Part shown: positions 1 to 17,708 of the stretch, piece after piece
How positions within the stretch are numbered: the stretch's first letter is position 1
How the letters are laid out: each line of letters begins with the position of its first letter
Virus record (IMG/VR): IMGVR_UViG_2706794691_000004
Source of the DNA: a virus
Lineage: Duplodnaviria; Heunggongvirae; Uroviricota; Caudoviricetes
Strand: one strand, 5' to 3'
DNA: 17,708 nucleotides
Notes under the pieces: generated by a model
Database searches by the model: none
Told to the model about the DNA's origin: nothing
What the model saw: only the letters and a program-made list of their open reading frames with translations
Made by a program: the position numbers and the translations under genes

Positions 1-919
1 ACTGGCCGATGACATACAGCGCCCATTTGTCCACATCCGCCGCACCAAGACGTTTCCCCATGCCGTAGCGCGGGTGGGTCAGCATATCCCACAGACACCA
101 GGCCATGTTGTTGCTGTATGCTGGTTTTAACGTTCCGTCCCAGATACCGCTGTATTGTCGCGTCTGCGGGTTATAGTTCGACGGCACCTGCAGAATGCGC
201 CCGCGAAGATGATAATTACGACTCACCTGCTGGCTGCCGAACTGCTCCGAGTCCACCTGTACGCCGACCAGTGCAGTGTTCGGGTAGCACTGTTTCACAT
301 CGATGATTTCGGTGTATGACGACCAGAGCGTTTTGTTCTGCAGCTGGTCTGTGGTGCTGTCCGGTGTCATCCTGCGCATCCGGATACTGAACGGGCGCGG
401 AGGCAGGTTATCCACCACCACCGAGACCAGATACTGCGAGGTGGTTTTGCCCTTAATGGTGATGTCTTTTTCCGTCACCCAGCCACCGTTACGCTGTATC
501 TGAACCAGCAGGCGGACTTCCGACGGATTCCTGTCTCCCTTTGAGGTGGTTTCCACCAGTGCCTGTACACCGAAGGTAAAGCGCAGACGGTCGATGTTTG
601 CCGACGTGATGGTCCGGGTGATCGGCGTGTCATATTTCACTTCCGTACCCAGCACCGTCTCGGAGCCGGAGGATTCAAACCCCTCCGGCGGTGACTGCTC
701 CTGCTCACCTGCCCGGAACACCACCGTGACGCCGGAGATGTTGGTATTCCCCTCATTGTCCAGCACCGGCGTACTGTTCAGCAGCACGCTTTTTAATCCA
801 TCCACCGGACCTTCAACCGGCCCTTCGCTGATGGCATCGATCACACTCAGCAGCTGCGTGGACTTCAGGTTGTCCTTCGCTTCGCGCGGGGTATGCCCCT
901 TACTGCTGCCTTTACCCAT
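1..919 (-). CDS. J: Tail tip / host-specificity protein J, N-terminal ~306 codons (continues beyond window start)
   Basis: Minus-strand ATG at 919-917 translates to MGKGSSK... and runs open to the window edge ending ...NNMAWCLWDMLTHPRYGMGKRLGAADVDKWALYVIGQ; matches the lambda gpJ N-terminus as I recall it. Not in the ORF track because every plus-frame ORF here is antisense. Confidence 0.9.
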   Translation of the reverse strand, partial: MGKGSSKGHTPREAKDNLKSTQLLSVIDAISEGPVEGPVDGLKSVLLNSTPVLDNEGNTNISGVTVVFRAGEQEQSPPEGFESSGSETVLGTEVKYDTPITRTITSANIDRLRFTFGVQALVETTSKGDRNPSEVRLLVQIQRNGGWVTEKDITIKGKTTSQYLVSVVVDNLPPRPFSIRMRRMTPDSTTDQLQNKTLWSSYTEIIDVKQCYPNTALVGVQVDSEQFGSQQVSRNYHLRGRILQVPSNYNPQTRQYSGIWDGTLKPAYSNNMAWCLWDMLTHPRYGMGKRLGAADVDKWALYVIGQ

Positions 920-941
920 TCCTCACGCTCCATAAACGACA

Positions 942-962
942 AAACCGCCCGCAGGCGGTTTC
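942..962 (-). other. Stem-loop in the I-J spacer (AAACCGCC-UGCG-GGCGGUUU on the mRNA, followed by a U-rich run)
   Basis: Inverted repeat read directly; sits in the 60-nt gap between the I stop (980) and the J start (919). I believe the same hairpin exists in lambda. Confidence 0.4.
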
Positions 963-979
963 TCATAAAACATTTTGCA

Positions 980-1627
980 TCAGCGACCAATCACCACAAC
1001 CTGACCACCATCCCCTTCGTCTGCCGTGCTGATCTCCTGAGAAACCACACGTGACCCCACGCGCATTTCCCCGTACAGAACAGGCAGAACATTACCCTGG
1101 GCAACCATGTTATCCAGTGACGAGAAATACGTGTTCTGTTTGCCGTTATCTGTACTGGCTGCCGTGGGCGTCCTGGCTTTCGGTGCCAGCATCTGCGCCA
1201 CACCACCCAGGATCATACTGGCCCCTGCTGCATACATACCCGATACAGCCGCGGCCCCCAGCCAGCCCACAGGGTTCCACCATGCCACCGCAATCAGCGC
1301 CGCACCCAGCACCGCCTGAAACACACCGCCACTTTTGGCACCCGCCAGACGCGGAACGATGTGGATCACGGCACCATTTGCCAGCGGTTCATTAAGACGG
1401 GCAGATAATTCATTTTCGCCTGCATCACGCCCGGCAATGCGCACCTGATACCAGCCGTCGCTCAGTTTCTGACGAAATGCCGGGAGCTGTGTGGCCAGTG
1501 CCCGGATGGCTTCGGCCCCCGTTTTCACACGAAGGTCGATGCGGCGGCCAAATCGCTGCAAATCCCCGTAAAGGCAGATGCGTGCCATGCCCGGTGACGC
1601 CAGAGGGAGTGTGTGCGTCGCTGCCAT
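980..1627 (-). CDS. I: Tail tip assembly protein I
   Basis: 215-aa ORF MAATHTLPLASPGMARICLYGDLQRFGRR...VVVIGR; near-identical to lambda gpI as recalled; start overlaps the 3' end of K by 103 nt. Confidence 0.9.
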   Translation of the reverse strand: MAATHTLPLASPGMARICLYGDLQRFGRRIDLRVKTGAEAIRALATQLPAFRQKLSDGWYQVRIAGRDAGENELSARLNEPLANGAVIHIVPRLAGAKSGGVFQAVLGAALIAVAWWNPVGWLGAAAVSGMYAAGASMILGGVAQMLAPKARTPTAASTDNGKQNTYFSSLDNMVAQGNVLPVLYGEMRVGSRVVSQEISTADEGDGGQVVVIGR

Positions 1628-2268
1628 TTGTCGGTGTACCTCTCTCGTTTGCTCAGTTGTTCAGGAATATGGTGCAGCAGCTCGCCGTCACCACAGTAAA
1701 TGGCGGCATGATTCGGCACCGATGAACCAAAGCAGCACAGCAGCACATCGCCCGGCTGCGCCGTTGACAACGGCACCTGATACAGCCCTGTAGCCTCCAG
1801 ATTATCCAGATAGAGATTCTGACCATTACGCCACCAGTCGTCCTCACGATGAAAATCTGGCATCTCAATTCCCGCCAGATGGTAAGCGTCCCGGAACAGC
1901 GTGTAACAGTCCGTCACCCCGTGCTCAAAGCGCCGCCCGGTGAGATGCGGCACACAGCGGAACTTATGAATCGCCCCCCGGCAGACCAGCCACCACGGCA
2001 AATCACTCTGCACCTGCAGCCGCCGGTCGGCCTCACTCAGCCAGGGCAGACCACCGGGGTGGCTGTGGACCAGCGCCACAATCTCACCCTGCATCTCTGC
2101 CTGCAGCCAGTCCTCCGGAGCCATCCGGAAATACTCCTCCGGCTCACCGGAAATATTCACGCAGGGAAAATATCTTTCCCCCTCCGGCGTTCTCACCACG
2201 AAGCCGCACGACTCCGCTGGCGCACATCGCCGGGCGTGCGCCAGAATCGCTGATTCTGTCTCTGTCAT
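1525..2268 (-). CDS. K: Tail tip assembly protein K (JAMM/MPN metalloprotease-like domain plus NlpC/P60-like Cys-His domain)
   Basis: Start taken at MTETESAIL (2268), 4 nt after the L stop. JAMM-like motif HSHPGGLPWLSEAD; C-terminal GVTDCYTLF...HAAIY resembles NlpC/P60. An alternative internal start at M49 (2124, MAPEDW) would give 199 aa. Confidence 0.85.
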   Translation of the reverse strand: MTETESAILAHARRCAPAESCGFVVRTPEGERYFPCVNISGEPEEYFRMAPEDWLQAEMQGEIVALVHSHPGGLPWLSEADRRLQVQSDLPWWLVCRGAIHKFRCVPHLTGRRFEHGVTDCYTLFRDAYHLAGIEMPDFHREDDWWRNGQNLYLDNLEATGLYQVPLSTAQPGDVLLCCFGSSVPNHAAIYCGDGELLHHIPEQLSKRERYTDKWQRRTHSLWRHRAWHASAFTGICSDLAAASTFV

Positions 2269-2272
2269 GGGA

Positions 2273-2971
2273 TTACTGCGAAAGTTTGTTAATGGAAAGG
2301 AAGCCGCCAAAGTTGCCGACGTTATTGCGGAACTTACAACCGCTCAGGCATTTGCTGCATTTATCCTTCGTGATATCGGACGTTGGCTGGTCATATTCAT
2401 CCGCGACAGCCGGACCGTGATAACCGCACTCATCACCGCGATAGGTCCAGGTGCAGGTATTAGCAAGCATGATGCGCCCCGGAAAAACAGCGCCGTCCGT
2501 TTCCGTCGGCGTGGACAGTACAAAGGAGGCACTGACCGCGCTCAGTTCGCTGCACTGCTCAATACGCCAGCGGCTGATCACCTCCTGCTCCGGATCGGCG
2601 TCACTGTTTCCGTTGACGAAGTTCACCGCATCCAGAAAACGGGCGTAAACCTTACGCCTGACCACCGTTCCGCCGACCAGACTCTGCAGGTCTTCCGCCA
2701 TCCCGGTGACCATGCCGTGCAGATTAGAGACTTTCAGCGTTGGCCTTGCACTGGCACCTTTGCCGTTCATCTCAAATCCACTCCCCTGAATGGGATAGGC
2801 CTGATACTGCCGACTCTGCCAGGTGACAGACTCTCCTTTCTCGTTCTGCTCATTGCAGAAAAAGTAGCGATCCCCGCCTACCTCGGTCAGGTCGATTTCC
2901 CAGAGCACCACGCTGGCCGACTGCTCCGCACGAATGCATTCATTCAGCGTTTCCTGTTGTATGTCCTGCAT
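2273..2971 (-). CDS. L: Tail tip protein L
   Basis: 232-aa ORF MQDIQQETLNECIRAEQSASVVLWEIDL...; lambda gpL-like as recalled; its ATG overlaps the TGA of the upstream M-like gene by 1 nt. Confidence 0.9.
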   Translation of the reverse strand: MQDIQQETLNECIRAEQSASVVLWEIDLTEVGGDRYFFCNEQNEKGESVTWQSRQYQAYPIQGSGFEMNGKGASARPTLKVSNLHGMVTGMAEDLQSLVGGTVVRRKVYARFLDAVNFVNGNSDADPEQEVISRWRIEQCSELSAVSASFVLSTPTETDGAVFPGRIMLANTCTWTYRGDECGYHGPAVADEYDQPTSDITKDKCSKCLSGCKFRNNVGNFGGFLSINKLSQ

Positions 2972-3267
2972 CAGATCACCACTTCGTCAAACTGACACGA
3001 AAAATCGGTATAGGTGATATGTTCTGTCGCTGACCACGTTCGACACACCACTCTGATTTTTCTGTTAATACCCGGCGGGCGCCAAAAAAAAGATTTATAG
3101 CCTTCATGCCGGGCTAAAAATTTTTCAAATGAATCACGTTCATTCGCCTCAACTTTGAAATCACAGGTGAAAACGCGCAGAGAATGATTAAGTCCATTTG
3201 GACTTCGTTGCTCATAACCATCACCAAATCTTACAGTTTTTATCGATGGTTTATTTTCTGTTTTCAT
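2971..3267 (-). CDS. Tail tip protein M-like (divergent from lambda M)
   Basis: Start chosen at MKTENKPSIKTVRFGDGYEQ (ATG 3267, preceded by GAGGA); the track's longer ORF begins at a GTG at 3309 that overlaps the tape measure stop. Shares the VRFGDGY...KSF.W.PP pattern and a ...EVV C-terminus with lambda gpM as recalled, but is clearly diverged. Confidence 0.7.
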   Translation of the reverse strand: MKTENKPSIKTVRFGDGYEQRSPNGLNHSLRVFTCDFKVEANERDSFEKFLARHEGYKSFFWRPPGINRKIRVVCRTWSATEHITYTDFSCQFDEVVI

Positions 3268-3301
3268 TCCATCCTCTGGTAACCAGTGAAATTCTTCCGT
3301 A

Positions 3302-6300
3302 TTAGCCACTTAACATTCCCCCATCACGTCGCATATTTAACAGATTGCCCTGCACCCGCTGATCAACCATCCCCATAAGTGCTTTTATTGCCTGAGGGCC
3401 AATCTCTCCATTCTGGCCGTCATTTTGAATAGTGATTTGGTATACAGGGGCATAGGTAATATCTCCGCCTCCATTACCACTTTTACTATTAATAGCTCTG
3501 ACACCAAGAGAACCATCGGAAGTTCGTGTTAATGGCATAATGGCTTCCGGTCCAGCCTCACCAAAAACACCAGCCCCTTTTGCAAAAGCAAAAAATTGCG
3601 GGGAATCATAAATACCGTTCGAATACGTGCTCAATGACGGAGACTCATAAACACCGCCCTTTGCATTCGGAATAAATTTACTAATAGCACTCCCGATAGT
3701 TCCTAAAATCCCCCCAGAAGAACTGTTACTAATGCTGTCGAAAATCCCAGTAATTGAAGCCTTTAATGCTATTCGACTAAGATCCGAAATCACGGAAGTA
3801 GCGAAAGAACGAAAATTTGCCTTGCCTGTCGTGACAAAATCACCCAGCGCATCGGTCATCCCATCAAACATCTGAGTCGTGGTTGATTTTATCTGCTCAC
3901 TGATATCCTTAGTGTCATCCAGCCAGTTATTGAATCCCTGGGAGGCACCACTAACCCAGTCTCCTGCCTGAATATCGAGCTGCTCGTTTTTCTGTCTGAC
4001 AATTTCTTTTTCCCGTTCCAGAGCATCATTCAGAGCCTGCATTTTCTCTTGAAAAACATGATCTGACATTCCACGGGATTTATCTGCATAGTCACGTTCA
4101 AGTTGCAGACGCTGATTGTTATATCCATGTTCAATCCGCAGTAATTCCTGCTGGCGNNNNNNNNNNNNNNNNNNNNNNNNNNNNNNNNNNNNNNNNNNNN
4201 NNNNNNNNNNNNNNNNNNNNNNNNNNNNNNNNNNNNNNNNNNNNNNNNNNNNNNNNNNNNNNNNNNNNNNNNNNNNNNNNNNNNNNNNNNNNNNNNNNNN
4301 NNNNNNNNNNNNNNNNNNNNNNNNNNNNNNNNNNNNNNNNNNNNNNNNNNNNNNNNNNNNNNNNNNNNNNNNNNNNNNNNNNNNNNNNNNNNNNNNNNNN
4401 NNNNNNNNNNNCCACTTAACCAGTTCCTGTTCAGAGGAACTTAATTTAACGGTCAACTCAGCTTGTGAACTTAGTAACGCATTCTGTTGATTCAGATGAT
4501 CAATCATTCGTTGGGCTGCATCATCAGAATAACCTTTCGCCTTTGGTTGCTTTGGATCTTTATAACGCTCATTTATTTGAGCGATAAGATTATTATATTC
4601 TTCCTTTGAATACTGATTCTTTAGCTTTTCCAGTTTTGCAAGTTCACTAGCTCTCTGCTGCTCCCGGGTCTGATATTGTTTTGAAAAGGCATCTGCTCTC
4701 TGTCTGAGTTCAATTCCTTCCTGTTGTCGCTTGTTGTAATCGTTTATTGATGAATTTAGTACGTCCTGAGCAATTTTTTCTGCTTGAAGTACGCCCAATT
4801 GCTGCTTTAATCGTGCCAGCCTTTTATTTTGAGCTCCGCCATCTCCAATGCCACCTAACCCGAAAACTCCGGGTCGGGTATTTTTTTCTATTTCATCAAT
4901 TTGACGGAGAACATCTGAGATTTTTTGATCAAGGGAGGCCTCACGGCCAATATCCAGCATGGAATCCCATGCCCATTTTGCGGAGTCTGCGACAGCTTTC
5001 CATGCAGTCTCAAGATAACCAAGATTTTCTTTAATCTGGTTGGTGCGCTGGATCATTGAGGATGAGTATTCTTCTGTCGCAATGCGGGCGGCCTCCTGCT
5101 GGTTCCCTTCATCCTGTAGCGCCTTAATCTGGTTATAAGTCGCAAGTGTCAGAAAATGGTACTGATCATTAAGTTTTGATATGGCACTGACAGGATCCTT
5201 TGCAATTTCATTGAAGTCATTAACCAGTTGTTCGGTTGATATTCCTGTTACTTCGCTCGTTTTTACTATCGCTGTCGTCACTTGCTCCAGCGAACTGCTC
5301 GCTACCTTTCCCGAACGCACAAGCTGATTTAATACTGCCGCCGCAGCACCAGTTGTCGAATCAGCCGCATTCCCGGCACGTTGAGCTATATCGCCCAATT
5401 GCCCGCTGGTTGTCCCCAACTGATTTCCGGTAAGAATAAGAGATTTATTAAATTCGTCCTGCTCCTGAGAGCCTTTATAGTAAGCCAGTCCTAAGACCCC
5501 AACGGCTGCTGCGGCCAGGGTAAAAGGATTAATTAATCCCAGCACATAAGAACCTACACCTTTGATCGCCGGGCCAATCCCACCGAACATATCTTTTAGC
5601 TGGCCGCCCTGCTGCATTAACACCATAAATGGCGACTGACCAGTGGACAACCCAACAACAATATCCGTCATTTGTACAGGCAACATGCGCATAGCAAAAG
5701 CCGTTTGTTTTGCCGACATTCCGGTTTTGCTTAATTGTGATTGAGTAACCTCAAGCTCACTCCGCATAGCACGAAGTTTTCCAGAAAGCTCCTCATACAT
5801 TTCAGGAGAAAGCATCCCCTTAGCTTTTGCTTCATTGAGCTGTTTCTGTTGTTCTACCAGACGATTAAAAGCAGTTCCGACAGGATCAAGTTGAGCAATC
5901 AGACGTTGCAAAGCAACAACCTGTTCATCATGCGCTTTTGCTGCTTCTCGCTCTGCCTGAGCCTCTCCGGTAAGCTCTCGCCGTGTTTCCTGTATTTTTC
6001 GGCTATAATTCTCAAACTGAGAACCATTTATTTTCCCGGATGCAAACGCAGCATTAAGTTCATCATGCTGTTGTTCAAGATTTCTTAGCGCCGCAGCCAG
6101 AGGGTCGATCTTGTCCAGCATTCTTTGAAAGGCCTGAGCCTGCGCTTNNNNNNNNNNNNNNNNNNNNNNNNNNNNNNNNNNNNNNNNNNNNNNNNNNNNN
6201 NNNNNNNNNNNNNNNNNNNNNNNNNNNNNNNNNNNNNNNNNNNNNNNNNNNNNNNNNNNNNNNNNNNNNNNNNNNNNNNNNNNNNNNNNNNNNNNNNNNN

Positions 6301-6555
6301 NNNNNNNNNNNNNNNNNNNNNNNNNNNNNNNNNNNNNNNNNNNNNNNNNNNNNNNNNNNNNNNNNNNNNNNNNNNNNNNNNNNNNNNNNNNNNNNNNNNN
6401 NNNNNNNNTGTTGCCTTAGTCACTTTCCCTGCGCTATTTGCAGCAGTTTCCCCAGCCTGCGTCATTTTGACTAATGAGGAGGTCAGATTGTCAGCATTAT
6501 TTTTCGCTCCAGTGCTATCAATAATTATTGCGAGACGCGAGGTTTGCTCTGCCAT
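3302..6555 (-). CDS. Tail tape measure protein (about 1080 aa, interrupted by two N runs)
   Basis: ATG at 6555 preceded by AGGAG; N-terminus [14 protein letters not shown]...; [37 protein letters not shown] matches the conserved lambda gpH N-terminal motif as recalled; long Q/E/K-rich coiled-coil middle; C-terminus ...[38 protein letters not shown] resembles the lambda gpH C-terminus. Frames on either side of the N run at 6148..6408 differ. Confidence 0.85.
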
Positions 6556-6573
6556 TTATTAAAACTCCTGACA

Positions 6574-6600
6574 ACAAAAAACCCACCGCGAAGTGGGTTT
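6574..6600 (-). terminator. Intrinsic-terminator-like hairpin immediately upstream of the tape measure RBS
   Basis: mRNA reads AAACCCAC-UUCGCG-GUGGGUUU followed by UUUUGUUGUC, then AGGAG and the tape measure ATG. Confidence 0.5.
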
Positions 6601-6720
6601 CAGGCGACATAATAGTAGATATAGCGATTACGAGGCCACGCAATGCTTTTCTCCAGGAGCATCATCGATTTAATTAAAGACACCATCACATCTCTGTAAC
6701 AGAGTGTACGTAATTAACAA

Positions 6721-7478
6721 CTACACACACTGCTCCTGAAAATACTGGTCATCCAGTGCAAAGATCACTGCTTCAAATTCATCGCGCTCAATCAATACCG
6801 GATGAGTGGCTAAATATTCATTTATCTCTGTCAGAGATAAAGGCAAAGGCACCCCAGCCATTCCAGCATAACGTCGGGCACGGGATATTACCGAATAGGC
6901 GTACAACAACTCCTTAAGCACCGGGTCTATTTCTGGTTCCGGTATCGGTGGCAACCTGAGTTTTTCTCGCTTCCATCTTGCCTTTTCCCCCCTTTCTCCC
7001 CCGAACTCCGATAACCACCGCTGGGCAGCTATGGCTTTTTTATCGTATCCTGCTTCTGCTGCTCTTTACCCTGGGCGATGCTGGCTGCTTCTGCAAGGAT
7101 CTGCCAGTACAACTCTGGATTCTGCTTAAGCAGCGCGATCCCTCGTTCTGCCGTATATTCCAGTGCAACCTCAACACCATTAACCAGTTCACCAACCCCT
7201 TTCCAGTCTTTCAGCAGATAACGAGCGGCATTATCAATGAGTAAATCATCAACAGAATCCACCTCGGAAACCTTTGAAATATCAAACTCCTTCGTTCCGA
7301 CGTGCAAACTGGCATCCATTTTCTCAATGTGGCGACGGATTAATGCATTACGGGAGCGATACTGATCGTTATCGCTGCTTGCCACCAACAGTTTTAACCC
7401 GTCTACAGGTTTTAAGTCCTTCATTGGCGTAAACCAGCGTTCTCCACCAATGATAATTTTCTGATTAAGAATAAACAT
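6721..7478 (-). CDS. Tail assembly chaperone G-T fusion product made by programmed -1 frameshift
   Basis: The -1 frame relative to G is open from the slippery site to a TAG at 6721-6723, encoding ...KK/AIAAQRWLSEFGGERGEKARWKREKLRLPPIPEPEIDPVLKELLYAYSVISRARRYAGMAGVPLPLSLTEINEYLATHPVLIERDEFEAVIFALDDQYFQEQCV; position between major tail and tape measure genes matches the conserved G/G-T arrangement. Confidence 0.7.
7029..7478 (-). CDS. Tail assembly chaperone (lambda G analogue)
   Basis: Start at MFILNQKIIIGGERWF (ATG 7478, GAGGT 5 nt upstream); acidic ~149-aa protein; stop TAG at 7029-7031. Confidence 0.75.
   Translation of the reverse strand: MFILNQKIIIGGERWFTPMKDLKPVDGLKLLVASSDNDQYRSRNALIRRHIEKMDASLHVGTKEFDISKVSEVDSVDDLLIDNAARYLLKDWKGVGELVNGVEVALEYTAERGIALLKQNPELYWQILAEAASIAQGKEQQKQDTIKKP
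7035..7041 (-). other. Slippery heptamer A_AAA_AAG for the -1 ribosomal frameshift, two codons before the G stop
   Basis: mRNA reads ...GAU ACG AUA AAA AAG CCA UAG; the heptamer is the same class as the E. coli dnaX shift site. Confidence 0.65.
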
Positions 7479-7538
7479 CCATAACCTCATTCAATGCGTC
7501 CCCCTGTAGGGCAGTACCACAGGAGGAATAACGGAAAA

Positions 7539-8301
7539 TCAACTAATCGCCTCAGCACTGGCTTTTGCGATCACGGCAGCCGGGGAATTTTTTTTTCTGG
7601 TTATCGTAGGTGCTTCATCTGCTGCGGTAATGCTCAATTGAACCTGGATAATGTCGCTATTACCCCCATCAGGCCATTCACCTGACACCTGAACCTTCGG
7701 GAAACTGAAAGTGTATGCCCCCTCTCCATTCGAAAGCGTGAAGCTGAACGGAACTGTTTCTCCAGTCAGTGTTTTACTCCAGATTTCCCACGCGGCTTTA
7801 GACCATGANNNNNNNNNNNNNNNNNNNNNNNNNNNNNNNNNNNNNNNNNNNNNNNNNNNNNNNNNNNNNNNNNNNNNNNNNNNNNNNNNNNNNNNNNNNN
7901 NNNNNNNNNNNNNNNNNNNNNNNNNNNNNNNNNNNNNNNNNNNNNNNNNNNNNNNNNNNNNNNNNNNNNNNNNNNNNNNNNNNNNNNNNNNNNNNNNNNN
8001 NNNNNNNNNNNNNNNNNNNNNNNNNNNNNNNNNNNNNNNNNNNNNNNNNNNNNNNNNNNNNNNNNNNNNNNNNTTGACCCCAGCGAAATTTGGTACCAAC
8101 ATCACCGCCGACATCCACAGTGCCAGGCGTCGCCCCCTGAGCCATCCGGGAGCCACCAATCTCATTATTTTCGCCTTTATTCTGGGTGGGTTTTACTCCC
8201 CAGCTTGTGCGTTTTAATAAACTCCAGTCACCACTTGCTGGCGTAGTGCCTGCAACCGTCTCCCGGATAAATGCCGAGATAACCTTTGCACCTGAACTCA
8301 C
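7539..8301 (-). CDS. Major tail (tube) protein, interrupted by an N run
   Basis: GTG start at 8301 with AGGAGG 6 nt upstream (MSSGAKVISAFIRETVAGTT...); C-terminal segment ...FSFTLSNGEGAYTFSFPKVQVSGEWPDGGNSDIIQVQLSITAADEAPTI; located directly upstream of the chaperone gene. Frames differ across the N run at 7809..8073. Confidence 0.7.
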
Positions 8302-8327
8302 AGGAGCCTCCTATGTCATTAATTGCG

Positions 8328-8720
8328 CTAGAGCGCGCGATATGGAATTTGAAGATTAAGCTGGAACCAGCCATTCTTTTCGCCAACGGCTATTGAGGAA
8401 ACAGCCTGGTAACTGAGACGATCGTCATCCTGAAACTCAAACAGTTCCCGCAATTTATCGGCTGTCTCAGTAATGAGTTTTGAACCAGAACCTGCGGGGA
8501 CAAATAACTGAATAATGATTATCCCCGTGCGATAAACAACCGGCCCCGCGCCAATTTCATTAACTCCAGCCTGCCCGGGAATATTACTTAACCGCGCCCA
8601 GATTAACTTACCGGAAGGATCGAACGTTGGCCCGTTCGGATACAATACGTCTTTTCCATCAATAATCGTCTGTGCCGTCATTCTGGAAATAACCGTATTT
8701 CTGATTTCAGTAAACTTCAT
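8328..8720 (-). CDS. Tail terminator / tail completion protein (gpU-like size and position)
   Basis: 130-aa ORF MKFTEIRNTVISRMTAQTII...; directly upstream of the major tail gene; ATGA start/stop overlap with the preceding gene. Confidence 0.5.
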   Translation of the reverse strand: MKFTEIRNTVISRMTAQTIIDGKDVLYPNGPTFDPSGKLIWARLSNIPGQAGVNEIGAGPVVYRTGIIIIQLFVPAGSGSKLITETADKLRELFEFQDDDRLSYQAVSSIAVGEKNGWFQLNLQIPYRAL

Positions 8721-9097
8721 TTGTAAGCCTGTAAAACACCATGAAAAGCGTTGGCATACACGCCAGTTGGCGCTTGTTGTGAATGACCGTTTTCAAGAGC
8801 CTCTGCATAAGGAAGGTTATTCTGGATATAAATAACCCCGTAATTTGCAGCTTTCGAAATAACCCCGATCCCACGCTGAACAGCAATCGTACCGTTCGGA
8901 TCCACGTTATCAGATATACCAAAATCGGGATGCTGTAACGACACCAGGTTGTTATTTCTGAAACGTCCGGTATCAACCGGAGCAGCAATATCAATAGCAG
9001 TAAGAATCTGCATAGCGATGTAGCGAATCTTCAGCCCTACATCTTCCTCAATCATCCCGGCAAATATTGACGGTTCTATATCCCATGCCTTTGCCAT
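8717..9097 (-). CDS. Head-tail connector protein, HK97 gp10-like family
   Basis: 126-aa ORF with APVDTGRFRNN motif that I associate with the HK97 gp10 family; translationally coupled on both sides. Confidence 0.55.
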   Translation of the reverse strand: MAKAWDIEPSIFAGMIEEDVGLKIRYIAMQILTAIDIAAPVDTGRFRNNNLVSLQHPDFGISDNVDPNGTIAVQRGIGVISKAANYGVIYIQNNLPYAEALENGHSQQAPTGVYANAFHGVLQAYK

Positions 9098-9481
9098 TTA
9101 CGCTCTCCTTAACTGGATAGAGTAAACTGATGCGGAAGGATCTACACTTGCTGTAATTACCTCGTATCGTTGTAACTGCCTTGATACAGGATCATAAATC
9201 TCAATAATATGGTCGACAGCTGGTTTATCCGTAACCTCGCATACCAGAGCGGTTAATTTAAGGTCACCATGCAAAATATTAATCCCATCAATTCTGCCCA
9301 GCTTATAACGTGTCAACACGCCTCGCCCGGTATAGATTGCGGTTGATTCGCCGCCAGTTTCCGTCACAGGATCCCAGTGCCGGTGCGTAACGTAAGAACC
9401 AGAAAAATCACTCACGGCGTCCGCTAAATCCTCATCAAAAGCAGCGGCAACCTCTGACTGAATCTCTTCACGAAGCCCCAT
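9098..9481 (-). CDS. Head-tail connector / head closure protein (family uncertain)
   Basis: 127-aa ORF MGLREEIQSEVAAAFDEDLADAVSDF...; GAGGGGGG RBS; sits between other connector genes. Confidence 0.45.
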   Translation of the reverse strand: MGLREEIQSEVAAAFDEDLADAVSDFSGSYVTHRHWDPVTETGGESTAIYTGRGVLTRYKLGRIDGINILHGDLKLTALVCEVTDKPAVDHIIEIYDPVSRQLQRYEVITASVDPSASVYSIQLRRA

Positions 9482-9491
9482 TATCCCCCCC

Positions 9492-9803
9492 TCACAACCC
9501 TGACTTGTGAGCGACTAAGTCCGTACGGNNNNNNNNNNNNNNNNNNNNNNNNNNNNNNNNNNNNNNNNNNNNNNNNNNNNNNNNNNNNNNNNNNNNNNNN
9601 NNNNNNNNNNNNNNNNNNNNNNNNNNNNNNNNNNNNNNNNNNNNNNNNNNNNNNNNNNNNNNNNNNNNNNNNNNNNNNNNNNNNNNNNNNNNNNNNNNNN
9701 NNNNNNNNNNNNNNNNNNNNNNNNNNNNNNNNNNNNNNNNNNNNNNNNNNNNNNNNNNNNNNNNNNNNNNNNNNNNNNNNNNNNNNNNNNNNNNAGTGAT
9801 CAT
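9492..9803 (-). CDS. Probable head-tail adaptor, almost entirely masked
   Basis: ATG at 9803 preceded by GGAG; only MIT... and ...RTDLVAHKSGL are readable; rest is N (9529..9794). Confidence 0.3.
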   Translation of the reverse strand: MITXXXXXXXXXXXXXXXXXXXXXXXXXXXXXXXXXXXXXXXXXXXXXXXXXXXXXXXXXXXXXXXXXXXXXXXXXXXXXXXXXXXXXXXXXRTDLVAHKSGL

Positions 9804-9806
9804 GTG

Positions 9807-9983
9807 TTACTCCTGAGTTTTCCAGCCCATAGCCTTCCAGTTGTCAACTTCATCAGGATGAACATTAGCGATAGTTGGTGCGCCGGGAAACATCTGATAA
9901 TCGGTCACCATAACCACTAACTCAATTTGCGTTTTTTGTGCGGCTTCACGCTGTGCTCTTTGCTCTTTAGTTAATCCGGCCAT
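9807..9983 (-). CDS. Small hypothetical protein (58 aa), absent from the ORF track
   Basis: ATG at 9983 after a G-rich stretch; translation MAGLTKEQRAQREAAQKTQIELVVMVTDYQMFPGAPTIANVHPDEVDNWKAMGWKTQE; its last codons CAGGAGUAA supply the RBS for the gene starting at 9803. Confidence 0.35.
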   Translation of the reverse strand: MAGLTKEQRAQREAAQKTQIELVVMVTDYQMFPGAPTIANVHPDEVDNWKAMGWKTQE

Positions 9984-9993
9984 ATGCCCCCCA

Positions 9994-10018
9994 TTAAAAA
10001 TGGGGCCGAAGCCCCGTT
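9994..10018 (-). terminator. Intrinsic terminator just downstream of the major capsid gene
   Basis: mRNA reads GGGGC-UUCG-GCCCC followed by AUUUUUAAU, starting about 10 nt after the capsid stop codon. Confidence 0.6.
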
Positions 10019-10025
10019 TGAATGT

Positions 10026-11165
10026 TTAACCAAGAATCAGACAACCATGTGCCGGCTTCACTGATGAAACACCCCATGCCAGTCCAACTTCATAGCGCAC
10101 CTGGCGATACTGACGATACAGTGCAATCTGGAACGTAATCCCTGAAATCGGGTCCGTAACATTCATTACATCATCAGCATTATCGCCACCTTCCGGCATT
10201 GCCGGAGTACGGGATGCCAGCAGAAACGCGTTGCGATCAAACGCCATATTTGCAGTAAAGGCCCCAACAACTGTGATGGCAGTATCATCGGCCAGATCCT
10301 GACGCAGTCCGGGCGCTGCAAGAGTAATCAGATTGCTGGTCGCTGCTGCCACAACATACTGATTCGGATCACCAGCGAACGTAACAATCTGACCTGCAGA
10401 AATACTCCCCGAACCAGTATCAATGGAAATAAGAACATCGCCTTCTTTTTTCTCTCCATTCACGAGATAACCAGTTGCAGCAACCTTTGGCGCTCGTTTC
10501 ACACCTGCCGAACTGTGAATATTGAATCCCTCCAGACGCCCCAACACGCCCTCACGCAGTAGCTGTTCAGTGCCGGATTCATTCACTTTAAACAATACAG
10601 ACTGTTTTCCGCGCAAATTAGCAATGGCAGTGGAGCCAAGCACCATCTGCAGATCGGTTGTCGGTGCGCCGTTATCCTCCAGAACCTGACGAGCCAGAGC
10701 AGCATCAGAAAGATCATCTTTAACACCAAACGGCGTTGTCCCTGCGGTTCCCACGGCGCGGGAAGCACCGAAATACAACGCACCAAGATCAGCCTCAACC
10801 TCGTTTGCAAGGGCGCGAAAAGCCTGCTTGAACTGATCAGCCAGAATGGTGTTGTAAGTCCCTGAAGGGCCAAGAGCCAGTTGTTCTTCACCATTCCATT
10901 TAACCGGTGCCATTTTGGATTTAGTAATTTTTACATCAACAGTGCCAATATTTTGATCACCGGTATTCGGAGCTGACGGCCCCGGTACGATATCTTCGGT
11001 TTTCGCCTCAGGCGCAACTGGCGCGGTTACCGTCTGATCTTTTGCTGCGGCGTCAGCTTTTGCGTTTTTTGCTACCGCAGGGATAAAACCTACCTGCTCA
11101 CGGGATACAACATCCAGGGCGGTATAAATAGTCGGGATCAACCCGGTCAGGGTATTTCCAGCCAT
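10026..11165 (-). CDS. Major capsid protein
   Basis: Start chosen at MAGNTLTGLIPTIYTALDVVSREQ (ATG 11165, AAGGA about 10 nt upstream); 379 aa; position after the scaffold gene; strong terminator immediately downstream. Not lambda gpE-like. Confidence 0.7.
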   Translation of the reverse strand: MAGNTLTGLIPTIYTALDVVSREQVGFIPAVAKNAKADAAAKDQTVTAPVAPEAKTEDIVPGPSAPNTGDQNIGTVDVKITKSKMAPVKWNGEEQLALGPSGTYNTILADQFKQAFRALANEVEADLGALYFGASRAVGTAGTTPFGVKDDLSDAALARQVLEDNGAPTTDLQMVLGSTAIANLRGKQSVLFKVNESGTEQLLREGVLGRLEGFNIHSSAGVKRAPKVAATGYLVNGEKKEGDVLISIDTGSGSISAGQIVTFAGDPNQYVVAAATSNLITLAAPGLRQDLADDTAITVVGAFTANMAFDRNAFLLASRTPAMPEGGDNADDVMNVTDPISGITFQIALYRQYRQVRYEVGLAWGVSSVKPAHGCLILG

Positions 11166-11263
11166 AATTAAATATTCCTTAAAAATTTGCGTAATTGTGA
11201 ATAGATGGAGTAATGAGCTATCCAGCCCTGACACCAGCTCCCATCCGGAAGCTGACAAATGTG

Positions 11264-12028
11264 TTAATCAACGATTGTGATACCGTCTTTCAATGCGTTT
11301 TGCTTACCTGCAACATCCAGTGCATCAAAAGCAGAGCGTTTCATCGTTTTCTGACCAATATCATGCTGTGTCGGACGGGAGCCGCCGCCATTGTTGCCAC
11401 TGGCTTTCAGGATGTAGTCTTTCTGAGGGTAATTTTCGACAAGGAACTCCAGCGCCTCATCAAACTGCGCCAGTTCGCCAGGCTTCGCGCGGGAATAAAT
11501 TTTGTTGCCGGAAGCGTCATAAGCAACGATCCTCCCTTCTTCCACTTTGAATGCCTGCCCGAAGCGGGCTTGTAATAAATCTGCCGGAATCGCAATTTTA
11601 TCGGCAATATATTTTGAACCCGCAAAACTACCGCCAATCATAGAATCGTAAAGCTGCTTCTCCAGCATCTGAGAGCGTTGCTTTTCTTCATCTAATTGCT
11701 GCTGAAAATTTTTCGTAATTTCTGCCTTAACCTGGTCAACCTGTCCCGCATCGAGCAGCTTTTTCTGGTCGATTTTTGACAGCATTTCCAGTGCCTCGAT
11801 CGCCTTCTTCGGGTCTTCGATAGCGGCAAACTTAGCCAGTTTTTCCTCTGCAGCTTCTTTAGCCAGGCGATGATTTTTTGCCTCGCCATTAAGCTCTGTA
11901 ATTTTTTTTGTCGCCAGCGGTGCATCGAAGCCAATTTCTTTACCATCGTCGTGCACATAAACTGGCAGGCCAGCAGTATCAATTTCTGCGTATTGTTTTC
12001 CGTTAATCTCGACCGTTTTCAGTTTCAT
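11264..12028 (-). CDS. Capsid scaffolding protein
   Basis: Start chosen at MKLKTVEINGKQYAEID (ATG 12028); charged, helix/coiled-coil-like sequence ...LAKEAAEEKLAKFAAIEDPKKAIEALEMLSKIDQKKLL...; position between minor head and capsid genes. Confidence 0.6.
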   Translation of the reverse strand: MKLKTVEINGKQYAEIDTAGLPVYVHDDGKEIGFDAPLATKKITELNGEAKNHRLAKEAAEEKLAKFAAIEDPKKAIEALEMLSKIDQKKLLDAGQVDQVKAEITKNFQQQLDEEKQRSQMLEKQLYDSMIGGSFAGSKYIADKIAIPADLLQARFGQAFKVEEGRIVAYDASGNKIYSRAKPGELAQFDEALEFLVENYPQKDYILKASGNNGGGSRPTQHDIGQKTMKRSAFDALDVAGKQNALKDGITIVD

Positions 12029-12085
12029 ATTAGTACCTGGTTTAAGTCTTCCGACAGTTACGCTGCTCACCATCCGGATCGCAGC

Positions 12086-12113
12086 AATAAAAAAGGCCAC
12101 CCGAAGGTAGCCT
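12086..12113 (-). terminator. Intrinsic-terminator-like hairpin between the minor head and scaffold genes
   Basis: mRNA reads AGGCUACC-UUCG-GGUGGCCU followed by UUUUUUAUUG. Confidence 0.5.
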
Positions 12114-12132
12114 GTTGTAATAAATGATTTAT

Positions 12133-13248
12133 TTAAATCCCTGCTTTTCTGAATACCTGTGCATCACGCTCACGGAGCTGCTTCAGCGTCAGCCATTCGC
12201 CTTTATCGGTGTAAAATTCATCTGGCGACATACCACCATCCCGAATCAGCTTTGCTCGGCTTTCCCCCACAATCTGTTTTTGTCTGGTGTAAGGCTGACG
12301 CAAAAACCATTCCCTGTAGGTTGTATCTCCGGCCACCACGCCATCCATGCTGGCCCGCTCAGCCGGGGAAATATCGCGAACATCAATACCCAGTTCCTTC
12401 GCTGATTTCAGAATGAACGTTTCCGTTGAGCGGCAGCAGAAATGAATTTTTCCCGGCCCCTGCAAATAAGGCACGCTGTGACCTACAGGTTTATTATTCA
12501 GCGTATATTTGAGGCGATCCCTGATTCGACATTGTGGCGTAGTACGATTATCAAGCGTTGATAACCATTGCTTACCCTTAATCAAATCATTATTCGCGCT
12601 GGCAAAACTCTCACGGGCAGTAGCAGCAAGATGTCCAACCGCTGTTTTTGCAATGCTGGCCGCATTAGCCCGGCTCATCTGCAATGCACCATCCTGAAAT
12701 CCCTTACTGACATGTCCCCGAATTTTTCTTGCGATCTGCTCATTGGTATCCCCCAGCAAAAAACCCTGACGCACTGTATTTGTTATGCGTCTGAGCCGAT
12801 CCGCCTCAAGATCTGAGGCCCACTCACTGAGCAGTCGTCCCTGGAATGGTCGCGCCATTGCAGCGGCATAAAGTGCATCAGGAGAGATACCAACCAGAGG
12901 GTGAACATCAGCAACAAAATCAGGTAGCATAGAATCAAACAGACTTAACTGATAACCAGCCTCATAAATTGCCAGCTCGTTCAGCTCTCCGGAGAGACTG
13001 GTAAACATGCTGTTAATAGCAGTGCGGTTAACCTCTCTGACGCTCGCCAGAAGTGACTCCAGGCGCTTAACGGTAAAACTACCTGGATCGAGGCTGTCCA
13101 GTGCTATCAGCAGGCGAGCAGTAAGTTCCGCATCGCTGTCATTCAGTATTTTCACCATTCTGGCAGCCACGCCAGTGCTATAGCGGGATATCCAGACTGC
13201 ATGAGCAATTGATTCATCACGCAGCCGTTCATTCACGGTTTGCATCAT
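12133..13248 (-). CDS. Minor head protein, phage Mu F / SPP1 gp7-like head morphogenesis family
   Basis: 371-aa ORF immediately after the portal gene with 20-nt overlap; segment KGKQWLSTLDNRTTPQCRIRDRLKYT fits the Mu-F-like domain pattern as I recall it. Confidence 0.6.
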   Translation of the reverse strand: MMQTVNERLRDESIAHAVWISRYSTGVAARMVKILNDSDAELTARLLIALDSLDPGSFTVKRLESLLASVREVNRTAINSMFTSLSGELNELAIYEAGYQLSLFDSMLPDFVADVHPLVGISPDALYAAAMARPFQGRLLSEWASDLEADRLRRITNTVRQGFLLGDTNEQIARKIRGHVSKGFQDGALQMSRANAASIAKTAVGHLAATARESFASANNDLIKGKQWLSTLDNRTTPQCRIRDRLKYTLNNKPVGHSVPYLQGPGKIHFCCRSTETFILKSAKELGIDVRDISPAERASMDGVVAGDTTYREWFLRQPYTRQKQIVGESRAKLIRDGGMSPDEFYTDKGEWLTLKQLRERDAQVFRKAGI

Positions 13249-14658
13249 TGATTTCCATCAGCATTACACTCTGATTTTTTAATTCATCGATCACTTCCTC
13301 TGGACGGGAATCCTGATCGATAAATTTCAACGCCTGCAACACCCGAACCGCATCAATCTGACGTATATCACCGCCCTGACGCAATGACTGAACAGCCAGC
13401 GCGGAGGATGAGTCAAACACCTGGGCAGATACATCCAGTTCAGTGCGCACATCCACATTGCCACCGCAACTCTCTCCGATCCATTCCGCCATTATCTGGA
13501 GAATATTATCGAGGGCATCTTCGAGGGAGTTCGCCATTGTATAAAGCGGCGAGTTTTCCTGCATTCGCTCTTCATTAGTCTGATCAACAGATTTGGTGGA
13601 TGTATTTTCAGCACGCAGNNNNNNNNNNNNNNNNNNNNNNNNNNNNNNNNNNNNNNNNNNNNNNNNNNNNNNNNNNNNNNNNNNNNNNNNNNNNNNNNNN
13701 NNNNNNNNNNNNNNNNNNNNNNNNNNNNNNNNNNNNNNNNNNNNNNNNNNNNNNNNNNNNNNNNNNNNNNNNNNNNNNNNNNNNNNNNNNNNNNNNNNNN
13801 NNNNNNNNNNNNNNNNNNNNNNNNNNNNNNNNNNNNNNNNNNNNNNNNNNNNNNNNNNNNNNNNNNNNNNNNNNNNNNNNNNNNNNNNNNAGATTAAGCA
13901 ATGGCGGTGTACCACGCATAAATCCTGTTTTCTTCGTGTACAGTGTTACCAGAGGAATATCATCACGGCTGGTATTCCATGACTCATGAAGCGTCCAGAC
14001 AGATTNNNNNNNNNNNNNNNNNNNNNNNNNNNNNNNNNNNNNNNNNNNNNNNNNNNNNNNNNNNNNNNNNNNNNNNNNNNNNNNNNNNNNNNNNNNNNNN
14101 NNNNNNNNNNNNNNNNNNNNNNNNNNNNNNNNNNNNNNNNNNNNNNNNNNNNNNNNNNNNNNNNNNNNNNNNNNNNNNNNNNNNNNNNNNNNNNNNNNNN
14201 NNNNNNNNNNNNNNNNNNNNNNNNNNNNNNNNNNNNNNNNNNNNNNNNNNNNNNNNNNNNTCTTTCATATCCGTTCGTGGATAGTCCACCAGCGCATGTG
14301 CCACACCATACTGAAATGCGAGGCTGAAAAATTGCTGCGCCCACACATCCAGTCGGCTCCCCTCCATGTCGATATTTTCTGCATATTCCCTGATTTTTGC
14401 CGGCGTTTCCTCACTCAATACTGTCGGCTCTGCAAATATGCGCCCAATATTTTGCTTGATGCTTTCTTCATACACAGGAAGTAGCGTAGCCACAGACAGG
14501 CGTTTTTTATAAGCGTCTTCATCTTCGTTAGGCCATTTTGGGAGATAATTTTCCCCCTGCCTGCGCATTTCAAGCGTACCGCCCATCAGTGCGTCGTTAA
14601 TATCCCACGCCTCCAGCATATCGTTATAGTCGAGGTTGGGTGTTGATATATCAGCCAT
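13229..14658 (-). CDS. Portal protein (interrupted by two N runs)
   Basis: ATG at 14658, 2 nt after the large terminase stop; N-terminus MADISTPNLDYNDMLEAWDINDALMGGTLEMRRQGENYLPKW...; about 475 aa; canonical position after the large terminase. Confidence 0.65.
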
Positions 14659-14660
14659 AA

Positions 14661-15971
14661 TTAAATCCGAAGTGATGTGACTCTTCCGGTCGGTTTGACA
14701 ATAGGGAATTGCTTAACGATGAAATAACCTCCGGCATCATTCGGGTGATCATTGCCAGATTTTTTATCAGGCTCCCCCTTCTCATCCCAGACCTGTTGCT
14801 CCAGAGATTCGGCATATAACGGGCAACGCTTCACATTAACTTTATAGCGACGCTCACCATTGGCATTGCAGAACATTGCATTCATTGAGTTAACGCGATC
14901 TTTTACTGGCGGGTTCGAGCTGTTCACCACAACGTTAAAACCAGCCTGCTTAAGCTGGGCTATATCCGTCGTACTTGCGTTACTTGATTTTCTGGAATCC
15001 CCGGAAGCATCTGGATAAATATAAATTTCCCTCACTTTCCGGTAATCATTCCCATCATACAGCCAGAAGCGTTCTTTAATGATGCGGATCATATCCGGCG
15101 TATCGTAGGCATTGATGATTTCAGTTACCGCACATGGAAGCCCCAAACGCAGCACATGGACGATTCCCGCCATCTTTCCAACGTTAAAATCCATCCCAAT
15201 ATAAATCGGCTCCCCTGGCTGCTCCACTTCTTCGCAATTATTCAGTTTCCGGTCAAACTGATGGTAAACAGTACCACTTGTCAGGTTAGTAAACTGTCCT
15301 CGAAGATAGGCTTTAATCAGCTCTGGAGGGTATGATTCAAGAAGCGAAGGAATGTAATCTGCTGGCAGGTTCTTTTCATTATCGAAAGTAGATGCCTGCA
15401 CCAGACCATACAGTGAGGCCAGCTCTGTTTTTTCACGCACGGCTTTAACAAACTGCTCGTAGACAAATTTGAATCCTTCCGGCGTGGTTGTAACGTCAAT
15501 ACCGTTGCGAAGTCCATCAATCTTATAACGCATACGTGCAATTATCTTGCGCCACGCCGTTCTGGCTTTTTCCTTCGGCAAAATGTCCAGTTCATCCACC
15601 AACGCATTACCAATTTTGAAACCGACGATCGTTTGTGGCTTCTCCATCGATCTGCAGATAGTGGTTCCCCGATACTGGCGTCCGTAATAAAAGTGAACCT
15701 CTTTATTTCCCTCATTAATTTTTACGTTCAATCCCCAGTCAGCAGCAACTTCTTCCACTGTAGGGTAAAAAATATCGCGAATTTGGGGATACGTTGGCGC
15801 AAAATATCCCTGATTTATACCTGGATGCTCCCAAATCCCCTTGCATATGCCGCCACACCCAACCCATGTTTTGCCCGAGCCAAAACCAGCAATATAGGCT
15901 TTAAATTTATGGGGCATTGAAAGAAATCGCGCCTGAGGCACATTAAGCGTCGGAGAGATCATCTTCATCAC
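14661..15971 (-). CDS. Terminase large subunit
   Basis: 436-aa ORF with Walker A AYIAGFGSGKT near the N-terminus and acidic motifs (VDELD; YIYPDASGD) consistent with ATPase and nuclease domains. Confidence 0.85.
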   Translation of the reverse strand: MMKMISPTLNVPQARFLSMPHKFKAYIAGFGSGKTWVGCGGICKGIWEHPGINQGYFAPTYPQIRDIFYPTVEEVAADWGLNVKINEGNKEVHFYYGRQYRGTTICRSMEKPQTIVGFKIGNALVDELDILPKEKARTAWRKIIARMRYKIDGLRNGIDVTTTPEGFKFVYEQFVKAVREKTELASLYGLVQASTFDNEKNLPADYIPSLLESYPPELIKAYLRGQFTNLTSGTVYHQFDRKLNNCEEVEQPGEPIYIGMDFNVGKMAGIVHVLRLGLPCAVTEIINAYDTPDMIRIIKERFWLYDGNDYRKVREIYIYPDASGDSRKSSNASTTDIAQLKQAGFNVVVNSSNPPVKDRVNSMNAMFCNANGERRYKVNVKRCPLYAESLEQQVWDEKGEPDKKSGNDHPNDAGGYFIVKQFPIVKPTGRVTSLRI

Positions 15972-17044
15972 TCCTTACTCTGGCATCAACCACATTAATA
16001 TTGATCGCCACAGGCTGGGGATGTTCATTATCTTCCACCGTTTCGATCTCTTTGCGCAGCTTCTGGTTTTCCATTCTGCGCCGTTCAATTTCCAGTTCCC
16101 GTAGCCGCTTATCTGCACATAAAGCCCCGCCAGCAGAAAACAAACGCAACAATTCACGCCGGGCGGCAGCCTTATCCTCCAGCAGGATCTCAACGCCGAA
16201 TTTTCCGAATTTTGCCCCTGCATATAATTGCCGCGCATCCCCATCAAGCAGAGTGGTATCAGCCATATAAAGCTGTCCCGTTCCCTCACCGCAGCACTTC
16301 GGGCAGTCCGGATTGGGTATGGCGTTATCAACAAAGCCGAGGCCTCCATATTCCGGTTCGGGTTTGCCATCTCTGGAAGCCTGCGCCGCTGCCTTGTCGA
16401 ATTCTGCTATATCGCGCCACTGGTAGAGATGATTCTCGCCCCAGCAATAACGGCAGTTAACACGGCGAAATTGTGCAAGCTGATTGGGGTCGGCCAGGAC
16501 AATAGCCATCAACTGACTCACTAGTAAATCCAGGTCTGCGGTATAGCGTTTCTGGTACTGATTGCGGAAGTAGCTGANNNNNNNNNNNNNNNNNNNNNNN
16601 NNNNNNNNNNNNNNNNNNNNNNNNNNNNNNNNNNNNNNNNNNNNNNNNNNNNNNNNNNNNNNNNNNNNNNNNNNNNNNNNNNNNNNNNNNNNNNNNNNNN
16701 NNNNNNNNNNNNNNNNNNNNNNNNNNNNNNNNNNNNNNNNNNNNNNNNNNNNNNNNNNNNNNNNNNNNNNNNNNNNNNNNNNNNNNNNNNNNNNNNNNNN
16801 NNNNNNNNNNNNNNNNNNNNNNNNNNNNNNNNNNNTGTGCAGTCTGCGCAGATTTTTTCTGCGCACTTTTTTGCGCAGTTTTGCACATTTCTGTCTGCGC
16901 ATTTTTCGGAGTTTTTTTGATGTAACGACGGGCTGTTGCGTAATTCAGTCCCCTTGCTTCACACCATGCCACCGGAGATATACCGGAGCGGGTGTATTCA
17001 GCAATATACTCCTGCTGCAACGCCCCCCAGTCCGGTCTGCTCAT
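15943..17044 (-). CDS. Terminase small subunit (N-terminal HTH segment plus Cys-rich C-terminal segment; may be two genes)
   Basis: N-terminus MSRPDWGALQQEYIAEYTRSGISPVAWCEARGLNYATARRYIKK resembles a small-terminase HTH; after the N run the ORF encodes CRYCW...DCPKCCGEG and a basic coiled tail ...RLRELEIERRRMENQKLRKEIE, overlapping the large terminase start. Frames differ across the N run at 16578..16835. Confidence 0.55.
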
Positions 17045-17047
17045 CAG

Positions 17048-17708
17048 TTAGTCCTGATTTTTATCCACCCTGAGTAGTTCGCGCAGAGCAAAGGCATCCC
17101 CTTTTCTGGCAAGCTTAAACAATGCCGCTCGTAACTCGGCTNNNNNNNNNNNNNNNNNNNNNNNNNNNNNNNNNNNNNNNNNNNNNNNNNNNNNNNNNNN
17201 NNNNNNNNNNNNNNNNNNNNNNNNNNNNNNNNNNNNNNNNNNNNNNNNNNNNNNNNNNNNNNNNNNNNNNNNNNNNNNNNNNNNNNNNNNNNNNNNNNNN
17301 NNNNNNNNNNNNNNNNNNNNNNNNNNNNNNNNNNNNNNNNNNNNNNNNNNNNNNNNNNNNNNNNNNNNNNNNNNNNNNNNNNNNNNNNNNNNNNNNNNNN
17401 NNNNNNNNNNNNNNNNNNGACTGGCACCCATAAGTGAGATTTTTACGCACGACGGCGCATACATGACGGAGTAAAAACTTTTAACGTAGGTTCCGGAATC
17501 CAGATACAGCTCGGTCATTCCGCCGCTGTTTTTCTGCGTCTGTTTCTGCCCTAACTGGACAGCACCGATCGTCATAAACAATTCACCACAGCGACCGAGA
17601 TTCGTGTACGTATTCACATCCTCGTTAATGCGCCCCATGAATGAGAACGGTCGATCAACCGAACAGATAAAGCTGTTCATTGCCTTGCGTTTCACCCACG
17701 AAGCATGG
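17048..17708 (-). CDS. Hypothetical protein upstream of the small terminase, function unassigned
   Basis: Minus-strand ORF; the track's start at 17695 is a GTG and the frame is still open at the window edge, so the gene may begin outside the window; readable part ...KRKAMNSFICSVDRPFSFMGRINEDVNTYTNLGRCGELFMTIGAVQLGQ...; stop is 1 nt before the small terminase ATG; contains the N run 17142..17418. Confidence 0.4.
   Translation of the reverse strand, partial: HASWVKRKAMNSFICSVDRPFSFMGRINEDVNTYTNLGRCGELFMTIGAVQLGQKQTQKNSGGMTELYLDSGTYVKSFYSVMYAPSCVKISLMGASXXXXXXXXXXXXXXXXXXXXXXXXXXXXXXXXXXXXXXXXXXXXXXXXXXXXXXXXXXXXXXXXXXXXXXXXXXXXXXXXXXXXXXXXXXXXXAELRAALFKLARKGDAFALRELLRVDKNQD

Follow-up and report, generated by a model that had tools for sequence, protein, structure and literature searches.

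The tip genes of phage lambda form the cassette H-M-L-K-I-J. In the lambda tail, the gpM ring joins the gpV tube to the gpL/gpJ ring, and the C-terminal helix of gpH lies on the gpI tripod (PMC10721106). Recombination between lambda and the Rac prophage at 88% identity, via Red-beta or RecA, has been shown experimentally (De Paepe et al. 2014, PMC3945230). This lambda-Rac exchange is the same process as the one proposed below for genes L, K, I and J, but that study used the stf/tfa region of the defective Rac of strain K-12, not the M/L border or L-K-I-J. The K-12 Rac prophage is cryptic, with the head genes and everything from the middle of the tape measure through J lost, whereas full-sized Rac-like prophages have also been described (PMC5917428). 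Klebsiella phage 5 LV-2017 and Erwinia phage Gungnir39 are relatives of the Rac-type head and shaft which carry another tip.

The stretch of DNA analysed here (17,708 nt, hereafter the window) represents the late (virion) region of a lambdoid E. coli prophage that is intact and of the Rac type. All its genes are located on the - strand. Positions 7380-5601 are 99.8-100% identical to the ydaY-ynaA segment of K-12 Rac (100% in 7380-6409 and 99.8% in 6147-5601, i.e. near-identity in both ydaY and ynaA/tmpR). The best complete match was NCTC9082, 99.8% identical to the window, whose copy has the Rac neighbourhood of rrrD, trkG, ynaK, ydaY, lom, stf and tfaR. This neighbourhood, with trkG and ynaK upstream and lom, stf and tfaR downstream, and the chromosomal site near ompN/uspF are seen in the NCTC9082 copy and in K-12; the window stops within J on one side and within the terminase region on the other, so that its own flanks lie outside it. 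Compared with K-12 Rac, the window represents the intact form, and the joint between M and L described below is absent from K-12 because the segment from the tape-measure middle through J was lost there. Eight runs of N interrupt the window, with lengths that do not match the real sequence. The GC figures for window 1-2970, M, the tape measure and the region farther right were computed with N excluded; deep GC dips were rejected as sequence features, as they are produced by these eight runs.

Tail genes on both sides of the M/L border

To the left of the border, the window encodes a lambda-type tip. The 5' part of gene J (1..919, residues 1-306; the gene leaves the window), for the central tail fibre or tip attachment protein, has a translation beginning MGKGSSKGHTPREAK; it is 97.4% identical to lambda J at the amino acid level and matches Pfam FNIII-A_GpJ (E 2.4e-42). 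It is followed by gene I (980..1627; tail tip plug/assembly protein, Pfam Lambda_tail_I, E 3.3e-24), gene K (1525..2268; tail assembly protein with Pfam Prok-JAB and NLPC_P60 domains) and gene L (2273..2971; hub protein, Pfam Phage_tail_L, E 1.4e-98). K is 96.5% identical to lambda K over the 199 annotated residues of the latter, and L is 94.0% identical to its lambda counterpart in amino acids and 91.8% in nucleotides, with a GC content of 55.4%. The initial annotation had called J, I, K and L near-identical to lambda; this applies to J, K and L (94-97% amino acid identity), but not to gene I, at only 79.4%, nor to the nucleotide level, at only 91%. Nucleotide identity to lambda is high over the whole L-K-I-J block, with lower patches at 2687-2886 and 1151-1450. 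The latter patch lies inside gene I, is only 52-68% identical to lambda and differs by 19-25% among Rac-type prophages; gene I is itself mosaic.

Gene M (2971..3309), for the distal tail protein ring, belongs to the lambda gpM family, on a branch that is divergent and low in GC. The gene begins with GTG, overlapping the tape-measure stop by 8 nt, and its own stop overlaps the L start as TGATG, the A at 2971 being shared, just as in lambda, where the gene order is also the same. M matched PF05939 (Phage_min_tail) over the whole profile (1-108 of 108; E 1.2e-31, 109.8 bits against a gathering cut-off of 39), as well as the lambda gpM chain 8iyk_M (E 2e-25, residues 6-111 against 3-108). By analogy with lambda, M would assemble into a hexameric ring flanked by the tube and the gpL/gpJ ring. 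M, described at the outset as only distantly lambda-M-like, shares 41.9% of its amino acids with lambda M. When one genome per species was searched for the native host of this low-GC lineage, close M sequences were found only in S. flexneri and E. ruysiae (97-99%), the next being at most 45% identical; in the phage collection, no M relative fell between 99% and 50%.

The tape measure is also of the gpH family (TMP_2, E 1.4e-81, and Tape_meas_lam_C; BLASTP to lambda H 28% identity over 854 columns, E 7e-77). Nucleotide similarity to lambda H was absent, with no blastn match right of 2993, and its GC3 is 0.38, in contrast to the GC-rich lambda H. Two parts can be distinguished. The 3' third (3302..4324, residues ~738-1077; the upper end falls within the N run 4157-4411 and was mapped through NCTC9082) is of lambda-H type, with Tape_meas_lam_C at residues 858-932 (E 3.9e-26) and a match to lambda gpH 8iyk_H (E 1.9e-20). 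Neither Klebsiella phage 5 LV-2017 nor Erwinia phage Gungnir39 has a tape measure similar to this part. The 5' two thirds (4325..6555, residues 1-737, with the N runs 4157-4411 and 6148-6408) contain TMP_2 and TMP_4 domains and are 43% identical over 819 columns to the Klebsiella phage tape measure; the TMP_2 part is 30% identical to lambda H. K-12 ynaA is a remnant of these 5' two thirds.

Farther right are the tail assembly chaperone gene ydaY with its -1 frame (6721..7490; PHROG 313, E 1e-37) and the tail tube gene (7539..8301; Phage_tube_2 family, Pfam PF18906, E 9.4e-32). The ydaY gene proper (7029-7490) is 100% identical to K-12 Rac ydaY; as read from the sequence, a slippery site A_AAA_AAG lies at 7038-7044, with the -1 frame open to 6721. 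The tube protein has no sequence similarity to lambda V and is about 70% identical to the tubes of the Klebsiella and Erwinia phages; the N run 7809-8073 within its gene stands for 465 nt in NCTC9082. Like the tube, the head proteins and, by sequence, the chaperone are of families other than those of lambda. The initial label "non-lambda" is wrong in kind for M and the tape measure, which fall within the lambda M and H families, on a divergent branch.

For Klebsiella phage 5 LV-2017, amino acid identity to the window is 37-88% across the terminase, portal, minor head protein, scaffold, connectors, tail terminator, tube and chaperone and the first ~737 tape-measure residues. Erwinia phage Gungnir39 possesses the same module at lower identity (32-78%), its capsid protein being without a match. 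Both differ from the window in that their tape measures lack Tape_meas_lam_C and are followed by a 154-aa protein, a DUF1833 protein, a 126-aa protein and a tail protein of ~920-1016 aa; neither phage has homologues of M, L, K or I. A second, deeper joint is located inside the tape measure, near residue 737. That the tape-measure C-terminus is lambda-H-like, consistent with keeping the interface to the tip, had been proposed before, and the phages with the same head and shaft, a non-lambda tip and no such domain argue for it more strongly than the proposal itself did.

Position and nature of the joint

Several steps coincide at the M/L border. Similarity to lambda (blastn, word size 7) is confined to window 1-2993, corresponding to lambda 13407-16423, with 91.1% nucleotide identity over 3021 columns. 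In sliding windows, identity falls from 82-96% to ~48% at ~2990, and a forced alignment right of 2993 stays at ~48%, which equals background. The max-chi-square breakpoint was 2993 against lambda and 3457 against C. sedlakii; those for E. coli comparators were discarded because of alignment end gaps. As for composition, GC is 57.7% in window 1-2970, 40.7% in M, 44.8% in the tape measure and 47-49% farther right. A single-step maximum likelihood model placed the change point at 2933 (57.9% against 44.2%), with a likelihood reached by none of 300 block shuffles. GC3 drops likewise, from 0.665 in L, 0.677 in K and 0.60 in I to 0.336 in M. Both steps, in identity (2993) and in composition (2933), are abrupt and coincide, as expected of a recombination junction. 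A mosaic joint at or beside the M/L border, as anticipated by the initial annotation together with its GC-rich left and AT-richer right side, is thus supported.

Relative to lambda, the crossover interval can be set at 2932..2993 (no strand) from the variant pattern, the end of lambda similarity and the GC change point. In the alignment, variants of the Rac lineage extend down to 2957 in the window, and lambda variants occur from 2932 leftward. For other E. coli lambdoid prophages, the match begins exactly at 2993 in most cases and at 2982, 2974 or 2923 in some. Uniform nucleotide identity to one reference phage across 1..9500 had been suggested as evidence against a joint. Such uniformity formally exists towards NCTC9082 (99.8%) and Salmonella phage SPF_0923 (97.7%), but this test was badly posed, because both belong to the same mosaic family and possess the same joint.

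The eight N runs, whose lengths are not true to the real sequence, might raise the suspicion that the joint is an assembly chimera or a masking artefact. This can practically be dismissed, as all the runs are more than 1100 nt away from the joint, and the joint is present in 716 complete genomes as well as in records of induced or isolated phages.

A joint would also be superfluous if there had been no recombination and L, K, I and J merely evolved more slowly than M and the tape measure. In line with this, L is 78-80% identical in amino acids among lambda, C. sedlakii and a metagenome lineage, whereas M is 40% identical between lambda and that lineage, so a protein-level step is present even in a low-GC relative. 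Nevertheless, we regard this reading as highly improbable, since the step in the window is a nucleotide and synonymous one (92% nucleotide identity against background, and the GC3 values of L and M given above). Moreover, the metagenome contig L004, whose M and tape-measure 3' end are 83% and 87% identical to those of the window in amino acids, demonstrates that an L protein of ~80% identity can be encoded at 44% GC; its gene L is equally distant (72% nucleotide identity) from window L and from lambda L. The composition of lambda is, by contrast, uniform across these genes (58.8% GC in the H 3' end, 55.8% in M, 55.7% in L, 59.6% in K and 59.2% in I), unlike that of the Rac-type element, in which L-K-I-J alone are GC-rich. 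Alternative arrangements do exist, namely a low-GC L beside this M lineage (L004), a GC-rich M beside the same L (lambda) and this shaft combined with a different tip (Klebsiella and Erwinia phages). This shows that L-K-I-J were derived from a GC-rich lambda-like late region and adjoin an M of different descent.

Pairwise identity alone cannot prove the direction of such a transfer, and Rac-type prophages are very common in E. coli, so L-K-I-J might instead be native to the Rac-type phage, with lambda-like phages as recipients. We consider this very unlikely: the GC of the block equals that of H, M and the left arm in lambda, while in the Rac-type element it exceeds that of the adjoining genes by 10-15 points, and the Klebsiella and Erwinia relatives of the Rac-type head and shaft have another tip.

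Chi sites were rejected as a cause of the joint: the single Chi sequence (GCTGGTGG) in the window is at 14286, far from the joint and at chance level. Between 2300 and 3900, there were two promoter-like sites (shuffle mean 2.0) and three terminator-like sites (1.2 +/- 1.0 in shuffles), none of either kind at the joint, and no Rfam family matched anywhere in the window.

The conserved island at the M stop and L start

A short island, AGTTTGACGAAGTGGTGATCTGATGCAGGACAT (2961..2993, - strand), spans the M stop and L start, and its conservation extends to lambda, C. sedlakii and the metagenome relatives. It contains the codons for the M C-terminal FDEVVI, a Shine-Dalgarno-like GTGGTGA and the overlapping TGATG; outside the island, M is about 52% identical to lambda M in nucleotides. 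Among 76 distinct gpM homologues, the last 15 nt had the consensus GAGGAGGTGGTGGCA, and a Shine-Dalgarno-like motif was present at most 24 nt from the stop in 41, against 3 of the 76 in a control window. Judging from these motifs, the island appears to carry the ribosome-binding site of L. Its similarity in all lineages appears to arise from a double role, as coding sequence for the C-terminus of M (FxEVV) and as ribosome-binding site and start for L; these roles would explain its conservation. The island provides microhomology at the border.

Spread of the joint and a model of tip exchange

The joint is inherited and widespread, and not an event private to the genome of the window. Of 5426 complete E. 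coli genomes, about 716 carry the segment spanning it, and 712-721 the segment of M and the tape-measure 3' end, 671 of these at 99% identity or more. The same joint is present in S. flexneri, E. ruysiae and GenBank records of induced or isolated phages. Evidence for recurrent exchange comes from seven aligned Rac-type prophages (pairwise and diversity profiles) and from summary counts. Across these seven, identity is usually 99-100% in M and the 3' end of the tape measure, and L-K-I-J vary as far as the border itself: nucleotide diversity rises from 0.3-3.6% on the M side to 12-14% within the first 200 nt of L. From the nearly clonal M side and the polymorphic L-K-I-J, the border looks like a homology edge for repeated exchange with other lambdoid prophages. 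The L 5' alleles of Rac-type prophages (S. flexneri and E. ruysiae left out) are 83-91% identical, as distant from each other as from lambda, and all are GC-rich.

One may ask whether a single ancient join, by illegitimate or microhomology-based recombination, followed by vertical descent could account for these data, the polymorphism on the left being old divergence of sublineages. The joint indeed occupies the same position in essentially all carriers, its frequency matches that of the M module (716 against 712-721), it recurs in S. flexneri and E. ruysiae, and the prophage of K56-43 is divergent on both sides (3.7% on the M side, i.e. not strictly clonal). Vertical descent would, however, lead us to expect similar divergence on both sides of the joint. 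Instead, EcPNK004 and strain 1943 match the window at 99.7-99.9% across the 1157 nt to the right of the joint and differ from it by 6-8% on the left; EcPNK004 has a single difference among the 1157 nt to the right of 2993, compared with 246 among the 2993 nt to the left (Fisher p 1e-34). Furthermore, prophages sharing the same M differ by 9-30% in the first 200 nt of L. A single join thus seems unlikely as the whole explanation, even though the higher diversity of L-K-I-J could come partly from a few old allelic lineages and not from ongoing exchange.

The explanation that we favour, and hold to be probable, is a tail of three layers in which recurrent exchange has kept the joint at 2932-2993 as a homology edge. 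According to this model, layer A, from the terminase to tape-measure residue ~737, would have the type seen in Klebsiella phage 5 LV-2017 and Erwinia Gungnir39; layer B, the C-terminal third of the tape measure together with M, would represent the divergent low-GC branch of the lambda H/M families; and layer C would be the GC-rich, lambda-type L-K-I-J (about 91% nucleotide identity), the joint studied here being that between B and C. Tracts of L-K-I-J would be replaced repeatedly by homologous recombination, through RecA or Rad52-type recombinases (Red-beta or Rac's own RecT). Such replacement would continue because other lambdoid prophages in the same genomes carry tip genes 85-95% identical to L-K-I-J, and the tracts presumably stop by about 2993 since the partner prophages offer no nucleotide homologue of M or the tape measure. 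The first join, or exchange between diverged lineages, could have used the ~33-nt island; illegitimate recombination, with whole genes then selected, could also account for the first join. By analogy with the lambda tail, where the gpM ring faces the tube on one side and the gpL/gpJ ring on the other, the border may be a structural interface too, with M kept with the shaft and L-K-I-J moving as a single hub unit.

A bolder reading would take the tape-measure C-terminal third and M as a portable adaptor mounting a lambda-type hub on an unrelated tube, with the island as the preferred crossover point at which whole tips are swapped between tails that share no other homology. We regard it as doubtful; if true, it would provide a naturally maintained "linker" like those once postulated for phage modules.

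Taken as it stands, the joint is real but ordinary, a product of widely inherited phage gene shuffling, and belongs to known biology, not to a new kind of system. It nevertheless offers a clean and quantifiable case of how lambdoid prophages are built from modules, in which the border between exchanged and non-exchanged DNA falls on a gene boundary and, by the analogy above, probably on an interface of tail protein rings. It could aid the annotation of Rac-type prophages, and it shows what K-12 Rac has lost. Being a natural and tolerated joint, the M/L border may also guide the choice of swap points in host-range engineering.

Identity and composition at the M/L border

All genes of the window are on the minus strand, and ascending window coordinates run from 3' to 5' with respect to them. 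At the low-coordinate end lie codons 1-306 of J (1-919), followed by I (980-1627), K (1525-2268), L (2273-2971), M (2971-3309) and a tape measure gene of 1077 codons (3302-6555). At higher coordinates lie the chaperone gene ydaY and then a gene for a Phage_tube_2-type tube, followed by the tail terminator and connectors; a P22-type capsid protein, scaffold, minor head protein, portal and terminase are encoded at the high-coordinate end. The M stop overlaps the L start in TGATG.

The border between M and L is a recombination joint: steps in identity and composition coincide there, and comparators show alternative arrangements. Amino acid identity to lambda was 97.4% for J (residues 1-306), 96.5% for K, 94.0% for L, 79.4% for I and 41.9% for M. 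With sensitive blastn, the nucleotide match to lambda was limited to 1-2993 (91.1%), and in a forced alignment identity was 82-96% up to ~2990 and about 48% beyond. Base-level alignment to lambda showed the switch about 22 nt ahead of the M stop, and informative sites narrowed the crossover relative to lambda to 2957-2932, within a wider bracket of 2993-2932. With N excluded, GC content was 57.7% left of 2970; M had 40.7% and the tape measure gene 44.8%. The best single GC change point lay at 2933, its likelihood being equalled in none of 300 block shuffles, and GC3 was half as high in M (0.336) as in L (0.665).

In lambda itself, GC lies at 56-60% in the 3' end of H and in each of the genes M, L, K and I, a uniformity which indicates that the block is at home there. 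The M lineage also occurs with a low-GC L of its own. This is the case in the metagenome contig L004, whose M and tape-measure 3' end are 83% and 87% identical to those of the window at the amino acid level, and whose L has 44% GC and is 72% identical at the nucleotide level both to lambda L and to the L of the window; the L protein therefore does not force high GC.

The coincident steps, together with the arrangements in lambda and L004, uphold the recombination junction that the initial annotation had proposed at or near the M/L boundary, and the composition step it had noted there, with some corrections. The description of the tip as near-identical to lambda is apt for J, K and L, but not for gene I or at the nucleotide level. 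Similarly, M and the tape measure had been called non-lambda; they do lie outside the recently shared lambda block, but both passed the gpM and gpH family tests.

Within gene I, a patch at 1151-1450 was only 52-68% identical to lambda at the nucleotide level. No other stretch is as polymorphic among Rac-type prophages (diversity 19-25%), and the patch represents a second, smaller mosaic patch within the lambda-type block. Opposite gene L, a 242-codon antisense open frame was observed at 2267-2995 (+), which most likely arises as a side effect of the GC-rich coding strand.

The window contains eight N runs of 255-277 bases each (4157-4411, 6148-6408, 7809-8073, 9529-9794, 13619-13890, 14006-14260, 16578-16835 and 17142-17418), which cause false GC dips in the raw profile. 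Their lengths do not correspond to the hidden sequence: by comparison with E. coli NCTC9082, for example, one run of 265 N takes the place of 465 nt of the tube gene, and another of 266 N that of 339 nt. Coordinates and reading frames across the runs are therefore unreliable.

Rac-type prophages and the persistence of the joint

The source of the window is an intact Rac-type prophage, and the element belongs to a known Rac-like prophage group. Its best match was found in E. coli NCTC9082 (99.8% identity), where the region is flanked by rrrD-trkG-ynaK and lom-stf-tfaR. The cryptic Rac prophage of E. coli K-12 (L091 15630-17389) keeps only window 7380-5601, at 99.8-100% identity, which comprises ydaY and the first third of the tape measure gene (remnant ynaA). 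Its head genes have been deleted, along with all of the region between the middle of the tape measure gene and J, J included, and the joint has therefore been lost from K-12. M was at least 99% identical in 10 phage-collection records, and the best phage-collection DNA matches covered 68-92% of window 1-9500 at 97-98% identity. The initial annotation had regarded uniform identity to one reference phage over the whole of 1-9500 as speaking against a junction; such identity is formally found, but only because the references share the same mosaic family.

The segment comprising M and the tape-measure 3' end was present in 712-721 of 5426 complete E. coli genomes (in 671 at 99% identity or more), and the joint-spanning segment in 716 of the 5426; the same joint was found in S. 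flexneri and E. ruysiae. It has been inherited, and it forms a lasting edge. When seven Rac-type prophages were aligned, the pattern of variation was not the same on its two sides. EcPNK004, for example, has 1 difference from the window across the 1157 sites right of 2993, and 246 across the 2993 sites to the left. Diversity per 100 nt was 0.3-3.6% on the M side and 12-14% over the initial 200 nt of L; it was 2-9% farther into L-K-I-J and reached 19-25% in part of gene I. The L 5' alleles found beside one same M were 9-17% apart, all of them GC-rich. In other E. coli lambdoid prophages, the match to the window starts exactly at 2993, in a few cases at 2982, 2974 or 2923.

From these sequence comparisons we infer, as the simplest reading, that L-K-I-J would have been exchanged repeatedly with other resident lambdoid prophages by homologous recombination, the M/L border being the point where homology would run out. 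Lambda recombines with Rac at 88% identity via Red-beta or RecA (PMC3945230).

Tape measure and further joints

Counterparts of the head and shaft genes of the window occur in Klebsiella phage 5 LV-2017 (37-88% amino acid identity per gene) and Erwinia phage Gungnir39. The tip of these phages is different and includes a DUF1833 protein and a tail protein of 920-1016 aa; no homologue of M, L, K or I was found in either phage, nor was Tape_meas_lam_C found in their tape measures. Residues 1-737 of the Rac-type tape measure aligned with that of Klebsiella phage 5 LV-2017 (43%) and none beyond, residues 738-1077 being of lambda H type and without counterpart in that phage. It follows from this split that the C-terminal third of the tape measure is linked to the type of tip. 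A lambda-H-like C-terminus tied to the tip had already been suggested from the sequence, and is now supported more strongly, as shaft relatives with another tip lack Tape_meas_lam_C. The corresponding older joint inside the tape measure gene falls at about window 4324, under the N run 4157-4411 (~17357 in L002).

Another joint, near window 3457, was detected in Citrobacter sedlakii (L003 9800-10339). There, the last ~57 tape-measure residues (81-84% amino acid identity) and M (75%) are Rac-like, and the tape-measure middle is unrelated to the Rac type. M and the extreme C-terminus of the tape measure appear to move as a unit.

Upstream of the tape measure gene, an A_AAA_AAG slippery heptamer is located at 7038-7044 (-), 7 nt ahead of the ydaY stop, and the -1 frame stays open for ~105 further codons, to 6721. 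Such an arrangement resembles the G/GT-type frameshift that is usual in tail assembly chaperones, as judged from the sequence; at this locus, RefSeq annotates ydaY alone. A strong terminator-like hairpin, AAACCCAC ttcgcg GTGGGTTTTTTTG, lies at ~6575-6605 (-), in the gap that separates the chaperone region from the tape measure gene, which starts at 6555. Since the equivalent gap in C. sedlakii contains six extra genes (KilA-N, Arc-like, P22_AR_N, ANT and others), the gap looks like an accessory-gene insertion site.

The M/L island and tail architecture

An island of ~33 nt (2961-2993), formed by the last codons of M, its stop and the first codons of L, is conserved in lambda, C. sedlakii and metagenome relatives, the remainder of M being only about 52% identical to lambda at the nucleotide level. 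Across 76 distinct gpM homologues, drawn from many genera, conservation at the 3' end of the M gene is highest in the last 15 nt, whose consensus is GAGGAGGTGGTGGCA (FEEVVA). A Shine-Dalgarno-like motif was present no more than 24 nt from the stop in 41 of the 76, compared with 3 of 76 in a control window. The C-terminal codons of M thus appear to double as a putative ribosome-binding site of L, a dual role that would explain the conservation of the island. The island would also supply microhomology at the M/L border, its use by crossovers being putative.

In lambda, the gpM hexamer has one face on the tube and the other on the gpL/gpJ ring, and the C-terminal helix of gpH rests on the gpI tripod (PMC10721106). 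By analogy, the M/L border would match a structural interface of the tail. That the tape-measure C-terminus and M constitute an adaptor cassette, with the M/L island as a preferred swap point, seems to us rather improbable. Mosaicism of this sort is well known among lambdoid phages and is nothing new in kind.

Follow-up and report, generated by a model that had tools for sequence, protein, structure and literature searches.

The window analysed here, a stretch of 17,708 nucleotides, contains the late (structural) operon of an intact Rac-like lambdoid prophage of Escherichia coli, with every gene of the operon on the minus strand. Its head module, which consists of genes for a DUF4055 portal, a MuF minor head protein, a DUF6651 scaffold and a P22-family coat protein, is of the HK639/P22 type. 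The scaffold-like gene (11264-12028, minus strand) was identified from the PGAP annotation of a 99.7% identical locus together with the Pfam family DUF6651, and the coat gene (10026-11165, minus strand) from the same annotation and the names of its homologues, which are called 'P22 phage major capsid protein family'. For the predicted structure of the DUF6651 scaffold, no fold, whether RNA-binding or not, matched significantly.

The original prediction had placed three terminator-like hairpins on the minus (coding) strand of this operon, and the sequence confirms all three. H3 (hairpin 12113-12094, element 12086..12113; AGGCUACC-UUCG-GGUGGCCU, then U6AUU) lies between the stop of the MuF gene (12133) and the scaffold ATG (12028). 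H2 (hairpin 10015-10002, element 9994..10015; GGGGC-UUCG-GCCCC, then AUUUUUAAU) starts 11 nt past the coat stop codon (10028-10026) and is followed immediately by the RBS of a 58-aa ORF; H3 and H2 thus bracket the scaffold-coat cassette (10026..12028, minus strand). H1 (hairpin 6601-6578, element 6571..6601), which reads (GAA)ACCCAC-UUCGCG-GUGGGU(UUU) and has the stem arms GAAACCCAC-UUCGCG-GUGGGUUU(U) before a U-rich tail, is located in the 165-nt spacer that follows the G-T chaperone stop codon (6723-6721) and in which a 29-codon ORF ends at the hairpin; the RBS of the tape measure protein (TMP) gene, AGGAG (6569-6565), comes 9 nt downstream, with the ATG at 6555. A fourth hairpin, H4 (hairpin 962-941, element 933..962, minus strand; GAAACCGCC-UGCG-GGCGGUUUU, then a U-rich tail), had been missed and lies between tail genes I and J.

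The predicted folding energies of H3, H2 and H1 are -13.2, -9.6 and -12.3 kcal/mol, respectively. Across all four hairpins, stems of 5-10 bp, loops of 4-6 nt and energies from -9.6 to -14.4 kcal/mol are combined with a U-rich tract 3' of the stem, in keeping with intrinsic (Rho-independent) terminators, in which a tract of some 7-9 nt immediately follows a G+C-rich stem-loop. The tracts differ in quality, being U6AUU in H3 and U6GUUGU in H1, interrupted in H4 (U4GUCGUUUAU) and weaker in H2, where an A separates the 5-bp stem from U5AAU. The U tracts of H1, H2 and H4 end 2 to 10 nt before the next Shine-Dalgarno sequence, and that of H3 is some 50 nt away from the scaffold Shine-Dalgarno sequence.

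The hairpins are genuine features beyond chance expectation. With a strict terminator definition (5 bp or more of uninterrupted stem, 4 or more of them G-C, then a tetraloop and 5 or more T among 7 positions), the coding strand of the window carries 4 sites and the opposite strand 0, and 1000 dinucleotide shuffles gave a mean of 0.146 and a maximum of 2. All four hairpins lie in intergenic spacers, which amount to about 3% of the window. Looser criteria tell nothing, as a lax scan returned 20 terminator-like sites where 15.4 +/- 3.3 were expected.

In comparisons with related loci, each hairpin is kept in position across diverged relatives, with stems that are either compensated or wholly different, and the same positions are occupied from gamma- to alpha-proteobacterial phages. 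Every related locus carries an H3-type hairpin 80-100 nt 5' of its scaffold ATG; the H3 helix shows compensatory changes at 7/7 pairs (38 sequences), the U6-7 after it is essentially invariant, high-GC hosts included, and the homologous site is labelled 'terminator' in the HK639 record. The post-coat hairpin H2 is kept in about 30 loci: its core hardly varies among Enterobacterales relatives and P22, compensatory variants occur in two loci (L011 and L012), and distant loci carry unrelated stems at the same position. The U-rich tail after H2 is retained in all Enterobacterales loci, and several distant relatives (L032, L038, L041 and L044) keep the hairpin without a U tract, so that for H2 the hairpin itself may outweigh termination in importance. 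In 5 lineages a terminator hairpin precedes the TMP ATG by 15-25 nt, with unrelated stems that nonetheless retain U-rich tails; the Escherichia ruysiae copy of H1 reads canonically, CCCAC-UUCG-GUGGG, and the Rac remnant of E. coli K-12 retains an identical one. No 3' end is recorded in the Adams 2021 tables at this K-12 copy (about 1,426,409-1,426,435), a region that is probably barely transcribed. The sequence of H4 is identical in the I-J spacer of phage lambda, and the I-J junction is labelled 'terminator' in phage Ayreon and, with a different stem, in HK639. Hairpins of this kind are thus ordinary, being already annotated in lambda-like phages. Among the relatives, the MuF-scaffold and GT-TMP junctions are also insertion hot spots that have received extra genes, lipoprotein genes and tandem terminators.

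The shared UUCG-type loop, which had been singled out as a common property of the hairpins, does not hold up as such. H3 and H2 do have UUCG loops, whereas H1 has no canonical cUUCGg but a UUCGCG hexaloop, or a UCGC loop closed by U.G. Moreover, the loops of the relatives include UCCG, UCAG, UACG, UAAC, UUAG, UGCG, CUCG and AUUAA, so UUCG itself is not the conserved feature. Loops of this type have also long been known, and a passage in PMC3972237 that cites Tuerk 1988 and d'Aubenton Carafa 1990 describes them as common in phage mRNA hairpins and rho-independent terminators.

Comparative analysis further places H3 as the 5' module (helix 1) of a predicted leader of about 113 nt, made of hairpins with GGAU or GGAA loops, that precedes the scaffold gene. 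Downstream of H3 and upstream of the scaffold RBS and ATG lie hairpin A (12085-12062, minus strand; GCUGC-GAU-CC-GGAU-GG-UGA-GCAGC) and hairpin B (12055-12046, minus strand; GUC-GGAA-GAC). In pair counts under covariance model R1, 96.9% of cells of this leader are paired, compared with 26-51% in slid controls, and double changes occur at 19/22 pairs. Two more such hairpins precede the Shine-Dalgarno sequence of the coat gene, AAGGAA (11180-11175), in the 98-nt scaffold-coat spacer, namely D (11257-11232, minus strand), with an 11-bp stem and a GGAU loop, and E (11228-11215, minus strand; GGGCU-GGAU-AGCUC); here, 89.9% of cells are paired versus 34-49% in slid controls, with compensatory changes at 11/16 pairs. 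The GGAU-loop leader, which covariation supports strongly, is conserved among Burkholderiales, Xanthobacter and Caulobacter phages, and D and E recur in loci of beta- and alpha-proteobacteria as well as in Caulobacter phage DMCA. Searches against Rfam 15 gave no match at the gathering score for the window and none at E <= 1 for the HK639 leader and spacers, and the element is apparently undescribed.

How the genes beyond the hairpins would be expressed can be judged from the 99.7% identical prophage of strain NCTC10444 (L003), which extends upstream of the window. There, a gene outside the window encodes a DUF1133 protein that scores marginally as a member of the Q family (26.1 bits on Pfam Phage_antitermQ, with a cut-off of 26.0; E 8.6e-6). 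Some 370 nt beyond this Q-like gene comes a promoter-like site (L003 39977-39948) with a late-strand terminator behind it (39920-39901), and we could identify no Q-binding element. Two more terminators on the late strand precede the holin gene and follow the trkG moron, and with these three in its path the late transcript of the prophage would have to be termination-resistant. A consensus scan of the window found sigma-70 promoter-like sites to be depleted (8 versus 18.1 +/- 4.0 expected), with none in any spacer and none following any hairpin. Given the Q-like gene upstream and the depletion of promoter-like sites, read-through by a modified polymerase is the best reading. These results favour the earlier proposal of terminator-like signals on the coding strand with essential genes downstream, passed by Q-type antitermination. 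In P22-like phages, terminators have likewise been recognised within a late operon served by one promoter; no role is established for them in that literature, and partial termination or the halting of transcription that lacks antitermination have been proposed (PMC8022706).

On balance, we consider it probable that selection maintains the hairpins as true intrinsic (Rho-independent) terminators within the single long late operon of this prophage. Ordinary E. coli RNA polymerase would stop at them, which would cut short transcripts that start at stray sites, run in from constitutive morons (trkG, for example) or are made in the lysogen. A polymerase loaded with a Q-type antiterminator at the late promoter would instead read through all hairpins, allowing the downstream genes to be expressed in the lytic cycle. 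Being very stable, the hairpins would stay in the mRNA and probably also block 3'-to-5' exonucleases, favouring the segments that they bracket (H3 and H2 enclose scaffold-coat, and HK639-type relatives have the tail tube gene so enclosed) over low-copy downstream genes, which include the tape measure and tip genes beyond H1 and J beyond H4. That the hairpins terminate transcription, are read through and affect mRNA stability is in each case inferred here from sequence.

The hairpins had also been suggested to set stoichiometry, with capsid high and tape measure low. The position of H2 after the coat gene and that of H1 after the tube and chaperone genes, before TMP, fit such a step down; H3, however, lies directly 5' of the genes for the two most abundant head proteins, scaffold and coat. 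Since HK639-type relatives have, in addition, a terminator directly 5' of the tail tube gene, a simple attenuation staircase fails: H3 stands upstream of the most highly needed genes, unlike an attenuator, and belongs to a larger conserved leader. In lambda, the ratios of late proteins are reportedly set mainly by translation initiation, a finding attributed to Sampson et al. in 1988.

The strongest competing explanation, which we nevertheless hold to be unlikely, is that the hairpins act only after transcription, as elements of mRNA stability or processing that bar 3' exonucleases and, after cleavage, form 5' protective stem-loops bracketing high-copy genes, with termination playing no significant part. 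The role of mRNA 3'-end stabiliser had been part of the original prediction, and it gains some support from the strong post-coat hairpins that often lack a U tract in distant relatives. High-copy genes are, moreover, bracketed: H3 and H2 enclose scaffold-coat, and in HK639 and L021 the tail tube gene is flanked in the same way. UUCG/UNCG loops also confer exceptional stability on hairpins (PMC3972237). Stability elements need no U tract, however, and U-rich tails are kept after H2 in Enterobacterales and after H1-type hairpins, while that of H3 hardly varies even in high-GC hosts. The two roles are also not mutually exclusive.

Rather improbable, in our estimation, is a view of the hairpins as relics or markers of mosaic module junctions, whether moron-borne terminators or conserved recombination 'linkers', that would contribute nothing themselves to late expression. 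Two of the junctions are indeed the insertion hot spots noted above, the GT-TMP spacer contains the small ORF ending at H1, and the H2 core and spacer are almost identical in P22, whose coat is absent from the tblastn matches to the window coat. Against this, hairpins are present where there is no insertion (e.g., at the H1 position in L007), the compensatory substitutions in the stems show selection on structure, and the positions are unchanged from gamma- to alpha-proteobacterial phages. Less probable still are translational signals that would uncouple the downstream cistron, the U-rich tract serving as an S1-binding enhancer for the adjoining RBS: the proximity of three of the U tracts to a Shine-Dalgarno sequence would suit this, but the tract of H3 is remote from one, and the products of the genes after H1, H2 and H4 (TMP, the 58-aa protein and J) are low-copy and have no need of an enhancer. 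Finally, chance inverted repeats in AT-rich spacers, an idea to which the unremarkable yield of the lax scan lends itself, are effectively refuted by the strict scan and by the coding-strand orientation, spacer location and conservation of all four hairpins.

Read as terminators passed by a modified polymerase, the hairpins have one of their closest known parallels in the late operon of lambda, in which a single long transcript from pR', under Q antitermination, passes terminators. Lambda also has a cUUCGg hairpin, AUGGCCC-UUCG-GGGCCAU, right after its major capsid gene E, just as H2 follows the coat gene, and in its tail genes M, L, K, I and J the window shares about 92-95% identity with lambda-like phages (mEp460, Ayreon and others). 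In contrast, lambda has its own head module, the Q-like protein of the present prophage is of the DUF1133 type, and the T and H genes of lambda overlap without a spacer, leaving no equivalent of H1. In P22, an annotated 'stem_loop' directly after the coat gene 5 stop codon occupies the position of H2 with almost the same sequence, AGGGGC-UGCG-GCCCCU, a U-rich tract and GGAG, such that the core GGGGC-UNCG-GCCCC is common to both; phage L, with a terminator inside its late operon (PMC8022706), belongs with this stem-loop as a close system. Unlike in the window, 13 nt separate the portal and scaffold genes of P22, and the start of its coat gene overlaps the stop of the scaffold gene, so P22 has neither H3 nor the GGAU-hairpin leader. 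Coliphage HK639 (NC_016158) has a homologous head module, with a coat 74.7% identical, terminators annotated at the H3 position and the I-J junction, a post-coat hairpin (GGGGGC-UUCG-GCCCC) that its record leaves unannotated, and the same kind of leader with three GGAU/GGAA hairpins. It differs in that additional terminators flank the tail tube gene at either end and a small ORF has been inserted after MuF, ahead of the H3-type terminator, and in having a scaffold-coat distance of only 17 nt (5756 to 5774), too short for D and E.

The leader itself resembles CsrA/RsmA-binding leaders and CsrB-type decoys, in which several short hairpins with GGA, the CsrA recognition motif (PMC7366521), in the apical loop are clustered, in leaders in the 5' region. 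As in CsrA leaders, where at least two GGA loops occur, one of them at the Shine-Dalgarno sequence, hairpins A-E have covariation-supported GGAU or GGAA loops, and the last hairpin abuts the Shine-Dalgarno sequence: hairpin C adjoins GGAG in HK639-type leaders. In lineages with D and E, AAGGAA itself forms the Shine-Dalgarno sequence of the coat gene. The loops here have 4 nt, GGAU or GGAA, closed by C-G, unlike the A(N)GGA penta- or hexaloops usual in CsrA leaders. A further difference is that the element spans phages of Burkholderiales, Xanthobacter and Caulobacter, and some lineages of this kind, B. cepacia and S. meliloti among them, are without chromosomal csrA (PMC7366521). This likeness, drawn from sequence, concerns the GGAU-loop hairpins and not the terminators. 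The scaffolding protein gene of P22 is said to be autoregulated post-transcriptionally, as Wyckoff and Casjens reportedly found in 1985. P22 has no comparable leader, and the scaffold here is of another family (DUF6651); by analogy, however, both are scaffold genes of a P22-family coat module whose synthesis may be controlled after transcription, and such autoregulation, if it applied, would supply the leader, which is conserved over many host taxa, with a natural partner encoded by the phage itself.

The terminator-like hairpins first noted in the late operon are real but ordinary, being of a kind already known, within a late operon of the Q type (Q being the late antiterminator), and the element worth pursuing is a GGAU-loop leader 5' of the scaffold-like gene, of which one of these hairpins, H3, is the first helix. 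H1-H4 all lie on the minus strand. H3 (12113-12094), between the minor head gene MuF and the scaffold-like gene, reads AGGCUACC-UUCG-GGUGGCCU followed by U6AUU (dG -13.2 kcal/mol); H2 (10015-10002), after the coat gene, reads GGGGC-UUCG-GCCCC followed by AUUUUUAAU (dG -9.6 kcal/mol); and H1 (6601-6578), before the tape measure gene, has an ACCCAC/GUGGGU core with a U-rich tail (dG -12.3 kcal/mol). The original prediction had placed these three exactly so. It had overlooked a fourth, H4 (962-941, within a feature at 933-962), a terminator-like hairpin between tail genes I and J.

A lax terminator scan returned 20 sites against 15.4 +/- 3.3 expected, which is not above chance, and we therefore used a strict definition in its place (a fully paired stem of 5 bp or more that includes 4 or more G-C pairs, a tetraloop, and no fewer than 5 T in 7). 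Under this definition, the whole window holds 4 sites on the coding strand and 0 on the other, whereas 1000 dinucleotide shuffles averaged 0.146 sites and never gave more than 2. All of H1-H4 fall in the roughly 3% of the window that is intergenic spacer, and none is touched by the 8 masked N runs. UUCG loops are not special to these hairpins. H1 lacks the canonical cUUCGg loop in the window; the copy in E. ruysiae is canonical (CCCAC-UUCG-GUGGG), indicating a 2-nt loop insertion in the window's H1. An outer 5-bp helix, in which the upstream stop-codon region would pair with the tape measure ribosome-binding site, does not hold in E. ruysiae and was dismissed as chance.

Every gene is on the minus strand. 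In order they are terminase, DUF4055 portal, MuF, DUF6651 scaffold-like protein, P22-family coat, and head-completion and tail genes; downstream of these come a G/G-T chaperone pair (ydaY), tape measure, M, L, K, I, and the first part of J. A prophage of E. coli NCTC10444 matches the window at 99.7% identity and carries the Rac prophage markers trkG, ynaK, and ydaY, which identifies the late operon in the window as that of an intact Rac-like lambdoid phage. The tape measure gene looks divided between two overlapping open reading frames (ORFs; 6085-6555 and 3302-6121), probably as an artefact of N runs (4157-4411 and 6148-6408), since the near-identical prophage has a single 1077-aa ORF. The ydaY-like ORF (7029-7490) contains a slippery heptamer, A AAA AAG (7035-7041, minus strand), 2 codons ahead of its stop, and the -1 frame runs on into the ORF at 6721-6954. 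Judged from the sequence, this is a lambda G/G-T-type programmed frameshift of tail assembly chaperones, which would make E. coli ydaY a G chaperone remnant. The spacer between the chaperone pair and the tape measure gene also holds a 29-codon ORF, MMVSLIKSMMLLEKSIAWPRNRYIYYYVA (6600-6689, minus strand), whose stop codon abuts H1 and which may be the remnant of an inserted gene. In the small terminase region, the plus (non-coding) strand carries two neighbouring terminator-like hairpins with T-rich tails, TGCGCAGA...TCTGCGCA (16836-16901).

The comparison covered 47 loci with a coat protein relative, taken from one genome per species, together with HK639, P22, lambda, a Klebsiella phage, and a Caulobacter phage. 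Because place and structure are kept as sequence turns over among the relatives, the alignments indicate that H1-H4 are under selection for position and structure. In nearly all Enterobacterales loci, the coat stop codon is followed by an H2-type hairpin, GGGGC-UNCG-GCCCC, and its U-rich tail, with compensatory variants in L011 (GGGGA/UCCCC) and L012 (GGGGG/CCCCC), and distant loci, including the Caulobacter phage, have strong stems unrelated to H2 in the same place, several of them without a U tract. An H3-type hairpin with U6-7 stands 80-100 nt 5' of the scaffold ATG in every locus, even those with extra genes inserted after MuF, and its pairs have undergone compensatory changes (7 of 7, in a covariance-model alignment of 38 sequences). 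H1-type hairpins with a U tract, 15-25 nt 5' of the tape measure ATG, occur in 5 lineages with unrelated stems. Both the H1 junction, between the chaperone and tape measure genes (L006, L009, L016, L022, L024), and the H3 junction, between MuF and scaffold (L024-L027, L030, L033-L036, L040, L049, L052), are hot spots for inserted genes in relatives; the inserts include genes for lipoproteins and for a TPR-like protein as well as small membrane ORFs, in some cases accompanied by tandem terminators, a moron-like pattern. The cryptic Rac prophage of K-12 (L004 5409-5435; genome about 1,426,409-1,426,435) holds a copy of H1 identical in sequence, along with identical ydaY, T frame, and beginning of the tape measure gene (ynaA/tmpR), so that H1 could be tested in K-12 itself. 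The copy has no 3' end in the tables of Adams 2021 and no SMRT-Cappable-seq entries, which says little about H1, as this region is probably silent.

That genes beyond the hairpins are reached through a Q-type antiterminated transcript, as originally proposed, fits several features of the locus. No promoter-like site was seen 3' of any hairpin in the window, where sigma-70 promoter-like sites are depleted to about half of expectation (8 versus 18.1 +/- 4.0 in shuffled sequence). The near-identical prophage encodes a DUF1133 protein that matches Pfam Phage_antitermQ marginally (26.1 bits, threshold 26.0). A promoter-like site and then a terminator lie 3' of its gene, with more terminators before the holin gene and after trkG; together with H1-H4, these amount to at least 7 canonical terminators between the likely late promoter and J that such a transcript would have to pass. 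In lambda, Q-modified polymerase ignores terminators across more than 20 kb.

As to function, the U tracts, strictly kept at H3, at H1, and, within Enterobacterales, at H2, favour real termination of unmodified polymerase. The bracketing of high-copy genes by hairpins and the finding that some distant relatives lack the U tract after coat but keep the hairpin both favour stabilising mRNA boundaries. A pure attenuation staircase down the late operon, the stoichiometry control originally envisaged, is only partly tenable: it fits the placement of H2 after coat, of H1 after the tube and chaperone genes and before tape measure, and of H4, but H3 precedes the two most abundant head proteins, and HK639-type relatives have a terminator directly 5' of the tail tube gene. 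On the bracketing and the U tracts combined, we infer, with somewhat better than even confidence, that H1-H4 are conditional terminators doubling as mRNA stability elements: polymerase without Q would stop at them, Q-modified polymerase would read past, and the hairpins would additionally serve mRNA stability. Terminators within lambdoid late operons are already annotated, and a Rac-like example changes little; what is added is the comparative evidence of selection and the tendency of high-copy genes to be bracketed. H1-H4, intact Rac-like prophages, and the K-12 copy of H1 form a convenient test set for lysogen insulation, attenuation, and mRNA stabilisation.

Of more value is the by-product, an RNA element with strong covariation and no Rfam match that is widespread in prophages of Proteobacteria. 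Over the roughly 80 nt from H3 to the scaffold ATG, conservation exceeds that of the proteins. In the window the region forms two hairpins, to which HK639-type loci add a third, C, and every one has a GGAU or GGAA tetraloop; those of the window are A (12085-12062, minus strand), whose 5-bp and 2-bp stems flank a 3x3 internal loop beneath a GGAU loop, and B (12055-12046, minus strand), GUC-GGAA-GAC. The layout is thus a terminator hairpin, an invariant U6AUGCC tract, and 2-3 GGAU/GGAA hairpins, the final one adjoining the scaffold Shine-Dalgarno sequence. Of 35 sources searched with R1, a covariance model of H3 and the leader hairpins, 34 have a match 5' of the scaffold gene (E <= 1e-6). Two IMG/VR contigs, Klebsiella phage 5 LV-2017, and Caulobacter phage DMCA (46.8 bits, E 1e-13) joined them in a later search; Cupriavidus, Pararobbsia, Janthinobacterium, and Xanthobacter are among the leader-bearing loci. 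Pairing holds in 96.9% of cells versus 26-51% in slid controls, with double changes in 19 of 22 pairs, in a model-fitted alignment that favours pairing. Rfam searches found no family for any of the hairpins, H1-H4 included, for the leader, or for the coat-side pair D/E. The likeness of 'CGGATGCG' to REP elements is superficial: in the latter GGAT is located in the stem, and covariation here puts it in loops. Some public records place the scaffold start too far upstream, so that the coding sequence covers terminator and leader (L001 12596-13432; L175 1510-1620); examples are the GTG at window 12100 (278 aa in ON470595) and DMCA_008, and the PGAP start is the ATG at 12028. An IMG/VR contig (L120 1238-1375) has CAGCC-GGAU-GGCUG, then U7AUGCC, plus three further GGAU motifs, 5' of an ORF resembling a capsid protein of the HK97 type, with a coiled coil as its N-terminal domain. 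The leader may thus extend beyond the P22-type coat module, or this locus may be an artefact of selection by pattern search.

Two GGAU-loop hairpins, D (11257-11232) and E (11228-11215), both on the minus strand, occupy the scaffold-coat spacer. Such hairpins occur in many lineages; they are present where this spacing is 85-100 nt, as in the window, and absent where it is 11-18 nt, as expected if, under translational coupling, control by the leader reaches both genes. Their pairing reaches 89.9% versus 34-49% in slid controls, with 11 of 16 pairs compensatory in a plain MAFFT alignment; the lineages that bear them have AAGGAA as the coat Shine-Dalgarno sequence, and conservation extends as far as Caulobacter phage DMCA. 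In an IMG/VR pattern scan for D-E, 46 of 120 matches were true spacers 5' of coat homologues, about 60% being chance.

We suggest, tentatively and at somewhat less than even confidence, that H3 is the 5' module of an undescribed cis-regulatory leader RNA of about 113 nt, read by a GGA-loop-binding protein. Such a protein would govern how well scaffold and coat are translated or how stable the mRNA is; host CsrA, the ribosome, and a phage protein, for instance scaffold itself, are the candidate partners. The CsrA recognition motif consists of short hairpins with GGA in the loop (PMC7366521), a display shared by the leader and D/E. Literature searches on CsrA with phage capsid or scaffold leaders returned nothing relevant, and the 58-aa protein encoded after coat, considered as a CsrA-like factor, has no Pfam match. 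The presence of the leader in beta- and alphaproteobacterial phages argues for a phage-encoded or universal partner, which conservation from E. coli prophages to a Caulobacter phage makes more likely than host CsrA. The predicted scaffold structure (pLDDT 75) has a small beta domain at the N terminus and an alpha/beta domain at the C terminus, with a long coiled coil between them; Foldseek against the PDB gave no match at E < 2, and so no significant resemblance to any fold, RNA-binding or otherwise. If the leader is a translational operator, it would show how this common head module balances scaffold against coat synthesis.

The terminators themselves have counterparts in known systems, and H1-H4 are the kind of element already annotated by curators. 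Late gene clusters of SPP1 are bounded by terminator-like stem-loops (PMC6316719), and a paper on terminators inside P22-like late operons, which gives their roles as not known, suggests partial termination or a stop to non-antiterminated transcription (PMC8022706). Searches of the literature on HK639 and on lambda late 3'-end mapping found nothing relevant. P22 is ruled out as a model for the leader, having no spacers at those positions. Its post-coat spacer (L053 6094-6140) and that of the window (9978-10028) are almost the same throughout, sharing TAA, GGGGC-UNCG-GCCCC, a U-rich tract, GGAG, and ATG; the P22 coat protein was not among the tblastn matches to the window's coat, and the spacer may have been conserved as a recombination linker where two modules meet. 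In the same place as H2, P22 has AGGGGC-UGCG-GCCCCU 3' of gene 5, a stem-loop that its record calls 'similar in location to stem-loops in phage HK97 and phage lambda', and lambda has AUGGCCC-UUCG-GGGCCAU after gene E. In HK639, the site equivalent to H3 is annotated as a terminator; Ayreon and HK639 have one annotated at the I-J junction, like H4, and the lambda hairpin in the I-J spacer is identical in sequence to that of the window.

Follow-up and report, generated by a model that had tools for sequence, protein, structure and literature searches.

The window analysed here is a stretch of 17,708 nt from a tailed phage (Caudoviricetes; IMG/VR record IMGVR_UViG_2706794691_000004) and carries a module of head and tail genes of siphovirus type. 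If runs of N are left aside, Salmonella phage SPF_0923 shares most of the window at about 99–100% identity and several E. coli phages do so at about 98%; for positions 1..4156 the identity is 95.6%. The window holds six N runs, the lengths of which differ from those of the real sequence; one (7809..8073) interrupts the tail tube gene and two (6148..6408 and 4157..4411) interrupt the tape measure gene. Both genes appear to be split because of these runs, and a true split was rejected as an artefact of N runs of the wrong length; the tape measure gene is a single CDS of 1077 aa in SPF_0923. The segment 6409..7808, which includes G and T, contains no N and matches SPF_0923 at 100% identity. The genes are arranged in the order tube, G, T, tape measure, followed by lambda-like minor tail genes, and the order from tube to tape measure is the same in SPF_0923. 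The coordinates are given in Table 1.

Table 1. Features of the G–T region and its neighbours, with positions numbered along the window.
Feature	Position	Strand	Basis or remarks
Tail tube (major tail) gene, directly upstream of G	7539..8301	minus	Pfam Phage_tube_2, PHROG 290; SPF_0923 CDS
Gene G (ydaY family), putative tail assembly chaperone	7029..7478	minus	149 codons + TAG; PHROG 313
TAA in the -1 frame, closing it upstream	7066..7068	minus	sequence
Slippery heptamer A_AAA_AAG	7035..7041	minus	codons 147-148 (Lys-Lys), X_XXY_YYZ register, followed by CC
T segment	6721..7035	minus	104 codons in the -1 frame + TAG 6723..6721; PHROG 1189
Predicted G-T fusion coding region	6721..7478	minus	148 + 104 = 252 aa
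Tape measure gene, downstream of T	3302..6555	minus	TMP_2 (E 1.4e-82), Tape_meas_lam_C (E 2e-27), PHROG 24

G starts at the ATG 7478..7476, preceded by a GAGG at 7488..7485 with a 6-nt spacer, and the GenBank CDS for this gene in SPF_0923 has the same two ends. On the minus strand, the 3' end of G reads GAT ACG ATA AAA AAG CCA TAG, with the stop codon at 7031..7029. The original prediction placed the heptamer two codons before this stop, and reading of the sequence confirmed this: its AAG is the second codon ahead of the TAG, in the zero-frame X_XXY_YYZ register. Read from G7035, the -1 frame translates as AIAAQRWLSEF...QEQCV, i.e. AIAAQRWLSEFGGERGEKARWKREKLRLPPIPEPEIDPV...QEQCV, a run of 104 sense codons ending at a stop that lies 104 codons past the heptamer and 102 codons past the G stop, so the claim that this frame is open for about 102 codons beyond G, down to position 6721, is upheld by translation. 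The two reading frames overlap by 34 nt. The -1 frame is closed upstream by the TAA at 7068..7066, and a productive shift is therefore confined to 7065..7029. The predicted junction is ...DTIKK|AIAAQRW... (junction-spanning sequence, DTIKKAIAAQRW; junction peptide, QDTIKKAIAAQR), and both this peptide and the fusion length of about 250 aa that had been anticipated agree with the 252 aa obtained here. For the -1-frame stop frequency of 0.080 found in the CDSs of SPF_0923, a run of 104 stop-free -1 codons has a probability of about 1.7e-4, and the longest other -1 open run within these CDSs is 73 codons. The copy of A_AAA_AAG at the end of G is the only one in register among the 18 CDSs of this phage, which is identical to the window at the locus.

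The profile searches proposed in the original prediction gave a family for each of the two parts. G has its match in PHROG 313, a family described as 'tail assembly chaperone' (E 4.9e-46), where it aligns to positions 15-149 of a profile with 258, and T matches PHROG 1189, a family of 'unknown function' (E 1.4e-36). T also matches positions 173-246 of PHROG 313, weakly (E 0.0097), and this profile seems to take in fused G-T proteins, because G covers its positions 15-149 and T, weakly, its positions 173-246. Against the Pfam family PF23812 (Phage_TAC_18), T scores 20.7 bits (E 4.7e-4), below the gathering cut-off of 27 bits; the same family is matched by 9 of 20 relatives at E < 0.01, with a best value of 1.5e-4, which suggests that T is distantly related to Phage_TAC_18 and not a member of it. 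No match to G was found in the local Pfam copy, in NCBIfam or among PDB sequences. The protein database gives G the precomputed label PF27119.1, an entry that is absent from the local Pfam copy. The AlphaFold models are of low confidence (pLDDT 60 for G and 62 for T), and the structural neighbours of the G model are tail assembly chaperones, fold matches that are only suggestive at a pLDDT of about 60. The assignment of G as a tail assembly chaperone is supported by its family and by its position between the tube and tape measure genes.

How T is translated can be approached through the way in which the sequence varies. Variable sites were counted by codon position over 48 distinct sequences. 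In the body of G they are distributed as 71/55/137 over the three positions of frame 0. Over the 80 nt that separate the heptamer from the first candidate start of T (TTG 6954), the excess is found at the third position of the -1 frame instead (11/11/25); this change of frame coincides exactly with the heptamer, and the -1-frame wobble periodicity persists through the remainder of T. The first 40 or so residues of T are conserved as protein (AxEAQKWLxEFGGExGEKAKWRREKLxLPPIPEPEID). No in-frame ATG, GTG or TTG precedes T codon 26 in any of 16 relatives, and in Klebsiella, Raoultella, Providencia and Scandinavium there is no in-frame start before codon 49-59. Because the stretch ahead of the possible starts evolves as -1-frame coding sequence and holds no start codon in any relative, the view that T is made only as part of a 252-aa G-T fusion, through -1 ribosomal slippage, is supported; the original prediction had argued for the same conclusion from the lack of an ATG and of a separate ribosome-binding site. 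These two arguments stand in part. T has no ATG start, as had been said, but one in-frame ATG does exist (6861..6859); it encodes Met59, an invariant residue within the conserved motif YAGMAGVPLPLSL, and is not a start. Similarly, the absence of a separate ribosome-binding site is not strictly correct, as a TAAGGAG lies 4 nt upstream of the in-frame TTG 6906 in the window, although this motif is not conserved among relatives.

It is the presence of this TAAGGAG that accounts for the GenBank start of T at TTG 6906, and it speaks for a different reading, in which T is a small independent gene with an internal start of its own (TTG 6906, TTG 6954 or GTG 6921) and the heptamer is incidental. GenBank and RefSeq annotate T in this way, and AAAAAAG as such shows no enrichment (5 copies over the two strands of the window, with 4.2 expected). 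This reading leaves unexplained why the 27 codons ahead of the first possible start should carry -1-frame periodicity and be conserved as protein across genera. The candidate starts vary in position and in type, gene callers assign T products of 60-138 aa with inconsistent starts, and several relatives have no candidate before codon 49-59; the heptamer, for its part, is retained in register in every close relative and toggles only between two canonical slippery sequences, as described below. An independent T gene is consequently considered very unlikely. Two further readings go beyond the fusion itself: in the E. coli/Salmonella lineage there may be three products, the third being a 61-aa C-terminal T fragment started at TTG 6906 behind the TAAGGAG, or the tail-less Rac remnant of E. 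coli K-12, in which slip site and T ORF are intact, may still give rise to a YdaY-T fusion with an acquired host-related role. These are together regarded as improbable, if a little less so than the independent gene.

The slip site is conserved. A_AAA_AAG was found in register in 80/80 IMG/VR loci with 79-100% protein identity, even though the distance from the heptamer to the zero-frame stop differs among them (3, 21 or 105 nt). A survey of other genera, based on bacterial contigs with one genome per species, yielded 16 informative loci. Eleven of these, from eight genera, have A_AAA_AAG at the homologous codon: Shigella, Escherichia (E. ruysiae), Citrobacter (four species), Siccibacter, Providencia, Dryocola, Scandinavium and Entomohabitans. 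A Klebsiella phage likewise has this heptamer at the homologous codon. Raoultella, Serratia, Pantoea and Rosenbergiella have the lambda heptamer, G_GGA_AAG, at the same codon position, so that one or other of the two sequences is present in 15/16 loci, and the -1 ORF is 87-111 codons long in all 16. The family is a clean natural example of A_AAA_AAG and G_GGA_AAG swapping at a single codon position. Non-canonical sites were found in Pectobacterium (G_GGG_AAG), Erwinia phage Gungnir39 (GCA AAG TAA) and Pseudomonas phage Aurca01 (G_GAA_AAG), all three of which keep the A-site AAG; since some relatives lack a canonical heptamer, the mode of slippage is not uniform across the family. When the predicted fusion was searched against phage genomes with tblastn, 44 records were matched, 30 of them by both G and T, in two frames in every case, and the other 14 by the T part only. 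The two-frame matches extend to Klebsiella (65%), Erwinia (55%), Pseudomonas syringae phages (about 32%) and Acinetobacter phages (about 31%), and the two-frame layout with a slippery heptamer at the same codon is kept from E. coli to Providencia.

This distribution also bears on whether the two frames might be the debris of a single ancestral G-T gene, broken by a 1-nt homopolymer indel or by a sequencing error, with no recoding. The window is a prophage with masked stretches, E. coli K-12 keeps only a remnant of the module, and homopolymer-type frame errors do occur in some database proteins of this region (P0002, P0004). Yet the same two-frame layout is found in 1073 complete E. coli genomes and in isolated phages, out to Pseudomonas and Acinetobacter, and G always has a stop of its own, at a varying distance from the heptamer. 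In-frame fusions are rare: among the matches listed, the only in-frame G-T fusion is P0001 (5 member sequences, one contig), which arose by deletion. Decay or error is accordingly extremely unlikely, because the two-frame layout is conserved.

Taken together, the tail-assembly-chaperone gene of this siphovirus very probably undergoes programmed -1 ribosomal frameshifting. The layout, the family and position of the gene, the conserved slip motif, the coding constraint in the -1 frame and the lack of start codons are shown by the sequences; that ribosomes slip here, and how often, is inferred. Most ribosomes would translate G (149 aa) and halt at its TAG, whereas a minority would slip with the Lys codons AAA AAG (7040..7035) in the P and A sites; both tRNA-Lys would re-pair one base back, on A_AAA_AA, and 104 further codons would be read in the -1 frame, giving the 252-aa G-T protein. 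In E. coli, few heptamers are as prone to shifting as A_AAA_AAG, and of the 3' contexts tested, CC, as present here, is the most shift-prone (PMC5009743; PMC4066793). The heptamer owes this property to the single E. coli tRNA-Lys, which pairs better with AAA than with AAG.

The same G-T product could in principle be obtained by transcriptional slippage, if RNA polymerase added one A within the A6 run: six consecutive A residues are present, and a single extra residue would lead into the same frame and to an almost identical protein. However, efficient transcriptional slippage in E. coli needs A/T runs of about 8-9 or longer, and A6 falls short of this. A_AAA_AAG is, moreover, a proven ribosomal shift site, and the relatives with G_GGA_AAG, which has only three A residues, fit tandem tRNA slippage and not polymerase stuttering. 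Since these relatives have only three A residues, polymerase slippage is unlikely as a general mechanism, and for the present locus it is judged highly improbable.

For the ribosomal frameshift, stimulatory elements were sought on both sides of the heptamer. A single-sequence fold of the 85 nt downstream (7034..6950) was no better than those of shuffled sequences (z = +0.59), and the only hairpin in it starts 0 nt after the heptamer. RNAalifold detected no conserved helix in 16 diverged relatives (consensus -2.45 kcal/mol, no covariation). A downstream RNA structure was rejected as a stimulator on the strength of the shuffle test and the consensus fold. Upstream, an AGGA lies 6 nt ahead of the heptamer in E. 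coli, Klebsiella and Citrobacter and is absent in Siccibacter, Serratia, Providencia and Rosenbergiella; this Shine-Dalgarno-like element was set aside as a stimulator, as it is not conserved among relatives. With no conserved RNA stimulator, a low slip rate is expected, of a few percent, as for lambda and the HK97-type chaperone. The lambda G:GT ratio is about 30:1 (PMC5009743), and a cluster of tail assembly chaperones similar to an HK97 protein showed 6-7% frameshifting in experiments (PMC3711429); the latter is probably the A_AAA_AAG cluster of ECs1801 described in PMC4066793. The functions of the two products can be proposed by analogy only, because homology to lambda G and T is undetectable. 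If lambda G/GT is taken as the guide, coating of the tape measure protein would fall to the G part, which both products share, and recruitment of the tail tube protein to the rare T part; the slip rate would determine a GT:G ratio that is fixed and low.

G corresponds to ydaY of the Rac prophage. The Rac remnant of E. coli K-12 is 100% identical to the window over 7380..6700. This stretch comprises a shortened ydaY, the heptamer and the complete T ORF, and ynaA, what is left of the tape measure gene, comes after it. The ydaY region is present in 1073/5426 complete E. coli genomes. In the RefSeq and GenBank records inspected, G is named 'protein YdaY' or 'hypothetical protein' and is frequently annotated too short at its 5' end; in strain F11, for example, YdaY is annotated from the TTG at codon 31 although the prophage holds the full-length ORF. 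In the same records, T is a 'hypothetical protein' with an arbitrary start or is left unannotated, and none of them records a G-T join. The two genes pheL and ydaY were reportedly named by Gurvich et al., in 2003, as new candidates for utilised A_AAA_AAG frameshifting. No link between ydaY and frameshifting was found in the literature searched, which did not take in that report of 2003, and the ydaY site has probably been reported before. The mechanism is textbook, and a distant member of the family, from phage TRS1, is already annotated with a join. Nothing changes conceptually, since long-tailed phages are known to conserve the G/GT frameshift. The value is practical and consists in an annotation fix for ydaY, T and PHROG 1189 that concerns the 1073 E. 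coli genomes mentioned above; recording the G-T join would assign a function to a y-gene and to PHROG 1189.

Several known systems can be compared with the ydaY locus. One is the conserved -1 shift of lambda G/G-T at G_GGA_AAG (Levin, Hendrix & Casjens 1993; Xu, Hendrix & Duda 2004, 2013, 2014, to the extent that they are summarised in PMC5009743). As in lambda, the genes lie between the major tail and tape measure genes and would give a short product and a -1-extended one, the shift site is no more than a few codons away from the G stop, no RNA structure that might stimulate slippage was detected, and some ydaY-family relatives use the lambda heptamer itself at the same codon. The differences lie in the heptamer, which is A_AAA_AAG here, and in the length of T, which has 104 codons, versus about 140 in lambda. 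In profile comparison, neither G nor T showed detectable similarity to its lambda counterpart (hhalign probability of about 0.1% for both), and homology to the lambda proteins was rejected on this result. The original prediction of a conserved G/G-T arrangement in a non-lambda chaperone is in keeping with all of this: the family and the gene order bear it out, without profile similarity to lambda G/T.

The HK97-type chaperone (PDB 2OB9) and ECs1801 of E. coli O157 Sakai Sp9 resemble the present case in three respects: A_AAA_AAG is again placed right where the chaperone ORF ends, the -1 extension beyond the stop is likewise 102 codons long, and the gene context is the same. ECs1801 has been placed in cluster A_AAA_AAG_25, classed as 'tail assembly chaperone [true]' (PMC4066793 Table S4), and in GeneTack cluster #10. 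G and T, in contrast, show no BLASTP or hhalign similarity to ECs1801. Identity with cluster A_AAA_AAG_25 was rejected, as the Sakai Sp9 region is without similarity and represents another family of chaperones, HK97-like, that has the heptamer in common with G.

Acinetobacter phage vB_AbaS_TRS1 (TRS1_18/TRS1_19) is closer in sequence: its T part is 38.8% identical to fusion residues 170-249 (E 4e-6), and A_AAA_AAG stands close to the 3' end of its G gene and leads into an 83-codon -1 extension, the whole lying just downstream of the major tail gene. Its heptamer is located 19 nt before the stop, as opposed to 3 nt here, and, unlike the ydaY records, the TRS1 record already joins the two parts in one tail assembly chaperone CDS. 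In the tblastn search with the predicted fusion, the G part of TRS1 was not matched, and the membership of TRS1 in the same G family rests for that reason on related Acinetobacter phages such as TCUAN1.

Finally, dnaX of E. coli, the source of the gamma and tau products, shares the identical A_AAA_AAG heptamer, which is decoded by the single E. coli tRNA-Lys. The cassettes differ in design: in dnaX, a Shine-Dalgarno-like stimulator upstream and a hairpin downstream flank the heptamer, shifting reaches about 50% and the shifted product is the shorter one, whereas the ydaY family has no conserved hairpin and an upstream AGGA that is not conserved, and its predicted shifted product is the longer one.

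At a single codon position, homologous to window positions 7035..7041, the slippery heptamer of the tail assembly chaperone gene G alternates between A_AAA_AAG and the lambda-type G_GGA_AAG among genera of Enterobacterales (the loci contrasted are listed in the table). Non-canonical sites were found in Pectobacterium (G_GGG_AAG), Erwinia phage Gungnir39 (GCA AAG TAA) and Pseudomonas phage Aurca01 (G_GAA_AAG), the A-site AAG being the only part kept in these three. A natural fusion of G with T, its -1-frame extension, in one reading frame is provided by the 240-aa E. coli protein P0001 (NB16F79_39920), in which ...ILAEA runs directly into the -1-frame GYDKKAIAAQ... because a short segment immediately 5' of the heptamer has been deleted; the prophage encoding it would make GT only, and no G.

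Internal initiation within T may yield a further product, a candidate 61-aa T fragment starting at the in-frame TTG 6906, which is preceded at a distance of 4 nt by TAAGGAG and is the T start chosen by GenBank in the near-identical Salmonella phage SPF_0923. The Shine-Dalgarno-like match ahead of this TTG was absent from all 15 relatives scanned. Downstream of T, no ORF was called in the 165-nt gap before the tape measure gene, and the corresponding interval in Klebsiella, Pseudomonas and Acinetobacter relatives holds one to several small inserted genes.

Coordinates of the features and loci compared (window positions unless a locus is named)
Feature	Location	Strand	Remark
Heptamer comparison	L098, L101, L102, L103		versus L090-L095, L099, L104-L106, L108
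YdaY CDS, E. coli F11	L088 2613..2972		
YdaY CDS, E. coli K-12	L087 2993..3352		
YdaY CDS, window equivalent	7388..7029		
TAAGGAG and TTG within T	6904..6917	-	
Gap, T stop to tape measure start	6556..6720	-	165 nt
N runs (n = 6)	4157-4411, 6148-6408, 7809-8073, 9529-9794, 13619-13890, 14006-14260		
Sp9 ECs_1801/ECs_1802	L089 20002..20681		E. coli O157 Sakai

Several head genes, together with those for the tape measure and the tube, look split or frameshifted only as an artefact of the runs of N, which have the wrong lengths; comparison with SPF_0923 showed, for example, 265 N in place of 465 nt. Public gene models also depart from the sequence. The RefSeq 'protein YdaY' CDS of E. coli F11 begins at a TTG that is codon 31 of the 149-codon ORF, despite the presence of the full-length G gene in this prophage, and this short model seems to be a copy of the truncated K-12 model carried over in annotation. 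T is either unannotated or given an arbitrary start in the records inspected. Protein database entries for G homologues carry the precomputed Pfam label PF27119.1, and a search with G of a Pfam set without this family gave no match.

ECs_1801/ECs_1802 of E. coli O157 Sakai prophage Sp9 are presented in RefSeq as two genes with no join. They encode an HK97-like tail assembly chaperone that is unrelated to G but has the same heptamer at its end, in the form A_AAA_AAG TAG, with a -1 extension of 102 codons.

Follow-up and report, generated by a model that had tools for sequence, protein, structure and literature searches.

A phage small terminase with a conserved four-cysteine module inserted into its Terminase_2 domain

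The window analysed here is a stretch of 17,708 nucleotides of tailed-phage DNA. Judged from sequence, positions 17044 to 15943 of its minus strand are one gene, already correctly annotated as a small terminase (TerS), and this basic picture remains unchanged. The encoded protein is identified by its sequence as a small terminase of the Terminase_2 (SF6/SPP1 G1P) type. Its length of 364 residues is accounted for by a G1P-like scaffold of ~165 residues, a family-wide module of ~90 residues with four cysteines (Cys4 module) and a lineage-specific N-terminal HTH with linker of ~100 residues. We consider it probable that this single gene carries the Cys4 module as an inserted, structural zinc-binding unit. 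The four cysteines very likely bind one structural Zn2+, because they are invariant, are arranged in two knuckles, belong to a cytoplasmic protein and lie in a confidently compact model. The module occurs family-wide and, as far as we found, has apparently never been described or solved. A full-text literature search, of incomplete coverage and thus no proof of absence, turned up no phage small terminase for which a zinc site is described.

The gene (15943..17044) starts with an ATG at 17044 and ends with a TAA at 15943–15945, both on the minus strand, as are all features given below. These limits agree with those of the preliminary description. The 5' part of the frame translates from the ATG as MSRPDWGALQQEYIAEYTRSGISPVAWCEARGLNYATARRYIKK..., and the frame closed by the TAA carries CRYCW followed by CPKCC. 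The two parts are separated by a run of 258 N (16578–16835). When the window is translated literally, the 5' half meets stops beyond the mask, the halves are in different frames and the stop-bounded frame of the downstream half begins at 16902. Alignment with Escherichia coli EC2, to which the flanks of the TerS region are 100% identical (all 1184 visible bases), shows that the N run stands for 251 real bases. Thus the halves are only apparently out of frame: the mask exceeds the real sequence by 7 nt, and the 1102 positions in the window correspond to a gene of 1095 nt. The remaining N runs in the window deviate from their true lengths by −200 to +20 nt. Accordingly, N-run lengths are unreliable and frames are not transferable across any mask.

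With the hidden bases supplied by E. coli EC2 and the frame called again, the ORF is uninterrupted, with neither stop nor restart, and codes for 364 residues, close to the combined length of about 365 residues estimated previously. The same ORF in E. coli EC2 is RefSeq entry WP_024240905.1, "terminase small subunit", and RefSeq as well as ten phage records annotate it as a single protein of this name. A megablast search with positions 15700–17141 against complete E. coli genomes and phage records gave matches in 899 of 5426 genomes and in 12 phage records. In the best matches all visible bases are identical (100%) and the span is 1435 nt, compared to 1442 nt in the window. At least 80% of the query is covered at one place in 763 E. 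coli genomes. The 90%-identity cluster of the 364-residue TerS holds 1423 member sequences, and full-length proteins of this size are abundant.

As one of two alternatives it had been proposed that the N run conceals a boundary between two genes, which would then code for a small HTH protein and a Cys-rich one. The different frames of the visible halves fit this alternative when the window is read literally, but with the mask 7 nt over its real length, a continuous ORF in a genome with identical flanks, the 763 well-covered genomes and the abundant full-length proteins, a gene boundary is extremely improbable; the continuous ORF excludes it unless the strain has a private mutation. The other explanation put forward, a non-canonical small terminase, is borne out by the uninterrupted ORF and its annotation as a single protein.

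The protein matches the Pfam family Terminase_2 (PF03592) with 34.5 bits (cutoff 26.1), and its residues 1–364 are covered by PHROG 51, a terminase small subunit family of 261 positions, with an E-value of 7e-75. When 1.84 billion representatives (50% identity) were searched with the visible C-terminal 210 residues, 1520 of them matched with E ≤ 1e-3, including 1045 with E ≤ 1e-10. The family profile comprises 144 aligned sequences from the 150 top-scoring representatives, a choice that favours sequences keeping the conserved residues. Terminase_2 is matched by 138 of these 144 relatives (best E-value 1.1e-40). The profile aligns with the solved structure of SF6 G1P (3ZQP) at an E-value of 1.8e-16 in two separate stretches. 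Profile positions 19–98 correspond to residues 21–101 of the 3ZQP chain (HTH domain and first core helix) and positions 195–230 to residues 117–152 (β-hairpin and second core helix). The structures 21di (E 9e-13) and 4zc3 (E 1.7e-10) are also matched. A single-sequence search of the PDB gave an E-value of 0.22 to Pam5 TerS. Using the full model, Foldseek found weak matches to TerS and HTH structures in the PDB (2ao9, 7joq and 4zc3, E ≥ 0.3), with a TMt of 0.73 for 4zc3.

Small terminases form ring-shaped oligomers (usually nonamers), bind pac DNA and stimulate the large terminase (TerL). Their canonical layout consists of the HTH, an α4-α5 hairpin, a β-barrel strand and a tail (PMC7672466). 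The protein studied here has a Terminase_2-type N-terminal HTH homologous to solved TerS DNA-binding domains, followed by a two-helix hairpin, which the insertion splits, and then by a β element and a tail at the C-terminus. The AlphaFold2 model, calculated with the 144-sequence alignment, has a mean pLDDT of 85.5 over its full length and reaches 98 over residues 180–290. With the bases taken from E. coli EC2, the masked stretch (16578..16835, residues ~70–154) would encode an acidic linker together with the canonical HTH of Terminase_2 (FGISDQQAKFAMLVAQGKKPTEAYRLAGY...), which the model places at residues 99–146. The first core helix α4 is predicted as a long helix (residues 148–181, pLDDT 93–98); its C-terminal part (16495..16577) aligns with residues 87–101 of SF6 G1P. 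The native Terminase_2 β-hairpin (16180..16224, residues 272–286) aligns with SF6 G1P from residue 117 onward and is modelled with strands 272–278 and 281–286.

The second core helix, which continues into a basic coiled tail (16030..16173, residues 289–336; SF6 G1P 117–152), is predicted as one long helix with the pLDDT falling to 67 around residue 305. A basic helical tail overlapping the start of the TerL gene had been noted before; the predicted helix and a gene overlap of 20 nt agree with it. In the C-terminal segment (15946..16029, residues 337–364) PQPVAININVV is followed by the acidic tail SDEDDLSDA, and the pLDDT of this segment in the monomer is 53–57. By analogy to the layout of PaP3 TerS (PMC7672466), PQPVAININVV could provide the strand of the ring β-barrel.

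In the Pfam alignment, residues 122–321 of the protein correspond to positions 19–129 of the Terminase_2 profile only. Therefore ~89 extra residues are present within the Terminase_2 domain, and these form the Cys4 module (16225..16491, residues 183–271), a putative zinc-binding domain beyond the Pfam profile. Between the two matched stretches SF6 G1P has ~15 residues and the Cys-bearing family ~95. By the canonical TerS layout and the two-piece match to G1P, the insertion falls on the tip of the hairpin that forms the ring, directly ahead of the native β-hairpin. The small terminases of phages F116 and Bcep22 carry the same insertion. The cysteines had been located in the C-terminal segment, where they are indeed present, but the module is inserted inside the Terminase_2 domain and is not a C-terminal appendage.

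The first knuckle is C195-R-Y-C198 (16444..16455) and the second, of the CPxCxGxG type, is C245-P-K-C248-C249 (16291..16305). The four-cysteine cluster CRYCW...CPKCC described earlier is therewith found at these positions, and C195, C198, C245 and C248 are present in 139 of 139 intact representatives (50% identity, from the best-scoring 150). R196 and G200 of the first knuckle region are likewise invariant. Next to the second knuckle, P246 is kept in 130 and G250 and G252 in 138 of the 139; the same number retains G231 and G232. The fifth cysteine of the originally proposed pattern Cys-x2-Cys...Cys-x2-Cys-Cys, C249, occurs in only 16 of 139, so the pattern stands for four cysteines and not for the last one. 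Among all 144 aligned relatives C195 and C198 are found in every sequence, C245 in 139 and C248 in 141. The five deviating sequences come from E. coli variants with 93–99% identity as far as a frameshift or truncation in each. The cysteines are thus conserved in homologues, and judged by the aligned sequences the pattern lies well outside anything that chance would produce.

The conserved core of the module reads DPN..RR..CRxCxG..H.YQW...E / P..GGxGF / PNPxCPxCxGxG...DT and the family signature RRxxCR[YH]C[WHY]G..H.YQW ... P..GG[YF]G[FY] ... P[NH]PxCPxCxG[ED]G ... DT. The knuckles are separated by 46 residues in the TerS of the window and by 46–61 residues across the family. The module has a median net charge of −2 (family range −10 to +7) and the HTH domain one of +3.5. 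It is kept at 40–60% identity though the partner TerL families are unrelated; for example, the TerL of F116 has no BLASTP similarity to the TerL of the window (Terminase_6N/6C).

The predicted elements of the module are a strand (residues 188–193), knuckle 1, a helix (210–222), knuckle 2, a second strand (253–258) and a short helix (266–271). Modelled by itself (residues 178–292), the module has a pLDDT of 95.4. In BFVD, Foldseek matched small terminases only, with a TM-score of 0.94 on the module for Itty13 TerS. A word-indexed search with a module-only profile gave 23 matches, mostly fragments. With a threshold as permissive as E ≤ 10, the Cys4 module of the 364-residue protein was still unmatched in Pfam, and comparison of its model with solved zinc ribbons gave no fold similarity. 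The zinc ribbon of the preliminary description therefore holds with regard to two conserved CxxC knuckles, but not with regard to the fold.

By its sequence signature the module appears closest to the CxxCxGxG knuckle of DnaJ and anti-TRAP (PF00684). This motif is present in the second knuckle, and in both systems two knuckles presumably share one zinc ion. Pfam DnaJ_CXXCXGXG is matched by seven of the 144 relatives, and weak PDB profile matches fall on knuckles of the anti-TRAP type. The cysteine-rich region of DnaJ, however, has four CxxCxGxG motifs and two zinc centers, whereas the TerS module has two motifs (CRYCWGEN and CPKCCGEG) and one putative center. Furthermore, the first motif lacks the final glycine and a helical insert of 46 residues separates the knuckles. 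Membership in PF00684 is rejected since the module is below the Pfam model and has no structural match, with only the seven relatives mentioned touching this family.

To our knowledge, all solved small terminases are rings of 134–164 residues per chain, built from an HTH and a helical hairpin. SF6/SPP1 G1P (PF03592; 3ZQP/3ZQQ and 4ZC3) resembles the TerS studied here in the HTH, the first core helix, the β-hairpin and the second core helix, and its gene is also located immediately upstream of the TerL gene. It differs in its length of 164 residues, in having ~15 residues in place of the ~90-residue Cys4 module and in lacking the extra N-terminal HTH and linker. The same scaffold together with the Cys4 module is present in the small terminases of Pseudomonas phage F116, Itty13, Burkholderia phages Bcep22, BcepIL02 and BcepB1A and Erwinia phage PEp14, with 33–41% identity over residues ~104–298. 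These proteins are annotated simply as small terminase. They have 249–271 residues, do not contain the 100-residue N-terminal HTH and linker and are paired with other TerL types.

Clustered at 50% identity, the subfamily with the Cys module amounts to more than 1000 clusters. Among its members are F116, a phage capable of generalised transduction, the Bcep22-like phages of Burkholderia and a prophage that 899 of the 5426 complete E. coli genomes carry. How small terminases choose their DNA, and hence what gets transduced, is still poorly understood. A ring-forming hairpin with an invariant four-cysteine domain that has no solved counterpart is a defined target for structural virologists. Annotators gain a separable domain that is now absorbed by Pfam as an insertion.

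In the arrangement that we propose, the HTH domain (residues ~105–146) would bind DNA as in the G1P-type plan and the helical hairpin (148–181 and 289–336) would assemble the TerS ring. The C-terminal strand and acidic tail, where the TerL gene overlaps, would complete this plan. One Zn2+ would tie together the two knuckles (CRxCxG...46 residues...CPxCxGxG), and the modules would form an extra crown on the assembled ring, at the end opposite to the β-barrel and the tail. Such a crown would stabilize the oligomer and determine how the HTH ring is arranged in space, and would be neither the main DNA reader nor a TerL-specific dock. A structural, oligomer-stabilizing crown at the hairpin tip, its position in the ring being taken from homology, is a tentative assignment that falls just short of being probable. 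It is favoured because the module is slightly acidic and is kept while the TerL family changes.

A second DNA-binding element, by which the Cys4 module as a zinc finger would recognize or wrap the pac region, is possible but rather unlikely. Near knuckle 1 the arginines R191, R192 and R196, each conserved or invariant, form a strictly conserved basic patch that could contact DNA, and K276 is conserved as well; the module would also lie on the side of the hairpin that carries the flexible HTH domains. In the literature covered, zinc fingers are reported only for the herpesvirus terminase subunits pUL28 and pUL56, TerS-like accessory subunits that make use of them (PMC9611059). This is an analogy only, as these all-α proteins of ~85 kDa are unrelated in sequence and size. 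The net charges given above, however, speak against a consistently basic surface, the module resembles none of the DNA-binding zinc fingers represented in Pfam and the PDB, and the protein already has two HTH domains.

The zinc centers of DnaJ act in protein-protein handling. Comparable to these, the module might offer a partner such as TerL, the portal or a host factor a surface for docking or regulation, for which the CPxCxGxG motif of the DnaJ type and the mildly acidic surface could be suitable. This is distinctly unlikely, given that the sequence of the module is maintained with unrelated TerL partners and that characterized TerS proteins bind TerL by the C-terminal tail and not by the hairpin tip (PMC7672466).

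A degenerate or active endonuclease domain of the HNH type ([CxxC]2 zinc) is highly improbable: HNH nucleases with two CxxC pairs are associated with terminases (PMC3592412) and H203 comes after knuckle 1, but H203 is present in just 99 of 139 representatives (the others have F, N, Y or G here), neither an Asn nor a further His is conserved, GxG takes the place of His after the second CxxC, the spacing of 46–61 residues is too long and there is neither a Pfam match at E ≤ 10 nor a ββα-Me structural match. HNH membership is rejected since catalytic residues are not conserved and neither profile nor fold matches.

The unusual length of the protein results from the extra N-terminal domain (residues 1–98) and the Cys4 module. 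It had been described as longer than typical small terminases, and this applies with respect both to the solved relatives and to the Cys-bearing family, which has a median length of 259 residues with a median of 14 residues ahead of the Terminase_2 HTH. An N-terminal extension of at least 80 residues is found in only 24 of the 144 relatives. The extra N-terminal HTH (16910..17044, residues 1–45) is lineage-specific. The HTH-like character ascribed to the N-terminus is supported by three short predicted helices (residues 6–20, 24–30 and 35–38; pLDDT 86–94) and by matches to the N-termini of the small-terminase PHROGs 370, 2606 and 1711. A weak match to the HTH of IS66 TnpA (E 4e-4) is below the cutoff. 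Relatives have other HTH types at the N-terminus, among them HTH_50, HTH_38, HTH_23, HTH_Tnp_1 and DUF1804, a variety that points to recurrent modular acquisition. The N-terminal HTH is followed by a K/Q-rich linker helix (visible part 16836..16909, residues 46–69), modelled as helix 49–71 with a pLDDT of 60–76, and by an acidic disordered stretch (residues 72–98).

In E. coli EC2 the TerS gene lies in a Rac-like prophage beside trkG and ynaK. Its neighbours are a gene for a hypothetical protein of 69 residues on one side and the TerL gene on the other. The latter (14661..15962; RefSeq CDS, ATG at 15962) matches Terminase_6N (E 3.6e-33) and Terminase_6C (E 3.3e-10) and is followed by genes for a portal protein, a minor head protein and a P22-type capsid protein. 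The TerS gene is thus placed directly upstream of TerL in a head-morphogenesis module. The host element is a Rac-like siphovirus prophage of E. coli, which probably packages by the headful (pac) mechanism.

A motif scan found five same-strand copies of TGYGCARA within positions 16843–16901, inside the DNA that codes for the linker. This array may be a pac site or a coding repeat born by slippage. In a joint reading, the Cys4 module would be an undescribed zinc fold that forms a second TerS ring and recognizes or bends pac DNA, and the TGYGCARA array would be a packaging signal read by the N-terminal HTH. This combination is improbable; if true, about one sixth of the complete E. coli genomes, as well as the transducing phage F116, would possess a three-sensor small terminase.

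A cluster of TGYGCARA motifs lies within the small terminase gene (TerS). Five copies are arranged on the minus strand within 59 bp (positions 16843-16901), directly past the part of the gene that codes for the N-terminal HTH. The copies are spaced 9-15 bp apart and are separated by A-tracts; the codon phase differs for one of them. Further sites inside TerS are found at 16051-16058 and 16112-16119. All eight matches to this 8-mer in the window are located within TerS, compared to 3.4 expected over the whole 17.7 kb. The array is either a candidate pac or TerS-binding array or merely a repeat in the SAQK linker that arose by slippage. The TerS gene of the Yersinia phage vB_YenM_29.18, 43% identical, carries a different repeat at the equivalent place (four copies of TGCGAAT).

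TerS proteins having the four-cysteine module in common are partnered by unrelated large terminases. The large terminase of the window (14661-15962) is of the Terminase_6N/6C type, whereas that of phage F116 (L003) is a 543-aa protein without a Pfam match. In Bcep22, no large terminase gene adjoins the TerS gene.

In the stretch upstream of TerS (minus strand, approximately 17115-17708; L001, 1975-2907), the gene at a distance of two positions from TerS is annotated as 'GREB1-related protein', and it is preceded by ynaK, a gene with a ParB/Srx domain. By annotation, the 'GREB1-related protein' is a TET-associated glycosyltransferase-like protein, and its gene may be a DNA-modification gene adjoining the packaging module. 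Two assembly-derived proteins of 565 aa (P0025 and P0033) each join Pfam TAGT to Terminase_2; these fusions are probably read-through calls.

The window has eight N runs (e.g. 7809-8073, 9529-9794 and 16578-16835), of which seven were compared with the E. coli EC2 prophage. In six of these seven, the length of the run differs from that of the hidden sequence by -200 to +20 nt; for the run at 4157-4411 the difference is zero. Neither reading frames nor distances can therefore be relied on where an N run of the window intervenes.

The EC2 copy of the same prophage (L006) has a frameshift in the tail tube gene (9988-10949) and its tape-measure gene is split by an IS1 (11933-15943); thus, this copy is defective. 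At the expected place of the tape-measure gene, the window contains an unbroken ORF of 939 aa (3302-6121), which spans a mask.

Follow-up and report, generated by a model that had tools for sequence, protein, structure and literature searches.

A truncated small-terminase-like gene between a ParB-glycosyltransferase cassette and the terminase genes of a Rac-type prophage

Genes at the end of the window

The stretch of DNA analysed here (the window, 17,708 nt) belongs to a Rac-type lambdoid prophage at ttcA, and the region studied lies in its late operon. The prophage carries intR, xisR, ralR, recET, racC, kilR and sieB, then lysis genes, the trkG cargo and ynaK, with ydaY and the tail genes lying beyond the studied region; the window thus covers late genes that the Rac remnant of K-12 has lost by deletion. 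Both readable flanks of the mask at 17142..17418 matched E. coli EC2 (NZ_CP058571.1, locus L001) at 100% identity; the gene order there is a ParB_N protein, a TAGT-family protein, an 83-aa ORF, the small terminase TerS (364 aa), TerL and the portal. From ParB_N to portal these genes are co-directional and abut or overlap, and the genes at the window end are likewise all on the minus strand. The only terminator-like hairpin in L001 comes after trkG and before ParB; the stretch from ParB to TerL showed neither a promoter-like site nor a strong terminator on the same strand, and an Rfam search gave no RNA family in the region. The window end holds the following features:

15943..17044, minus strand: small terminase TerS (364 aa in L001, 9648..10742), Pfam Terminase_2 E = 3.8e-8, phrog_51 E = 7e-75
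17045..17047, minus strand: 3-nt spacer, CTG, from the small-ORF stop to the TerS ATG
17048..17299, minus strand: predicted truncated phrog_309-type small-terminase-like HTH gene of 83 aa (L001 9393..9644), stop TAA at 17048..17050
17142..17418, no strand: N-mask of 277 bases, hiding 260 nt of real sequence with the TAGT stop, the small-ORF start and the 65-nt overlap
17252..17708, minus strand: 3' part (~152 of 316 codons) of a predicted TAGT / GREB1-related GT-A glycosyltransferase gene, readable flank equal to L001 9001..9290

The start of the 83-aa gene was estimated from the proximal flank and the TAGT stop from the distal flank. The 83-aa gene is readable over its last 31 codons (17048..17141), its start and first ~52 codons being masked; the TAGT gene continues past the window end and is readable at 17419..17708 (residues ~166-262) and masked at 17252..17418.

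The sequence-only reading had described 17048..17708 as one gene, and the minus-strand frame is open in both readable flanks: translation from 17707 gives 97 readable codons, ~92 X codons over the mask and 31 readable codons ending AELRAALFKLARKGDAFALRELLRVDKNQD*. Because a run of N cannot hold a stop codon, the existence of this ORF rests wholly on the length of the mask, which is off by 17 nt, 260 nt lying between the flanks in EC2 where the window has 277 N. With 260 nt between them, the flanks do not share a frame and belong to two genes, which in L001 are the TAGT ORF at 8507..9457 (316 aa) and the 83-aa ORF at 9393..9644, overlapping by 65 nt; RefSeq also annotates two genes here in EC2, a 'GREB1-related protein' and a 69-aa 'hypothetical protein'. 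Many E. coli chromosomes equal the flanks letter for letter, a match being present in 964 of 5426 complete genomes, and the 360-nt stretch made up of the masked DNA and the small ORF was at least 95% identical in 891 of the 5426, with a constant length among the full-length matches listed. The single frame at 17048..17708 is an artefact of the N-mask, and the region consists of two genes. A long cargo ORF of more than 220 codons, which would begin past the window end and reach the terminase, has in its favour that the frame stays open across the mask as given, but the real DNA has both a stop and a frame change, and no fused form occurs among 123 homologues of the small protein, the longest of which is at most 115 aa. 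Such an ORF is refuted for all reference genomes and could be rescued only if the source genome alone had an insertion of 17 nt, which leaves it with practically no likelihood.

The earlier reading was right to place a stop codon just upstream of the small-terminase ATG (TAA 17050..17048, ATG 17044..17042, minus strand), the spacer being 3 nt (CTG) instead of the 1 nt that it had counted. Its unassigned gene coupled to TerS survives as the 83-aa gene, which abuts TerS and is very probably co-translated with it, and does not survive as one long ORF. The readable sequence that it had taken to be N-terminal is instead the interior of the TAGT protein (residues ~166-262 of 316) on the distal side and the C-terminus of the 83-aa protein on the proximal side.

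Eight masks occur in the window (4157..4411, 6148..6408, 7809..8073, 9529..9794, 13619..13890, 14006..14260, 16578..16835 and 17142..17418), and all of them (255-277 N) differ in length from the near-identical reference (about 245 to 465 nt). Since the mask lengths are not faithful, frames carried across any mask of the window are meaningless, and listed ORFs that span a mask are artefacts. Additionally, the tape-measure gene, which is interrupted by IS1 in EC2 (L044 3995..4692), appears in the window as an uninterrupted 939-codon frame (3302..6121) that crosses the mask at 4157..4411; the IS1 in EC2 and the lack of an interruption in the window indicate that the window is not EC2 itself.

An 83-residue protein related to small terminases

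The 83-aa ORF matched nothing in Pfam or NCBIfam, and its 123 homologues, 83-90 aa long and down to ~50% identical, are all labelled hypothetical. The family occurs in at least ten enterobacterial genera, with hosts that include Citrobacter, Klebsiella, Serratia, Yersinia, Erwinia, Pantoea, Cronobacter and Salmonella. Depending on the alignment, 13-17 columns are invariant, and conservation runs from residue 1, with K6, A11 and A12 invariant or nearly so; the start of the 69-aa RefSeq version, M15, is L in many family members. The start expected under the mask is GGGGTGACAAATG, and the ATG of the ORF is preceded by GGGGTG, a strong Shine-Dalgarno sequence that is kept in several other lineages. 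The conservation N-terminal to M15 and the upstream Shine-Dalgarno sequence argue that 83 aa, rather than the 69 aa of RefSeq, is the correct form. Synonymous sites of the gene are saturated (pS 0.7-1.0) while pN is 0.13-0.36, and dN/dS was 0.13, 0.18 and 0 in three unsaturated pairs; by these measures of sequence evolution the ORF is a genuine gene, and purifying selection acts on it. A pseudogene reading was considered and rejected. The AF2 model of the family protein, built from a 31-sequence alignment whose first row (P0002) is 96% identical to the L001-derived 83-aa sequence, has a pLDDT of 92 and predicts HTH helices at residues 4-12, 17-24 and 28-31 (pLDDT >90), a long helix at 35-65 and a final helix at 69-82. 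The final codons of the small ORF contain an AGGA element that resembles a Shine-Dalgarno sequence.

The protein matched the PHROG profile phrog_309, 'terminase small subunit', at E = 8.3e-23 over profile positions 145-218 of 319 only. A profile search of 1.84 billion representative proteins with the 83-aa family gave 683 matches, and those outside the enterobacterial family were proteins of 110-170 aa matched over their residues ~10-90; all ten that we sampled belonged to phrog_309, with E-values from 1e-22 to 1e-35. Two metagenomic relatives and the 129-aa TerS of Pasteurella phage Pmp13 are encoded directly upstream of TerL and the portal. Furthermore, a BFVD fold search was led by phBC6A51-type homeodomain proteins and 'terminase small subunit' proteins with TM scores of 0.7-0.8. 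Among PDB entries two solved small terminases with an N-terminal HTH, the phBC6A51 protein (2ao9) and Sf6 gp1 (3hef), were the top or near-top Foldseek matches of the 83-aa model, although these were weak (E>1, TM 0.3-0.4) and the 83-aa protein has no equivalent of their C-terminal region; a PDB sequence search with the small-ORF profile gave no meaningful match.

Full-length phrog_309 relatives (for example the TerS of Pmp13, and P0126 and P0130) are homologous to the 83-aa protein over its whole length, sharing the HTH and the 'AIKRGxAKG' and 'G(D/N)..A' helices, and are themselves often preceded by a ParB-methyltransferase gene. In our alignment (A3) the invariant QQIADVLD motif of the 83-aa family falls on the HTH of the full-length members, and the long 'RKGRAKGEAELR' helix is also kept, as is the 'GD..A..L' helix after it, whereas the basic N-tail of the relatives is missing and the family ends at the 'LK..AGW' motif, so that the last 35-60 residues, found in every full-length relative, are absent. 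An hhalign comparison of alignment A2 with A3 is circular, A3 itself including family members, and carries no weight here. In solved small terminases (Sf6 gp1 / P22 gp3) the part that follows this motif makes up the distal barrel or tail and touches TerL. The relatives, at 110-170 aa, abut TerL; the 83-aa gene, in contrast, is separated from it by an unrelated TerS, the 364-aa Terminase_2 protein. Judged by homology and alignment, the 83-aa protein is an evolutionarily cut-down phrog_309-type small terminase, which, as it lacks the C-terminal part and does not lie beside TerL, we do not class as a small terminase itself.

An HNH, methyltransferase or lysis identity, all of which had been considered for the terminase-proximal gene, was rejected. 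No HNH, holin, endolysin or spanin match was found in Pfam, NCBIfam, PHROGs or PADLOC, and the lysis genes that the earlier reading had suggested looking for among the upstream neighbours (essD/rrrD/rzpD) lie 3 kb further upstream, beyond trkG.

The TAGT glycosyltransferase and the ParB cassette

The larger gene, whose readable sequence the earlier reading had placed in no family, encodes a protein that Pfam TAGT (PF20691) matches over residues 14-228 with a score of 118.8 bits, the curated cut-off being 27.5 (E = 4.1e-34). It also matches phrog_842 (E = 8e-104), in agreement with its RefSeq name. An alignment of seven TAGT sequences has 50 invariant columns, among them DDD108-110, the GT-A DxD motif; these columns are common to the Enterobacterales, Lactobacillus-phage and halovirus homologues, and many lie inside the part readable in the window. 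On the evidence of profile and motifs the distal gene is a TAGT-family (GREB1-related) GT-A glycosyltransferase with its C-terminal half in the window. A PDB sequence search with TAGT gave no meaningful match, and PADLOC found no defence system for TAGT, the small ORF or TerS. The role of the TAGT family in DNA sugar modification (PMC13390438) and its relation to GREB1 (PMC7968844) have been described, and the profile, the DxD and the C-terminal motifs of the family, to which the T6-type beta-glucosyl-HMC-alpha-glucosyltransferase and animal GREB1 belong, are common to the prophage protein. Compared with TAGT systems that have a TET/JBP enzyme, the prophage differs in that no TET/JBP (5mYOX) dioxygenase or hydroxymethylase is annotated across the whole EC2 Rac-type prophage. 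It differs also in a C-terminal extension of ~25-30 aa that the Rac-type copy alone possesses. This extension (L001 9393..9457, window ~17252..17299) is read in another frame across codons 1-21 of the small ORF; the TAGT genes of other lineages end at the small-ORF start or 4-16 nt beyond it, and the extension looks like the product of a lost stop codon.

The only partner of TAGT in the Rac-type prophage is ParB_N. Its gene, ynaK, lies upstream of the window and forms an overlapping pair with TAGT, and the product matches ParB_N (E = 8.7e-7) and phrog_620 (E = 1.7e-90). In EC2 RefSeq annotates ynaK as a truncated pseudogene (7744..8001); the real ORF is intact (262 aa, L001 7744..8532), overlaps the TAGT start and matches ParB_N and phrog_620 over its full length. 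Literature searches on ynaK and the Rac prophage, and on the combination of ParB, methyltransferase and small terminase, returned nothing relevant.

Lactobacillus phages, Nocardia phage NTR1, Vibrio jumbo phages and the archaeal virus HHTV-2 encode TAGT homologues that are 40-46% identical, and where inspected these are again paired with a ParB gene ahead of the terminase genes. The overlapping ParB+TAGT pair, at this level of identity, was seen in Lactobacillus phages c5 (L027) and phi jlb1 (L028) and in halovirus HHTV-2 (L029). In both Lactobacillus phages it directly precedes the terminase genes, in c5 adjoining the cos site, and in HHTV-2 it lies about 2.9 kb upstream of TerL. No dioxygenase was present near the pair in the stretches seen of these three, and no small ORF accompanies it in the Lactobacillus phages or HHTV-2. 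More generally, a ParB_N gene beside a modification enzyme and upstream of TerS/TerL was found in Enterobacterales, c5, phi jlb1, Pmp13 and HHTV-2.

Every small-ORF locus examined has the small ORF between a ParB_N cassette and the terminase genes, with ParB_N within 2 kb upstream in all ~30 non-Rac loci (at least 12 phage lineages). The cassette takes the form of ParB+TAGT, of a ParB-N6_N4-methyltransferase fusion or, in one case, of a methyltransferase followed by ParB; one E. coli phage backbone exists in both the ParB+TAGT and the ParB-methyltransferase version, with the small ORF in each, which bears out the earlier suggestion of variable cargo in the position just before the small terminase. 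On the other side the small ORF was found next to at least four different TerS types, usually a Terminase_2 type (37-52% identity), with two other types in Yersinia and a lambda-like DUF1441/GpA terminase in Cronobacter. The start of the small ORF overlaps the stop of the upstream enzyme by 4 nt in several lineages. Its junction with TerS is a TGATG or TAATG overlap in six lineages and the 3-nt spacer in the Rac type, while three lineages have gaps of 197-780 nt. Yersinia phage vB_YenM_29.18 and Klebsiella phage ST846-OXA48phi9.2, which have the same TerS type and no ParB cassette, have no small ORF.

Conversely, among 209 phage records that carry this type of ParB_N, a small-ORF homologue was detected in 11 and not detected in 198. 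An IMG/VR scan with the small-ORF alignment gave only near-identical Rac-type loci among the 80 matches listed. Distances between small ORFs correlate with those of ParB_N (r = 0.56) and of TerS (r = 0.67) in a Mantel-type comparison, two similar values that do not separate the partners and that are inflated by near-duplicate loci. Among 52 IMG/VR loci with a full-length phrog_309 TerS and at least 2 kb of upstream sequence, 21 (40%) had a ParB_N ORF just upstream; as this proportion has no matched control, the universal ParB neighbour of the small ORF could reflect inherited gene order and not function.

Possible roles at the packaging boundary

Phage ParB homologues without an obvious DNA-binding domain are known to activate a DNA-modifying dioxygenase on dsDNA (PMC13229309), and it has been suggested that ParB guides modification enzymes to the DNA while this is being packaged, a proposal cited in PMC8256090. 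The ParB-activated 5mYOX thymine dioxygenase pathways (PMC13229309) resemble the present loci in having a ParB_N protein without an obvious DNA-binding domain, beside a DNA-modifying enzyme and near the terminase; they differ in the partner, which is here a glycosyltransferase or methyltransferase and not a dioxygenase, and that work describes no extra TerS-like HTH protein. An HTH-less ParB that activates a modification enzyme, taken together with the proposed targeting by ParB during packaging, favours a reading in which the 83-aa protein acts as a DNA-recognition adaptor that links the ParB cassette to packaging initiation, and to this inferred role we give a little less than even weight. 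The loci speak for it through the constant ParB_N neighbour beside at least four TerS types, through the 4-nt overlaps with the upstream enzyme and through the missing small ORF where that TerS type occurs without the cassette; against it stand the many ParB_N phage records, and the ParB+TAGT pairs of Lactobacillus phages and HHTV-2, that have no small ORF. On the simplest history the ancestral order would have been a ParB-enzyme cassette followed by a phrog_309 TerS and TerL, and a different TerS-TerL module would then have replaced the 3' part, leaving behind a shortened TerS gene on which selection has acted ever since and which has moved together with the ParB cassette. The product, a leftover of the TerS that formerly stood behind the cassette, would be a sequence-specific DNA-binding adaptor, made from the same late transcript as its neighbours and translationally linked on both sides. 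It may still recognise phage DNA near the packaging start and so tie the ParB-guided enzyme, be it the TAGT of this prophage or the methyltransferase of other loci, to the initiation of packaging, with activation of TerL performed by the downstream Terminase_2-type TerS. In a bolder and rather doubtful version, the 83-aa protein would be the missing DNA-recognition subunit of the HTH-less phage ParB, loading it by the packaging start so that DNA is modified during packaging.

The tight stop/start coupling to TerS in most lineages (TGATG/TAATG overlap or 3-nt spacer) would fit a pure packaging role equally well. The 83-aa protein could be a second, DNA-recognition-only TerS subunit that acts at pac with TerS or modulates it and has no tie to ParB or TAGT, as its small-terminase ancestry would allow. 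Its C-terminal half tracks the TerS type, in that L006 and L041, which have the same TerS, also agree in that half, and 'GDAFALRELL' is common to EC2 and L016 along with the long TerS. The same TerS type, however, works without the small ORF in vB_YenM_29.18 and ST846-OXA48phi9.2, the small ORF stands beside at least four unrelated TerS types and is uncoupled from TerS by 197-780 nt in three lineages, and the protein lacks the C-terminal part of its full-length relatives, so that we regard a packaging-only role as unlikely, if still deserving of some weight. It is improbable that the small ORF is a functionless 5' remnant of a displaced TerS, kept as a patch of recombination homology between the modification and terminase modules: the truncated architecture, the location at a mosaic junction with exchange on either flank, and the apparently independent recombination of the N- and C-terminal halves are all as such a remnant would have them, but saturated synonymous sites with low pN and a dN/dS of 0.13-0.18, a constant length of 83-90 aa, a Shine-Dalgarno sequence and start codon conserved across genera, a confidently predicted fold (AF2) and retention at ≥95% identity in 891 E. 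coli genomes are not.

A late-gene transcription regulator is a further candidate by analogy with the RinA/ArpU-type activators whose genes precede terS in Gram-positive phages. A small HTH protein encoded directly before terS, with weak HTH-family similarities among its relatives, is what such a regulator might look like. The best homology is nevertheless to small terminases and not to regulators, the Q-type antiterminators of these prophages already drive the late operon, and the stretch from ParB to TerL offers no promoter-like site or strong same-strand terminator, all of which makes a regulator very improbable.

The adaptor reading, should it hold and the family couple modification to packaging, would provide a handle on how an HTH-less phage ParB finds DNA and would bear on the role of TAGT in a prophage that has no hydroxymethyl-base pathway; without such coupling the 83-aa gene would be an ordinary mosaic-junction gene. 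Rac-type prophages are present in about one E. coli genome in six, with TAGT there lacking a supplier of hydroxymethyl-pyrimidine, and if the ParB-loading version were true it would imply an undescribed glycosylation of DNA (or of a packaging protein) in a very common coliphage. Irrespective of the role, the comparison removes a false 'long unknown ORF' from the annotation and corrects the start of the 69-aa RefSeq gene, for which conservation supports 83 aa. What is new is the 83-aa small-terminase variant, the larger gene belonging to the known TAGT family. The variant represents a conserved, so far unnamed family, by its homology a small terminase stripped to its DNA-binding core, that marks the boundary of ParB-guided modification cassettes and packaging genes in enterobacterial prophages.

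The downstream TerS consists of an N-terminal HTH, a TAQK/SAQK linker and the Terminase_2 core, with the mask at 16578..16835 lying inside the gene. Inside the Terminase_2 region (15943..16577, L001 10108..10742) there are two CxxC pairs (NCRYCW..., CPKCCGEG), which also occur in the TerS of L016 and, as sequence motifs, suggest a zinc-ribbon insertion. The TerS gene additionally holds four exact TGCGCA boxes and two degenerate ones (TGTGCA, TGCACA) at ~12-nt spacing, in a cluster at 16845..16901 (TerS codons ~48-70, minus strand; L001 9786..9859) that encodes the TAQK/SAQK linker; 4 of the 10 TGCGCA sites of the window thus fall within 57 nt. The TerS type of L002/L006/L037 has no such cluster. 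It is present at the same gene position in TerS of 37-65% identity, namely those of L016, L021, L023 and Klebsiella phage ST846-OXA48phi9.2, the last of which has the cluster though it carries neither ParB nor the small ORF, and we consider it a candidate pac or TerS-binding array.
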